A stretch of DNA of 59,090 nucleotides, the filler included. It is 7 parts of 7 records of this genome, joined end to end, with 100 filler letters (N's around TTAATTAATTAA, not from the genome) between each part and the next. Parts side by side here need not be neighbours in the genome. Positions count along the whole stretch, not along the records: positions 11,835 to 19,915 come from SRR31156797_72658; 6 more parts are not named here. One strand, 5' to 3'. Of this stretch, positions 1 to 59,090 are shown one piece after another. The notes beneath the pieces are model-generated. The model made no database searches, had not been told where the DNA came from, and saw only the letters and a program-made list of their open reading frames with translations. Positions within the stretch are counted from its first letter, which is position 1; each line of letters starts with the position of its first letter. A program made the translations under genes and the position numbers.

Positions 1-48
1 ATTCAGGTGAAAAAAGTTCTGCCATCACCCAAAACGGAGGCGCATGTC

Positions 49-348
49 ATGGCACAAATATTTACGACTACAGAGAATCAGGACAAACAAGTCCTGAATT
101 TCGATATAGATGACCCGAAGTTTGATTTTCTTCAAGCCAAACAGATGGCCAAAAAAAAAGCGCTTGAGCTATGTGATCACCCCATGATCCTTTCCTGGAA
201 AAATGGTAAAACCGGCGAATCTTATCCGGATTATGAATGCGGAATTTCAGACCGCCCCTTCTGGATACGCTATGCAGAAGGCCGCGGGGCAAATCTCATC
301 ATTGATTTCAACAAAGGCGAATACGTATTCATGGTGTTAAAGATGTAG
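49..348 (+). CDS. AF1514-like (DUF5619) family protein
   Basis: ATG at 49 follows GGAGG (36-40); motifs PMILSW...YP..EC...PFWIRYAEGRGA.L.IDFNKGEYVF match the family as I recall it. Confidence 0.7.
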   Translation: MAQIFTTTENQDKQVLNFDIDDPKFDFLQAKQMAKKKALELCDHPMILSWKNGKTGESYPDYECGISDRPFWIRYAEGRGANLIIDFNKGEYVFMVLKM

Positions 349-516
349 GGTAAACACCCGGTATCCAATCTAATTCTTGTTTCCATGGCTTAAAGAGCCC
401 CTCCTCTTTCGGGCCAGTTTTTTGGGAAACGGGGACAGGCTTGCTTTATCATGCTTTTTATCATTCGGTCATGTGAACCGGCAAAAAGGCCAATAAGCAA
501 CGCCTGCCCCCGGCTG

Positions 517-1773
517 TTATTCCCAGCCGCCGCCCAGGGCCTTGTACAGGCGCACGGCGTTCTTTGCGACCTTCCCGTCGCTGACGGCGAGCTCCTCCTG
601 GAAGGAGAGGAGTGAACGCTGGGCGTCCAGCACATTGTTAAAATCACTCAAACCGTTCCTGTACTGGTCCGCCGCCACGGTTTCGGCAGCTGCTGCCGAG
701 GCCACGGCCTTTGCCAGGATCTCCCGGCGCAGCGTTTCCTTTTCATAATCGGTCAGGGCATCCCCGACCTCCTTGACGGCGTTCAGCACCGTTGTCTCAT
801 AGGCGGCCAGGCGCTGTTCCTGGAGGGCCTCCTGCACCTTGATATTGCTGCGTATGGAACCCGAATGAAAGATGGGCCAGCTGACGCCCGGAACAATGGC
901 GTAGCGCCGGGAGCCGGCATCCATGAAGGTCGCACCGCTTAGGGTCTCGAGGCCGATGGAGCCGCCCAGGGTGAATTTGGGGTAGAGTTCGGCAACGGAG
1001 GCGCCGATCCGGGCCGTCTGGGCGGCAAGCTCCCGCTCCGCCCGGCGGATGTCCGGACGGTGGCGCAGGGTATTGGCCGGAATTCCCGTCAATACCATTG
1101 CCGCCCGGGGGATGGGACTTCCGGACCTTTCCTCGCCCGGAAGAAGCGTCCCCGGCACCTGGCCCATCAGTACGCAGAGTGCGTTGCGGTTCGCCGTGAC
1201 CGATGCCTCGAGGGCGGGGATCCGGGACCGGGTGCTTGCCAGGTTGTAACGGGCCTGATGGAGCGCAAGTTCGTCACTGAGCCCGGAGTCGAACCGTGAC
1301 TGAAGGATCTCCAGGGTCTCCTGCTGGGTTGCCAGGTTGGACCGGGTCACCCAAAGCTGCCCCTGGTCGGTCCGGAGATTGATGTAGGCCGTGGCGGTTT
1401 CAGCCGCCACCGTCACCCACACGTCCCCCAGGGCGGCCTGGCGGGCCTGGAGATCCGCTGTTCCCGCCTCAACGGCCCTGCGGGTGCCGCCGAAGATATC
1501 CAGTTCCCATGACGCATCAAACCCTGCGCTGTAAAGGTCCTGTTGCCCGGCGCCCCCGGCATTGTCCGAGGTGCGGAACCGTTTGGCGCTGGCCGGCAGG
1601 TCAACACTGGGCCCGAACCCGCTCCGGCTGATTCCCAGCTGGGCCCTTGCCTCCCGCACCCTGGCAATGGCGGATTTGAGATCCTGGTTGTTGTCAAGGG
1701 CCGTCCGAATATACCGGTTGAGCAGCGGATCGTTGAACCGGGTCCACCACCGGGCAATATCCGCCGGTTTCAT
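517..1773 (-). CDS. NodT/TolC-family efflux outer-membrane factor, N-terminally truncated (no signal peptide/lipobox)
   Basis: [38 protein letters not shown] motifs; ORF begins just before the WW motif. Confidence 0.85.
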
Positions 1774-3095
1774 CTCCGCCCCCGGAACCGCTGTTTTGCA
1801 CCGTCTCCGGCGGCATCGAGGATGGACGCCCCCTCCTCCCGCCGGGACTTGGAGAACTCCACGATCAAAATGGCGTTCTTGCTGGCAAGCCCCACCAGCA
1901 GGATCAGACCGAGCTGGGCATAGATGCTCAGTGGCAACCCCATGATCCTGAGTCCGGCCAGGGCCCCCAGGACGGCCACGGAAATGGACAGCATTACGGA
2001 CAGGGGAATGGTCCAGCTCTCATACTGGGCCACCAGGAAGAGGTAGCCGAAAATCAGGGCCATGGCAATAATGATATTGGTCTTTCCCGAGGATTTGGCC
2101 TCCTGTTAGCTCAAGCCGGACCAGTCGAACCCGTATTCCCCGGGCAGGGCTTCCTTTGCAATGGCGGTAACGGCGTTCATGGCATCCCCGCTGCTGATGG
2201 CGGGAACGGTCATGGCGGAAATGGTTGCCGAAGTAAATTTGTTGTACCTTTCCAGGGCCCGGGGCGCCAGGGTGGTGCGGATCTTTACAAGGCTGCCCAG
2301 GGGCACCATGGCGCCTGTCCTGCTCTTGACATGGATCCGTTCGATGGACGCCCGGCTTTTTCTGAAGGGCCAGTCCGCCTGGAGGGTTACATGGTTTGTC
2401 TGGCCGTCAAAATTGACGTCATTGACATACCGGGAACCAAAATAGGTCTGGAGGGTGTCAAATATGTCAGACACCTCCACCGCCATCAGGGAGGCCTTGG
2501 TACGGTCGATGTCCAGATACAGATAGGGGGTGCTTGCCGAATAGGGGCTGAAGGCATACATGATTTCCGGTGCCGTGTTAAGCCGCATCAGGACGGAGGA
2601 AGAGTCGTTGAATTTTGAGCTGTACATGTAGGAGTCGGCATCTTTTTCAACCCGGGCGATATCACCGAGACGCACCACGGCCCCGTCTTCACCGGTGCGG
2701 ATTACAATATCCCTGAATGCCTCGGCATCATTGAGCCGGCCCGTGCTTTTCAAGGTGTAGGTCATCTGCTCTGTTCCGTCACCGGGAGCACTTCCCACGG
2801 AACCGATGGATGCCTGGATATTCTGGCCCCTGACCGCCCGGACCACATCGTCGGCGCTTAATCCCAGAAATGCGAGCCGGTCCGCATCCATCCACACCCG
2901 CATGCTGTACTTTGAGGCGTAGATCGACACTTTGCTGATACCGGGAATCCGTTCCAGGGCGGGTTTTATCTGCTTGTTGGCGTAGTCGCTCAAAAAAAGC
3001 TTCTCAAAGGTCAGCAGAATGGAGATCACGCCGGCAAGGCGGGGACGCTCGATAAATACCCTGGAAAAATTAAATTTCCGCATCTTCAATTCCAT
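1770..3095 (-). pseudogene. HAE1/AcrB-type RND permease pseudogene with internal deletions and a premature stop
   Basis: FIERPRLA N-terminus joins directly to LFLSDYA...; second jump at LNTAP/EIMYAF; TAA at 2106-2108 in WSGLS*QE (normally Y); frame continues to AQYESW...[13 protein letters not shown] and ends after KQRFR; about 440 codons versus about 1040 for a full permease. Confidence 0.9.
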
Positions 3096-3096
3096 G

Positions 3097-3567
3097 TTAC
3101 CCCCTCTCCCCCGGGGCGGATATCACCGGAAACGCCCTGACTTCCATGCCGGTTCGAACCTTCTGTATGCCTGAGACGATCACCTGCCGGCCCGCCTCCA
3201 GGCCCGATTCGATAATGCGATCGGCGCCCAGGTTCTCCCCCGGGGTCACAGGGGTACGGGAAACCTTGCCCTCCTTGTCCAGGGTCCAGACAAAGGCGCC
3301 GTCCCTGTCCGTCAAAATGGCGGCCTGGGGCAGGAGCACCTTCCTGTCCCCGCCCTGCCCCTGGAAAACAACCTTGACATAGGCGTTGGGAACAAGGAGG
3401 CAGTCCTTGGCGGAAAAGCGCAACCGGACAGCCATGGTGCCGGTATCGGGGTTCATCTGGTTGTCTGCAAAATCCTGGCGGCCCACGGTGTTCAAAAGGG
3501 TGCCGTCGGAAAGCCTGACTTTCGCATCCGCATCCGCGCCGTCACCACCCCCCTGGCCATCCTTCAA
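3097..3567 (-). pseudogene. RND membrane-fusion (periplasmic adaptor) protein, C-terminal fragment only
   Basis: DNQMNPDTGTM.VR, LPQAAILTD, IESGL.AG..VIVSGIQKVR; N-terminal lipoyl/hairpin region absent. Confidence 0.85.
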
Positions 3568-3573
3568 TCCAAT

Positions 3574-3867
3574 ATGGAACTTCTGGACCGCATCTGCCCC
3601 AATCCGGCAAAAGCCGAAATCCTGCCCCGCCAGCGCATCAAGCGGACCATATCAAACATGAACTGCCTCACGGAAACCCTGCTGTGGCTCGGCATGGACG
3701 CAAGCCGGATCCCGGAGCCGGAAAAGGTTGCCCTGGACGGACTGGTGGAGGAACTGGCGGCCCAGATCGCGGAAAAGTCGGGATGGCACTATACCAACAG
3801 GGCCATTCCCGGGGGCCGGGAAGCGACTCTGGAATTCCCGAAAGCCCAAGAGGCCAGGCCCTGTTGA
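3574..3867 (+). pseudogene. Sensor histidine kinase remnant (HisKA helix 2 fused to the extreme C-terminus)
   Basis: MELL...RIKRTISNMNCLTETLLWL resembles the HisKA second helix; QIAEKSGWHY...GGREATLEF resembles the HATPase end; N/G boxes missing. Confidence 0.55.
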
Positions 3868-3899
3868 TCCGGGTTCTTGTTTTTGGAAGGACGGCTCTC

Positions 3900-4199
3900 T
3901 TCTTCAACAAGCCTCATCAATTCCTGCTTATTCGCCCCCATAAGTACAGGGATGACCGCTTTCAATCTTTCCGCATCAAAATGCCACCGTTGAATAAAAA
4001 CTTCGCCCCTGATGGGATTGAGCAGTATTTGCCAATGATCAGCTTATCGTCATTTACAGGATAATGATACAGAACATTGTTTGTCTCAAATTTCAGCGGA
4101 TCAACCATATCGTGATAATAGGTAAAATCTCCAACGTGAATATTCCTGTTTGCATGTATTGCTGTTATTCGGCATGGGAAAAATCAAATTACTGTCCAT
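3900..4199 (-). pseudogene. Vat/CatB-family (hexapeptide) O-acetyltransferase pseudogene, absent from the ORF track
   Basis: Manual translation: MDSNLIFPMPNNSNTC / frameshift / NIHVGDFTYYHDMVDPLKFETNNVLYHYPVNDDKLIIGKYCSIPSGAKFLFNGG / deletion / WHFDAERLKAVIPVLMG; 3' boundary approximate. Confidence 0.8.
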
Positions 4200-4421
4200 A
4201 TCTGTCCTTTTTTTTTGATCTGCCTCCTCTGAGAGAAGCCCTATGCTTTATCAAACAGGGCATGGTCTGACAACCTGTTTTGTAATATGCCCGCTCGGAT
4301 TCAATCCATTGGACTGCACCCGAAACTTGTGTTACCTTTATTTAATCGACTGTCTGCATTCCTTTATCCCAGGCTGACCGACCCGATTCAGGGACAGGTG
4401 AACCAGAAGGGAGATGAAATT

Positions 4422-5246
4422 ATGGATTCACCCAAAGAACAGAAATACTTCAAGGCCGTAAAAAAAGAAAAAAAGAAAACGACGATTCTAATAATAAGAA
4501 CAGTCTCTGTTCTCCTTACCCTTTGCCCATTGCTTTTGCCTTTTGCTACATTCAGTCAGGATAAGGAGAAAGTGAAACTTGGAGGATTTGATTATCCCCC
4601 CTTTTACTTTCATGAAAATGGAGAGATACAGGGGATTGCCCCGGAACTGATCAACGAATTATTCAAAAGGCTGAATGTCGGTACTGAACTCAGGATTTAT
4701 CCCTTGAAACGCGCTTTATCCTATATGGAAAAGGGTATACTGGATGGCGTCATGTTCCTGATCAAAACCCCGGAGAGGGAAAAATACCTGTACTATTCAC
4801 AACCGATCATTACCATACGAGGCCTGATTTGGTCTGCCGCGGACAGAAAAGGCGGACCCGTGGAATTTGAGAAACTGGAAGACTTGAAACCCTATAGAAT
4901 AGGGGTCACCATCGGATACAGTTACGGTAAGGAATTTGATGAAATCCTTAAAACCATGAGGGTGTATGAAGTTCCCAAGGATTTACATAATTATAAAAAG
5001 CTGTTACGGCACAGAATAGACATTTTCCCCGGCAATGAAATCGTCGCCAAGGGGTTGTTTAAAAAGCATCCGGAGTTACGTGGAAAATTTATCCATTCCA
5101 GCAAATCTTTCATGGAATGGACGTTTCATATGACGGTCAGCAAAAAATCTTTCCTTGCCTCCATGATACCCGAAATAAACAGCGTATTGGCCGAGTTTAA
5201 GAATGAAGGTTTAATCGATGAAACTGTCAAAAAATATACGGAATAA
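4422..5246 (+). CDS. Amino-acid ABC-type periplasmic substrate-binding protein (SBP_bac_3)
   Basis: DYPPFYF, PLKRAL, KTPEREKYLYYS, IGVTIGYSYG, RIDIF motifs; ATG 4422 after GGGAG; signal-like hydrophobic stretch. Confidence 0.85.
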   Translation: MDSPKEQKYFKAVKKEKKKTTILIIRTVSVLLTLCPLLLPFATFSQDKEKVKLGGFDYPPFYFHENGEIQGIAPELINELFKRLNVGTELRIYPLKRALSYMEKGILDGVMFLIKTPEREKYLYYSQPIITIRGLIWSAADRKGGPVEFEKLEDLKPYRIGVTIGYSYGKEFDEILKTMRVYEVPKDLHNYKKLLRHRIDIFPGNEIVAKGLFKKHPELRGKFIHSSKSFMEWTFHMTVSKKSFLASMIPEINSVLAEFKNEGLIDETVKKYTE

Positions 5247-5708
5247 AAAGGGTTCCGTGCTTACCTGGTCGCACAAAGCCCTGAATCAAAAAATTCACCG
5301 GTCAGTGCTTGTGGCGGCACGGCCATGGCTGTACAGCGATCTTTATAAACAGGTTGGGCCCGGGATATGGATATGTTTACTGGTACGGCAGTGACGATCC
5401 AAATTATGCCCCGACGATTGAACCTCCGTATCGACGATGCACGGATCAGTGCTTGATAAACGCAAATTCAATGGTGATTCCAGCAGCAATAGCTTGCCAT
5501 GGCGCATAGCCACAGGCGAAACGGGGTCGTTCCTGTTAGAAAAGATATAGTTCAACCCATATCATACCAACTTATTCGGAGTCAAAAAGAATCATCCGCC
5601 GGAATCGCCGCCCGTGGGATCCCGGGGATGACATTACAGGAGATCGGCTATCCCAGGCCCTGGAATCCAATGAAGGCAAGGGAGATAAACCCGGCGGTCA
5701 CAAGGCCG

Positions 5709-5808
5709 NNNNNNNNNNNNNNNNNNNNNNNNNNNNNNNNNNNNNNNNNNNNTTAATTAATTAANNNNNNNNNNNNNNNNNNNNNNNNNNNNNNNNNNNN
5801 NNNNNNNN
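5709..5808. other. Artificial contig spacer
   Basis: 44 N + TTAATTAATTAA (stops in all frames) + 44 N. Confidence 0.99.
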
Positions 5809-5991
5809 CACATTGGCATGGCCGCTGATGATCAGGCCGACCTCCCCTTGGGCAAGGGCCACCAGGATCTCCGTGAGTCTGGGGGTAACGCCACCGTCAT
5901 CATCGGCCATGGCTTCGCAGGTGGCCGACCGTACAAACCGGTTTTTCAGCTCCAGGCTTCCAATGGATGTGGCTTTAAAAAGTAAATTCAT
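5809..5991 (-). CDS. NADH:flavin oxidoreductase (Old Yellow Enzyme family), 5' part, cut by contig end
   Basis: LKNRFVRSATCEAMA...LAQGEVGLIISGHA. Confidence 0.85.
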
Positions 5992-6647
5992 TGTTTCCGC
6001 TCCTTAAGTTTTTTCAGAGCCGCAAGTGTCTCTTCCGGTTCCGTGCGGTAGGAGTAATCCGGGTCAACATCTGCCGAGCGGATGACGGCATCTTGCCCGA
6101 TGACATAGCGGGCGGGAATGGCAAGGGTCCAGGAATTGTCGCCGTTGATCCTCTCAAGGTCCACCTCAAAAGAGTTGTAAATCTCTTTGAGATCGTCGGG
6201 GATGTGGAAAACGATACCGAACAGCCTTGCCACCGTGTTGCCGGCGTCGGCGAGAATTTCGAAACTGAGTCCCGAGTTCCGGACAATCTTCCGGTTAAAA
6301 GGCTTTCTCTGGGGGGAGATGGCCAAAACCGTCGCTCCTTCCGATTCAAATTGAGGCAGTGTGTTGTTCAGAGCTTCCAGCTCTGAAATGCAATACGGTC
6401 ACCACTCGCCCCGGAAAAAAGTGAGTACGAGGGGGCCTTTTTCCAGGTGTGAGGAGAGGGAAACCATATTGCCCTTTGTATCGGGAAGAGTGAAGTCGGG
6501 AACCTTGTCTCCAACCTTCAGGGCCTTTTCCAGGATACCTGAGTTCTTCAGGTCTTCGTTGACCCGGTGCATGATGGAGATCACCTCCCCGGGGGCGGTG
6601 TTTTCGAACTCGGTACGGATGGCGTCAAGTGTGTCTTGTAATTTCAT
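5988..6647 (-). CDS. Selenocysteine-containing peroxiredoxin-like (AhpC/TSA) protein, 219 aa, UxxC motif
   Basis: ORFs 6399-6647 and 5988-6326 are in one frame; reads FFRGEW-TGA-PYCISEL where the family has RGxWCPYC; SECIS-like hairpin directly downstream. Confidence 0.9.
6367..6387 (-). promoter_or_regulatory. Bacterial SECIS element
   Basis: mRNA UUCAGAGCU-GGA-AGCUCUGAA: perfect 9-bp stem with G-leading loop, starting 11 nt after the UGA at 6399-6401. Confidence 0.8.
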
Positions 6648-6945
6648 GGCACTGTCCTTTTTTGGGTTGGTGTCGTCATTGTCTCATCACCCTTGTTATT
6701 CTTTATTTGGACTTACAGGGTTACCATGGGCCGGTGCTTGCGGTGACTTGTTCCGGAAGCACCGGCCATGGGGGGCATTGGGTAACATTCGTAAATGCCA
6801 ATGGAGCTGCTGTTACACCATATGCGCCGGTACTATTTTTTCAGGTAGTTGTAACTGTCGTCCTCACGGTTTCTTTTTGCTTTATATTTATCTGCGAATC
6901 CGGATATTTCGCCAATTTGGGTCCGCGGGCTGTCCGGTTTTATGA

Positions 6946-7233
6946 TCAGGCGATTCGCCCGCAAATCGTGACGTCGGATTCCCCGTCCATCAATTCCATC
7001 ATGGCAGGAACGGTTTTTTTGAAGTGGTCGGAGACCAGGTGATTGTCAAAGGCGGCGCGGGTTTCCCATCTTTCCACGGCAACCAGGACCGACGGCGCTT
7101 CTTCCTCCTGATACATTTCATATTGAATGCACCCGTCCTCCTGCTTGGTCGGTTCGATCATCTCTTCGAACAGATCTACGAATGTGTCGACTTTGTCTTC
7201 TTTAACCTTCATTTTGGATATGACCTTAACCAT
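6946..7233 (-). CDS. Putative quinol monooxygenase (ABM domain)
   Basis: TKQEDGCIQYEMYQ, VERWETRAAFDNHL.S.HF. Confidence 0.9.
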   Translation of the reverse strand: MVKVISKMKVKEDKVDTFVDLFEEMIEPTKQEDGCIQYEMYQEEEAPSVLVAVERWETRAAFDNHLVSDHFKKTVPAMMELMDGESDVTICGRIA

Positions 7234-7287
7234 GGGGGCTCCTTTTTTTGTTGCGTAGTTGGTGTGAAAGTTGTTGTTTATGTTTTT

Positions 7288-7441
7288 AAACTAATCGTTC
7301 TGAATTGAGCCGAAAAAAGAGCATACGTTTGTCGCCAGAAAAGAGGCGAGTCGTATGCTTGTATCTACGGCTTAACAGCCCGTCAGCAATCATCATTGTT
7401 GCTGATGATGTCTTTTTAAACCAAACGTTCTGGTAAGTCAA
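7288..7441 (-). promoter_or_regulatory. Leftward promoter with two putative TetR operators (7288-7301, 7418-7431)
   Basis: Minus strand reads TTGACTtaccAGAACgtttGGTTT and AGAACgattAGTTT. Confidence 0.6.
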
Positions 7442-7645
7442 GGTAAAAAAATGCCCGGTTCTGAAAAATAAAACCACTGGGATCTGAGCCTTGCCGGCCT
7501 GAAATCAGGCCGGTCCTATAAAGGTAGGGGAATGTGTTGGGTGTAAAAAAAAGCTTTTAAAGCAGGGTGTTGTGTGTTTGTTTGAAGCTTTGCCCGCCAT
7601 GCCTGTTTAATGGGCGGGCTTGCCATCCTGACGGAAAGATTGTTC

Positions 7646-7674
7646 TTGACTTTATCAGAACGTTCGGTTAGATA
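7646..7674 (+). promoter_or_regulatory. tetR promoter with operator in the -35/-10 spacer
   Basis: TTGACTttatcAGAACgttcGGTTAgata; same architecture as the leftward promoter. Confidence 0.6.
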
Positions 7675-7709
7675 ACGCCTGCTGTTGACGGAGAAAAAAG
7701 GAAAGAAAG

Positions 7710-8291
7710 ATGGCACGAACCAAGGAATATGACCGGGACACCGTCCTGGATGCCGCAACCCGGATATTCTGGGCCAAGGGGTTCAAAGGAACCTCCATGG
7801 CCGATCTGGTCTCCGGAACAGGGCTCAACTGGCACAGCATGTATCAGGAGTTCGGCAGCAAGGAAGGGCTGTTCCGGGAGTGTATCGACAATTTTGCCCT
7901 GAAAACGACGAAAGAGGTCAACCTTATCCTGACCCGGGAACCCCTGGGACTCTGGAATATCGAGGCATTCTTCCGTAACCGGATAGACTACGCGTCCTCC
8001 CTGGAATGCAGCGGTTGCATGATGGTCAATACCGCCATCGAGAAAGAGCTGATCAATGGGAAGGCCTTTGCCCAGGTTCAGAAATATTTTTCCCGCCATG
8101 AAGAAGCCTTCTACCGCTGCCTGGCGGCCGCCCAGAAGGACGGGGAAATCGCCGGGGAAAAAGACTGCCGTGTGCTGGCGGGTTTTCTGTTTACCTTTGC
8201 AACCGGCACCATGGTGATGAGCAAGACCAATCCGGGCAGGGCATCCCTTGAAGCGAGGGTGAAAGTTGCGCTCTCCGTTATTAAAACGTAA
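7710..8291 (+). CDS. TetR/AcrR-family regulator (NemR/ComR-like)
   Basis: MARTKEYD...FWAKGFKGTSMADLV...SMYQEFGSKEGLF HTH; GCMMVNT in the C-domain. Confidence 0.92.
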   Translation: MARTKEYDRDTVLDAATRIFWAKGFKGTSMADLVSGTGLNWHSMYQEFGSKEGLFRECIDNFALKTTKEVNLILTREPLGLWNIEAFFRNRIDYASSLECSGCMMVNTAIEKELINGKAFAQVQKYFSRHEEAFYRCLAAAQKDGEIAGEKDCRVLAGFLFTFATGTMVMSKTNPGRASLEARVKVALSVIKT

Positions 8292-8395
8292 TTTTTTTTA
8301 ATCTTTTTCAGAACGTATGTTTTATTTTAAGATAGCTACCGGAGGCCTGGAAAATAACCCCGGCATCCCGTTTTTCTTTAAAAAAGGAGTTAGAT

Positions 8396-9526
8396 ATGAA
8401 AACCATATTCGATGAAACCCGGATCAATTCCATGGTCCTTAAAAACCGCCTGGTTCGCAGTGCCACCTGGGAAAACATGGCTGACGAAAACGGCCACCTG
8501 ACCGGAAAACTCTTCAAGGTCTATGAAGAGCTGGCCCGGGGCGGCGTCGGGATGATCATTTCCGGCTGTACCTTTGTCATGCCCGGGGACCAGTTCTATC
8601 CCGGAATGATGGGGATGTGGGAGGACAGCTTTGTGGCGGAGTACAGACGCCTGACCGACATGGTGCACAGCCACGGCAGCCGCATTGTCCAGCAGCTTGC
8701 CTACGGCGGCACCCAGGGCACCCGCCAGGCCGGGGACCTGCCCGTCTGGGGGCCTTCCGATGTCGCCGACCTTGCAACGGGCGTGGTCCCGACGCCCATG
8801 GGCAAAGTGGATATCCGAACCCTGACAAAGGCCTTTGGCGACGCCGCTGTTCGTTCCAAGGCGGCCGGTTTCGACGGGGTTGAGCTCCACGGTTCCCACG
8901 GCTACCTGATGGGGCAGTTCCTGAGCCCCCATTACAACCGTCGCAGGGACGAGTACGGAGGGAACATCGAGAACCGGGCACGTATCTATGTTGAGATCTA
9001 CGAGGAGATCCGGAATCGGGTCGGTAAAGACTTTTCCATCATGCTGAAGATCAACTCCGATGACTATATCGAGAACGGAGCATCCATGGAAGACTGCCGG
9101 TATGTGTGCTGGAAACTCGCCGGTATGGGCATCGACGCCCTGGAGATCAGCGGCGGCACCGCCGCTTCCGGCGAGTTCATGTCGAGGACCCGGATCAACG
9201 GCCCTGAAAAGGAAGCCTACCATGCCGAGTCCGCCGCCCGGATCGCCGGGGAGGTCAAGGTTCCCGTCATCCTGGTGGGGGGCCTGCGCTCCCCCGAGGT
9301 GATGGAAACCCTCCTTGGGAACACGGGGATAGAATATTTTTCCTTGGCCCGGCCGCTGCTCGCCGAGCCGGGTCTTCCCAATCGCTGGCAGCATGGGGAT
9401 CGCCGCCGGGCCAGGTGCATCTCCTGCAACGGCTGCCAGGGGGGAAGTGATGAGGGGAACATCTGCATTTTCAAAGACAAATTTGCAAAAAACACAGGAA
9501 CAACGAACAAGAAAGGAGAGAAATAA
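8396..9526 (+). CDS. NADH:flavin oxidoreductase (OYE-like)
   Basis: KNRLVRSATWE, AGFDGVELHGSHGYLMGQFLSP..N.R.DEYGG, C-terminal CISCNGC. Confidence 0.93.
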   Translation: MKTIFDETRINSMVLKNRLVRSATWENMADENGHLTGKLFKVYEELARGGVGMIISGCTFVMPGDQFYPGMMGMWEDSFVAEYRRLTDMVHSHGSRIVQQLAYGGTQGTRQAGDLPVWGPSDVADLATGVVPTPMGKVDIRTLTKAFGDAAVRSKAAGFDGVELHGSHGYLMGQFLSPHYNRRRDEYGGNIENRARIYVEIYEEIRNRVGKDFSIMLKINSDDYIENGASMEDCRYVCWKLAGMGIDALEISGGTAASGEFMSRTRINGPEKEAYHAESAARIAGEVKVPVILVGGLRSPEVMETLLGNTGIEYFSLARPLLAEPGLPNRWQHGDRRRARCISCNGCQGGSDEGNICIFKDKFAKNTGTTNKKGEK

Positions 9527-10152
9527 TGAAAGTATTGGGTATTTCAGGAAGCCCCCGGAAGGGCAAAACAACAGACCGTCTGGTACAGGAAGTGTTGAAC
9601 GGCATTGATGGCGAAACAGAGTTCATTTCCCTGCGCGGCAAACGGATAGGTCCATGCATCGGCTGCCTCGCCTGCGCCGATGACAACATCTGCAAGCTCA
9701 AGGACGACATGAAGGGGCTGCGGGAGAAGATCGTTGAAGCCGACGCCCTGGTGATCGGATCCCCCAATTACTTCGGCGGCATCAACGCCCTTACCCATGC
9801 CTTCCTGGAGCGCTTTTACCAGTTCCGGCACCGGGAAGCCATGACAATGGCGGGGAAGATCGCGGTGGCTGTCGGCGTCGGCGGCGGACTGCCCGAGCCT
9901 GCCGCCAAAGATATGGAGCGGTTTTTCGAAGCAAACGAGATCGAACTACTCGGCTCCGTAACCGCCCAGGGGGTTGCGGGTTGCTTCACCTGCGGATATG
10001 GTGAGGACTGCAAGGTGGGTGCGATTCACGGTTTCTTCGGACCGGGGACGAAAATCACCGAGGAGATCACCCCGGATCTCTGCAGGCAACCGGAAGCGGT
10101 CGAGAAGGCACGCGCCATGGGGCAGCAGCTGAGCCGGCGCCTCAAGGGATAG
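9526..10152 (+). CDS. Flavodoxin-family iron-sulfur flavoprotein / NADPH-dependent FMN reductase
   Basis: GISGSPRKG.T, CIGCLAC...C, GSPNYFG; extra CFTCGYGEDC. Confidence 0.88.
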   Translation: MKVLGISGSPRKGKTTDRLVQEVLNGIDGETEFISLRGKRIGPCIGCLACADDNICKLKDDMKGLREKIVEADALVIGSPNYFGGINALTHAFLERFYQFRHREAMTMAGKIAVAVGVGGGLPEPAAKDMERFFEANEIELLGSVTAQGVAGCFTCGYGEDCKVGAIHGFFGPGTKITEEITPDLCRQPEAVEKARAMGQQLSRRLKG

Positions 10153-10282
10153 CGGATTACCCCTCCCCTGAAACAGGGGGAATGATAATTGCCAACTCCT
10201 CCTGTTTCTCATAGTGGAACCATTGCGCTTAACAGCTGTGGGGAAAACCAAAAGACGTGCCGGGCCCTTGGTCCGGCATCGT

Positions 10283-10660
10283 TCAATTGTTCATCAGGTT
10301 GTCATACGTTCCATCCCGTTTCATTTCGCCCAGAATTTTTGAAATGACGGCCGCCAGCTTTTTCCCATTCCCGGTATTTTGAAACGCATAATAAATATCA
10401 TGCCGGGAAATGGGATTTGCTGCATAAGATTGAATCTTATCCGATAAGTTTTGAATTTGGATTGCCTTCAGGCCTGACCGTTCTTCAGCAGCAAAAGCAT
10501 CAATTCTTCCTGCCATAAGCTTCATGGCATTTACTTTGTCATTTTTTGCCCCCCCCCGGGTCACAAAAAATCCGGGAATTTTTTGTGAGTTTTGCGATAT
10601 ATGCATATCCTAACGTCAGCCCCACTCTTTTTTCTTCCAATTCCTTAATAGTGCTGATAA
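10283..10660 (-). pseudogene. Substrate-binding protein (SBP_bac_3) pseudogene fragment
   Basis: KLMAGRIDAF...IYYAFQ...LGEMKRDGTY; upstream KRVGLTLGYAY lies in another frame, shift near the C-run around 10549-10557; no intact N-terminus. Confidence 0.7.
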
Positions 10661-10864
10661 GCGAAATATACTGCTGCTGTTGTTTTTTTTAATCGTCCTG
10701 CTACCAGGTCTTTTGAACTTTCTGCAATATAGTGACGACAAAAGAGGGCTTGTTTTTTTAGACTTGAAATATAATTCAGGCGGTGCTACGTAAATTTCAT
10801 TTTTTTACTCGTTCATATCGGGAATAGCAGTGCCCTCAAAACTGGTTCTGATACCGGCCAGAGG

Positions 10865-11299
10865 TTGTATGATGAGGCCTTGAAGCCGGAAAAATGGTAT
10901 AGAGTTGAATTTTCCGAATCCTTGATTGTGGGAACATATCACCTGAGACTGACGGACATTCATGGACATGTTCATGATGCATACCGGTATTACAGCGGAC
11001 CGGAAACAGATCTGCCGGTGATTTCCTTAAATTCATTTTGTGCATATAAAGACGGGAATGGAAAACTTTTTATACCTGATGAGGTTTTTCAAATATTGGA
11101 AACGGCGGGTAACGGATTCGAATTCGGCCTGCATTTAAGAACCAATGACAACGCCAACAGGTCATACGCCCGGCAGATTCAATTCGACCGACTCAACATT
11201 GTCCCTGTCAAAGGAGATCTTGATAAGGACGGAGATGTTGATGGAGAAGACCTGAATCTCTTTTCTCAGAATTTTGGCGTATCGCCCATGGAAGAATAA
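10865..11299 (+). CDS. C-terminal fragment of a secreted protein ending in a dockerin/EF-hand-like Ca-binding motif
   Basis: KGDLDKDGDVDGEDLNLFSQNFG; no signal peptide or clear RBS, probably a remnant. Confidence 0.5.
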   Translation: MYDEALKPEKWYRVEFSESLIVGTYHLRLTDIHGHVHDAYRYYSGPETDLPVISLNSFCAYKDGNGKLFIPDEVFQILETAGNGFEFGLHLRTNDNANRSYARQIQFDRLNIVPVKGDLDKDGDVDGEDLNLFSQNFGVSPMEE

Positions 11300-11370
11300 T
11301 TCAGAAATCCGTGTGCCACCCAAAAGTTGCGAGCTGTGCGGAAGATAATTCCTCAAGATAAGAGAGGTTG

Positions 11371-11445
11371 GCAGAAGATGTGGTGCTTAACAATAAGCAG
11401 CTCATGGAAGTTGAGCGTGTTTTCCGCACCTTGAAATCAACCCTG
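11371..11445 (+). mobile_element. IS1634-like transposase remnant
   Basis: AEDVVLNNKQLMEVERVFRTLKSTL resembles the YKQLxxVERxFRxLK motif; short and isolated. Confidence 0.6.
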
Positions 11446-11631
11446 TTCAATACTTGGTATCAGAAGGAAAAAACTGGACCGCAAATTGCTGGACAAGGGG
11501 AATAATGCAGGTTTGATCTTTCATTGAGAAGTACGGATGTCTCCGTCCATGACGGCATGGAAGCAGAGATATCCGTACTCTTTTACAGGGTGGCCGGCCG
11601 CCGGGATCGGTGGCCAGGCCGGGTTGGTCAA

Positions 11632-11733
11632 TTATAAGGCTTCCGTGTAAATGCCAATGACATCGTCCAGGGTGGGACGTCTGGGGTTGGTGGCGCCGCA
11701 GGCATCTTTCTGTGCGTTCTCGGCCATGATCTT
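11632..11733 (-). CDS. Iron-containing alcohol dehydrogenase, 3' end (contig edge)
   Basis: Manual translation KIMAENAQKDACGATNPRRPTLDDVIGIYTEAL*. Confidence 0.8.
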   Translation of the reverse strand, partial: KIMAENAQKDACGATNPRRPTLDDVIGIYTEAL

Positions 11734-11734
11734 G

Positions 11735-11834
11735 NNNNNNNNNNNNNNNNNNNNNNNNNNNNNNNNNNNNNNNNNNNNTTAATTAATTAANNNNNNNNNN
11801 NNNNNNNNNNNNNNNNNNNNNNNNNNNNNNNNNN
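11735..11834. other. Artificial contig spacer
   Basis: N44-TTAATTAATTAA-N44. Confidence 0.99.
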
Positions 11835-11835
11835 C

Positions 11836-12264
11836 CTTCCCCTGACCCTGGCCATCATCGACGGCATGCTCGTAAAGGTCGGAACGGAAAAATTCGTAAT
11901 TCCCACCATCGCGATCCAGCGCTCCTTCCGCCCGGATAAAAAAGAGTGCTACACCGTGGAGAAAAAGGGGGAGATGATCAAGGACCGGGACAGCCTCATC
12001 CCGCTGATCCGCATGAAATCGGTCTGCGGCATCCAGGAGGATTCAAAACAGCCGTGGGAGAGTCTCGTGGTGGTGGTGGAATCAAAGGGTGAAGCCAGGG
12101 GATTGCTCATCGACGAGCTCCTTGGCAAGGATGAATACGTTATCAAGAGCCTTGGGGCCAACCTGGAGGAGATCCCCGGTTTTTCCGGCGGAGCGATCCT
12201 TGCCGACGGCAGGGTGGGATTGATTCTCGACATGTACGGCCTGTTCGAGATCGCCTCCGCCTGA
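11836..12264 (+). CDS. cheA: Chemotaxis histidine kinase CheA, C-terminal CheW-like domain (partial)
   Basis: LPLTLAIIDGMLV...IDELLG...VIKSLG...GGAILADGRVGLILD. Confidence 0.92.
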   Translation, partial: LPLTLAIIDGMLVKVGTEKFVIPTIAIQRSFRPDKKECYTVEKKGEMIKDRDSLIPLIRMKSVCGIQEDSKQPWESLVVVVESKGEARGLLIDELLGKDEYVIKSLGANLEEIPGFSGGAILADGRVGLILDMYGLFEIASA

Positions 12265-12291
12265 CCCCAGGCCAGAACCAAAGGTGATCCT

Positions 12292-12771
12292 GTGAAAATC
12301 ATCGTGGGTGTTTCTGACATGAAGGTGAGCAACAACCCCGGGGACGAGGTCGTTACCTACTCCCTGGGCTCCTGCATCGGCCTTGTGCTGTTTGATCCCG
12401 TTGCCAGGGTGGGGGGTATTCTCCACTACATGCTTCCGGAATCCTCCCTGGACAAGGAAAAGGCGGCCAACAAACCCTTCATGTTTGCGGACACGGGCAT
12501 TCCAAGGCTTTTCAAGCAGGCATACAAGTTTGACGCCATCAAGAAACGCATGAAGGTATCTGTGTTTGGCGGCGCCCAGATCCTGGACCAGAAGGGATTC
12601 TTCAACATCGGCAAACGCAACCACATGGCCTTGAAAAAGATCTTTTTCAAAAACAACGTCCTGATCGACCACGAGGATGTCGGGGGTAACGTCAACAGGA
12701 CGGTGAGGCTGGAGATCAAAACAGGGAATATCTATGTCAAAACCTCCGGGGCAAAGGAGGTGAAGATTTGA
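12292..12771 (+). CDS. cheD: Chemoreceptor glutamine deamidase CheD
   Basis: TYSLGSCIG, GGILHYMLP, FADTGI, FGGA, NIGKRN, EDVGG. Confidence 0.95.
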   Translation: MKIIVGVSDMKVSNNPGDEVVTYSLGSCIGLVLFDPVARVGGILHYMLPESSLDKEKAANKPFMFADTGIPRLFKQAYKFDAIKKRMKVSVFGGAQILDQKGFFNIGKRNHMALKKIFFKNNVLIDHEDVGGNVNRTVRLEIKTGNIYVKTSGAKEVKI

Positions 12772-13616
12772 CACCGATCCAGGAACTAATCAAAGAGATC
12801 CGACAGCTCACGCCCATGTCGCCGGTGGTGAACCAGATCATGGAAGCGGTGGACGCGCCCGGCTGCTCCATGGAAGATATCGCAAATATCGTCCAGTACG
12901 ACCCTGCCATGACGGCCAACATTCTTCGCACCTGCAACTCCGCCTATTTCGGCCTTCCCAATCCCATCGAGTCGATCAGGGACGCGGTGGCCATTCTCGG
13001 CATGGACCAGATCCTGGAGCTTGTGATGCTCAAGGCAGGCACCCAGGCCTTTGCAAAACCCCAGACAGGGTATGAGCTGGAGCAGGAGAAAATCTGGAAA
13101 TCCTCTGTCTCCTCGGCCCTGATCGCCAAGGAACTGGCAAAAAAACTCTGCCCGGCCCACCGGAACACCATCTTCACGGCAGCCCTGTTAAAGGATATCG
13201 GCAAAACCGTGCTCGACCGTTTCATCACCTCCTCCCGAGCAAAGATCACCACCCTTGTCAGGGAAGAGGGATACAGCTTCAGGGAAGCGGAAAAAAAGGT
13301 GATTGGGATCGACCATGCCGAACTGGGGGCCATGATCATGAAAATGTGGAAATTCAGCCCCCGGATGGTCAAGATCATCCGCCACCATCACCTGTCGGAC
13401 CCGACCATGCAAGAGGACCCAGACATCGCCATCGTCTACCTGAGCGACTGCATCTGCATGATGGCGGGCATGGGAACGGGGGCGGACGGCCTTGCCTATC
13501 GTTTCCACGACCAGGTGGTGGCAAACATGGGACTCACTTCCGACGATATCATGAAGATCATCGCAGGATTCACCCTGACCATGGAACAGGTCGAAGGGCT
13601 TCTGCAGATCGTATAA
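12768..13616 (+). CDS. HDOD-domain protein
   Basis: DPAMTANILRTCNSAYFG, AALLKDIGK, DHAELGA, IRHHH. Confidence 0.92.
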   Translation: MTPIQELIKEIRQLTPMSPVVNQIMEAVDAPGCSMEDIANIVQYDPAMTANILRTCNSAYFGLPNPIESIRDAVAILGMDQILELVMLKAGTQAFAKPQTGYELEQEKIWKSSVSSALIAKELAKKLCPAHRNTIFTAALLKDIGKTVLDRFITSSRAKITTLVREEGYSFREAEKKVIGIDHAELGAMIMKMWKFSPRMVKIIRHHHLSDPTMQEDPDIAIVYLSDCICMMAGMGTGADGLAYRFHDQVVANMGLTSDDIMKIIAGFTLTMEQVEGLLQIV

Positions 13617-13658
13617 CATTCTTACAACAGAAACGTAAATTCCCCCCGGGTGATGATT

Positions 13659-14078
13659 ATGGCATTTTCAATATTGATAGTGGATGATTCCAAGCCCATG
13701 CGCTCCGTGATAAAAAAGACCTTCAAGGCCGCAGGTTACGGCGGTTCCGATTACCATGAGGCGGCCAACGGCCTCGAAGCCCTGGAACGGCTTCAGGCCA
13801 GCTGGGTGGACATCGTGATCACCGACTATACCATGCCGGAGATGAACGGGCTGGCGCTCCTTGAGGCAATGAAACAGGACGAGCTGTTACGGACCATTCC
13901 CGTGGTGGTGATCACCACCGAAGGCAGCCGGCAACGCATCGACCAGTTCATGGCATCCGGGGCGGCCGGTTACATCAAAAAGCCCTTTACCCCGGAACAG
14001 GTCAGGGACATGATAACCTCAATTCTTGGAGAGAGCGATGAAGACGTTGACACCGACGATGATGACTTCGATTTCTGA
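13659..14078 (+). CDS. cheY: CheY-like single-domain response regulator
   Basis: ILIVDDS, ITDYTMPEMNG, ITTEG, YIKKPF; acidic tail. Confidence 0.85.
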   Translation: MAFSILIVDDSKPMRSVIKKTFKAAGYGGSDYHEAANGLEALERLQASWVDIVITDYTMPEMNGLALLEAMKQDELLRTIPVVVITTEGSRQRIDQFMASGAAGYIKKPFTPEQVRDMITSILGESDEDVDTDDDDFDF

Positions 14079-14478
14079 AGTGATGGAAACCATGTTCTTC
14101 CTCCCCCTGGAAGAGCAGGAGAAATCGAAAGTGGAGGAGGTGCTCGGGTCAGGGCCCCTCCATGCCTGCACCATCGACTTCACCGGGGCCTTCACCGGCA
14201 CCATGGCCCTTGTCGCCCAGGAGCCCCTTCTGTATGCCATGTCCGAAAACTTCATGGGAGAGGACAGGGAGTCCCTTACCCGGAAAGACCTTGAAGGGAC
14301 CCTCCAGGAGGCGCTGAACATGATCGCCGGCAACTGCTTCAGCAAGCTCGACCCCAACACCGTGGTCGACCTGGGGGTGCCGCAGATACAGGACACCCTG
14401 GATCAGGGGAGTTTCCCGGGGCACCTGGTGGTTATCACCACCGAGGGCATGCTGGCCGCCCTTTCAACCATTGAATAA
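14038..14478 (+). CDS. cheX: CheX-family phosphatase
   Basis: EVMETMFF, F.G.FTG, LQEALNMIAGN (ExxN motif); che context. Confidence 0.75.
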   Translation: MKTLTPTMMTSISEVMETMFFLPLEEQEKSKVEEVLGSGPLHACTIDFTGAFTGTMALVAQEPLLYAMSENFMGEDRESLTRKDLEGTLQEALNMIAGNCFSKLDPNTVVDLGVPQIQDTLDQGSFPGHLVVITTEGMLAALSTIE

Positions 14479-14498
14479 CGGCCCTGGCAGGGAGGTGA

Positions 14499-15545
<1,047 letters not shown>

Positions 15546-15579
15546 AACAGGCCCTCCCGGGGCCGGGCCAACCATAAAA

Positions 15580-15653
15580 GGGGTCAGACTTAGCTGATTA
15601 TCGACATATTATGATTCTACAAGCAATAAGGATAATAAGCTAAGTCTGACCCC
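15580..15653. repeat. 74-bp palindromic element (REP/MITE-like) between convergent genes
   Basis: GGGGTCAGACTTAGCT...AGCTAAGTCTGACCCC; 23-bp arms with 1 mismatch, AT-rich core. Confidence 0.75.
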
Positions 15654-15683
15654 GTCTTGCCGCCGTAAACAAGCCGGCCCTGC

Positions 15684-16343
15684 CTATCCATTACAAATCC
15701 GGGCCATATCCTGTATCAGAGGGGCCACCCGTTCCCTGTGCTCCGGGGGCACCATGAGCACCCTGGCCGCCTGGTTGCCGATGGTGACAAGACCGGTGCC
15801 CCGGGAACCGGGCGAAGCGGCCAAAATCATGTCCGACAGGTTGCCCGAAATCCCGTCACAATCCATCTGTTCGATGTACTGCATGAAAAGGTTGTTGACG
15901 GTCAACACAAGGGGGGGAAGGGTGGCCACCCCCACACGGCTGCAATCCTCCTGGGAGACAAGGCTTCTGCACCCGAAGGGCCGCGCCGGGTAGATGGCGC
16001 AGGTGTTGTCCTGCAGCAGGGGGCAGGCCCCCCAGGCGGGATCGTTCTCCTCCTCGGGAATCTCCCGGCCCTCCATACAAAGCCTGGCAAAACCGTTGAT
16101 GGTGGTCTTTGGCTGGAACCGTTTCCCTGCAAGGTTGTTTCCCACCCGCTCCGCGAGTGACGCAGCCTTTTCCGGACCGAGGGGTGCCGTGATATAATCA
16201 AGCTCCAGGGAGGTGAGGGTGACGTTGCAGGTGCAGCAGCTGGCGCACCCCTTGTGACAGACGAGGTCAGTCTTTGCCATGAAAGCGTCATAAAGGTCAT
16301 AGAGTTGCCCCAGTCTGTCAAGCCGTGAATCGTGTTGTGCCAT
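15684..16343 (-). CDS. YkgJ-family (CxxCxxCC) cysteine cluster protein
   Basis: CHKGCASCC, CPLL...CAIYPARPFGCR; ATG 16343 after AGGAGG. Confidence 0.88.
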   Translation of the reverse strand: MAQHDSRLDRLGQLYDLYDAFMAKTDLVCHKGCASCCTCNVTLTSLELDYITAPLGPEKAASLAERVGNNLAGKRFQPKTTINGFARLCMEGREIPEEENDPAWGACPLLQDNTCAIYPARPFGCRSLVSQEDCSRVGVATLPPLVLTVNNLFMQYIEQMDCDGISGNLSDMILAASPGSRGTGLVTIGNQAARVLMVPPEHRERVAPLIQDMARICNG

Positions 16344-16575
16344 TTTCCCTCCTGTTGGTTGATGATTGCCCGCCGATTGCTCGCCATTTTTACCATATCC
16401 CGGGAAGAATAAACAGGGCGCCGTCCCGATCAATACACATGACAAGGGTTTTGCGATTGACACGGGCCTTTTTTTTCTATAGGTAAAAGAACATATGGAC
16501 CATTGGCATTGATGTTAATTTCCGGAAAAAGGACTTCAGGCGATCGACTCAAACCCGTTGCATGGCATAACCGTT

Positions 16576-16929
16576 ATGACAGAAAAATCAAACCATGGGA
16601 GCGGTCACGACCAAAGGCTCTCACATAGACGTTACCTTGACATGTTCCACAGCGTTGAGCTTTCCATCGGCGGCATGCCCTATTGTTACCAGTTCAAACT
16701 CAGGGACCGGTCCGAAAAAGGCATGTGCGTGCTGGTACAGGAACAATCCGCCATCATGAACCACCTGAACATCGGGGATATCCTGGATGTCAAGTACTGG
16801 CCCAGCGACAAGTCCGTGCCCCCCGAAAACCTCAAGACCCAGATCCGGCACATCACCAAGACCCCCCCGGACCGTTCGGCCGGCCACTACTATGTGGGGC
16901 TCATGGTGGTGGAAACGGACAAACAATAG
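16576..16929 (+). CDS. PilZ-domain protein
   Basis: RLSHR (RxxxR) and DRSEKG (DxSxxG) c-di-GMP motifs. Confidence 0.8.
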   Translation: MTEKSNHGSGHDQRLSHRRYLDMFHSVELSIGGMPYCYQFKLRDRSEKGMCVLVQEQSAIMNHLNIGDILDVKYWPSDKSVPPENLKTQIRHITKTPPDRSAGHYYVGLMVVETDKQ

Positions 16930-17101
16930 CCAACGTTTCCTATCCCCCCTGTCCCTGGACCCCCCAAGTCCCTATTGCTCCGATCCTGGAAGATCCGGAT
17001 TTCCTGTTCCGCCTTTTCCGGCTTGACAAGATCATGGCCGGTGCGATATGAGCCAGGTACGGTCCGGACAACAAAGCTGTCCGGTATCCTAAACAATTAA
17101 G

Positions 17102-17314
17102 GAGCTTTTTGGTGCCTTCCCCCAGGAAGGCCGAGGGTCCGGCAGAACGCCGGCCCCCGCAGGGAACCCGGTGTAAATCCGGGACGGACCCGCCGCTGTG
17201 AGTGAGGACGACCGCCGCAACCGGTCACTGTGCTGCAGGTTACAATGACGAAGCAGCATGGGAAGACGCGGCCATTAGGATGATCCACGAGTCAGAATAC
17301 CTGCCATGCAAGCG
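17102..17314 (+). ncRNA. Cobalamin riboswitch
   Basis: GGTGCC...AGGGAACCCGGTGTAAATCCGGGACGGACCCGCCGCTGTGA (17161-17201)...GTCACTG...GGGAAGAC...GAGTCAGAATACCTGCC (17289-17305, B12 box). Confidence 0.93.
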
Positions 17315-17340
17315 TAAACAGACGTTCTCGGAGAGATGGC

Positions 17341-17380
17341 AAATCCCCGGGCTGATTTTGTGTCGGCTGGGGATTTTTTT
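17341..17380 (+). terminator. Intrinsic terminator, riboswitch expression platform
   Basis: AAATCCCC...GGGGATTTTTTT hairpin plus U-tract between aptamer and ATG. Confidence 0.8.
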
Positions 17381-17460
17381 ATGCCGGCACACCTGGATCG
17401 TTCGGAAAGGTTACCTGGACCGGGCACCCGCCCATGGAAAACCGTCCGAGAGGAGGAGAT

Positions 17461-19341
17461 ATGACCCCATATCAACTGTTTCTGTGCCTGCTTCTTGCCT
17501 ACATCATGCTGCTCATCAGTGTGGGATGGTACTTCAACAAACGACAGCAAACCCAGACCGACTTCTGGCTTGCCGGAAAAAAAGCCGGGACGCTCTCCAT
17601 CGGCTGTTCGGCCGCGGCATCCTGGCTCACCGCCGGCGGCATCCTGGCCGTCACCGGTTTTTTCATGCTCCTGGGCATGGGATCCGTCTGGGGGTTTGTG
17701 GCCCCCAACATCATCGCCCTGTTCGCCATCGGCCTGTTTGTCAAAAAGATAAAAGGCCTGCCGGCCATCACCCAGCCCGAGCTCCTGGAGCTTCGCTACG
17801 GCAGCTATCTGCGGCTGCCCGTGGCCGTCATCATCACCGTTGTGATGATCCTCTTTGCCGTGGCGGACATCAAGGGTTTTGCCATGGTGCTGTCGACCTT
17901 CTACGACATCTCCCCCCTGGTGTCGGCCCTGATCGTAGCCCTTGCCGTCTCCATCTACGTCACCATGGGCGGGCTCTCCGCCGTGATCGCCACGGACATC
18001 ATCCAGTTTTTCTGCCTGGCCCTGTTTGTGCTCATCATGGCCGCCGTGGTGATGGCCAGTGCCGGCACCCTCTCCGCCCTGCCTGTTTCAGCCCTGTTGA
18101 CATCGGTACCCGACAACTGGTGGAACCCCTGTTCCATCGGCATCCCCATGGTGCTGATCTTCTCGGTGGCCATCATTCCCGGCTGGATCACGGAACAGGA
18201 CCAGTGGCAGAAGGTCTGGGCGGCAAAGGATGAGAAAAGCGCCCGGAACGGCATGATCCTGGGATCCGTCCTGGTTGCCGTGGTGTTTGCCGGCTGCGCC
18301 CTCCTGGCCCTGGGCCTCAACACCCTCTATCCCGACATTGCCGGGGCGGGATTTCCCATGGGAATGGCCAAGGCCGAGCCCGCCCTTCTCACCTTTATCA
18401 TGGAACACAGCTTCTCCGGGTTCACCCTGGCCCTCTGCGCCGTGGGCCTTGCCACCGCCGCCATGTCCTGCACCGACACCTTCGCCACCTCAGGAGCCTC
18501 CTGTGTCTCCCGGGACATTTTCCAGCGCTACCTCCATCCCGGTGCCACCATGAAGCAGATGCACCGGGTCAACCGGGTCAGCGTGCTGATCATCATCGCC
18601 TTTGCCACCCTGGGCTCCTTTTTCATCGACTCCATCATCGACGCCATCCACATCGCCACCTTTATCGCCAGCGCCTCCTACTTCTTTGCCCTCATGGGCG
18701 GGCTCTACTGGAAACGGGCCACCGGCCAGGGCGCCGTGGCCTCCCTTGTCACCGGGTTCCTGGCCCAGTCCGCCCTGGTGATCGTGGATCTGGCCAAAAC
18801 ACCGCCCATGACGCCTCCCTACCTGGAATCGATCCACCCGGTACTCATGGGACACGGGGTGATCCTGTCCATGGCGCTCAGCGGCCTTGTGTTCGTGGGC
18901 GTCTCCCTGGCAACGGCCCCCACCTCCCGGGTGCGGCTGGCCCTGTTCTTCAAAAAGGAAGCGGAACAACTGACCGCTGACATTGCCGGGACCAAACCGG
19001 CCCCGGCCATGGCACCCCCGGCAATCATGGACACCATCCAGGAACGCATCCTGGGTGACCGGACCATCCTCCACCTGAGCTGCGACCTCCTTGGCACCCT
19101 TGAGTGGAAAAACTTTGTAAAAGGCCTTCAGAACTCAGGTGACCACTGGGTGTCGGCGTCGGGACTCGAATCGGTCCGGCGGATCACCCACCCGGACATC
19201 CTCTCCTGTGTGTCGGTCACCCGGGGAGAAACCGACGCCACCCTGTGGCTGGAGGCGGAAGCCCAAACCGGCAGCCTGGAGCGGGTGAAGCAGGAGCTCT
19301 CCCATGCCTACACCGAAATTCTCACAGTGGTTAAGGGGTAA
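17461..19341 (+). CDS. Sodium:solute symporter (SSS) family protein with extra soluble C-terminal domain
   Basis: DFWLAGKK, T.PELLELRYG, YVTMGGLSAVIATDIIQF, AAMSCTDT, GLYWKRAT; ATG after AGGAGA. Confidence 0.92.
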   Translation: MTPYQLFLCLLLAYIMLLISVGWYFNKRQQTQTDFWLAGKKAGTLSIGCSAAASWLTAGGILAVTGFFMLLGMGSVWGFVAPNIIALFAIGLFVKKIKGLPAITQPELLELRYGSYLRLPVAVIITVVMILFAVADIKGFAMVLSTFYDISPLVSALIVALAVSIYVTMGGLSAVIATDIIQFFCLALFVLIMAAVVMASAGTLSALPVSALLTSVPDNWWNPCSIGIPMVLIFSVAIIPGWITEQDQWQKVWAAKDEKSARNGMILGSVLVAVVFAGCALLALGLNTLYPDIAGAGFPMGMAKAEPALLTFIMEHSFSGFTLALCAVGLATAAMSCTDTFATSGASCVSRDIFQRYLHPGATMKQMHRVNRVSVLIIIAFATLGSFFIDSIIDAIHIATFIASASYFFALMGGLYWKRATGQGAVASLVTGFLAQSALVIVDLAKTPPMTPPYLESIHPVLMGHGVILSMALSGLVFVGVSLATAPTSRVRLALFFKKEAEQLTADIAGTKPAPAMAPPAIMDTIQERILGDRTILHLSCDLLGTLEWKNFVKGLQNSGDHWVSASGLESVRRITHPDILSCVSVTRGETDATLWLEAEAQTGSLERVKQELSHAYTEILTVVKG

Positions 19342-19347
19342 TCATCC

Positions 19348-19915
19348 ATGAACCAAGGTTTTCAAAACGCCGACCCGGCCCACCACGATTTCCAATACCT
19401 GGAAGATCTCTCCACGGCCTACTGGTATTCCCAGGTGCTGTTTACCGCCCTGGAGCTTGAAATTTTCACGTTCCTGGACCGGGGCACCTCCACCCTGCCC
19501 GAGCTTGCCGCGACCATGGATTGCCGGGAATCCGAGCTGTTCCGGCTCCTCAGGGCCATGGAATCCATGGCCCTTGTCTGCCACGACAGGGAACACTGGT
19601 ACAACGCCCAGGTGTCCGCCCTTTTTCTCGTCCCGGACCGGGAAGGATACATGGGGGATTTTTTCCTCTACCGCCAATACATGGCGCCCAACTGGACAAA
19701 GCTAATAGAGAAGGTCTCCGGCCGGGAACGGAAAAAGGCCGAGGAACTCGACTACAGGGAACGCAACCGCCGCTATGTGAAATCCATGGACACCCTGGTG
19801 AAGCAGAAGGCCCCGGAGATTGCCGCCCTGGTGGCAAAAGAAACCATGACCGGCCCGGTCCTGGATGTGGGGGGCGGGGCGGGCAGCCTTGCCCGGGCGA
19901 TCCTTGCAGAGAGCC
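19348..19915 (+). CDS. Dimerisation-domain O-methyltransferase, BzaC-like (partial)
   Basis: QYLEDLSTAYWYSQVLFTALELEIF wHTH dimerisation domain + VLDVGGGAG SAM motif; B12-riboswitch operon. Confidence 0.75.
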
Positions 19916-20015
19916 NNNNNNNNNNNNNNNNNNNNNNNNNNNNNNNNNNNNNNNNNNNNTTAATTAATTAANNNNNNNNNNNNNNNNNNNNNNNNNNNNN
20001 NNNNNNNNNNNNNNN
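19916..20015. other. Artificial contig spacer
   Basis: N44-TTAATTAATTAA-N44. Confidence 0.99.
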
Positions 20016-20152
20016 GCCGCTGTAAAAGTCGCGCCCCGAGCCGAAAAAGGCGTCCCGGTGATTGTAGATTTCTTCCCTTCCATGGACGCTCTCTCAAGAA
20101 GCACCCTGGCCCTCCATGAATACGGGGGGCAGCTCTGGTACAGCTTGATTGA

Positions 20153-21394
20153 CTAGTTCTTCTCTATGGCTTCCAGCCTTTCAGAGAGCGCCGGATGGCT
20201 GTAGTAGAAGCTGCTGTAGAGAGGATGGGGATTGAGATTGGACAGATTGTCCCGGCTCAGCCTCAGCAGGGCCCCTGACAATTCCCCTTTGTTTTCGATC
20301 GCATCGCAGGCATAGGCGTCTGCCTCGTACTCCTGCTTTCTCGATCTACCGTTCCCCAGCGGCGAGAGAAAGAAGCTCAGGGGCGATGTGAAGTAAATCA
20401 GAATAACCAGGATCCCGTGATAGGAGGGAACGGAAAACCCGAAGGCCTGGAAGAGGGCGTTCCATCCAAGGGCAAGGGATGTCAGAAAGAAGGCTCCCGT
20501 GAGGATCAGCACCGATATGAGCAGCCGTTTGGGGATATGGCGGAGTTTGTTGTGCCCGATCTCATGGGCCAGCACGGCCTCAAGCTCCGCAGGGCTCAGG
20601 GATTCGATCAGCGTATCGAAGAGGACAATCCTTTTCAACCTTCCCAGACCGGTGAAATAAGCGTTGCTGTGGCCCGAACGTTTGCTGCCGTCCATAACGA
20701 AGATGCCGCTGGTTCCGAAACGGCAGCGATCCGCCAGATCCAGAAGCCTGTCCTTGAGCTCTCCCTCCTCGAGAGGAGTGAACTTGTTGAACAGGGGCGC
20801 GATCAGAACGGGGTAGAGAAGAAAGATGACCAACTGAAAGGCCACGGTAAATGCGGACGCCCAAACCCACCAGAAGGGTCCCGTGCTGTCCATAAAAAAG
20901 AAGAGCGTCCAGAGAAGGGGAACCATGAGGACCAGAGACAGGATCAGTTGCTTAAAACCGTCGCTTATAAAAAGCCTGAGATCCGTCTTGTTGAAACCGA
21001 ACTCCTCCTCAATCACAAACTGGCTGTAGATCTGATAGGGCAGATCCGCAGCGGAACTGATCAGAGAGAACGCCAGGATATACACAATGCTGAACAGCCT
21101 GCCCGCCGGCAGAAAGGACAGCAGTCGGGACTCCAGGGCTCCCGGGAAGGAGCTGAGAAGCAGAAGGACAATGAAGAGTGTGCCCCCCAAACGGGTTATA
21201 AGGGCGAAACGGCCCTTCCGCAGGCTGTAGGCAACCGACTTTTCATACTCTTCGGCACTCACGCTGTCAATGAAACGGGCGGGGATTTTCGTTCTGTTTT
21301 TCAGAATGCTGTTCAGATTCAGACAGTCGAGAAGCCAGGCGAAAAGAAACTCCAGCCCGTAGAGGGCGCAAATAAGGATAAGCAGATGGGTCAT
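20153..21394 (-). CDS. M48-family Ste24-like zinc endopeptidase
   Basis: DGSKRSGHSNAYFTG, AVLAHEIGH, EYEADAYA, YSHP. Confidence 0.95.
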   Translation of the reverse strand: MTHLLILICALYGLEFLFAWLLDCLNLNSILKNRTKIPARFIDSVSAEEYEKSVAYSLRKGRFALITRLGGTLFIVLLLLSSFPGALESRLLSFLPAGRLFSIVYILAFSLISSAADLPYQIYSQFVIEEEFGFNKTDLRLFISDGFKQLILSLVLMVPLLWTLFFFMDSTGPFWWVWASAFTVAFQLVIFLLYPVLIAPLFNKFTPLEEGELKDRLLDLADRCRFGTSGIFVMDGSKRSGHSNAYFTGLGRLKRIVLFDTLIESLSPAELEAVLAHEIGHNKLRHIPKRLLISVLILTGAFFLTSLALGWNALFQAFGFSVPSYHGILVILIYFTSPLSFFLSPLGNGRSRKQEYEADAYACDAIENKGELSGALLRLSRDNLSNLNPHPLYSSFYYSHPALSERLEAIEKN

Positions 21395-21539
21395 TGTGAT
21401 TCCTCTTTTCCCGCCGGAGATTCGCTTAGGATACCGGCAGCGTATTCCTGCGAGCCGAGGCCGCGGCCTGGAGCTGGCAGGGGCGCGGGCTGCAAATGCG
21501 TTTTCAAGACAGCCACGGGCTATGATACATCATTTGATC

Positions 21540-21567
21540 AAAAAAAAACCCTGCGGATGCAGGGTTT
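21540..21567 (-). terminator. Intrinsic terminator of the small Zn-finger gene
   Basis: AAACCCTGC-atcc-GCAGGGTTT followed by U-run on the minus strand. Confidence 0.8.
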
Positions 21568-21585
21568 GTCAGCGTTACACCGTCA

Positions 21586-21780
21586 TTAAAGCGCTGCGAC
21601 GGCTTCTTTCATCTTACCTTTGGCAATGGCGGACTTGCACTGCTTACAGATGCTGACGCTCTTTCCGTCAAAATCCTGTTCGTAAACAGTCTTGATACCT
21701 GTCCTCTTGCAAAGGGGACAGGTGCTTCTGCCGCTTTTTACCAGTTCTCTGATTCCGCTACCTCTATGAGCCTTAGACAT
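21586..21780 (-). CDS. Small basic CxxC...CxxC protein (64 aa), possible spirochaete ribosomal protein
   Basis: MSKAHRGSGIR...CPLC...CKQC; AGGAG RBS, own promoter and terminator. Confidence 0.8.
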   Translation of the reverse strand: MSKAHRGSGIRELVKSGRSTCPLCKRTGIKTVYEQDFDGKSVSICKQCKSAIAKGKMKEAVAAL

Positions 21781-21897
21781 AATCACTCCTTATGGTACAG
21801 ACCTGATTAGATCCGTGTCGTATTTTTTATTTCCAAATCTGCAGGATCCCCTTAACGGGTTAACCCGCAGGCGCTGATCGTGAAATAACAGTAGAAA

Positions 21898-21926
21898 ACT
21901 ATATAGACAGTTCCTTAAAAAGTCAA
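21898..21926 (-). promoter_or_regulatory. sigma70 promoter
   Basis: TTGACT-17 nt-TATAGT. Confidence 0.7.
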
Positions 21927-21959
21927 TCCTGAACATGACCTTCAAGAGACAAAGAAAAG

Positions 21960-23252
21960 TCAATAGAAAAGCAGGCTGCTCAACCGTAACTCCGTAGCCT
22001 TCGTATTCCCAAGGTTAATCCCGAACTCGGCGCTGAAGGAAAAGCTAGGAAGCAGGGAGGGAAAGAATATCAGAGAGCTGCCGGCGGTCAGCCTCATTCT
22101 TTCTCTTTTCAGTTTCTGTCCCTCATCCAGAACAAAACCCATATCGAAAAACGGGGAGAGCTGGATGTCTCCGATTTTCGGAAGGGAGAGGATGTTAAAA
22201 GGAGCGTTCTGATTCCAGTAGAGGCCCTTTGTCCCTGAAAGCTTATAATCCAGAACCCCTCTCAGCCTGTCCGCTGCGTTTCGGCGAAAGTCATTATGAT
22301 AAAGAAAACCTGAAACCCTGGTGTTATAGCTGATGAAGGGCGTATAGATGAAGGCTGTGAAAATCCCGTCGGCCCAGGTAATGAACTTGCCGGCCACCTG
22401 GTCGTATTCGATCTGGTTTTCAATACTGGCCCCGTAGCCGCTTCGCAGAGAGCCTATCCAGTCTACATTATCCCATTTCAGCATTTGGTTGTACGCCGGC
22501 ACGGCCCCTTCGTACATAAAGACGCTGTTGCTGTCTCCCGTTTCGTTAACAGCGAAACTATAGGAATAGGGCCATCTGACGATAGGCCTGGCAAGGTAGC
22601 TGATCTCATGGGCTATAGGGAAATCCATGCTGAGACTGAAACTGGACTGAACGTAACTGTATTCCAGGTTGACGTCTCCCTCGTCGTCTGCGGTCTTCAC
22701 GGTTTCCCAAAGCTGATTGTAATGAAAGTTCAGCAGGAAGGGACCGGTCCTGACATTCAGCCAGTCCAGGTTGACCTCGGATTTGACATGGGAGTAATAA
22801 CTGCTCATCAGGCAATCTGTCAGCGATCCCCCCACGTTCCTGTAATCCAGTGCCAGGCCCATAACCACGCCCAGATTGTTGTCGTACTTGTAATAGGGAA
22901 TGGGTATGATCGTCCAGGCTTCCTTCAGGTTCATGGTCACCCGTATAAGATGGACGTCATCGTCCCTTCCTATGGCTTCATACTCTGTCAGAACCGAACG
23001 AAACACCTTTTTGTTGACCAGAAGCTGTCTCTTCTGCTGAAGATAGTCGTTCAGCTCGTAGGATGTGGAAAAGATCCTGTCGTAATCCCAATCCAGTGAT
23101 CCTTCAAGAGCATTGGAACTGGTATGGCCGTCTGTATTGTAAACGATCTCCGTTATCCGGAGATTTCCCAAAGCCTGATTTTCCGCAAGAAGGGGAAATG
23201 AGATCATAATCATTAATGCGGCGGCGAATGGTATTCTTCTCATGGGTAACAT
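21960..23252 (-). CDS. Outer-membrane beta-barrel protein with POTRA-like N-terminus (Omp85-like)
   Basis: Signal peptide, QLLVNKKVFRSV, EAWTIIPIPYYKYD, alternating beta strands, terminal aromatic LFY; start uncertain (23243/23252). Confidence 0.65.
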   Translation of the reverse strand: MLPMRRIPFAAALMIMISFPLLAENQALGNLRITEIVYNTDGHTSSNALEGSLDWDYDRIFSTSYELNDYLQQKRQLLVNKKVFRSVLTEYEAIGRDDDVHLIRVTMNLKEAWTIIPIPYYKYDNNLGVVMGLALDYRNVGGSLTDCLMSSYYSHVKSEVNLDWLNVRTGPFLLNFHYNQLWETVKTADDEGDVNLEYSYVQSSFSLSMDFPIAHEISYLARPIVRWPYSYSFAVNETGDSNSVFMYEGAVPAYNQMLKWDNVDWIGSLRSGYGASIENQIEYDQVAGKFITWADGIFTAFIYTPFISYNTRVSGFLYHNDFRRNAADRLRGVLDYKLSGTKGLYWNQNAPFNILSLPKIGDIQLSPFFDMGFVLDEGQKLKRERMRLTAGSSLIFFPSLLPSFSFSAEFGINLGNTKATELRLSSLLFY

Positions 23253-23372
23253 AAATCGATTCAACCGGATGCGAAGCCCGTCCTCATAATAGGCTTTTTT
23301 TGATTGACAAGGCTAGATGGAATTCATTTTTACTGTATTGCAGGCCCTTGTTTTTAAGTTTATCATGAATTC

Positions 23373-24149
23373 ATGATAGATGCTCTGGGGCGCTGGTTCA
23401 GGGAGAAGCTCGGAGGGATGCGCTATGCCTTTCATTTCTTTCTGTTCCTTATGAAAGAATCCATACATTTTCCGTGGACGAAAAGAATCGGCTTCAAGGT
23501 TCTTATCATGCAGATCTATTTCACCGGCGTGGAGGCTCTTTCCGTTGTGGCCCTGATCTCATTGGGCATAGGTGCGGTGATTATCATTCAGGGCGTGGCC
23601 GTGCTGCCCATGTTCGGGCAGGGCTCTCTGATGTATACCATCCTGATTATGGTGATAACGAGGGAGCTGGGGCCCATGCTGACGGCCTTTATCATTACCG
23701 CCCGATCGGGGAGCGCCATCACCACCGAACTGGGGAACATGGTCATCTCCCACGAGATGGAGGCCTATCAGTCCATAGGGATCCATCCTCTTGCGTATCT
23801 GGGAGTTCCCAGGCTTTACGGCGTTATCCTGGCCATGCTCTTCCTGAATATCTACTTCAATCTCTTCGGTTTGCTGGGCTCCTACCTCGTGGCGTCCTTT
23901 ATCCACAATATCCCCTTCAGCGATTACCTCTACAATCTTATACAGGCCCTGACGGGAGAGGATATTCTTTCCGCTTTTCTGAAAAGCATCGTTTTCGGTG
24001 TTATAATTGCAGTTGTGTCCATCTACTATGGATTCAACGTCAACAGGGCCGTCACCGAGGTCCCTCAGAAAACGATCAAGTCCATAGGGGCGAGCATTAC
24101 TCTATGCATCGTCGCCGATGCCATTCTTGTCGTGGTCACAAGGCTTTAG
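23373..24149 (+). CDS. mlaE: MlaE-family ABC permease
   Basis: QIYFTGVEAL, RELGPMLTAFIITARSGSAITTELGNM. Confidence 0.93.
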   Translation: MIDALGRWFREKLGGMRYAFHFFLFLMKESIHFPWTKRIGFKVLIMQIYFTGVEALSVVALISLGIGAVIIIQGVAVLPMFGQGSLMYTILIMVITRELGPMLTAFIITARSGSAITTELGNMVISHEMEAYQSIGIHPLAYLGVPRLYGVILAMLFLNIYFNLFGLLGSYLVASFIHNIPFSDYLYNLIQALTGEDILSAFLKSIVFGVIIAVVSIYYGFNVNRAVTEVPQKTIKSIGASITLCIVADAILVVVTRL

Positions 24150-24157
24150 GAGAAGGA

Positions 24158-24970
24158 ATGCACTGGAATCAGGTACCCATACTTCTGAAGGATGTCTCGT
24201 TCTGGGATCAGCAGGTCTCCATATTGGAGGATCTGAGCATAGAGTTCAGACCGGCGAGGGTCACGGTCCTTCTGGGGGGATCGGGCTGCGGCAAATCGAC
24301 GATTTTGAAATCGGCCGCCGGATTGATCCCCATTACGTCAGGCACCGTAAAATACGGAGAGAATTCCATATACGGACTCAGCCAGAAGGAGTACGCCCGT
24401 ATGCAGCAGCATACGGGATTCATGTTTCAGGACAGCGCGCTGTGGGCCAATAAGAGCATACAGGAAAACCTGAGCCTCCCTCTGCAGATCGCCGATCCCA
24501 GGGCGAAGGCCGGGTATGTGGAAGAGAAGGTCAGGACCGCTCTGGAACGTTTCTCCATGCTCAACTACATGAAGAGCCGTCCTTCCGGCCTGTCGGCGGG
24601 GGAAAGAAAGATCGTATCCTTCCTGAGAGCCATCATTACGGAACCTGACATCCTGTTCCTCGACGAGCCGACGACCTTTATCGACAGGGAGAGCGCCTTA
24701 AAGCTGATCAAGAGCCTTTACGATTTCAAGAAAGAGGGCAAGACCATCCTGTTGGTCACCCATGATATGAACCTGGCAAAGTCCCTGGGAGATTACATGG
24801 CCTTCCTTCACGAGGGGAAGCCCGTCATTTACGATACCGTTGAAAAATGTATGGCTTCGGACAATCCGCTGTGGAGGAACTACCTGGCCGACAGTATCGC
24901 TCCCGTCTCCGAAGAGCTTGATACGGCGGCGGAAAGAGAGCATAGTATGATGCAGGAAGAAAACACATGA
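24158..24970 (+). CDS. mlaF: MlaF-like ABC ATPase
   Basis: GGSGCGKS, LSAGE, FLDEP, VTHD; ATG 24158 after AGGAG. Confidence 0.88.
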   Translation: MHWNQVPILLKDVSFWDQQVSILEDLSIEFRPARVTVLLGGSGCGKSTILKSAAGLIPITSGTVKYGENSIYGLSQKEYARMQQHTGFMFQDSALWANKSIQENLSLPLQIADPRAKAGYVEEKVRTALERFSMLNYMKSRPSGLSAGERKIVSFLRAIITEPDILFLDEPTTFIDRESALKLIKSLYDFKKEGKTILLVTHDMNLAKSLGDYMAFLHEGKPVIYDTVEKCMASDNPLWRNYLADSIAPVSEELDTAAEREHSMMQEENT

Positions 24971-26010
24971 AATTCGGATTCAGACATGCAGATAAATTCG
25001 TGGGCCTGTTTGTGCTCGTGGCCGTCGTCTTCATTACAAGCGCGGTGGTGGTCACCAGCATAAACAAGCGCTGGTTCGCCAGAGACTATGAGTATTTCAC
25101 CCGTTTTTTCTCGGCCGACGGCCTGAGCGTGGGCATGCCCCTTAAGCTCCGCGGCTTCGAGATCGGGAAGATAAAACGGATAACCCTGAACGATCAGAAC
25201 AAGGTGGATATCACCTTTGTTATCTATGACACCTATATCAATAAAATAACACAGGACTCTGTGATAGAGCTGGTCTCCAATCCCATCGGGCTGGGAGGAG
25301 GACTGAACTTCTATCCCGGCATTAACTCGGATCTCCTTCTCGAGGAGTTCAGCTATATTCCCTCAAACCAGTCCAGGGAGGGCAAGGAGCTTCTCAGCGG
25401 CGGCAAGGCGGACGTTCCCGGCGGCGTGGATGCCATATCGGCCATAATGGACAATATCAATCCCATCCTCGTCGGCGTTGCGGACATCACGACCTCGCTG
25501 ACGGCTATTCTGAATCAGCTGGACAGCGCCATGGCGGGAAATACGGCCCTTCCCCTGGGAGGGATGATGGTCAACCTCGAGCGGACGACTGGCGAGATAA
25601 ACTCCATCCTCCCCGCCGTGGGCGGCATCCTGACGGAGGTAGAGAAGATAACGGCCTCTCTGGCGATACTCTCTTCCCATATGGAGGATCCCACCGGCCT
25701 GGTGCCCACACTTCTTGATCCCACTGGCTCCCTGGACACCATCCTCAACGACGACAACGAGCTGTACGATCATATCAGCGGCATTCTGGGTGAGGTGCAG
25801 ACCAATCTGGAAAATCTGTCGGCCATGACCAATGATCTGAAAGGCATAACCCCCGAGCTGAACGTCGTTCTGGATGAAACGACCGGAGCTATCCGCGAGG
25901 GCAAAAAGGTCCTCCAAGGGCTGAGCAACAACCCCCTGCTTCGCAAAGGGATATCCGATGATGTGGGCACCGAAACCCAGCCGGCCGGACTGCGGGATGA
26001 GGAGTTCTGA
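24967..26010 (+). CDS. mlaD: MCE/MlaD-family protein with long helical tail
   Basis: N-terminal TM, ADGLSVGMPLKLRGFEIGKI. Confidence 0.88.
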   Translation: MKFGFRHADKFVGLFVLVAVVFITSAVVVTSINKRWFARDYEYFTRFFSADGLSVGMPLKLRGFEIGKIKRITLNDQNKVDITFVIYDTYINKITQDSVIELVSNPIGLGGGLNFYPGINSDLLLEEFSYIPSNQSREGKELLSGGKADVPGGVDAISAIMDNINPILVGVADITTSLTAILNQLDSAMAGNTALPLGGMMVNLERTTGEINSILPAVGGILTEVEKITASLAILSSHMEDPTGLVPTLLDPTGSLDTILNDDNELYDHISGILGEVQTNLENLSAMTNDLKGITPELNVVLDETTGAIREGKKVLQGLSNNPLLRKGISDDVGTETQPAGLRDEEF

Positions 26011-26011
26011 C

Positions 26012-26908
26012 ATGAAACGTATCCTATTCGTCCTTTCCATACTGTATCTGCTGACCTCCTGTTCCTCTCTGCCCAAGGATAAAAAAGACGCCGGGGTCAG
26101 GGATAAGAAGGAACAGGCCGCTGCTGTTCTGGAGCACGGGAACAAGGAGTACCTCTGGGATAATCATGCTTCCTCCCTGAATCAGTATCAGAGCGCCTTC
26201 CGCCTTTCCGCCTCTGTTGACTGGCAGGAAGGCATGATACGCTCTCTCATCGCCCTGAGCCGCAGCAGCGACGCCCTGGGGAGAGGAGGAGCCTCTTCCG
26301 TCTACCTGGATCGGGCTGACTTTCTTCTCGAAGAGTATGATGATCCCGCTCTGGCGCTTACGGCGGCCAACAGACGGACCGAATGGTTCCTTTTTAACGC
26401 CACTGCCGATAGAGCCCTGGAGGAGAGCGACAAGATTATCTCTTCGGCCGATAAGGCTAAGGGCAGGGAAGCCGGGGAAGCCTGGAGGATCCGGGCCGCG
26501 ATCCTGAAGCGCAAGGGAGAGCTGGCGACGGCCCTTGAGGCGGCTAATCGCGCCCTTGATCTGGATGAGAAGCGGGGAGACCTGCGCGAGGCCGCCAGCG
26601 ATTACTACATCCGGTCGTCCATACTCTCTCTCAGCGGCGATACGGAACAGGCGGTCCAGTCCATGCAGAAAGCCCTGGCCCTGGATAAGCGCATTGAGAA
26701 TACCCCCGCCATCGCCCAGGATCTTTACGCCCTGGGACTGATCATGGAAAAGGCGGGGGATAAGGAAAGGGCGGATCACTACTTTCGCCGCTCGGCCCTG
26801 GTCTATGAATCGGCGGCCATCGCCGCCGTTCCCGAAGGGCTCTCAGAACGACTCTCTGAATCACAGGAAAACAGTCTGTGGAAGTCCGGAGACGATTCAC
26901 AATTCTGA
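26012..26908 (+). CDS. TPR-repeat lipoprotein
   Basis: MKRILFVLSILYLLTS-C lipobox; A...ALALD TPR pattern. Confidence 0.8.
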   Translation: MKRILFVLSILYLLTSCSSLPKDKKDAGVRDKKEQAAAVLEHGNKEYLWDNHASSLNQYQSAFRLSASVDWQEGMIRSLIALSRSSDALGRGGASSVYLDRADFLLEEYDDPALALTAANRRTEWFLFNATADRALEESDKIISSADKAKGREAGEAWRIRAAILKRKGELATALEAANRALDLDEKRGDLREAASDYYIRSSILSLSGDTEQAVQSMQKALALDKRIENTPAIAQDLYALGLIMEKAGDKERADHYFRRSALVYESAAIAAVPEGLSERLSESQENSLWKSGDDSQF

Positions 26909-26969
26909 ATTTCGTAGTGATTAATGCTCCCGCATGCACTACAGGTAGAAATTGACACCTTCTTCCGTA

Positions 26970-26998
26970 TTGTCATAAATCCTCGTCTATTTTACAAT
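26970..26998 (+). promoter_or_regulatory. sigma70 promoter of hppA
   Basis: TTGTCA-17 nt-TACAAT. Confidence 0.6.
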
Positions 26999-27032
26999 AA
27001 TCCCACACAAATATACTTTAAAGGATGCACAT

Positions 27033-29192
27033 ATGTTCGGATTTATTGTAATCGTCGTCATCGGTGCATTGGCATTCGCCGCTCTCAACTACTCGGCCGT
27101 CAAGAAAAAAAACGCCGGGTCAGAAGAGATGCAGACCATTGCCGGTGCTATTCAGGAGGGTGCGGACGCGTTCCTGCGCCATGAGTACTCACTCATCCTG
27201 AAGATCGTCATCATCATCGCCATACTGCTTCTGGTAGTCGTTTCATGGTATGCCTGCGTGGCTTTTATCATCGGAGCCCTTATGAGCGCCAGCGCGGGAT
27301 GGATAGGCATGAAGATCGCCACCATCGCCAATGTACGGGTGTCCAACACGGCGAACGAAACCAAGAATATCGGAGAGACCATGAAGGTCGCCTTCCAGGG
27401 CGGCAGCGTAATGGGCCTTTCCGTCGGAGGCTTCTCCCTTCTGGGGCTGGCTCTGGTGTACTTTGTTTTCGGTAAGCTTCTCGGCCAGATAGAGCCTTCC
27501 CATCTGATGATGAAGTCCAATTGGCTCGGTATCAGCGACATTCCTTTTACCATGACCGTATCCTCATACGCACTGGGCTGTTCCATCATCGCCATGTTTA
27601 ATCGTGTGGGCGGGGGAATCTACACGAAGGCGGCCGACATGGGTGCAGACCTCGTGGGAAAGACGGAAGCGGGAATCCCCGAGGACGATCCCCGCAACCC
27701 CGCTACCATCGCCGATAACGTGGGCGATAACGTGGGCGATGTGGCCGGATTGGGATCGGACCTGCTCGAGAGTTTCGTGGGCGCCGTGGTCTCAGCCATG
27801 ATACTGGCCTCCTACATCTTCTTCACCAGCAGCCATGCGGGGAATCCCGTTTCAGATGAGCTTGTCTCCAAGCTCATCACATTCCCCATCATCTTCGCCG
27901 CAGCCGGACTGGTCTCTTCTATGCTGGGAATTTTCGTACTGTTGAAGAGCAAGGTTTCCGACAAGCCCCATGCCGAGCTGAACAAGGCCACCTTTATCGC
28001 CGCCGGACTGACGATCGTCATCAACGCCGTTATGACCTGGTTCTTTTTCAGGGGCATGGATCTCAGCGCGGCGGGTTTCAACCTGGGCGCCCTTTCTCCC
28101 TGGCTCTGCGCCGTTCTCGGCGTCGTCAGCGGCATACTGATCGGCCAGATGGCCGAGCGTTACACCAGTTATGACTACAATCCCACCAAGGGCATTTCCG
28201 CCGCTTCCAAGGAAGGACCCGCCCTGACCATCACACAGGGAATGGCTGTGGGTATGAAATCGGTTATCGCGCCCGTCATCACACTGGGCGTCGCCATTAT
28301 CGCGGCCCACTCCATCGCCGGACTATACGGCGTGGCCATGGCCGCCATCGGAATGCTTTCCTTCGTTACCATGACCGTCTCCGTCGACACTTACGGCCCC
28401 ATTGCGGACAACGCCGGAGGGATCAGCGAGATGGCCCATCTGGATCCCGAAGTTCGCGAGATCACTGACGAACTGGATGCGGTGGGCAACACCACCGCCG
28501 CCATCGGAAAGGGCTTTGCCATCGGTTCTGCCGCATTGGCCGCCCTGTCCCTCTTTGCTTCCTATCTCTACGCCCAGGCAGGCCCCAAGGCCATAGACGG
28601 CGTGGAACTGGTGCTGAATATGATCAACACCATGACCCTTGCCGGCGCCCTGGTGGGGGCAGCGCTTCCCTACCTGTTCTCCGGAATCCTGATCGAGTCG
28701 GTGGCCAACGCCGCCCGGAGTATGGTGCAGGAGGTCCGCCGGCAGTTCAGCGAGATGCCCGGCATCCTGACGGGAGAAGAAACTCCCGACTACAGAACCT
28801 GTATTTCCATCTCCTCCGCGGGAGCCCTGCGTGAGATGAAGGTTCCCGCCCTGATCTCAGTGCTCACCCCCCTGGCCAGCGGTTTCATTTTCGGACCCGA
28901 GTTCGTCGGCGGCCTTCTGATTGGCACGACCCTCAGCGCCATCATGCTGGCCCTGTTTACGGCCAACGCCGGCGGCGCCTGGGATAACGGCAAGAAGTAC
29001 ATAGAGAACGGTCATTACGGAGGCAAGGGTTCGGACGCCCACGCCGCCGGCGTTATCGGCGATACCGTGGGAGACCCCCTGAAAGATACGGTCGGCCCTT
29101 CGCTGGATATCCTGATCAAGATCATGGCCGTCATCTCTCTGATCGCCGTATCCATTTTCAGCAAGTTTAACCTTTTTTCTTTGATTGGCTGA
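27033..29192 (+). CDS. hppA: Membrane-bound pyrophosphatase, K+-dependent, probably Na+-translocating
   Basis: GGGIYTKAADMGADLVGKTE, DNVGDNVGD, GNTTAAIGKG (Ala = K+-dependent type), DLLESFVG. Confidence 0.95.
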   Translation: MFGFIVIVVIGALAFAALNYSAVKKKNAGSEEMQTIAGAIQEGADAFLRHEYSLILKIVIIIAILLLVVVSWYACVAFIIGALMSASAGWIGMKIATIANVRVSNTANETKNIGETMKVAFQGGSVMGLSVGGFSLLGLALVYFVFGKLLGQIEPSHLMMKSNWLGISDIPFTMTVSSYALGCSIIAMFNRVGGGIYTKAADMGADLVGKTEAGIPEDDPRNPATIADNVGDNVGDVAGLGSDLLESFVGAVVSAMILASYIFFTSSHAGNPVSDELVSKLITFPIIFAAAGLVSSMLGIFVLLKSKVSDKPHAELNKATFIAAGLTIVINAVMTWFFFRGMDLSAAGFNLGALSPWLCAVLGVVSGILIGQMAERYTSYDYNPTKGISAASKEGPALTITQGMAVGMKSVIAPVITLGVAIIAAHSIAGLYGVAMAAIGMLSFVTMTVSVDTYGPIADNAGGISEMAHLDPEVREITDELDAVGNTTAAIGKGFAIGSAALAALSLFASYLYAQAGPKAIDGVELVLNMINTMTLAGALVGAALPYLFSGILIESVANAARSMVQEVRRQFSEMPGILTGEETPDYRTCISISSAGALREMKVPALISVLTPLASGFIFGPEFVGGLLIGTTLSAIMLALFTANAGGAWDNGKKYIENGHYGGKGSDAHAAGVIGDTVGDPLKDTVGPSLDILIKIMAVISLIAVSIFSKFNLFSLIG

Positions 29193-29265
29193 GCGACACG
29201 CTCTTATAATTGATAATAGATGCCGGTTCTTTTAAGGAAGATCCGGCATGCCCTAGGAGGAAAAT

Positions 29266-30036
29266 ATGGCTGTACACTATTATCTTACCGTTTTCCCCAT
29301 GGAGGCCCTTGTGGCTTCCCAGCTTGAACCCGAGCACTTCGGCGCTTACATGGCCCTTGGCGACAACAAAGCCGCTGCCGAACAGCTTATGTTTATTGAG
29401 ATATCCGGAGGCTTCGGCTCCTGTTTCGACTGGAACTATGCCGAAAACAAATGCGTTCCCCATTCCGACGGGAGACCTAAAAACTCACTCTACCTGTCCA
29501 CCTACAGGGTCTTGGAGAACATTCCCCTGGACGCGCTTGGCACCCTCTACCTGGTGACCAAGGACGGTCGCTCCCTGCCTCTGGAGAAGGGAGAGTACAA
29601 GACCCCCAGCGACTGGCCGGGCTTCGCCCTCTATCGCGAATACTGTCCCATGAGCCCCCTGGCGGTCAGCTCTCTTGATCCCAAGAACTACGGAGACTAT
29701 ATGACCGATCCGGTGAATAAGGTTTCGGTTCCGTCTATTTTCTTTGCCGATCTGAAGGTTGGAGATCCCGACGATATCGAAAACAGCGGGAACGTCGGTT
29801 CCATCTACGACCGGAACCTCGGTCATCTGAGGGACTGCATCCACTCCCTCCAGTCCGGCAAAAGAAAGATGACCAAGATCGTCGAGCGTTCGAACTTTGA
29901 CAAATCGTTCTATCAGATCATCGGTTCCGGGCTTTATGTGGCCAGACAGGAAGGGCTGGTTGAGTATGCCATGCCCAGCCATGGCGAGCTGAAAAAAACC
30001 GATTACGACTGGGGACGTTCCGCTCTGATTTTCTGA
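29266..30036 (+). CDS. Hypothetical protein (256 aa)
   Basis: AGGAGG RBS, coherent ORF, terminator downstream; no motif assigned. Confidence 0.75.
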   Translation: MAVHYYLTVFPMEALVASQLEPEHFGAYMALGDNKAAAEQLMFIEISGGFGSCFDWNYAENKCVPHSDGRPKNSLYLSTYRVLENIPLDALGTLYLVTKDGRSLPLEKGEYKTPSDWPGFALYREYCPMSPLAVSSLDPKNYGDYMTDPVNKVSVPSIFFADLKVGDPDDIENSGNVGSIYDRNLGHLRDCIHSLQSGKRKMTKIVERSNFDKSFYQIIGSGLYVARQEGLVEYAMPSHGELKKTDYDWGRSALIF

Positions 30037-30054
30037 TACCAAGCCATATGATTT

Positions 30055-30090
30055 GCCGCGGTTTTGAATGAAACTGCGGCTTTTTTTCTT
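30055..30090 (+). terminator. Intrinsic terminator
   Basis: GCCGCGGTTT...AAACTGCGGC + TTTTTTT. Confidence 0.75.
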
Positions 30091-30150
30091 TATAATGTTG
30101 CGCAGAACCGATTTTCCGTGATAATGGAAAGACACTAGAGGAGGGCGCTT

Positions 30151-31031
30151 GTGGATATGCACCGTGAGCTGTTTTTAATCAGAAACCTGTTATTGATGAT
30201 GATCCTTATCGTCGGCCTGTTTATCATGAAGACGCTGGCGGGGATTCTCCTTCCCCTGGTCATGGCCCTTTTGCTGAGCTTTCTCTATCTGCCCGTGGTC
30301 CTTTTTCTGGAAAAGAAGAGATTCCCCACCGGCATCATCGTTGCCTTTATCGCCGTCATCACCCTGGGCGCCATCGCTGTTGTGGCCAATATATTTATAT
30401 CTACCATTAACGAGATCATCGGGGAACAGGATTTTCTGATCAATCAGCTGTTCGAGAAGTTTCAGGCTATCGCGTCTCTGCTTTCCAGGTTCCCCTATTT
30501 CGAGATTGATGAAAACGCCATTCTCTCCGGTATCAACAACCTTCTGAACCGGGAGCTCATCACCTCGACGCTGGGAAGCTTCTTCAAAGGGGCGGGCAGC
30601 TTCGGATCGTCCTTTCTGATGTTCACGCTCTATTTCCTCTTCCTCCTTCCCGGTCTCTCGAGATACCAGCATTTCCTCAATTACGTGGGCGGCGACAAGG
30701 CCTACCTGGTGGATGATTATGAGACCATACAGAGGTCCGTTTCCACCTATATACTGATAAAACTGATCATCAGCCTCGTCACCGGATCCATCGCCTGGCT
30801 GATATGCGTTTTCACGGGCCTGCGCTTCGCCTTCTTCTGGGGATTCCTGACCACGGTTCTGAATTTCATACCCAGCATAGGTTCCATCATCGCGACCATC
30901 ATCCCCTCGCTCTTCGGCATCATCCTCTTCGACAGCTATCAGCAAATGATCATCCTCGCCATACTGCTCGGTATCAATCAGATGATCATCGGGAATGTTG
31001 TGGATCCGAGGATCATGGGAAACCGGCTGCG
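30151..31031 (+). CDS. AI-2E family transporter (partial)
   Basis: ILLPLVMALLL, LNFIPSIGS, IGNVVDPRIMG. Confidence 0.9.
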
Positions 31032-31131
31032 NNNNNNNNNNNNNNNNNNNNNNNNNNNNNNNNNNNNNNNNNNNNTTAATTAATTAANNNNNNNNNNNNN
31101 NNNNNNNNNNNNNNNNNNNNNNNNNNNNNNN
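31032..31131. other. Artificial contig spacer
   Basis: N44-TTAATTAATTAA-N44. Confidence 0.99.
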
Positions 31132-31147
31132 CCGCCGGAGGCATCTT

Positions 31148-31753
31148 TTATCCCTTACTCTGTCCCAACATGAAAATGCCGAAGGTGGCGAAGAGGTTGG
31201 GCAGGAAGGTAATGACTCGACCTTTTTCATCGTGGTGGTAGGTGGAAATGGCAACTTCCTTGACGATAGGCACGTTCATGTCCTCGCAAAACTGGAGAAA
31301 GTCGGTGATAGGTATGACCCGAATGTTAGGGGTGTTGTACCACTCGTAGGGGAGCTCCTTGGACATGGGCGCACGTCCTGTGAAGAACATCTGAAGCCGG
31401 TTCTTGTAGTGGGTGAAATTGGGGAACGAGACGATTCCGAGCTTGCCGACCCGAAGCATGTCCCGGATACAGGTTTCGGGATCGGATACCTGCATGAGCG
31501 CTTGGGATAAAATGACGTAGTCGAAGGCATTGTCGGGGTAATCTTCGAGTTCTTCGTAGATGTCGCCGTGAATGACGGATAGCCCCTTGGAAATGGCTTG
31601 GCCTGCAGCATCTTCGTCGATTTCTATACCCGTGCCGATGATGTGTTTTTCTTGCGTGAGGTAACTGAGCAGAGAGCCGGTTCTGCAACCGAGATCGAGA
31701 ACTTTGCTGCCCGGTTTTATCCATGACGCAATGACTTGAAGATCAAAACGCAT
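31148..31753 (-). CDS. metW: Methionine biosynthesis protein MetW
   Basis: MRFDLQVIASWI.PGSKVLDLGC, VSFPNF, LPYEWYNTPNIR; coupled to metX. Confidence 0.95.
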   Translation of the reverse strand: MRFDLQVIASWIKPGSKVLDLGCRTGSLLSYLTQEKHIIGTGIEIDEDAAGQAISKGLSVIHGDIYEELEDYPDNAFDYVILSQALMQVSDPETCIRDMLRVGKLGIVSFPNFTHYKNRLQMFFTGRAPMSKELPYEWYNTPNIRVIPITDFLQFCEDMNVPIVKEVAISTYHHDEKGRVITFLPNLFATFGIFMLGQSKG

Positions 31754-32931
31754 TATTTGTCCCCCGTGATTTCGTTGCTGACCCGATTGAGAAAGCCGGA
31801 GAGCAGCCCGTTGAGGCGATCATTGGGCAACAGAAATGCATCGTGACCCCATGGTGCTTCGATTTCGCAGAAACTGACATCCAGCCCGTTCTTTTTCATG
31901 GCTTTGACCATGGCCTTGGATTGGTAGGTCGGATAGAGCCAGTCCGATGTGAATGAGATAACCAGATAGCGGCATGATGCGCGGGAAAATGCTGAGACGA
32001 GAGACCCTTCGCCGTGCTGGTTTTCCAAATTGAAATAGTCGGCGGCCTTGGTCAGATAGAGGAAAGAATTGGCGTCGAATCGATCAACAAATTTATTGCC
32101 TTGATAACGCAAATAGCTTTCGACCTGAAAATCGGCCTCGAAATCAAAGGAAAGTTCGACGCGATCCTGAAGTCGGCGGTCGAATTTGTGGCGCATGGAT
32201 TCATCGGACAGATAGGTGATGTGTCCGACCATGCGGGCCACGGCCAGCCCATGCTCGGGGCGGCCAGTCTCGTAATAATCGCCCTTGTTCCATGTGGGGT
32301 CGGCCATGATGGCTTGCCGTGCGACTTCGTTGAAGGCGATGGCTTGGGCCGAGTGCTTGGTGGTGGTGGCGAGTGGCAGGGCAGCGCGAACCCGGTCGGG
32401 ATACCGTACAGACCATTCAAGGACTTGCATGCCGCCGACGGAACCGCCTGCAACGGCCAAAAGTGTGTCGATGCCGAGGTGATCGACAAGCCGACGCTGG
32501 CAGCGCACCATGTCGCCGATAGTTACCACCGGGAAAGAGGTTCCGTATGGGTGGTTGGTTTCCGGGTTGCGTGTCATTGGTCCGGTGGACCCCATGCACC
32601 CGCCAATGGTGTTGGAACAAATGATGAAATATTTGTCCGTGTCGATGGGCTTGCCCGGTCCGACCATGAGATCCCACCAACCGGGCTTGGGATCTTCTTC
32701 ATTGTAATATCCGGCAACATGGGAGTCACCGGTCAGGGCATGGCAGACGAGGATGGCGTTGGACTTGTTCTCGTTCAGCGTGCCGCAGGTCTCATAGGCC
32801 AGTGTTACCGATGGCAGAATGCGGCCTGAGTCCAGAGTCAGTCCAGAACCGCCTTCGTCAAATGTGAAGGCCTCTTTCTTGACCAGTCCCATGGATGGCC
32901 CGTCAGCATTGTGTTCAATATATTCGCTCAT
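31753..32931 (-). CDS. metX: Homoserine O-acetyltransferase MetX
   Basis: CHALTGDSH, GGSVGGMQ, SDWLYP, GHDAFL. Confidence 0.95.
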   Translation of the reverse strand: MSEYIEHNADGPSMGLVKKEAFTFDEGGSGLTLDSGRILPSVTLAYETCGTLNENKSNAILVCHALTGDSHVAGYYNEEDPKPGWWDLMVGPGKPIDTDKYFIICSNTIGGCMGSTGPMTRNPETNHPYGTSFPVVTIGDMVRCQRRLVDHLGIDTLLAVAGGSVGGMQVLEWSVRYPDRVRAALPLATTTKHSAQAIAFNEVARQAIMADPTWNKGDYYETGRPEHGLAVARMVGHITYLSDESMRHKFDRRLQDRVELSFDFEADFQVESYLRYQGNKFVDRFDANSFLYLTKAADYFNLENQHGEGSLVSAFSRASCRYLVISFTSDWLYPTYQSKAMVKAMKKNGLDVSFCEIEAPWGHDAFLLPNDRLNGLLSGFLNRVSNEITGDK

Positions 32932-32977
32932 GCCCGTGAAAGTACGGCAGAGCGGTTTGAGGGTCAATGGCAGGCTG

Positions 32978-33388
32978 TCAGAACTCGTTGTTCATGATCT
33001 TTAGACAGCGTAACAGGGTGTCGTGGTCTTCAGGTGGACAAGCTCCGACGAGTTCTTCGGTCAACTGCAAATGCAGCCTGTCGTGTTCTTCGAAGAGAGC
33101 ATCTCCCTTGTCCGTCAATTCGACGTTGATGGACCGACGGTCAGTGTCGTGGGGTTTGCGGCGGACGCATCCCTTTGACTCCAGCCTGTCCACAAGCACA
33201 GTCAGTGTACCAGTGGTGATGCCCATGGCTTCGGCCAGCTCCTTCATACGCATGGCCCCATGGATGCCGAGAATTTCCAGAGTATGCATTTGTGGCAGGG
33301 TCATGCCTTTTTCCCGTACCACATCGTGTTCCCACGATGAGAGTTTTTCAAAGAATTCGATAATGGCGTGGTTGATTTTGTTGATCAT
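32978..33388 (-). CDS. MarR-family regulator with AdcR/ZitR-like metal-ligand pattern
   Basis: wHTH with DRR; SWEH, QMH and EEHDRLH. Confidence 0.88.
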   Translation of the reverse strand: MINKINHAIIEFFEKLSSWEHDVVREKGMTLPQMHTLEILGIHGAMRMKELAEAMGITTGTLTVLVDRLESKGCVRRKPHDTDRRSINVELTDKGDALFEEHDRLHLQLTEELVGACPPEDHDTLLRCLKIMNNEF

Positions 33389-33397
33389 GGTCGTCTC

Positions 33398-34135
33398 CTA
33401 AGTCGTAGATGTATACAGACTGTATGCACCAAAGGCTATGGTCATGACACCGGCAGTTCGCATGACCATAGGTTCGACCCAATCCTGTTCAAGCGTGCGA
33501 ACGAAACCCGCCGCCTTGTATATCGCATAAATGACTGTTCCAAGAGCGATGGCCGTGCCGATGGCATATGCACCGAATACCATAGTTCCTTTGAGCAGGC
33601 TCCCTGAGTCCAGAGCATATGTATACATGATAGCCACTGTCGGACATGGCACGATCATGTTGACGAAACCAATGGAGAACAATCCCCACGTTGTGATGCT
33701 ACGGGCAGAAGGAACCTTGTGAGTGTGGCCACAACTACCGTGGCCGTGCTGACATGTGTGTTCGTGCTCATCATTGTGTGAATGCGTATGCTCGTGGTTA
33801 TGGTCATGGTCATGATTGTGCAGCAAGGAAGGTTTGACGATAAGGATGAGTCCAAGTGTAAGGAGTATCCCAAAGGTGATGATATCAATATAAAAAGAAA
33901 AGGATGCCGGGATGGCCAAAGAAATGGAACCGAGGGTCAGGCCGATGATAAGACAAGCAAGGGAAGTGCCGATAATGAATGCTGAGGTGAGGGAGAACAC
34001 ACGTTTCCCTTTTTTTTCGCCATACACAAATGGAGCCAGAACCAACCATGAGTGGCCGCATGGGTTTACGCCATGAACAAGGCCAAGCACGATGCTACTT
34101 TGAAGGGCTACCCAGAAAATTGAATCTAAAGGCAT
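33398..34135 (-). CDS. His-rich UreH/RcnA/TauE-like metal permease
   Basis: GLVHGVNPCGHSW, His-rich loop HNHDHDHNHEHTHSH, VPCPT; about 6 TM. Confidence 0.8.
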   Translation of the reverse strand: MPLDSIFWVALQSSIVLGLVHGVNPCGHSWLVLAPFVYGEKKGKRVFSLTSAFIIGTSLACLIIGLTLGSISLAIPASFSFYIDIITFGILLTLGLILIVKPSLLHNHDHDHNHEHTHSHNDEHEHTCQHGHGSCGHTHKVPSARSITTWGLFSIGFVNMIVPCPTVAIMYTYALDSGSLLKGTMVFGAYAIGTAIALGTVIYAIYKAAGFVRTLEQDWVEPMVMRTAGVMTIAFGAYSLYTSTT

Positions 34136-34162
34136 ATGAATCTCTTTTGTTTGAATGTGATA

Positions 34163-34212
34163 TAGTTTGAATATCAAGATTCATAATTCTGGTTTAGTTT
34201 GATAGTCAAGAT
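34163..34212. promoter_or_regulatory. Tandem palindromic operators (putative MarR sites)
   Basis: TAGTTTGAataTCAAGAT (34163-34180) and TAGTTTGAtagTCAAGAT (34195-34212); the second contains the minus-strand TTGACT. Confidence 0.7.
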
Positions 34213-34313
34213 AAAATGGCAAAAAGAAGGAAACGTCTGTAATCAACGTTTCCTTAGCGTTTTTAAAAACCGGTAAATCAGTATGTTATACGATCCCGAC
34301 GAGGTTGGTTTTG

Positions 34314-35624
34314 TTATTTCGATTTTTTGTTGTTTTCCAGCGTTACTGTCAATTCCGAACCGGATTTGAGGAACAGGTCGCGTTGCGGGAACGGAAATTC
34401 AATGCCGTGTTCATGGAACAGGTTCCATATGTTGAGAAGTACCTCGCTTCGCACGTTGGCGACACCGCTTTCCGCGTCGCTGATCCATATGCGGAGTTGA
34501 AGGTCTACTGAGTTGTCACCGAAACTGATGAGTCGGGAGGCCGGGCCTGGATTGCGGAGGGCGCGCTTGACGCCTGTGCATGCGGAGATCAGGAGCTCCA
34601 GTGCCTTTTCGACATCGGAGTCATAGGCAATGCCTACCGGAATTTTGATACGGACGTTTTTGTCTTTGTGGGTCCAGTTAATGACCTCGCCGGAAATGAG
34701 CAGCTCGTTGGGAATGAGATATTCCATCCCATCACGGGTGAGGATGGAGGCGTAGCGTCCGTGCATTTCGCTGACGACACCAAAGACCGTGCCGACCTCA
34801 ATGGTGTCCCCCGGCTTGATGGATTTGTCCATGAGCAAGAGAATGCCTGCCACATAGTTGGAAAAGATGGTTTTGAGGCCGAACCCGATACCAACACCGA
34901 GTGCGCTTGAAAAAATGGCGAGGCTGGTCAGGTCGATGCCCACGCTGGACATGGCGAACAGAATGGCCGCTGTATATAGCCCAGTCTTGACCGCTTTGGT
35001 CATGAGCACCTGAACCGAAGGAGACAATCCTGAAATGGCGTTAATACGGTTCGTGGCGAATTGAGCAACAATGACTGCGGCCTGGAGGAACAGTGCGGCC
35101 AGCGCCATGCCTTTGATGACCCCAAAGGCCGTGAAGGACGTCTCGCCGACGGTGATGCGCAGGCCTTCCAGAAAACCCGTGATTGGGGAGAGCAACCCGA
35201 AGATGCTGAGGGCGGCGACGGTCCATACTATTACAGCCACGCCACGTGCGAGTGTGTGGTTGGGCATCATGCTTGTCAGGAAGCGGATAATGATCCAGGC
35301 CACAGCCAGATCGCTGGCTGCGTCAAGTACTCGGGGCGTTAAATCCATGGACCAGAATATCGCTGCGCAAACCTGCATTAAAACGATGAACAGGGCCACA
35401 TTGCCAACGTCCACCAAGGCCCTGAGTAGGGAGCGGCCAAGGTCGTTTTCAATAGTATCGTCCACCCATGCGAACAAGCGGCGTTCCAGACCTCGCCAAA
35501 GAAGGACTGTCAACAGATAGGCACCGAAAACGCATCCCCATTGGGCGAGCATTACTCCGGTCAGTACCGTGGAGTGAAGCCAGTCATTCAGGAATTTGAT
35601 CGCGAATTCTATTTTTTCTTGCAT
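34314..35624 (-). CDS. MscS-family mechanosensitive channel
   Basis: ALGVGIGFGL, IKPGDTIEV, IPNE, GIEFPFPQRDL. Confidence 0.93.
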   Translation of the reverse strand: MQEKIEFAIKFLNDWLHSTVLTGVMLAQWGCVFGAYLLTVLLWRGLERRLFAWVDDTIENDLGRSLLRALVDVGNVALFIVLMQVCAAIFWSMDLTPRVLDAASDLAVAWIIIRFLTSMMPNHTLARGVAVIVWTVAALSIFGLLSPITGFLEGLRITVGETSFTAFGVIKGMALAALFLQAAVIVAQFATNRINAISGLSPSVQVLMTKAVKTGLYTAAILFAMSSVGIDLTSLAIFSSALGVGIGFGLKTIFSNYVAGILLLMDKSIKPGDTIEVGTVFGVVSEMHGRYASILTRDGMEYLIPNELLISGEVINWTHKDKNVRIKIPVGIAYDSDVEKALELLISACTGVKRALRNPGPASRLISFGDNSVDLQLRIWISDAESGVANVRSEVLLNIWNLFHEHGIEFPFPQRDLFLKSGSELTVTLENNKKSK

Positions 35625-35648
35625 GGGCAGCCTTATGTCCGGTGAGTG

Positions 35649-36512
35649 TTAGCTTCGGGCCATCAGGTCGATAACTGTTCCTGCAAACAAGGCCACGGAA
35701 ATAACGCCGTTCATGGTGAAGAAGGCGACGTTCACACGACTCATGTCGTCGGGTTTGACGAGCAGGTGTTCGGCCATGAGAATAAGTCCCATTGCCGAGG
35801 CTGTGATGAAGTAGATGACGCCAAGGCCTGCGGCCCAGCCTGCAAGCAGGAAGAATGCTGCGGTGGTCGCATGACTCAAGGTGGAGATGCCGAGTGCGGC
35901 AGGCACACCCAGTTTGGCCGGGATGGAAAACAGGTTTCGTTCGCGGTCAAAGTCTGCATCCTGACAGGCATATAACAGGTCAAAACCTGCGACCCACATG
36001 GTTACACCGCAAAAGAGCAGGACTGCTGGCAGAGTCACGGTTGGTTCTACACACAACCAGCCAGCAACCGGAGCCAATCCCAGTACCGAACCGAGTGCGA
36101 AGTGGCACCAGTAGGTGAACCGTTTGCAAAAGCTGTATGAGGCGGACATGATCAGGGCAACCGGCGACAGTTTGAGGCACAGAGGATTCATCATGGCGCA
36201 GGCAACGATGAAGACCACGGCGGTTCCCACAATGAACATCAAGGTGAAGGCCGTTGAGAGTTCGCCTGTGACCAGTTCTCGTTTCTGAGTGCGTGGATTT
36301 TCGCGGTCGATGTCGAGGTCCGCATATCTGTTGAAGGCCATGGCGAATGAGCGGACTGCGACCATGGCCACTGTCAGTACAGCCAAATTGTAGAATCCCG
36401 GCCAGCCGTCTGCAGCCAGAAATGCGCCCATATATGCAAAAGGCAGGGCAAAGATCGAGTGTTCAATTTTGATCATCCGGCACACCGTGCCGAGGTCTTT
36501 GACGAGTTTCAT
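35649..36512 (-). CDS. ubiA: UbiA-family prenyltransferase (futalosine-pathway MqnP-like)
   Basis: IKIEHSIFALPFA, FNRYADLDIDRENPRT, FDLLYACQD. Confidence 0.88.
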   Translation of the reverse strand: MKLVKDLGTVCRMIKIEHSIFALPFAYMGAFLAADGWPGFYNLAVLTVAMVAVRSFAMAFNRYADLDIDRENPRTQKRELVTGELSTAFTLMFIVGTAVVFIVACAMMNPLCLKLSPVALIMSASYSFCKRFTYWCHFALGSVLGLAPVAGWLCVEPTVTLPAVLLFCGVTMWVAGFDLLYACQDADFDRERNLFSIPAKLGVPAALGISTLSHATTAAFFLLAGWAAGLGVIYFITASAMGLILMAEHLLVKPDDMSRVNVAFFTMNGVISVALFAGTVIDLMARS

Positions 36513-36532
36513 GTGGTGCCTGTTTTTTATTA

Positions 36533-36976
36533 TTAATACCTGTTTATCAGCGTTGCCCCGATGATGAGGAGGAAAACGCCGGCTATTCTCTGCCAGGAAA
36601 CGGTGTGTACGTTAAAGCTTATTAATCCGTAGTGGTCAAGGATCAAGGCGGCGATGAACTGTCCGGCCAGAAGCCATGCCATCATGGTCGCCGCGCCAAG
36701 TTTGCCCGCCAGAATGATGATGGCGAATACAAAGAACGCGCCCAGTGCGCCGCCTGTCCATGCCCATATCGGGGCGGATGTTGCCATGCCCATGGAGGGG
36801 ATGGGGGCTTTGGTGGCAAACGCGTATGCGAGCAGGACCAATGTGCCGACGGCGAATGAGGCCGTGGCTGCCCAGATGGGGTCTCCCAGTGATCCTTTCA
36901 GTCGCAGATTGATTCCTGCCTGTACCGGCATCATAGCTCCGGCCAGCAAAGCGAATAAGACATACATCCATTTCAT
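36533..36976 (-). CDS. DMT-superfamily transporter (YdcZ/DUF606)
   Basis: PVQAGINLRL, WAWTGGALGA, GQ..AALILDHYG. Confidence 0.9.
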   Translation of the reverse strand: MKWMYVLFALLAGAMMPVQAGINLRLKGSLGDPIWAATASFAVGTLVLLAYAFATKAPIPSMGMATSAPIWAWTGGALGAFFVFAIIILAGKLGAATMMAWLLAGQFIAALILDHYGLISFNVHTVSWQRIAGVFLLIIGATLINRY

Positions 36977-37149
36977 GACGACTCCAGTGTGGTTTGTCAT
37001 TTGAAATACTATCGCTGTTTAGAGCGTTCGTCCATGGATTTGGGATTGGAATTACGCGGAATTGTTTGTTGTCTGTAACCGAAGTGGCACCCTTTACGTT
37101 CTCGAAATCTTTATGAAGGTATCGAATCAATCAGACAGGGAGGACCCTA

Positions 37150-37497
37150 ATGACCAAGACACAGATCAAGGAAATTCGTATGCACCTCGTACAGGGGTTG
37201 AACACCATGACAGAGCCTGACGTTGATGAAGCTCTGGTCGTGGAAAATTGTCCGGACGATACCGATTTTGCATCTCAACTGGCTCAACATGGGCTGAATG
37301 TATCAATACATCGACGTCGTGTGACCCGAATTCGGGAGATGGAAGACGCACTTCGGCGGTTGGCAGAAACCGATTACGGCGTGTGCGAGGAATGCGGCGA
37401 AGAGATCGGCGTTGCCCGACTCAAAGCCAATCCTGCGGCTCGGTTGTGTGTTCTTTGTCAGTCTGCGGCGGAAGAAGGGCTTACACGTTGTGCTTAA
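37150..37497 (+). CDS. TraR/DksA C4 zinc-finger protein
   Basis: DDTDFA (DxxDxA), YGVCEECGEEI...RL.A.P...LCVLCQ. Confidence 0.92.
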   Translation: MTKTQIKEIRMHLVQGLNTMTEPDVDEALVVENCPDDTDFASQLAQHGLNVSIHRRRVTRIREMEDALRRLAETDYGVCEECGEEIGVARLKANPAARLCVLCQSAAEEGLTRCA

Positions 37498-37523
37498 CGC
37501 ACTTTTCCCCCATGGAGGTTCCC

Positions 37524-39956
37524 ATGGCTGGCTTTAAGTTTTCCGTGGACATGCATGTTCATTCCAAATTTTCCACCCGTCCGTCGCAATGGATTTTGCA
37601 AAAGATCGGGTGCCCGGAAAGTTTCACCGAACCACTTGATTTGTACAACATTGCCCGCGCTCGTGGCATGGATATGGTCACTATCACTGATCATAACACC
37701 ATTGATGGTGCGTTGGAGATAGCCCACTTGCCGGGGACGTTTATTTCTGAGGAGATCACGACATATTTCCCGGAAGACAAGTGCAAGCTTCACGTGCTTG
37801 CTTATCATATATCCGAGTCGCAGCATGACGACATTCAACGATGCCGTGAGAATCTGTTCGATCTTGTTCCCTATCTACGGGAACAGGGCATCGTCCATGT
37901 CCTGGCGCACCCGCTTTTTGCCGTCAACGACCGCCTGACGCCTGCCCATTTTGAGCAGGCGTTGCTGCTTTTTGACGTGTTTGAGGAAAATGGTACCCGC
38001 GACGCTCGGCAGAACAAGACGCTCCGGGACATCATCACCAAGCTGACGCCTATGGATATCGAGCGCATGTCAAACACCTACGGCATCAAGCCTCATGGAG
38101 ATGTCCCGTGGGAAAAAGGGCTGACCGGCGGGTCTGACGATCACAGTTCGCTCAACATTGCGCGCATGTATACCCGGTTTACGGGTGGACCGTGCATCAA
38201 CAGTGTTTTGGACGGCGTGGTGAATCATACATGCGCACCCGCTGGGACACCGGCCACACCCCGCACCATGGCGCATAATCTGTACGGCATCGGCTATCAG
38301 TTCTATTGTTCACGAACGGGGAACATGCGGCCTGAGGTGTCGGAATATCTGTGCTTTCGATTTCTCAAGTCGATACTGGCCCCGGGTGAGGAAAAGAAGC
38401 CGACGCTTTCCACTTTTTTTCAGCGACTCATCGGGCGAGGCAAGGCTACTTTGCATAGAGAATACGGCCCGAGCGACTCCGTGCAGGAGCTGTTGCTCAA
38501 GGAAGCCGGGGATATTATCGCCCACGACCCTACGTTGATGCGTATTGCACAGGGCAAGGTCAACGATGTGGTTGAGCTGGAAAAGGAATGGGCGCGATTT
38601 GTTTCACTTGCGGCCAACCGGGTTCTTTCCGAATTTGCGGATCGGACGCTGAACTCGGTGCTTGGCGCGAATCTGTTTGATGTTTTTCATTCCATTGGAT
38701 CGGCGGGGTCGCTCTATGCCCTGCTTGCTCCATATTTTGTCGGGTATGATCTTTTCTCCTCGGAACGCAGTTTTTCTCGGGAATGCATGGCCCGGTTTCA
38801 GCATAAAAAGAGTTCTCGAACCGGCGATGATCTTAAAATAGCACATTTTACGGATACCTTTGACGAGATCAATGGCGTGGCCCGGACCATTCGACAACAG
38901 CTCAAAATGGTGGCCCGTCACGGCAAGGATATGACCGTGATAACCTGCGGAGCCAATGCGGATGTTCCCGGTGCGGTCAGCTTTGCTCCGGTAGGGCGGT
39001 TTTCTGTTCCTGAATACCCGGAAATAACGCTTTCCTATCCACCGTTTCTGGAAATGCTGACGCATTGTTTCGAGCAGGAGTACGATTGCATTTTGGCGGC
39101 AACTCCCGGTCCGGTCGGTTTGGCGGCTCTTGCCATATCTAGGATATTGAAGCTTCCGTTTCACGGCACATATCACACGGCGTTTCCCGAATACGTGGGA
39201 GCGTTCACCGAAGATGCGGCCTTGGAAGACGGATGTTGGCGGTATATGAGTTGGTTTTATAACCAGATGCAGGTCATTTATGCGCCGTCCGAGGCAACCA
39301 AGTTCGAGTTGGCCGACAAGGGAATCGACCCGGAAAAAATCGTAACTTACCCACGCGGTGTGGACACGGATCGTTTTCACCCGGATAAGCGTAACGGCTT
39401 TTTCAATCAGTTTGATGTGGGTAGTCGGACCAAGCTTTTGTACGTGGGGCGCGTGTCCCGCGAAAAGGGTTTGGATGTGCTTGCCGAGAGTTTCAGGAAG
39501 GCCGTGAAGATGCGGGATGGATTACAGCTTATCGTGGTGGGTGACGGTCCCTATCTTAAGGAGATGCAACGTATACTCCGGGGCATGCCAGTGACGTTTA
39601 CCGGTGTGCTCAAGGGAGAACCGCTTGCACAGGCCTATGCCTCGGCTGACCTATTCGTCTTTCCTTCGGCCACGGATACTTTCGGTAATGTGGTGCTGGA
39701 AGCCCAATCTTCAGGCCTGCCCGTTATTGTCACGGACAAGGGAGGTCCGGCAGAAAACGTCCTGCCCAATGAAACCGGCCTCATTGTCCCGGCCGACAAC
39801 CCCGATTCACTGCTCCGGGCCATCATCCACATGGTCGACACCCCGGAGCGCATCGAATACATGCGCCTCAAAGCCCGTGCCCACGTGGAAAAGCGCACCT
39901 TCGACGCCACCTTCCTCAAAACCTGGGAAATTTTTGGATCACACGTCGCCGCCTGA
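37524..39956 (+). CDS. PHP-domain / GT4 glycosyltransferase fusion
   Basis: DMHVHS, TDHNT, AHP, GGSDDH then DTFDEINGVA, YVGRVSREKG, DTFGNVVLEAQSSG; ATG after GGAGG. Confidence 0.9.
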   Translation: MAGFKFSVDMHVHSKFSTRPSQWILQKIGCPESFTEPLDLYNIARARGMDMVTITDHNTIDGALEIAHLPGTFISEEITTYFPEDKCKLHVLAYHISESQHDDIQRCRENLFDLVPYLREQGIVHVLAHPLFAVNDRLTPAHFEQALLLFDVFEENGTRDARQNKTLRDIITKLTPMDIERMSNTYGIKPHGDVPWEKGLTGGSDDHSSLNIARMYTRFTGGPCINSVLDGVVNHTCAPAGTPATPRTMAHNLYGIGYQFYCSRTGNMRPEVSEYLCFRFLKSILAPGEEKKPTLSTFFQRLIGRGKATLHREYGPSDSVQELLLKEAGDIIAHDPTLMRIAQGKVNDVVELEKEWARFVSLAANRVLSEFADRTLNSVLGANLFDVFHSIGSAGSLYALLAPYFVGYDLFSSERSFSRECMARFQHKKSSRTGDDLKIAHFTDTFDEINGVARTIRQQLKMVARHGKDMTVITCGANADVPGAVSFAPVGRFSVPEYPEITLSYPPFLEMLTHCFEQEYDCILAATPGPVGLAALAISRILKLPFHGTYHTAFPEYVGAFTEDAALEDGCWRYMSWFYNQMQVIYAPSEATKFELADKGIDPEKIVTYPRGVDTDRFHPDKRNGFFNQFDVGSRTKLLYVGRVSREKGLDVLAESFRKAVKMRDGLQLIVVGDGPYLKEMQRILRGMPVTFTGVLKGEPLAQAYASADLFVFPSATDTFGNVVLEAQSSGLPVIVTDKGGPAENVLPNETGLIVPADNPDSLLRAIIHMVDTPERIEYMRLKARAHVEKRTFDATFLKTWEIFGSHVAA

Positions 39957-40034
39957 TCTCGTTAAAAAGGAAGAAGTCCCAAGATATTTAAGAATGCCTT
40001 TGGCTATTTATCTTTCAATTCCGGGTGCCGTTCG

Positions 40035-40134
40035 NNNNNNNNNNNNNNNNNNNNNNNNNNNNNNNNNNNNNNNNNNNNTTAATTAATTAANNNNNNNNNN
40101 NNNNNNNNNNNNNNNNNNNNNNNNNNNNNNNNNN
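40035..40134. other. Artificial contig spacer
   Basis: N44-TTAATTAATTAA-N44. Confidence 0.99.
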
Positions 40135-40176
40135 CAACTCCATTTGTTTGTCATAATTCCACCTTTAAAAAGATCC

Positions 40177-41307
40177 CTATTTTCTTGGCAGATGATACCT
40201 GATTATCAAATTTGCCCCAGTGCCTTTGGGAGGCTGCTCTAGTATTTCATCTCCCTCGTTTATCATTTGCCGCATAACATTACAACACACAGGCATTCTA
40301 TGATGAGGTCCTGGATAGCTTCCAACTGCCTTATGCAAGTTACCTGATCTCACATCAAGATAGGCTTTGCCTTCGGTAGTAGCATTTCTCAACTCCAAAA
40401 ATAGTTCGTTTTTAAAATCATCGGAGTTCGGTGCTTTATTATCGGTATTAGCTCTATTATCATATCTTACACGCTCATCAACTATTGGAGATGAACTTTC
40501 TTGAGGAAGAGATTCTTTCTCACTTACGTCATTATGATTGAATGACCTTTGTATTACAGAATCGGTAATTTGTGTATCTATATTATCACCATAGTAATAG
40601 TTGTGAACCTCAATAGAATCAGTGATACCTTTCTTCTTCAATTCCTCTATAGCTTCAGATGCATAGATTCTTGTACTTCTATCTGAATCGTTTAACATCT
40701 TTTTTAGAGACATTAATTCAATTGAATCTGAATTTGAATCATAAATGTCTTTCATTGCAAGATTCCTCAATGCAAATGTGGCAGCTTTACGACAAACAAC
40801 ATTTCTATCTGACAATAATGCAGTTAATGGGGATACGCTGGATTTATGTACAATATCCTGTTCTGCAAGATGCCCAATAGCAAAAGCAGCATTATATACT
40901 ACTTTATCGAATCTATCATGCAATCGTTCTGAAAAAAAAGTGATGGCATCATCAGCAAAAACACCATATTTGGTAAGAGCTTTCAAGGCAAATGTTGTGC
41001 TCCATCGTACATTTGTATCATGTTCTTTAGATAAATCAATTAATGGTTGTAGAGATTCTTCTTTATATGTATCTTTTTCTGCCATATCACCAATTGCAAA
41101 TGCTGCCTGAACACGAACCTCTTTATTTCCATTAGATAATAGTTCATTTATCTTATCAATAGAAGTTGAATCAACAATTCCCTTTTTAGATAATATTGAT
41201 ATTGCTTTTAGTGAAGCTAGTTGAGTTTTAGAATTGTTAGAACTGCGAAGTATTCGGACAATACTTATGATATCGCATTTATCTGTTAATTGCTTGATAG
41301 TTGGCAT
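40177..41307 (-). CDS. HEAT-repeat protein + shared motif + C-terminal ~80-aa conserved domain
   Basis: Repeats such as VRVQAAFAIG, VRWSTTFAL, VVYNAAFAIG, CRKAATFAL; then YYGDNIDTQITDSVIQRS; then SGNLHKAVGSYPGPHHRMPVCC...IRYHLPR. Confidence 0.85.
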   Translation of the reverse strand: MPTIKQLTDKCDIISIVRILRSSNNSKTQLASLKAISILSKKGIVDSTSIDKINELLSNGNKEVRVQAAFAIGDMAEKDTYKEESLQPLIDLSKEHDTNVRWSTTFALKALTKYGVFADDAITFFSERLHDRFDKVVYNAAFAIGHLAEQDIVHKSSVSPLTALLSDRNVVCRKAATFALRNLAMKDIYDSNSDSIELMSLKKMLNDSDRSTRIYASEAIEELKKKGITDSIEVHNYYYGDNIDTQITDSVIQRSFNHNDVSEKESLPQESSSPIVDERVRYDNRANTDNKAPNSDDFKNELFLELRNATTEGKAYLDVRSGNLHKAVGSYPGPHHRMPVCCNVMRQMINEGDEILEQPPKGTGANLIIRYHLPRK

Positions 41308-41338
41308 AGTATCAGCTCACCAATAATCCCAAATACTT

Positions 41339-42811
41339 TTATTTTGTGTTATTAATGTCCCGTCCACAGGCTGCACAAACTCCACTTGTGTTTCTTGCAT
41401 CCTTGCAATAAGGACATGCTTCTCGTTTGGAACCAATGTTGGTGCGTTGAACAACTGAATCAGTTATGTGTGTTTCTATATTATCTCCATAATGTATGTT
41501 GTTGACCACAGTCTGATTCTCAATATTTGTTGTTGCTTTCTTTCTGCTTTTAAGGAGTTTCCGACCAAAACCAATTGATATGACTAATAGAAGTACTATG
41601 AATCCAGCTTCTAACAATTGTGCATTGAATTCAATGTCTTTTGTAGAAATCGTATTTGCTGTACCGATGGATGAACTCTCACCACTAACTTGTGTAACAA
41701 CTTTTTCTGCAACACTTAGTTTCTCCATAGATGCGGAGATAGAAGCTGTAGAACCATCTTTTACTGTGACTGTTCGCTTTAAGTCCTTATATCCATCTTT
41801 AACAAAATTAATGGTATATTTCCCGGGGGATATGCCATCAAGATAGAGAGGTGTAACTCCTTTATAAGTACTCCCAAAATATACACTTGCACCTGATGGG
41901 GTAGAATCGATATCTATGTTGCCATTTTCTTTGACCAATGACTTTTTGTAAGTTGTCGAGGTGCCTGCACTGATATAAAATGTATCAGAAATATCCCTAT
42001 AATCATTCATAGTAATGGAGATGCCATGTGAACCGGGCAGGAGTCCATTAGATGTTAGTGGACTTAACCCCACATATTCATCATCAATATAGACTTTAGC
42101 TCCACTTGGAGTTGTAGATATACTAACACTGCCTGTCTTTTGAGAAAGGGTCTTGGTTATTGAGCTTTGAGAATCTGGTGCAACCGTGACACTAGCACTT
42201 ACATCATTATATCCTTCTTTTTTCAGAAGTATCGTGTGTTTTCCTTGCAGTACATCGTAAATAGTCATAGGCGAAGTGCCTTTATACTGTCCGTCAAGAT
42301 AGATAGCAACGTTTTGAGGATTTGTACTTACGGATATTGTACCATACGGATTAGCAATATTGAAATACTGGCTATCTTGTATGTAATAAGGTCCAAGCGT
42401 ATTAATGTTGAGCAAATCCATCTCATAGTATTTGACATTGATAATTATATTGTGACTCCCGGATGAAGCACTTTCTGTAACTTCTATAGGAAAAGTAAAT
42501 GTATGACTTGATTTTTTGTCAATCCTAGACACACTTTGACTGGAAGAACTTACAACGATTCCACTACTAGGTGAAACCTGAACTGATACTGTAATGTCCT
42601 TTACCCAATCACTTCCACTAACTTCTGATACAAGTACTTTTAAGTTAGAAGATTCTCCGGGATATAGGCTAGGAGTAAAACTAATTTGCGTATCTACCAC
42701 AGGTGTTCCTGCCTGTGCAGGAGAGACTAAAGCTAATAGAACTAACAGAACCGATATTGACTTTAATGGATTAATTGGAATTTTAAGCCCATAATATTTT
42801 TTAGTACCCAT
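41339..42811 (-). CDS. Membrane-anchored PEGA-domain protein with cytoplasmic shared motif and Zn ribbon
   Basis: Signal peptide (…LVSPAQA), Ig-like domain, three PEGA repeats (S.P.GA.VY.DG.Y.G.SP), TM helix, HYGDNIETHITDSVVQRT, CPYC...CAAC; start at 42811 avoids overlap with the next gene. Confidence 0.85.
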   Translation of the reverse strand: MGTKKYYGLKIPINPLKSISVLLVLLALVSPAQAGTPVVDTQISFTPSLYPGESSNLKVLVSEVSGSDWVKDITVSVQVSPSSGIVVSSSSQSVSRIDKKSSHTFTFPIEVTESASSGSHNIIINVKYYEMDLLNINTLGPYYIQDSQYFNIANPYGTISVSTNPQNVAIYLDGQYKGTSPMTIYDVLQGKHTILLKKEGYNDVSASVTVAPDSQSSITKTLSQKTGSVSISTTPSGAKVYIDDEYVGLSPLTSNGLLPGSHGISITMNDYRDISDTFYISAGTSTTYKKSLVKENGNIDIDSTPSGASVYFGSTYKGVTPLYLDGISPGKYTINFVKDGYKDLKRTVTVKDGSTASISASMEKLSVAEKVVTQVSGESSSIGTANTISTKDIEFNAQLLEAGFIVLLLVISIGFGRKLLKSRKKATTNIENQTVVNNIHYGDNIETHITDSVVQRTNIGSKREACPYCKDARNTSGVCAACGRDINNTK

Positions 42812-42902
42812 AATAGTTACCCAACCTACTGTCACCTTATTTAATAGCATAAGTAAATATATGAAGAATGTATTTATAATTTTTGAAAAGAGGTAAGAAA
42901 GC

Positions 42903-43352
42903 ATGCTTGATGTGACAGCAATTTTGACAGAGTATGGATATATCAGTTTATTCATTACAAGTTTCCTAGCATCTACTGTTCTTCCTCTTGGTTCCGAAGG
43001 CTTGGTAGCATTAATGGTCATTGAAGAATTCAATATCTACACAGTTGTTGTTGTGGCATCCGTGGCAAATTTTCTGGGAGCATGTACTTCTTATTATATC
43101 GGTTTCACAGGAAGAGGCCTTTTCATAAACAAATACATGCGTATATCCGATGAGCAGATTCAGCGGGCAGAAAGTAGTTTTAAGAAATATGGAGGATTTT
43201 CTCTTTTGTTCACTTGGCTCCCCGGTATAGGTGATGCTATAACTGTTGCGGGAGGGGTTTTAAGATACAGATTTGCTCAATTCGCGATCTTGGTATTTAT
43301 AGGAAAAGCATTTAGGTACATGCTTGTTGCATATATTGCTAGTCAGTATTGA
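42903..43352 (+). CDS. YqaA-family (DedA/VTT) membrane protein
   Basis: SFLASTVLPLGSE, WLPGIGDAITVAGG, GKAFRY; GAGGT RBS. Confidence 0.92.
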   Translation: MLDVTAILTEYGYISLFITSFLASTVLPLGSEGLVALMVIEEFNIYTVVVVASVANFLGACTSYYIGFTGRGLFINKYMRISDEQIQRAESSFKKYGGFSLLFTWLPGIGDAITVAGGVLRYRFAQFAILVFIGKAFRYMLVAYIASQY

Positions 43353-43501
43353 AACATTCAACAGTTTCAAACTAATTTATTTTTACAATAATCATCATTT
43401 TCCACGTAATGATTTTCACTGTGAATTGATAATATCGATTGGATTATCACTTTCACCCCACTTGCCACATCATCAAATATACATGAACCAATGTTTTATT
43501 C

Positions 43502-43702
43502 ATGCAACCAGACAGAATATTTTACGATAACTATCAGCATCGTATGAGGAAATCAACCCGAGAGAAAAGAACGCAAGCAGTCAAAAATAGAAGATATGCT
43601 TCGGCTCGACTTGACGAAAAACAGGGAAAATGCAGCAAATGCGATAAGCGTGATGTGTGTCACCTTATTGAGCAGGGATGTACTGATATTTGCAAATACT
43701 AG
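43502..43702 (+). CDS. Small basic Cys-rich hypothetical protein (66 aa)
   Basis: CSKC...C...C...C; fills the gap between genes, unconfirmed. Confidence 0.45.
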   Translation: MQPDRIFYDNYQHRMRKSTREKRTQAVKNRRYASARLDEKQGKCSKCDKRDVCHLIEQGCTDICKY

Positions 43703-43733
43703 TGCAAAGGGCACATTACATGAAGAATTATGG

Positions 43734-43787
43734 GATCGTGCCGGCTTTGCCGGACCCTTCGGGATGGTTTAAGTTAATCATGGCTTC
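43734..43787 (+). repeat. Structured dispersed repeat, copy 1
   Basis: GATCGTGCCGGCTTTGCCGGACCCTTCGGGATGGTTTAAGTTAATCATGGCTTC; near-identical to 49677-49731. Confidence 0.85.
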
Positions 43788-43848
43788 TTGCCAATACTAA
43801 TGCAAAAATATGAACTCTGATATATGATGAATCACTTTTACCAAAGGA

Positions 43849-45108
43849 ATGGTTCTTACTGCTATCCTAGTCAAAAGAAATGATCCCAGGTCCGAAGACG
43901 AAAAGAACGATCTTCAGATGAATGAACTCAGGGAGCTTGCCGGAGCAGCGGGCTATGAGATAATTGCTGAGCTGACCCAGACAAGACATCCTGACAGGAG
44001 GTATCATCTTGGCAGGGGTAAAGTTGAGGAACTGGCGCAAATGGTTGCAGCTCTGGGGCCTGATAAAGTGATTTTCCATAATCCTCTCAGCACCATGCAG
44101 ATCTACAATATATCAGAAACATGCCGCTGTGAGACCATTGACAAATTCCAGCTCATCCTTGAGATTTTTGCCACAAGGGCCACCACACACCGCTCCAAGT
44201 TACAGGTGGAACTTGCACGGCTGGAATATGAGCTTCCCCGTGCAAGGGCTGTTATTTCTATCATTAAGAAGGATGAAAGGCCTGGTTTTATGGGACTTGG
44301 TGGCTATGAGGACTCCTATGCCCAGGACGTAAAGAACCGGATGATCCGTATCAAAAACGAGCTTGAAACCATACAGAAGGATAACGAATCCCTCAGGATG
44401 CACAGGCATTCCAGAGGTTTTTCGCTGGTGGCACTTGCAGGATACACAAATGCCGGAAAAAGTACTCTTTTCAATGCCCTTGTGGATGAAAAAGTCGAGT
44501 CAAAGGACATGTTGTTCACAACACTTCTGCCCACCACCCGTTCACTGGATGTGCAGGGACGTGATGTCCTGCTAACTGACACAGTTGGATTTATTGAAGA
44601 TCTCCCTCACTGGATGGTAGATGCTTTCAGATCAACCCTTGATGAAATATTTCTTGCTGATGTTGTCCTGCTGGTTGTGGATTCCTCCGAAAGCCCGGAG
44701 GTCATACGCAAAAAACTGCTTGTATGCCATGAAACAATGTGGGACCAGTTACAGGATGTAGGTATTGTAACTGTATTTAATAAAACAGACCTCATATCGG
44801 AAGAACAGTTGCAGGAGCACATGTTAGACCTTGGTTACCTTGCTCCCAATCCTGTAGCAGTATCGGCAAAGTCAGGCTCAGGTTTTGATGAACTAAAGGA
44901 GAGCATAAGGAACTTGCTTCCGCAATGGGAACGTATAACACTGACATTTCCAAGTTCAGAAGAAGGAATGTCCCTGGTGGCCTGGATATTTGACGAGGGA
45001 CTGGTACATAGTGTCAATTACGACAATAACATTTCAATAGATTTTGAGGCACGGGACAAGATAATTAGCAAGGCCCGATCTGTAGCAGACAAGCTCTCCA
45101 GCAATTGA
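43849..45108 (+). CDS. hflX: GTPase HflX
   Basis: LILEIFA.RA, LQVELARL.Y, GYTNAGKST, TDTVGFI, NKTD, SAK. Confidence 0.96.
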   Translation: MVLTAILVKRNDPRSEDEKNDLQMNELRELAGAAGYEIIAELTQTRHPDRRYHLGRGKVEELAQMVAALGPDKVIFHNPLSTMQIYNISETCRCETIDKFQLILEIFATRATTHRSKLQVELARLEYELPRARAVISIIKKDERPGFMGLGGYEDSYAQDVKNRMIRIKNELETIQKDNESLRMHRHSRGFSLVALAGYTNAGKSTLFNALVDEKVESKDMLFTTLLPTTRSLDVQGRDVLLTDTVGFIEDLPHWMVDAFRSTLDEIFLADVVLLVVDSSESPEVIRKKLLVCHETMWDQLQDVGIVTVFNKTDLISEEQLQEHMLDLGYLAPNPVAVSAKSGSGFDELKESIRNLLPQWERITLTFPSSEEGMSLVAWIFDEGLVHSVNYDNNISIDFEARDKIISKARSVADKLSSN

Positions 45109-45167
45109 TTTCATACTGACTTAATTATTTTTGCATGGGCGATATATATAAATAATATCCAGTCGTT

Positions 45168-45280
45168 AGTATGATTGCGAACGGGATTAACTTCTCTAGT
45201 GTACCACCAATCCTATCCAACCACCCAACCACTAAAATTCTATTGCCCGTTCGCATTACTACAATTCTTTCTGTTTTGAA
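45168..45280 (+). ncRNA. Candidate archaeal sRNA
   Basis: TATA-like TATATAAATA near 45145; 10-bp stem TGCGAACGGG/CCCGTTCGCA enclosing a CCACC/CCAA-rich loop; T-rich 3' end. Confidence 0.5.
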
Positions 45281-45315
45281 AATATCTTTATAAACTCTGA
45301 AGACTATGGTATTTC

Positions 45316-45987
45316 ATGAAGTTTGACCTTCACGTTCATTCCTGCTATTCAAAGGATAGTAATGCCAGTCTTGACGATATACTGGAGTATGCAGCCAGAA
45401 ACGGGCTTGATGGTTTTGCCATTTGCGATCATGACCGGATAGAAGGAGGCATTGCATGTTCAAAAAGAGCACAGGTAATCGGCTCGGATATGATTGTCAT
45501 ACCCGGTGTTGAAGTCAGTTCTTCCAAAGGTCATATTCTCGTTCTTGGAGTCCGTGACAAAATAGAACCGGGCTTAAGTCCTGAAGAAACAATTAAAAGA
45601 GCACGTCAGCAGGGTGCTGTAGTCATAATACCCCATCCATTCAAAATGACATCCCATGGAATAGGTTACATTGAAGGACTTGATGCTGATGCAATAGAAG
45701 TGCTTAATTCACGATGTGTCACCGACGGTCCCAACAACAAAGCCAAAGAAGCCGCGCAGGAACTTGGATTTCCCATGGTTGGCGGCAGTGATTCCCATGA
45801 GCCGGAAATGGTTGGAAGGTCCTATACTGAGATAGATGTACAATCCAAAACAGTTGAAGGTGTGCTTGATGCTATCCGTGAAGGAAAAACCAGCCCAGGA
45901 GGTAGCAAAACTCCCATGTCTTTTGTAGTCAAGCAAATGTTTATTGGTCACGTGAACAAACTTAGCAGGCGCCTTGGTATGCGCTAA
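45316..45987 (+). CDS. PHP-domain metal-dependent phosphoesterase
   Basis: DLHVHS, CDHD, PHPF, GGSDSH. Confidence 0.92.
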   Translation: MKFDLHVHSCYSKDSNASLDDILEYAARNGLDGFAICDHDRIEGGIACSKRAQVIGSDMIVIPGVEVSSSKGHILVLGVRDKIEPGLSPEETIKRARQQGAVVIIPHPFKMTSHGIGYIEGLDADAIEVLNSRCVTDGPNNKAKEAAQELGFPMVGGSDSHEPEMVGRSYTEIDVQSKTVEGVLDAIREGKTSPGGSKTPMSFVVKQMFIGHVNKLSRRLGMR

Positions 45988-46004
45988 AAGAATTTGACCG
46001 GATT

Positions 46005-46712
46005 TTACAGGATGTCCTTCAGGATACCCGGTATATCCTCAGGCCTTTCCAGCACTGTTATTCCTTCAAGTTCCTTGATGATATCCACATTCCTTGCGTC
46101 GATATCCCTTACTTTCAGTTCCACAGGTCCTCCTTTAATGGCATTGAAATTACAGAGATCCTTGCATATCCCGCATCCGTTGCATTTGAGCAGGTCGATC
46201 TGATCAGTTATAGCACCATTAGGGCAATTATCCCTTGGAGGACACGGATCACATTTCTGGCAGAGTTCCCTGGCAATTCCAAAGGGAAGTTCTGATACTA
46301 CAACACCTGCAATGTCAACAGGTACAACATAAACCGGCACACTTCCTTTCACAGCCTGTGCAACAGCATTGCTGACAAGTGAATCCGCAGTTCCGTGGGC
46401 AATCTTGGATACGGTACTTGATGTAGCCGGTGTGACTATCAGCGCATCATATTTGTCAAGCAGAAACCTGCCCGTCTTTGGCCAGCTTTTGCCCTGTTGC
46501 GTTTCAAGGAAAATCTCTTCCAGATATTCCCCACAGGATATATTTTCCAGTTCATTTTCAATTCCGTACATCCTGACAACTTCTTCAGCGGCACTGGAAA
46601 GGAAAGTATTCACACGGACATCGTGTTCACTTTTGATCTTACTGAATACTTCAAAACTGGATGTAAGGAAATGTCCCGCTCCGGTAATTCCCCATGCTAT
46701 CGTTTTTGTCAT
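46005..46712 (-). CDS. dmrX: Dihydromethanopterin reductase (acceptor), archaeal Fe-S flavoprotein
   Basis: IAWGITGAGH, PATSSTVSKIAHG.ADSL, two ferredoxin Cys clusters (CQKC...C, CNGCGIC...C). Confidence 0.8.
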   Translation of the reverse strand: MTKTIAWGITGAGHFLTSSFEVFSKIKSEHDVRVNTFLSSAAEEVVRMYGIENELENISCGEYLEEIFLETQQGKSWPKTGRFLLDKYDALIVTPATSSTVSKIAHGTADSLVSNAVAQAVKGSVPVYVVPVDIAGVVVSELPFGIARELCQKCDPCPPRDNCPNGAITDQIDLLKCNGCGICKDLCNFNAIKGGPVELKVRDIDARNVDIIKELEGITVLERPEDIPGILKDIL

Positions 46713-46760
46713 AGGGAGAAAATAGTCCTTTTCGTATTAATAATCTTTTAATCCCTAAAA

Positions 46761-47348
46761 TCAGAGGAATTCATAGATAAGCTTCATTGCTTCCTTCTCA
46801 TCTTCCCCGCCGCACTTATCCACAATTTCACCGTAGGCTTTGATGAGCTTGAGATACTTTTCCTCTCCTGTAAGCTGGTATCTTGTTCCATGTATACAGG
46901 ATTCAATAACCCCTAAAAGTCCTCTGTTAGGTGCCCTGATGCGGCACTTGTTTATGTGGCTTCTTAAGGGAACAAGTTCTGTAACCATTGCATCTGATGT
47001 AAGCTTAGTATTGGTGCATTCAAAGGCTACCCAGCATTGTGCGTCCCTGAGAGTAACAACATTTCCGCAGGCAACATTTACAGTTTCGAACTCATCATCG
47101 TCAAGGTCTCCAAAAGTAGCATACACGAAAGTAAAAGGATCCCATACCACATTGGCAACTACCATTTTCTCAGAAAGGACATTGTTGTATGTTTCAGAAC
47201 CTTTGAACAGGCGCAAAAACAGTTTATCCTTCTTACGAATAATACCCATAGGTGCAGCATTCGGTGTCCACCCATGGTTTGTGGTCAATATAATCTCTGA
47301 GATGCCTTCATAAATGCCAAAATCCTCAAGGCTTAAGTTCTTAATCAT
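46761..47348 (-). CDS. DUF447-family protein
   Basis: GISEIILTT, PNAAPMGI, LFKGS.TY.N, NRG...VIE..IHGTR. Confidence 0.85.
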   Translation of the reverse strand: MIKNLSLEDFGIYEGISEIILTTNHGWTPNAAPMGIIRKKDKLFLRLFKGSETYNNVLSEKMVVANVVWDPFTFVYATFGDLDDDEFETVNVACGNVVTLRDAQCWVAFECTNTKLTSDAMVTELVPLRSHINKCRIRAPNRGLLGVIESCIHGTRYQLTGEEKYLKLIKAYGEIVDKCGGEDEKEAMKLIYEFL

Positions 47349-48304
47349 CAGAATCTGACTCCAGCAAGTAGCGAAATAAAGAGACCGGCAATGACTATAT
47401 CGGCTGTTGAGCCGGGATTTATCCTTTTATCAAGAAGTTCATTGTCCAGTTCTTCAATCATTGGTAATATAGTATTAAAGTTCTCATTGATTTTATATAT
47501 TTCTTCTATAATAGAATTTGCTCTTCCGGAAACATACAAAGCTGTTTCAGTATCACATTTTGTGCTGATAAAGGTGTCTTCGTTCTCAGAAAGTATCTTG
47601 AGAAACGCATAGACTGTAACATCGTTGATGTCAGCTTCAAGCCTGGGAACGTGGCGTCCTCTCATTCCATCGATTATTATTTCGGCACATTGTGCACATC
47701 TTTTAAAACCAGTGACCCATTCATTGGCAATTATGTCATAGCCCCTGGCAATATCCATGAGTCTGTACAGGGTCATGTCTTTTTCAGTAAGCTCTTTTGC
47801 AGCCTCGTTATCCCTTAGATCAAATTCATCCACAGGATTTACTTTGACTCCTGCTGTGTCAAAACAACTATAAAAGCTAACAGAATCTGACGCATCAGTG
47901 TTATTGACTATCCTGTACGCAGATTCGATGAGCTGCTGGATTGTGAATGTTTCATCTTCCTCAAATATTTCACCGGCAGCCATTGCAAGGGGAACCAGCA
48001 AAATAAATGCACCAAAATGTGTGTTCCCGCCCTTTTGCCAGTTTACACTTTCCGTAACAGCATGCTTTATGAGTCTGCCCACGCCTTTTGTATTTGAAGA
48101 AGCTTCCTCCATTACAGGATAAACAGCAGTGGCTGAGCTGAGGAAATGCTCGTAACGTGTGTCCTCATAATCATTGTGCCTGTCGATGTTTCCGGGTTTA
48201 GGGGATGCGGAAACCTCAAGACACATTGCAAGTTGTGCACATCTTGCAACATATGATGGAAGGGGATAGTTTCCCCTGTTTATTGTGTAAAGCTCATCAT
48301 TCAT
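47348..48304 (-). CDS. citG: CitG-family triphosphoribosyl-dephospho-CoA synthase-like protein
   Basis: LEVSASPKPGNIDR, GGNTHFG, DTFI, INPGSTAD. Confidence 0.88.
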   Translation of the reverse strand: MNDELYTINRGNYPLPSYVARCAQLAMCLEVSASPKPGNIDRHNDYEDTRYEHFLSSATAVYPVMEEASSNTKGVGRLIKHAVTESVNWQKGGNTHFGAFILLVPLAMAAGEIFEEDETFTIQQLIESAYRIVNNTDASDSVSFYSCFDTAGVKVNPVDEFDLRDNEAAKELTEKDMTLYRLMDIARGYDIIANEWVTGFKRCAQCAEIIIDGMRGRHVPRLEADINDVTVYAFLKILSENEDTFISTKCDTETALYVSGRANSIIEEIYKINENFNTILPMIEELDNELLDKRINPGSTADIVIAGLFISLLAGVRF

Positions 48305-48309
48305 TTCTG

Positions 48310-49455
48310 TTATTTCTGAATGCCGTTTATTGGTTTTTTGGCATTATTGATAATGTGTTCTGCCAGCTCTTTCTTAAGACGCATGTACTCTGAATCTGAA
48401 AGCCCCAGTGTTTCAAGTACTCCGTCCCTCAGGTAACAGGGTTTTGATATCTTACAACACCATGCAAGACTTCCGAAACATGTGCTGTCGCCGTACTCAA
48501 GCATGGTTCCTTTTGCAAAGTCCATTTTAGTATCTGCAAACTCCTGCGCGCTGTAACCCAGTTTACCAATGACATTATGAACAGGACATGGTTTTACAGG
48601 CAGGCAGCAGAAAGCAAGACCCCTGAGATCTCCTTCTCCTCTGCATACATGTTTTGGCGCATTGTACCAGCCCATATCTTCCTGCTGGGTAGATATACTG
48701 TTTACAAGCCTGCTGATAAGACTGTTATCGTCAAGTACGCCCCTGGCAACAGAAACCATTTCTGCTCCCCTTGTGAACATATCCTTTGCCATTTCAATAT
48801 CTGTAACCGAGTTGTTGCAGATAAGGAACATCCTGGTGGAATCCCTTACATTCTTTATCAGTTTAAGGTCGGCTCCTGCACCTTCCTCCATGGCATCAAG
48901 ATGGACTATATCAGTTCCGGCAGTTTCTATCTGCTGTACGAGTTCTATGTCGTCCACAACATTTGCGCGTACCTTGACTGAAAGCACAACACCGGTTTCT
49001 TTGATCTGCTTTATCCAGTCACAAAGCTTAGGAAGATCATTGAGAAGTGCCTGTCCGGCGCCTATGCCAGTCATTTCTTCCTGTCTGCAGTGTGCATCAA
49101 TTTCAAGAATAGCACCTGCATCCTTTACGACCTTTGCAGCTTCAATAAGAGGTTCCACTGTTGTACTTCTTACATTGACTGCTACAACAGGCCCGTCATT
49201 GACAGCCTTTATCTCGCTTTCAATAAGTTTCAATGGATCATTGGACTCGAATTCTTCCCTGCCCCTGACAACAATCTCAGATGCTGCTTTCTGCGTTGCA
49301 TCATCAAGGTTGTATCCACCTAGTATCACAAGGCCTGCATCCTTTGCCTTCTTATTTGCAAAACTACTGTCGGTTATCCCACCCATTGGGGCAAGTGCTA
49401 TGGGGTTTCTGAATGAGATGTCCCCTGCTTTAATATCAAAAAGATCATCTGACAC
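48310..49455 (-). CDS. Dus-like TIM barrel fused to methanogenesis marker 9 Cys-rich domain
   Basis: ALAPMGGITD, EIDAHCRQ.EM; C-terminal HVCR.GDLRGLAFCC.PVKPC...TCFGSLAWCCKISKPC. Confidence 0.85.
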   Translation of the reverse strand: MSDDLFDIKAGDISFRNPIALAPMGGITDSSFANKKAKDAGLVILGGYNLDDATQKAASEIVVRGREEFESNDPLKLIESEIKAVNDGPVVAVNVRSTTVEPLIEAAKVVKDAGAILEIDAHCRQEEMTGIGAGQALLNDLPKLCDWIKQIKETGVVLSVKVRANVVDDIELVQQIETAGTDIVHLDAMEEGAGADLKLIKNVRDSTRMFLICNNSVTDIEMAKDMFTRGAEMVSVARGVLDDNSLISRLVNSISTQQEDMGWYNAPKHVCRGEGDLRGLAFCCLPVKPCPVHNVIGKLGYSAQEFADTKMDFAKGTMLEYGDSTCFGSLAWCCKISKPCYLRDGVLETLGLSDSEYMRLKKELAEHIINNAKKPINGIQK

Positions 49456-49676
49456 GTTTTTACCTCTGGTAAATGTAAATTTCGTTAACTATCATATATG
49501 TCGCTGAATAATGACTGGGTGCATTATTAATATTTCGTTTTGAATAGTGTTTCAAGTACTAAGTGAGTTTTTAGACCCTATATATTGTCTATCAATTTTA
49601 TGGGATACATTACACTTTTTAATTACCCGTATACAGAAAAAAAGTTGAAGAAAACAGATTTTTTTTCATTATTTCA

Positions 49677-49731
49677 GATCGTGCCGGCTTTACCGGGACC
49701 TTCCGGGATGGTTTAAGTTATTCATGACTTC
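49677..49731 (+). repeat. Structured dispersed repeat, copy 2
   Basis: GATCGTGCCGGCTTTACCGGGACCTTCCGGGATGGTTTAAGTTATTCATGACTTC. Confidence 0.85.
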
Positions 49732-49999
49732 AGAATAGTCAAACTTATTGTCCCCTGTACTCTCGTGTTTCTGATAGCTCAAAAAAATTTCATTACGAAC
49801 AAAGAACAATGCAACCACCCTCCGCTAGCGGCGCGTTCCTTTTCTACTATCCTGAAGACTATTCAAATAACGCAGCTATTGATAATTGCTGAGTTCAATG
49901 TTTCAATTAAATCTGAAATTTAATTGCAATTCAGGTATCAAAACGTGATTGACTCGAATGGTCATCAAATAATTGTACAAGGTATAGTATAGGGTATTT

Positions 50000-51280
50000 T
50001 CACAGATTTCCTCGCAATCTTTCAGCATGCAGTATACTCCTAATGGCAACTTGCAGAGCTGCTTTTCTCATGCTGCATTTTTCATCGGTACAGATTTTAT
50101 GAGTATTTGCAAAGGCAGCCGTCATTATAGACTTGAGCCTTTCCAGCACTTTTTCCTCTTTCCAGTAGTCCTGATTAAGGTTCTGGATCCATTCAAAATA
50201 GCTCACAACCACGCCGCCGGCATTTGCCAGTATGTCAGGTATCACCAGTACATCCATATCTGTCAGAAGCCTGCTTGCCTCAAGGGTCGTAGGTGCGTTT
50301 GCCAGTTCTAAAACTATCTTTGCCTTAATGTCTGCTGAATTATCCTTATTGATCTGTTTTGAGAGGGCAGCAGGGATAAGGATATCACAATCCAGTACCA
50401 GGAGATCCTCGTTGCTTATTTTTGTGGTATCCGGGAAATCAAGTACAGAACCAGTACTTCTTTTGTGCTCGATAAGCGTTGGAATGTCAATACCATTCAC
50501 ATTACTGATCCCTCCGCTGGAATCACTAACAGCACATATGCGGTATCCTCTTTCATGAAGGATTTTTGCAGCATTCTTTCCAACATTGCCAAATCCCTGA
50601 ATGGCTACACAGGGTGACTCGATATCATGTTCAATGGTCTGCAGGGCCTCCTCAAGCACAAAGACTCCCCCAAGTGCCGTGGAAATGTTTCTTACCTTAC
50701 TGCCTCCAAGTTCGATGGGCTTACCTGTAACGATTGCGGGGACATGCCTGCCTTCTATCCTTTCGAACTCATCCAGTATCCAGACCATGACATTCTCATC
50801 AGTGTAGGCATCTGGTGCAGGTATATCCTTAAAAGGCCCCATGATATCCGATATTTCACGGATGTAAGCTCTTGTTATGCGTTCCAGTTCTCCTCTGCTT
50901 ATTTTCTTCGTGTCAACTACGATGCCACCCTTTGCTCCACCAAAGGGTATGTTCACAAGGGCGCATTTAATAGCCATCAGAAAAGCAAGATTCTGGAGAC
51001 CTTCCAGTTCAAGCCTGGGATGATATCTGATCCCACCTTTTGTAGGTCCCCGGGCATCGTTGTACTGGATCCTGTGACCAATAAACATCTTGGTTTTCCC
51101 CGAATCCATGCGTACCGGGAAATGAACAGTAAATGAGCGCTTCGGCATGTCGAGCAGATCGACCTCCTCCTGTGAAAGAACCAGTGTCTCATAGACATTC
51201 TCCAGTTCCATCATACACAGACTGCATGTGTTCATGCTGTCAAAGTGAATTCTTTCGATGTTGTTCGTTATCACTATCAT
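50000..51280 (-). CDS. gdhA: Glu/Leu/Phe/Val dehydrogenase (glutamate dehydrogenase)
   Basis: RGPTKGGIRYH, PFGGAKGG, DIPAPD, QGFGNVG, PDILANAGGVVVSYFEW. Confidence 0.92.
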   Translation of the reverse strand: MIVITNNIERIHFDSMNTCSLCMMELENVYETLVLSQEEVDLLDMPKRSFTVHFPVRMDSGKTKMFIGHRIQYNDARGPTKGGIRYHPRLELEGLQNLAFLMAIKCALVNIPFGGAKGGIVVDTKKISRGELERITRAYIREISDIMGPFKDIPAPDAYTDENVMVWILDEFERIEGRHVPAIVTGKPIELGGSKVRNISTALGGVFVLEEALQTIEHDIESPCVAIQGFGNVGKNAAKILHERGYRICAVSDSSGGISNVNGIDIPTLIEHKRSTGSVLDFPDTTKISNEDLLVLDCDILIPAALSKQINKDNSADIKAKIVLELANAPTTLEASRLLTDMDVLVIPDILANAGGVVVSYFEWIQNLNQDYWKEEKVLERLKSIMTAAFANTHKICTDEKCSMRKAALQVAIRSILHAERLRGNL

Positions 51281-51472
51281 TTCCCCTTTGGATTACCTAT
51301 TTGATGTTCTCATGCTAATGTACTAAAAGATATCGTAAAGATAGCTTTTCACCGAAGGCTTTTGTAATTCATATACTTGATTTTTGCAACTCAAAGACTA
51401 TATACTATCAACACAAACAGTTAAAATAACCATAGATTCAACCCTGTGGGAATCAAAAGTGGAGGTAAATTC

Positions 51473-51679
51473 ATGGACTGTGTTGTTTGTGGTATTGAAA
51501 GTGAAGGAAAGTATTGTGATAAACATGGCAAAGTGATGGACGAGCTTATCAGGACCATCGGGGAGAAACGCTGGAACGCAATGGATGATTGTTCTTTCAT
51601 TTATCCCATGGTGATCAGGGTTGCCAGAGGTGAACTCACCGTCCACGACATAATCCAGGCACTGGACGTTGAGGACTGA
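51473..51679 (+). CDS. Small hypothetical protein with N-terminal CxxC...CxxH
   Basis: GGAGGT RBS, ATG 51473, T-rich terminator after the stop. Confidence 0.75.
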   Translation: MDCVVCGIESEGKYCDKHGKVMDELIRTIGEKRWNAMDDCSFIYPMVIRVARGELTVHDIIQALDVED

Positions 51680-51787
51680 GTTACATATTTTTCCTTTCTT
51701 TTTGTAGGTGACACAGAAGAATTACTGTGGCATAGCTTAAATATAAGTCTGGAAGTTTATGGCATATGATCCTTGACATTCTGATGC

Positions 51788-51887
51788 NNNNNNNNNNNNN
51801 NNNNNNNNNNNNNNNNNNNNNNNNNNNNNNNTTAATTAATTAANNNNNNNNNNNNNNNNNNNNNNNNNNNNNNNNNNNNNNNNNNNN
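51788..51887. other. Artificial contig spacer
   Basis: N44-TTAATTAATTAA-N44. Confidence 0.99.
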
Positions 51888-52850
51888 AAGCAGGAAGAAG
51901 GCCCAGCGCGATTCGATATGGTTCGCAATGGCCTCGGCAATCTGTTGCGGGATCTCGGCCGCCGTCAGAACCCAGGCGAACAGCAGCGCCGAGGCGACGA
52001 TGAACAGCAGCTGCGAGGTCGAGACCACGGTCTCGCGCAGCACCCGGATGAAGGCCTCGAAAGGCAGCTCGCGATAGACCAGCCCGGCGATGACCAGGGC
52101 ATAGATCACGGAAACCGTGGCTGCCTCGGTGGGGCTGAAGACGCCCATGGTCATGCCGCCGACGATGATCACCGGCGTCAGCAACGGCGGCAGGGCCCGG
52201 ATGAAGGCGACCAGCAACGCCCGCCAGCCTTCCCAGGCATCGACGAAATATTTCCTTCGCACGCCGACCAGGAAGACATGGAACATCAGGCAGGCGGCGA
52301 TCAGGAAAGCCGGCAGGATGCCGCCCAGGAACAGCCCGGTGATCGACACGTTTGCCGCCACACCGAACAACACCATGGGCAGGCTGGGCGGTAGGATCGG
52401 GCCGACGGCCGCCGAGGCTAGCGTCACCCCCATGGTGAAGTCGGGGTCATAGCCCTTGTTGCGCATGGCCTTGTATTCGATCTCGCCAAGACCGGCGACG
52501 TCGGCCATCAACGATCCCGACATGCCGGCGAAAATGAGGCTCGAAACGATGTTTACATGTCCCAGGCCGCCGGGAACGCGCCCGACGACGCGGTTGGCGA
52601 AGTCGAAGATGCGGTCGGCGATCCCAGAGGCTGTCATCAGCTTTCCGGCTAGCATGAACATCGGAATGGCCAGCCAGGTAAAACTGTTCAGCGAAATGCC
52701 GATCTGGCTGACCAACAGGGAGATGGGCACATCGTCGTAGAGCAGATAGATGGCCGAGAAGAAGATGGCCGAATAGGCGACCGGGAAGCCAAACACGATG
52801 GCCACGATCTTGATGGCGATAAGGATCAGGACGAAGGTTTCAAGACTCAT
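51888..52850 (-). CDS. dctM: TRAP transporter large permease (partial)
   Basis: LAIPMFMLAG, FAGMSGS..AD, GPILPPS, FSPTEA. Confidence 0.93.
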
Positions 52851-53331
52851 CGCCGTACACCTTTTGCCCGCGTACCCGCCTGAGCAGGTTGCGCGCCGTA
52901 TAGATGGTCATGATCGAGGCCGAGATGGGCACGATGATCAGGATGTAGCGCCAGGGAATGCGTAGTGCCGGCGTCCGCCCAAAGGTCATCTCGATGGTGT
53001 TCTGCCAGCCGGCGACAATCAGGCAGACCAGGGTGAACAGAATGATCACGTCGAAGAAGCCGTAGACGATGCGCACGGTCTCGGGCGAACAGAAGTCCTC
53101 GATTAGCTCGACCCGGATATGGCCGTAACGCTTCTCGACCCCAGCAGCGCCGAGGAAGGTCATCCAGATCAGTAGATTGGAACTTACCTCCTCGGTCCAG
53201 ATGAACTGCTGGCCCAGGAGATAGCGGGTCGCCACCTGGAGGCTGGCGAGAAAGACGAAGGTCATGAGAATGACCATGCCGAGGTTTATCTCGGGCTCGT
53301 CGAGAAATTCCCGCCATGCGCGGCGTAGCAT
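52840..53331 (-). CDS. dctQ: TRAP transporter small permease
   Basis: QVATRY, WTEEVS, WMTFLGAA, HIRVE; TGATG coupling at 53329-53333. Confidence 0.92.
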   Translation of the reverse strand: MLRRAWREFLDEPEINLGMVILMTFVFLASLQVATRYLLGQQFIWTEEVSSNLLIWMTFLGAAGVEKRYGHIRVELIEDFCSPETVRIVYGFFDVIILFTLVCLIVAGWQNTIEMTFGRTPALRIPWRYILIIVPISASIMTIYTARNLLRRVRGQKVYGDES

Positions 53332-54227
53332 CAGAGTTCTCCCTTCTTCGGAAATTCGGTGCCAGCGAGCCCTGCTAGAACCGTGGCAATCCGCGATACG
53401 TTTTCGGTCCCATGGCCGAGCGCCGAACACAACTGGAAGACGTTGCGGACCGCATTGGCGGTTTGTACGGGCACTTCCATGTCACCGGAAAATTGGTTGA
53501 ACAGCCGCACGTCCTTTCCAGCCGTATCAAGTGCGAAATGAATCGCGTGGTCATCGTTAATCAGGCGTGGCGATAGCTCGTCCAGCTTCTTGCTGGCCGC
53601 GCGACTGCCATTGAGGACACGGGTGACGGTCTCGAGATCGAGCCCCGCCTTGCGGGCCACGGTGAAGGCCTCGCACAGCACCACGTGATTGCCCATAACC
53701 ACCGCATTGTTGATGAGCTTCATGGCATGGGCATCCCCGAGTCTTCCGGCCACGATGATGTTTTCGGCGATGGCGTCGAACAGCGGCCGGGCGGCTTCGA
53801 TGGTCTCCGCATCGCCGCCGACCACTAGCCTCAAGGTTCCTTCCCAGGCTGCCTCCGGTCCCATGAGCATGGGCGCATCAAGCATGAGGATGTCGCGTTT
53901 CGCCGCTCTCGCCCCGAGTGTTCTGGTCAGCGTCGGATCGCTCGTCGAGCAGTCGATCAAGATGACGCCAACCTTCGCATTGGAGATCAACTCATCGTAG
54001 ACGGCCTCGATGGCGGCAATGCTCGGAAGGCACGTGACGACGAAATCTCGAGTGGCGGCCTCTGCAACCGTTACGGCGGTGTTCGCGCCGAGATCGACGA
54101 GTGCCCCTACCGCGTCCGGATCGGCGTCATGGACAGAGAGAGAGAAGCCGGCCCGCAACAAATTGCGGCCGATCCCCCGTCCCATCAATCCGGCCCCGAT
54201 CAGGGCCACTCGTGCCTTTTCCGTCAT
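53331..54227 (-). CDS. beta-hydroxyacid dehydrogenase (HIBADH / tartronate semialdehyde reductase family)
   Basis: IGAGLMG, IDCST, LDAP, MKLINN. Confidence 0.9.
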   Translation of the reverse strand: MTEKARVALIGAGLMGRGIGRNLLRAGFSLSVHDADPDAVGALVDLGANTAVTVAEAATRDFVVTCLPSIAAIEAVYDELISNAKVGVILIDCSTSDPTLTRTLGARAAKRDILMLDAPMLMGPEAAWEGTLRLVVGGDAETIEAARPLFDAIAENIIVAGRLGDAHAMKLINNAVVMGNHVVLCEAFTVARKAGLDLETVTRVLNGSRAASKKLDELSPRLINDDHAIHFALDTAGKDVRLFNQFSGDMEVPVQTANAVRNVFQLCSALGHGTENVSRIATVLAGLAGTEFPKKGEL

Positions 54228-54931
54228 CACAGAAGTCCCAGGCGGTAGTTCTCGAGGAGTTCCATCAGCATTTGCATGTACTGCGCCCGGTGAACCCGGT
54301 GGATTTCGCGTGCCGCGTCCGGGTCTCCCCGTCGCATCGCCTCGACTAGCGCTCGGTGGTCCCGTGTGGAGCCTTCGGGCTTGGGTCGCAGGCGTAGCGT
54401 GACCCAGCGTACCCGGTGAGCCTGGTCCCACATGGCGAAGGCGAAGCGGGCCAGGCGACTATTGCCGCATTCGTCCAGCAGGATCCGGTGAAACTGGCCA
54501 TCGGCCTCGGCCCAAGCGTCAAGATCGTCGCCCACCAGCGCCGCTTCCATGTCGTCGACGGCCGTGGCCAGGGATTGAATGACAGGGCCGCTGGTCTCGG
54601 GCGGTTGTGCCGCAAGGATTTCACCGGCTGCGGTTTCGAGGACACTCAACACCTGAAAGATCTCGCGGATATCGTCCATGTTGATGGATAGAACGCGAAT
54701 GCCTCGCCGGGGCAGAACCTCGATCAAGCCGTCGTGTTCCAGTCGGATCAACGCCTCGCGCACCGGCGTTCGGCTCATTCCAAGACGCTCGGCGATCTCC
54801 TTCTCGAGGGCTACGTGGCCGGGCGGCAACTCGCCCTTGAGGATCATATCGCGCAGGCGATCGTAGGCTTGGTCATAGAGCGATCGGCCCGCCTTGCGCT
54901 CCGATATGGTTTGGGCCTGTGCTTTGCTCAT
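54227..54931 (-). CDS. GntR-family (FCD) regulator
   Basis: LGMSRTPVREAL, D.QFH, H..LVEA...D. Confidence 0.93.
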   Translation of the reverse strand: MSKAQAQTISERKAGRSLYDQAYDRLRDMILKGELPPGHVALEKEIAERLGMSRTPVREALIRLEHDGLIEVLPRRGIRVLSINMDDIREIFQVLSVLETAAGEILAAQPPETSGPVIQSLATAVDDMEAALVGDDLDAWAEADGQFHRILLDECGNSRLARFAFAMWDQAHRVRWVTLRLRPKPEGSTRDHRALVEAMRRGDPDAAREIHRVHRAQYMQMLMELLENYRLGLL

Positions 54932-55980
54932 GCGCTCGTCTCCTTAACAGGGGTCCAGCAGCCACTGTCGGCCGAGGCATAGGCTGCCTCTTCCACCGCA
55001 ACGCTGCCCAGGTACTCACGGCCCGTATTAATGATCGGTGAGCCTTCGCGAAGGTGTTGAATCACATGCGATTGCAGGGCATGGACGCAACCGGCACCGA
55101 AGCTGCCGTCATCGGTCCAGTCGTAGACATGCTCGACTTCTGGCCTCAGGTGCGGCCGCCACCACAGGCGCCCCCAACCGTCGAGCCGCAAGGTGCCGGC
55201 CTCGCCTTCCAACCACATATCGCCCATGGTCAGGCGCTGGATCTCGCAGGCATGGTCGTTACAGCGGTTGCCGTCATAAAGGCCCGTCGCGCCACAGGCG
55301 AAGTCCATGACCATGTAACCTGCGTCCTCACCCTTGATGGCCGGATTGATGCGGCGCAGCCGGGCAAAGACACCGGTGATCTCGCCCATGATCGAACGGA
55401 AGGTATCGATCATGTGGATGCCGGTTTCATGGATCAGGAATTTCTCCATGGTGGGAAAAGTCGGTTGTCGGTCGAGATAAGCGCGCCGTCCCTGACCGTC
55501 ACCGGGACGCAGTCGAAAGGCAATGGAATGGGGCGTGCCCAACATGCCGTCCCTGACCAGTCGGGCTGCCTCCTGGAACCAAGGGCGCCAGCGCGAGTTC
55601 TCATGGGCAACCAGGAGCGTGCCGTTGGCTTCGGCTGCCTCGACCACTTGAAGCGCATGGGCCATATCCGAGCCCAGCGGCTTCTGGCAGATTGTCGGGA
55701 TCTTTCGGGCCGCAACGGCGGAGACATAAGGGAGATGCGTTTCCTCCGGCGTGATGATGTCGACCAGATCCGGCTCGATAGCGTCGAGCATCGTTTCGAA
55801 ATCGCCGAACACCTCGGGGATATCCCAACGAACGGCGGCCTCGCGGGCGCGTTCCTGGCTGCGGTTACACAGCGCCACCAGTTCGACGCCGGGCATGCGC
55901 TTCCAGCTTTCGAACTGGATGTGACTGAAATAGCCGGCTCCGGCGGCCGCCACTCGAATGGTTTCCTGTTTCTTGGGCAT
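54928..55980 (-). CDS. Gfo/Idh/MocA oxidoreductase
   Basis: GAGYFS, CQKP, HENSRW, ETGIHMID. Confidence 0.92.
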   Translation of the reverse strand: MPKKQETIRVAAAGAGYFSHIQFESWKRMPGVELVALCNRSQERAREAAVRWDIPEVFGDFETMLDAIEPDLVDIITPEETHLPYVSAVAARKIPTICQKPLGSDMAHALQVVEAAEANGTLLVAHENSRWRPWFQEAARLVRDGMLGTPHSIAFRLRPGDGQGRRAYLDRQPTFPTMEKFLIHETGIHMIDTFRSIMGEITGVFARLRRINPAIKGEDAGYMVMDFACGATGLYDGNRCNDHACEIQRLTMGDMWLEGEAGTLRLDGWGRLWWRPHLRPEVEHVYDWTDDGSFGAGCVHALQSHVIQHLREGSPIINTGREYLGSVAVEEAAYASADSGCWTPVKETSA

Positions 55981-55997
55981 TGGATCCTTCAGGTCGA

Positions 55998-57089
55998 TTA
56001 AGTTTTGGACAAACGTTCGAGGACAGCCCTGGTGACTGCCGCGGAGCCGTCGTTGCCGCCGAACTCGACCGGCATGACGGTGCGGTCGGCGAACACGGCA
56101 TCAACGGTTTCGGAAATCGCGACCCCAGCGTCGGCAAGACCTGGCACTCCGTGACGCTCTCCGAGCCAGTCGAGCATCATGGCGCCGGACAGGATCATGG
56201 CGACGGGATTGGCGATGCCACGGCCGGCAATGTCTGGCGCAGAGCCGTGGCTCGGCTGGAAGACCGCCATGCGGTCACCGATGTCGGCTGAGGGCGCCAT
56301 GCCCATGCCGCCGATCAACCCGGCGCCGAGGTCGGAGAGGATGTCGCCGAACATGTTCTCCATCACAAGCACGTCGTAATCCCAGGGCTTGCGGACCATG
56401 TTCAGCGCCATGGCGTCCACATAAGCATGGTCGTTTGCGATGTCGGGAAAGGCCGCGGCGCGCTCGTCAAAGATCTGCCGGAACCATGCGAGCGAGCGGA
56501 ACACATTCGCCTTGTCGACGCACGTGACGTGCCCTGGGAAACCCCGCGCCTTGCGGTGTCCTGCTAAGCGGAATGCGAAGTCGAACAGGCGCTCGCAGAC
56601 GTTACGAGAAATTTCCATGGTGTCGCGGGCCACGCCTTTTTCATCGATGGTGCCCTTGCCACGAGCCGCGAACAGACCTTCGGTGGATTCACGGATGATG
56701 ACAAAATCCATGCCCTTGGCGCGCGGGTCGCCGAGCGGCGTCGGCCCGCCCGGCACCAATCGGATCGGCCGCACCCCGGCATAAAGGCCGTAATGGAGGC
56801 GCAGGTCCAACTGCGGCGCGATTTCGGTGCCATCCGGATAGCGCACGTCGGGCAGACCCATGGCACCGAACAGAATTGCTTCGGCTTTCTCCGTTGCAGA
56901 CAGGACCTCTTCGGCCATCGCGGCGCCGGTACGCCGATAGGCTTCGGCCCCAGCATTATAGGTCTCGAAATGAAGAACCGTGCTGCTGAACCGGGGAATG
57001 ACGACATCAAGAACCGCAAGGCAGCAGTCCATGACCTCGACCCCGATCCCGTCTCCGGGCATGACGGCAATGGATAGATCTGATTTCAT
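55998..57089 (-). CDS. Isocitrate/isopropylmalate/tartrate dehydrogenase family beta-decarboxylating dehydrogenase
   Basis: PGDGIG.EV, DKANV, ENMFGDILSDL, HGSAPDIAG. Confidence 0.92.
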   Translation of the reverse strand: MKSDLSIAVMPGDGIGVEVMDCCLAVLDVVIPRFSSTVLHFETYNAGAEAYRRTGAAMAEEVLSATEKAEAILFGAMGLPDVRYPDGTEIAPQLDLRLHYGLYAGVRPIRLVPGGPTPLGDPRAKGMDFVIIRESTEGLFAARGKGTIDEKGVARDTMEISRNVCERLFDFAFRLAGHRKARGFPGHVTCVDKANVFRSLAWFRQIFDERAAAFPDIANDHAYVDAMALNMVRKPWDYDVLVMENMFGDILSDLGAGLIGGMGMAPSADIGDRMAVFQPSHGSAPDIAGRGIANPVAMILSGAMMLDWLGERHGVPGLADAGVAISETVDAVFADRTVMPVEFGGNDGSAAVTRAVLERLSKT

Positions 57090-57119
57090 GCCCCTCTCCT
57101 CGCCAACCGTTCGGGCGAC

Positions 57120-57172
57120 ATCTAAACATGCATTTATATATTAGTCAATAAATGCTTTAATTTATAAATTAA
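57120..57172. promoter_or_regulatory. Divergent promoter region with palindromes
   Basis: Minus-strand TTGACT-17-TTAGAT; GCATTTAT-N10-ATAAATGC (57130-57155); perfect TTAATTTATAAATTAA (57157-57172). Confidence 0.55.
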
Positions 57173-57219
57173 CTGGATTAAAGTCGCTTCAACACGGTTT
57201 CGAGCACAGGAAGGGCGTC

Positions 57220-58059
57220 ATGCGAAACGAGACTGAAACGGTTTCCGTCGGCGGCTCGGAGGTTCTGGTAACGCGGCGTTCAGGACGCCCGTTGCTGCTC
57301 CTGACACGAATGGCGTCGCGGGGAATGGGGGTATGGGACACGGTCTGGAATTCGCTGGCCGAACGCTTCTCGGTCGCCAATTTCGACCTTCGCATGCCGT
57401 CATCTCAAGGGCTGGACAATCCCGCCAAGGTGTTCCGCGACTACGCCGCCCAATGCCGCGAGGTCGCAGAGGATCTGGGCTTCGACGGCTTCCATGTTCT
57501 CGGATGGAACGGCGGCAGCCACGTAGCGCTGCAATGCGCCGTCGACCACGGCGATACGGTGCGGTCCTGCATCCTGGTCGGGGCTTTTTGCCGCCTGCCC
57601 GATATGCGGCGGATCGAAGCAGGAATTGAGTTCATGCGAACCATGTTCGAAAATCCCGACCGCAAACTCTATGCGCTTTATTGGCTGCTGGCCGGCCTTT
57701 CTCCGGCCTTCGTCGAACGCAACTTCTCCCAAGTCGAGACCTGGGCCGAGGCGCGAGTCGGCGGTGACCGATTCGTGTCGCAGGACGGTGAGCGGGTGAT
57801 GAAATGGGTGCGGGCCTTGCGTAACAATTGGGTGTCCGAGAACGCCATGGCCGCCGTCACATCGCCGACCTTGATCGTTGCTCCAAACCTGGACCCGTGG
57901 AACGCCGGGCCGACGGTCGAGATGGCCCGAAGGGTCCATACAGCCATCCCGGGATCGCGGCTGGAAATTATGGAGAACGCCGGTTCTCTGATCCCGCTTG
58001 AGGATCCGCAACGCTTCCTGGATGTCCTCACTCCATTTCTGCGGGAGGTCGCCCCCTGA
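57220..58059 (+). CDS. alpha/beta-hydrolase fold protein with degenerate catalytic triad
   Basis: FSVANFDLR, HVLGWNGGS elbow, PTLIV...D, ENAGSLIPLEDP. Confidence 0.85.
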   Translation: MRNETETVSVGGSEVLVTRRSGRPLLLLTRMASRGMGVWDTVWNSLAERFSVANFDLRMPSSQGLDNPAKVFRDYAAQCREVAEDLGFDGFHVLGWNGGSHVALQCAVDHGDTVRSCILVGAFCRLPDMRRIEAGIEFMRTMFENPDRKLYALYWLLAGLSPAFVERNFSQVETWAEARVGGDRFVSQDGERVMKWVRALRNNWVSENAMAAVTSPTLIVAPNLDPWNAGPTVEMARRVHTAIPGSRLEIMENAGSLIPLEDPQRFLDVLTPFLREVAP

Positions 58060-59030
58060 TGCAGCTCTCCCTCGACGATTTGACCTTCATCGGCGAAGGC
58101 CTCGACCGCCCCGAATGCGTCCTGGCAACACGTTCCGGCAAACTGTTCGTCCCCGATTGGAAGGGAAATGGCGTCAAGATCATACATTCGGATGGCCGCC
58201 AAACTCTAATCTCCGGCTACGGCGATGGGCCCAATAGCGGTGTCAAAGCCAACGGCATTGCCTTGCGGCGCGATGGCTCCATGCTGCTGGCCCAGCTTGA
58301 CGACCACGAGGGAGGTGTCTGGGCGATGGACCCTGCCGGCGAATTGACCCCTTGGCTGACTGATGTGGATGGCGTCCCGCTTCCACCGACAAATTTCGTC
58401 ATCGAGGATTCCAAGGGCCGGGTCTGGATCACGGTCAGCACCCGCTTGATCCCGCGCGGCCCGGCACGTCGGTCCGATATCGCCGACGGCTTCATCGTCC
58501 TCGTCGATGGCCAAGGCCCTCGCATCGTTGCCGACGGCATTGCCTTTACCAACGAGGCCAAGGTCGACCCCAGCGGCGAATGGCTTTACGTCAACGAGAC
58601 TTTCGGCAGGCGGCTCAGCCGCTATTCGATCCGACCCGACAATGAGCTTGGGATTCGCCAAACCGTCGCCGAGTTCGTCGACGGCACCTATCCGGACGGA
58701 CTGGAATTCGACGTCGAGGGCAGCGTTTGGATCACCAGCGTGTTCAGCAACCGTGTCCTTCGAATTACTTTCGACGGTGAAATCCAGACCGTTCTGGAAG
58801 ACAACGACCCTGCCTTCGTTGCAGAGATCGACCGCGATTTCCGTTCCGGTGCCTTGGCCCACCGTCCGCCGGGGCCCGTTCCCGGTCGCTTCTTGCGTAA
58901 TGTTTCAAGCATCGCCTTCGGAGGTCCCGATCTTAAAACGGCGTATCTCGGTTGCCTGCAAGGCGACCAAATCGCCTCTTTCAGATCCCCGGTCGCCGGT
59001 GCCAAACCGCCCCATTGGCGCTATGCCTGA
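58059..59030 (+). CDS. SMP-30/gluconolactonase/LRE family protein
   Basis: LDRPECV, PTNFV, FTNE, YPDGL.FD.EG, SSIAFGGPDLKT. Confidence 0.9.
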   Translation: MQLSLDDLTFIGEGLDRPECVLATRSGKLFVPDWKGNGVKIIHSDGRQTLISGYGDGPNSGVKANGIALRRDGSMLLAQLDDHEGGVWAMDPAGELTPWLTDVDGVPLPPTNFVIEDSKGRVWITVSTRLIPRGPARRSDIADGFIVLVDGQGPRIVADGIAFTNEAKVDPSGEWLYVNETFGRRLSRYSIRPDNELGIRQTVAEFVDGTYPDGLEFDVEGSVWITSVFSNRVLRITFDGEIQTVLEDNDPAFVAEIDRDFRSGALAHRPPGPVPGRFLRNVSSIAFGGPDLKTAYLGCLQGDQIASFRSPVAGAKPPHWRYA

Positions 59031-59090
59031 AACGGGCAGTGTCAGTGGAAAATCACTTGGGGACGTTTGGCGCTCCTCATAGCTTCCTCG

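Follow-up and report, generated by a model that had tools for sequence, protein, structure and literature searches.

A cobalamin riboswitch-controlled SSS-family transporter beside a BzaC-type methyltransferase: a candidate importer for cobamide lower-ligand salvage

Described systems of lower-ligand supply and the SSS locus

The TPP-riboswitch-controlled carriers of pyrimidine and thiazole are transporters for the salvage of vitamin precursors. Among cobamide systems, CblT is an ECF-type substrate component. In the consulted sections of Shelton 2018 and PMC8123684, CblT-CblS is described as the alpha-ribazole salvage system of Firmicutes, in which CblT moves the riboside and not the base, and CblT was the only transporter that we found tied to lower-ligand salvage in the literature searched. 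The same search brought up no named carrier of a free benzimidazole base. Free benzimidazoles are usually taken to pass membranes unaided. The diffusion of DMB is discussed in a Salmonella study (PMC10468695, consulted in part), and free benzimidazoles occur in the environment according to the consulted part of PMC4230183.

Here we analysed an SSS-family transporter gene that is preceded by a cobalamin riboswitch and followed by the gene of a BzaC-type O-methyltransferase. Like the CblT-CblS system, the locus has a dedicated transporter linked to cobamide genes, and it probably serves the salvage of a lower-ligand precursor. CblT carries a riboside and works with a kinase, whereas no kinase was noticed at the SSS locus, where the partners CobT and BzaC act on the base. 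The SSS protein has the LeuT-fold architecture of PF00474, the only family it matched, and CblT belongs to another family, so that the likeness between them is one of role alone. With the TPP-riboswitch carriers the SSS transporter would share the arrangement that a cofactor riboswitch represses biosynthesis together with the carrier of an intermediate in organisms able to make that intermediate, but the two differ in cofactor, substrate and transporter family.

The known bza operons, as far as they are described in the consulted part of PMC8123684, have four features in common with the operons found here: control by a B12 riboswitch, the gene order methyltransferase, B12-radical-SAM, B12-radical-SAM, the BzaD model as top match, and, elsewhere in these genomes, a BzaF-cobT pair under a riboswitch of its own. 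In contrast to the known operons, the pathway is divided here over two operons with the transporter first in the one for tailoring, the methyltransferase carries DUF2284 as a fused domain, and the BzaD-like enzyme scores 401-424 bits, below the cut-off of 450. Cobamide-remodelling clusters with CbiR are described from Akkermansia (PMC7733943, consulted in part). One metagenomic locus of our set (L066) likewise encodes CbiR together with cbiB, cobD, cobS and cobU, whereas no CbiR was found near the SSS gene in the relatives of the window.

Riboswitch, transporter and methyltransferase of the window

The window, which is the whole stretch of DNA analysed (59,090 nucleotides), consists of seven concatenated contigs joined by six identical linkers. 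The locus lies on the contig at 11835-19915. The linker behind it (19916-20015, N44-TTAATTAATTAA-N44, without strand) is an artificial joint and not biology, and the sequence after 20016 is not a genomic neighbour of the methyltransferase gene. On the other six contigs, we found no match to BzaC, BzaD, BzaE, BzaF or CobT and no second riboswitch.

Scanning of the whole window by cmscan gave a single match at gathering level, a full-length Cobalamin aptamer (Rfam RF00174) on the plus strand at 17093-17322, which covered model positions 1-189 of 189 with 99.2 bits (gathering score 31.5, E = 1.3e-23). The original prediction had placed a complete cobalamin riboswitch and a terminator directly 5' of the SSS gene, and both are present there. 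The second element, a G+C-rich hairpin with a U run of the intrinsic terminator type at 17342-17381 (plus strand), begins 20 nt past the aptamer and ahead of the start codon. A terminator scan delimited its inner stem (17350-17368) with a T tail, and RNA folding gave a hairpin of about 15 pairs (~17342-17375) followed by UUUUUUU to ~17381. Since the z-score of the fold is only -1.7, its energy by itself is unremarkable; the hairpin and U run together are predicted to form an expression platform able to switch off the downstream gene.

The longest open reading frame of the SSS gene extends over 17434-19341 on the plus strand and encodes 635 aa. The translation start is more likely the ATG at 17461 than the beginning of this frame, because GAGGAGG stands just 5' of it and the resulting length fits the relatives of 624-629 aa. 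PF00474 matched aa 44-441 over profile positions 1-406 of 406 with 106.3 bits (cut-off 22.8), and the homologue search returned 574 SSS homologues. The PF00474 core is common to this protein and to vSGLT, SGLT1, SiaT, CHT1, PutP, PanF and ActP. The protein differs from the characterised SSS members in having no subfamily model at cut-off and in carrying a C-terminal domain of its own. The NCBIfam test covered subfamilies of known substrate, PutP, PanF, ActP, MctC and others among them; all 10 SSS subfamily models listed stayed below their cut-offs, the best being TIGR00813 (123.6 against 184), and these scores are so far below that no substrate can be predicted from the sequence.

The closest solved structure is vSGLT (2xq2, E = 8.4e-16). 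The invariant residues A342, S345 and C346 of the SSS protein align with A361, S364 and S365 of vSGLT, so that a Ser-Cys pair here stands against a Ser-Ser pair in vSGLT, which we take to be part of the Na2 site. The cytoplasmic C-terminal domain of about 130 aa (~aa 503-635, nt ~18940-19338, plus strand) is confined to this SSS family, with 40 matches among 1.84 billion representatives. A model of this domain (pLDDT 83) retrieved nothing from the PDB by Foldseek at E <= 0.001, and the fold leads from a VIA wide search, TBP and the phosphoglucomutase C-terminal domain, were set aside as their top Z of 8.8 is at background level. Structure comparison of the modelled domain gave no functional lead.

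A dimerisation-domain O-methyltransferase had also been predicted 6 nt after the SSS gene, and we found its ATG at 19348, exactly 6 nt past the SSS stop codon, with PF08100 (Dimerisation in methyltransferase) at aa 13-95 (51.5 bits). The gene (19348-19915, plus strand) is represented by its first 189 codons, which cover the dimerisation domain and run into the SAM-binding domain; it breaks off at 19915 because the contig ends there and the N linker follows. A SAM-binding-type motif, VLDVGGGAG, lies just ahead of the break. The fragment is 84% identical over 186 aa to a 508-aa methyltransferase-DUF2284 protein at a related locus (L001), which contains PF08100, PF00891 and PF10050, and solved relatives include hydroxyindole O-methyltransferase (4a6d, E = 8e-15).

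The domain composition of BzaC, a dimerisation domain with a class I O-methyltransferase domain, was found as PF08100 in the window and as PF08100 plus PF00891 in L001. The gene context of BzaC, which is cobT and/or bzaD-bzaE together with a B12 riboswitch, was found as methyltransferase-BzaD-like-BzaE-like at L001-L003 and L039, as cobT-methyltransferase at L066, and as a riboswitch directly 5' of the methyltransferase gene in genome G593; of these context features the window itself shows the riboswitch and the methyltransferase N-terminus only. An NCBIfam search with the methyltransferase gave no BzaC match. On gene context we consider the enzyme a BzaC-type methyltransferase, with putative methylation of the 5-hydroxyl of 5-OHBza or its riboside. 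In genome G674, a second methyltransferase type that is only 28% identical follows bzaF-cobT, so the label BzaC may span two lineages. 'bzaFC' is listed for Desulfobacterium vacuolatum, Desulfospira joergensenii and Desulfobacterales RIFOXYA12_FULL_46_15 (Shelton et al. 2018, Supplementary Table 8), and each of the three carries a methyltransferase-DUF2284 protein, which indirectly supports the BzaC assignment.

The operon and its riboswitch in other genomes

The whole operon can be followed in three close relatives, L001, L002 and L003, whose SSS proteins are 94, 91 and 86% identical to that of the window; the window contig and the L001 DNA share 91.7% identity over 8.1 kb. The same Cobalamin element lies 5' of the SSS gene in all of them, and all three have the order riboswitch-SSS-BzaC/DUF2284-BzaD-like-BzaE-like. 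DUF2284 had been expected as a neighbouring gene; in the relatives, the domain is fused into the methyltransferase itself. TIGR04385 scored 401.1 bits with the second enzyme in L001 and 424.4 bits in L039, about 200 bits above the next model in both, and we call the enzyme BzaD-like because these scores lie under the cut-off. The third enzyme is a radical-SAM protein with weak matches of the BchE type or the B12-radical-SAM type; the model libraries used contain no BzaE model, and we call the enzyme BzaE-like.

The genomes of these relatives carry a separate riboswitch-bzaF-cobT operon. The close relatives are therefore no base auxotrophs, and any import would be salvage beside synthesis. The SSS protein of Desulfobacterium autotrophicum HRM2 is 85% identical to that of the window. 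This strain is listed as 'bzaFC' (Shelton et al. 2018, Supplementary Table 8), and the BzaE HMM of the same study made no call in it. 'bzaFC' predicts 5-methoxybenzimidazole, whereas D. autotrophicum was found to contain a 5-methylbenzimidazolyl cobamide. The operon may account for this mismatch between the predicted and the found base.

We compared the neighbourhoods of SSS homologues for linkage to cob or bza genes, the test set for the original prediction, and the outcome favours it: such linkage was found. A riboswitch lies 5' of the SSS gene or its operon in 21 of the 28 bacterial loci with upstream DNA (19 confirmed by Rfam and 2 by nhmmer only), and the link spans two clades with 55-65% mutual identity and several gene arrangements. 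At eight loci bzaC adjoins the SSS gene. L052 and L055 show the pair SSS-bzaC, and the metagenomic L066 has the order riboswitch-cobT-methyltransferase-SSS, with a methyltransferase 48% identical to the L001 enzyme; in L039, a bzaC-D-E operon lies downstream of a short SSS form. Convergent with the cobT-bzaC-SSS operon of L066 is cbiR-cbiB-cobD-like-cobS-cobU, in which CbiR is an equivalog match (264.9 bits, cut-off 105); this arrangement supports a logic of remodelling plus a new base. At least 11 of the 21 riboswitch loci have neither a bza nor a cob gene next to the SSS gene, so that the transporter belongs to the B12 regulon in its own right. No common small partner was found after the stand-alone SSS genes: the ten ORFs compared, five small candidates (83-120 aa) and five larger neighbours, have no mutual similarity. 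Seven of the 28 loci have no riboswitch, and in five of these an SNF-family transporter accompanies the short form of the SSS protein. Within its bacterial order the SSS family is seldom met (8 of 301 sampled genomes), and phylum-wide sampling found it in 1 of 401 genomes, the starting genome only.

Genome-wide, 27 Cobalamin riboswitches were found in G457, G518 and G001 together. Their identifiable first genes encode TonB receptors (four), BtuF-like proteins (three), a BtuC-like protein, SSS transporters (three), CbiK (three), CobT, a CobQ-type protein, BzaF (two), RACo and regulators. These all serve cobamide synthesis, uptake or reactivation, and no bypass gene of the metE or nrd type is among them. 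G001, G002, G457 and G593 encode BzaF, so import is not needed for base synthesis in these genomes, and in G593 a riboswitch lies directly 5' of the methyltransferase gene. G518 has riboswitch-SSS, riboswitch-cobT and CobS; the one member of the ThiC family encoded there is a ThiC-type protein and not BzaF, and no BluB was found above cut-off. An organism that salvages the base would be expected to have such a gene set.

In the archaeal order of Methanococcoides (Methanosarcinales), 91 of 151 sampled genomes contain the SSS family. Members of this order are reported to use the 5-hydroxybenzimidazole cobamide. Use of this cobamide by methanogens is stated in the consulted part of PMC7617358. 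None of the archaeal SSS loci has a riboswitch, and no cob gene recurs beside the SSS gene in the 14 archaeal SSS clusters; the two archaeal genomes examined both encode a BzaF-like paralogue. A MetE-like methionine synthase is the neighbour met most often (5 of 14 clusters; NF004712, 514-551 bits), and a TIM barrel (4 of 14), DUF5803 and a radical-SAM gene recur as well. All of this recurrence is inside one order and may be inherited synteny. The TIM barrel scored 34 bits on the CbiR model (cut-off 105) and shares 28% identity with CbiR of L066 over 103 aa, and was rejected as an equivalog.

Possible roles of the transporter

We favour the reading that the SSS transporter serves the salvage of a benzimidazole base when cobamide is scarce, and give it a probability of about 0.6. 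With plentiful cobamide, the riboswitch would end transcription and the operon would be off. With low cobamide, the transporter would take in a free base, most likely 5-hydroxybenzimidazole or a close derivative, which CobT would activate and the methyltransferases would tailor, and import would spare the radical-SAM conversion of a purine precursor. The enzymes of the SSS operon would then be the tailoring half of the anaerobic benzimidazole pathway, while the first half, bzaF-cobT, stands elsewhere under its own riboswitch. The original prediction was a Na+-coupled importer for benzimidazoles or their ribosides, coupled to methylation; its cob and bza context was found. The analysis shows the riboswitch, the terminator, the gene order, the family assignments and the conserved link of riboswitch and SSS gene, whereas we infer the substrate, import over export, the coupling to an ion and what the three methyltransferases do chemically. 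Against import of a base speak BzaF in the relatives, the 7 of 28 loci without riboswitch, the non-cob neighbours in archaea, the presumed diffusion of the bases, the rarity of the family in its bacterial order and the mere 189 codons of the methyltransferase gene present in the window.

The substrate could instead be another building block of the nucleotide loop, an alpha-riboside of the alpha-ribazole type, nicotinate for the CobT donor, or aminopropanol or threonine, although we consider this unlikely. The riboswitch and the cob and bza contexts fit it equally well, the SSS gene of L066 stands beside cobT, cbiB, a CobD-like aminotransferase gene, cobS and cobU, and the known salvage transporter CblT carries a riboside (Shelton 2018, consulted in part). 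However, no CblS-type kinase was noticed on inspection of the operons examined, and the gene most closely and most often partnered with the SSS gene is bzaC, whose product acts on the benzimidazole moiety. In G518, with its stand-alone SSS gene, the other riboswitch-controlled partner is cobT, whose product takes the free base.

Less probable still is a bypass role, in which the transporter would bring in, at B12 shortage, something that B12-dependent metabolism normally yields. Methionine is the most plausible such product, and it would at the same time supply the three methylations that use SAM. Substitutes that work without B12 are classical targets of B12 riboswitches, a MetE-like gene stands beside the SSS gene in five archaeal clusters, and the SNF family, whose members pair with the short bacterial SSS form, includes amino-acid carriers. 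But the archaeal MetE-like neighbourhoods may be synteny inherited in one order, the identifiable riboswitch-controlled first genes of three genomes include no bypass gene, and co-transcription with cobT-bzaC in L066 and with bzaC-D-E is hard to account for by this role.

We give a similarly small chance to the SSS protein carrying an unrelated solute, or exporting or detoxifying benzimidazoles, and owing its place in the operon to something other than salvage. No NCBIfam SSS subfamily model came near its cut-off, DMB acts as a flavin antagonist and is thereby toxic to Salmonella (PMC10468695, consulted in part), and 7 of 28 bacterial and all archaeal loci are without the riboswitch. The riboswitch link is nevertheless kept over two diverged clades in several arrangements, and an exporter repressed by the finished cofactor would make little sense. 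Characterised SSS members are importers, which also counts against export. We rejected a carrier of methylated amines or of other compounds broken down by corrinoid-dependent catabolism, since the riboswitch would repress it just when it could be used, and likewise a corrinoid or cobinamide importer, whose substrate is probably too large for an SSS carrier and for which BtuB-, BtuF- and BtuC-type genes are already under other riboswitches in the same genomes.

As the B12 riboswitch controls the transporter together with enzymes that finish the cobamide base, the SSS protein would be the first transporter to qualify as a good candidate for importing this base. We tentatively extend the base-salvage reading, at less than even odds, to a joint one: the SSS protein would be the missing dedicated importer of free benzimidazole bases, horizontally shared by sulfate-reducing Desulfobacterota and Methanosarcinales (including ANME-2), and the operon possibly an undescribed 5-methylbenzimidazole route. 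In Desulforapulum/Desulfobacterium, where BzaC is fused to DUF2284 and the BzaD/BzaE-like enzymes stay below threshold, the operon may lead to 5-methylbenzimidazole instead of DMB.

The lower ligand of a cobamide decides whether a given microbe makes it or is able to use it. A riboswitch-controlled SSS transporter that travels with cobT, bzaC-D-E and cbiR offers a concrete gene and genomic marker for base salvage, which would sharpen predictions of cross-feeding and of the type of cobamide, as in genomes for which an incomplete bza set such as bzaCDE only is listed. Through the wide presence of the transporter family in Methanosarcinales, the question also concerns methanogenesis and the anaerobic oxidation of methane, both heavy users of corrinoids. 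If the importer is indeed horizontally shared, the lower ligand would be a traded commodity in anoxic sediments.

Layout of the riboswitch operon and its counterparts in close relatives

Six linkers of the form N44-TTAATTAATTAA-N44 (5709-5808, 11735-11834, 19916-20015, 31032-31131, 40035-40134 and 51788-51887) are artificial joints that split the window into seven contigs, and gene neighbourhoods are not readable across them. The operon lies on the contig at 11835-19915. Through cmscan, we found a Cobalamin riboswitch at 17093-17322 (plus strand) that covers the whole model (99.2 bits against a gathering cut-off of 31.5, E 1.3e-23) and is the sole gathering-level RNA family on this contig; 20 bases 3' of it (about 17342-17375), a G+C-rich hairpin and a U run form what reads as a standard platform for terminating transcription. 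The ORF that follows (17434-19341) encodes a sodium:solute symporter-family (SSS) transporter (PF00474 at residues 44-441, 106.3 bits), bearing out the original prediction of a riboswitch and terminator directly before such a gene. Judged from the sequence, ATG 17461 is the more likely start, since GAGGAGG stands in front of it and it fits relatives of 624-629 aa. The O-methyltransferase expected 6 nt further on was also found: its ORF opens 6 bases behind the SSS stop with PF08100 (51.5 bits) and carries a VLDVGGGAG motif. We add that the assembly truncates it at 19915, and that the sequence beyond is no neighbour. Upstream of the riboswitch lie a putative chemotaxis cluster (CheW-, CheD-, HDOD-, CheY- and CheB-like by eye; 11866-15545, plus strand) and a Cys-rich 259-aa protein (15684-16463, minus strand), both also upstream of the operon in the close relative L001.

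A one-genome-per-species scan yielded eight SSS loci, three from Desulfobacteraceae/Desulfobacterium MAGs (94, 91 and 86% SSS identity) and five from Methanosarcinales (47-61%). L001 is 91.7% identical to our contig in DNA across all 8.1 kb, and 84% identical over the methyltransferase N-terminus. The gene order in L001 and the other two closest relatives, L002 and L003, is riboswitch, SSS, methyltransferase-DUF2284, BzaD-like protein and a second B12-radical-SAM-type protein. The third member has 508 aa (PF08100, PF00891 and PF10050), with DUF2284, a predicted metal-binding domain, at residues 341-508 in L001 (11915-13441). The fourth is of the B12-binding radical-SAM type; in NCBIfam its best match, BzaD TIGR04385, leads the next by about 200 bits and scores 401 bits against a cut-off of 450 (401-424 bits in this operon in L001 and L039). 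The bzaC-bzaD-bzaE order is that given for the classical operon (PMC8123684). The L001 and L002 genomes also have a second ThiC paralogue, set apart from the ThiC copies in the tree, with its own Cobalamin riboswitch in front and cobT directly behind (TIGR03160, 421 bits), so the pathway falls into two operons, riboswitch-bzaF-cobT and riboswitch-SSS-bzaC-bzaD-bzaE. Very probably, the latter, controlled by a B12 riboswitch, encodes the tailoring half of anaerobic lower-ligand synthesis.

The methyltransferase and its DUF2284 fusion

Fusion of the methyltransferase to DUF2284 is common across Desulfobacterota (444 matches); the best 120 of these (487-564 aa) all carry DUF2284, O-methyltransferase and dimerisation domains in precomputed Pfam, and unfused methyltransferases of 335-380 aa are interspersed with them. 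Solved relatives of the enzyme are small-molecule O-methyltransferases, including hydroxyindole O-methyltransferase. DUF2284, joined to BzaC-type enzymes in hundreds of Desulfobacterota proteins, is also fused to arsenite methyltransferase in NCBIfam, and may have a common role in methyl transfer. Among the organisms for which Shelton et al. (2018; Supplementary Table 8) called 'bzaFC' are D. vacuolatum, Desulfospira joergensenii, Desulfobacterales RIFOXYA12_FULL_46_15 and D. autotrophicum HRM2; the fusion is present in the first three, indirectly matching a BzaC identity. In genome G674, a different methyltransferase (28% identical) stands behind bzaF-cobT, suggesting that two lineages may fill the BzaC role.

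Conservation of the riboswitch-SSS link and of the transporter

Loci were taken from same-order genomes (SSS in 8 of 301 sampled), and a further 80 from metagenomes. A Cobalamin riboswitch precedes the SSS gene or its operon at 21 of the 28 bacterial loci with upstream DNA, three further loci that start inside the SSS gene being left out; 19 were confirmed with Rfam and two by nhmmer only, and the SSS proteins of these two are identical to ones from loci with Rfam confirmation (L034, L027). Riboswitch and SSS stand alone among unrelated genes at at least 11 loci, SSS-bzaC lies at contig ends in L052 and L055, and in L039 a short SSS is followed by the complete bzaC-D-E operon. L066 reads riboswitch-cobT-methyltransferase-SSS, its methyltransferase (340 aa, no DUF2284) being 48% identical to the L001 enzyme; converging on these genes is a string (5732-10107) of cbiB, a CobD-like aminotransferase gene, cobS and cobU, one end of which is the remodelling phosphodiesterase CbiR (equivalog, 264.9 bits, cut-off 105). 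In L040, a cobT fragment and another TIM barrel, of xylose-isomerase-like type, lie upstream of the riboswitch-SSS pair. Moco (L041 1-115, minus strand) and TPP (L028 2229-2338, minus strand) riboswitches in the flanks of SSS loci are probably unrelated to SSS.

The riboswitch is absent at seven of the 28 loci: L036, where SSS follows a MobB gene, L108, with less than 430 nt of upstream DNA, and five where a short SSS stands behind an SNF-family transporter (L029 7271-10767, L030 7616-10555, L031 9411-12452, L072 1-3179 and L079 940-3798). These pairs form a basal bacterial subclade lacking the C-terminal domain, which may differ in substrate or in regulation.

A tree of 96 SSS proteins resolved three clades, two bacterial and one archaeal. 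Conservation is high, with a mean column identity of 60% over 17 sequences from both domains of life. The 574 detectable homologues, all generically named in the databases, include Desulforapulum autotrophicum HRM2 (85% identity), Desulforhopalus and Desulfopila (60-65%), the short form, which lacks the C-terminal domain (71-74% across the core), and numerous Methanosarcinales proteins. With the window protein, none of the models for SSS subfamilies whose substrate is known reached its cut-off; among solved structures, vSGLT, SGLT1, SiaT and CHT1 come closest (E 1e-10 to 1e-16). The C-terminal domain, some 130 aa long, is family-restricted: its 40 matches among 1.84 billion representatives are all full-length SSS proteins or fragments. 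It is confidently predicted as an alpha/beta fold (pLDDT 83), and structure searches with this model gave no informative match.

In archaea, sampling of the order that includes Methanococcoides found SSS in 91 of 151 genomes, and sampling of the phylum in 51 of 301. No riboswitch was found at the archaeal SSS of five genome and 60 metagenome loci, and cob genes are not among its neighbours. In five of 14 SSS clusters an adjoining gene encodes a MetE-like methionine synthase (NF004712, 514-551 bits; e.g. L044 1471-2565 and L100 10414-11442), and in four clusters one encodes a TIM-barrel protein; the latter, considered as CbiR, was rejected as not being the equivalog. A BzaF-like paralogue is present in each of the two archaeal genomes examined. 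Methanosarcina uses a 5-hydroxybenzimidazole cobamide. The distribution of archaeal SSS circumstantially fits a tie to this cobamide of methanogens (PMC7617358).

B12 regulons, substrate and significance

Two genomes with a stand-alone riboswitch-SSS were analyzed as a whole. G457 has riboswitch-bzaF-cobT, and no methyltransferase-DUF2284 was found in it. G518 has riboswitch-cobT and CobS; its genome showed no bzaF, a lone ThiC-family gene of ThiC type and no BluB above cut-off, the pattern that a base salvager should show, with the proviso that a draft genome may miss genes. Together with G001 they hold 27 Cobalamin riboswitches, and the first ORF was taken behind 26 of them, one partial match at a contig start being left out. 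Five were already known (two BzaF, three SSS); the other 21 comprise three CbiK, four TonB-dependent receptors, three BtuF-like binding proteins (one fused to CbiZ; L141 2-1441, in G457), a FecCD permease, CobT, a CobQ-type amidase, a RACo-type corrinoid reactivase (L146 1814-3217, in G001), two AraC-type regulators, an HMA_2 protein, a cytochrome-c-assembly-like membrane protein and three without a family. A CobT-ADH_N domain fusion of 715 aa was seen in G003 (L132 385-2532).

Salvage is the best-supported mechanism for the operon. Under cobamide shortage, transcription past the terminator would yield both a carrier that takes up a benzimidazole base from outside and the enzymes for tailoring that base; CobT, under its own riboswitch, would activate it. 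We put the probability that SSS imports a benzimidazole base at roughly 0.6. Carriage of another nucleotide-loop precursor is unlikely. Import of methionine or a similar solute that bypasses B12-dependent metabolism is less likely still: no B12-independent substitute enzyme is among the riboswitch-led ORFs of G457, G518 and G001, indicating that the riboswitch governs cobamide supply there, which counts against a bypass role. An unrelated substrate, or export, is just as improbable.

Base salvage by some route is implied by Desulfosporosinus sp. I2 and D. youngiae, listed with bzaCDE alone (Shelton 2018, Supplementary Table 8) and so without a 5-OHBza synthase. D. autotrophicum HRM2 is on record (Shelton 2018 Table S6, citing Kräutler 1988) as a producer of 5-methylbenzimidazolyl cobamide; from its called bzaFC, the 5-methoxy form would be expected. 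For the steps that are missing, the BzaD-like and BzaE-like enzymes, both below threshold (operon stretches L001 11915-16257 and L039 9602-13976), are the obvious candidates, and they may make 5-methylbenzimidazole rather than DMB; in the literature searched, we met no account of the genes behind 5-methylbenzimidazole synthesis.

Within the full-text literature searched, which does not extend to subscription journals and bioRxiv supplements, we found no transporter for benzimidazole, DMB or lower ligands and no SSS with a B12 riboswitch; in the reviews consulted (Shelton 2018; PMC8123684), CblT/CblS, the alpha-ribazole salvage system, is the sole one named for lower-ligand uptake. A riboswitch-controlled carrier for a cofactor precursor is of a known kind; if the salvage reading is true, the transporter family, the substrate class and the spread across two domains of life would be new.
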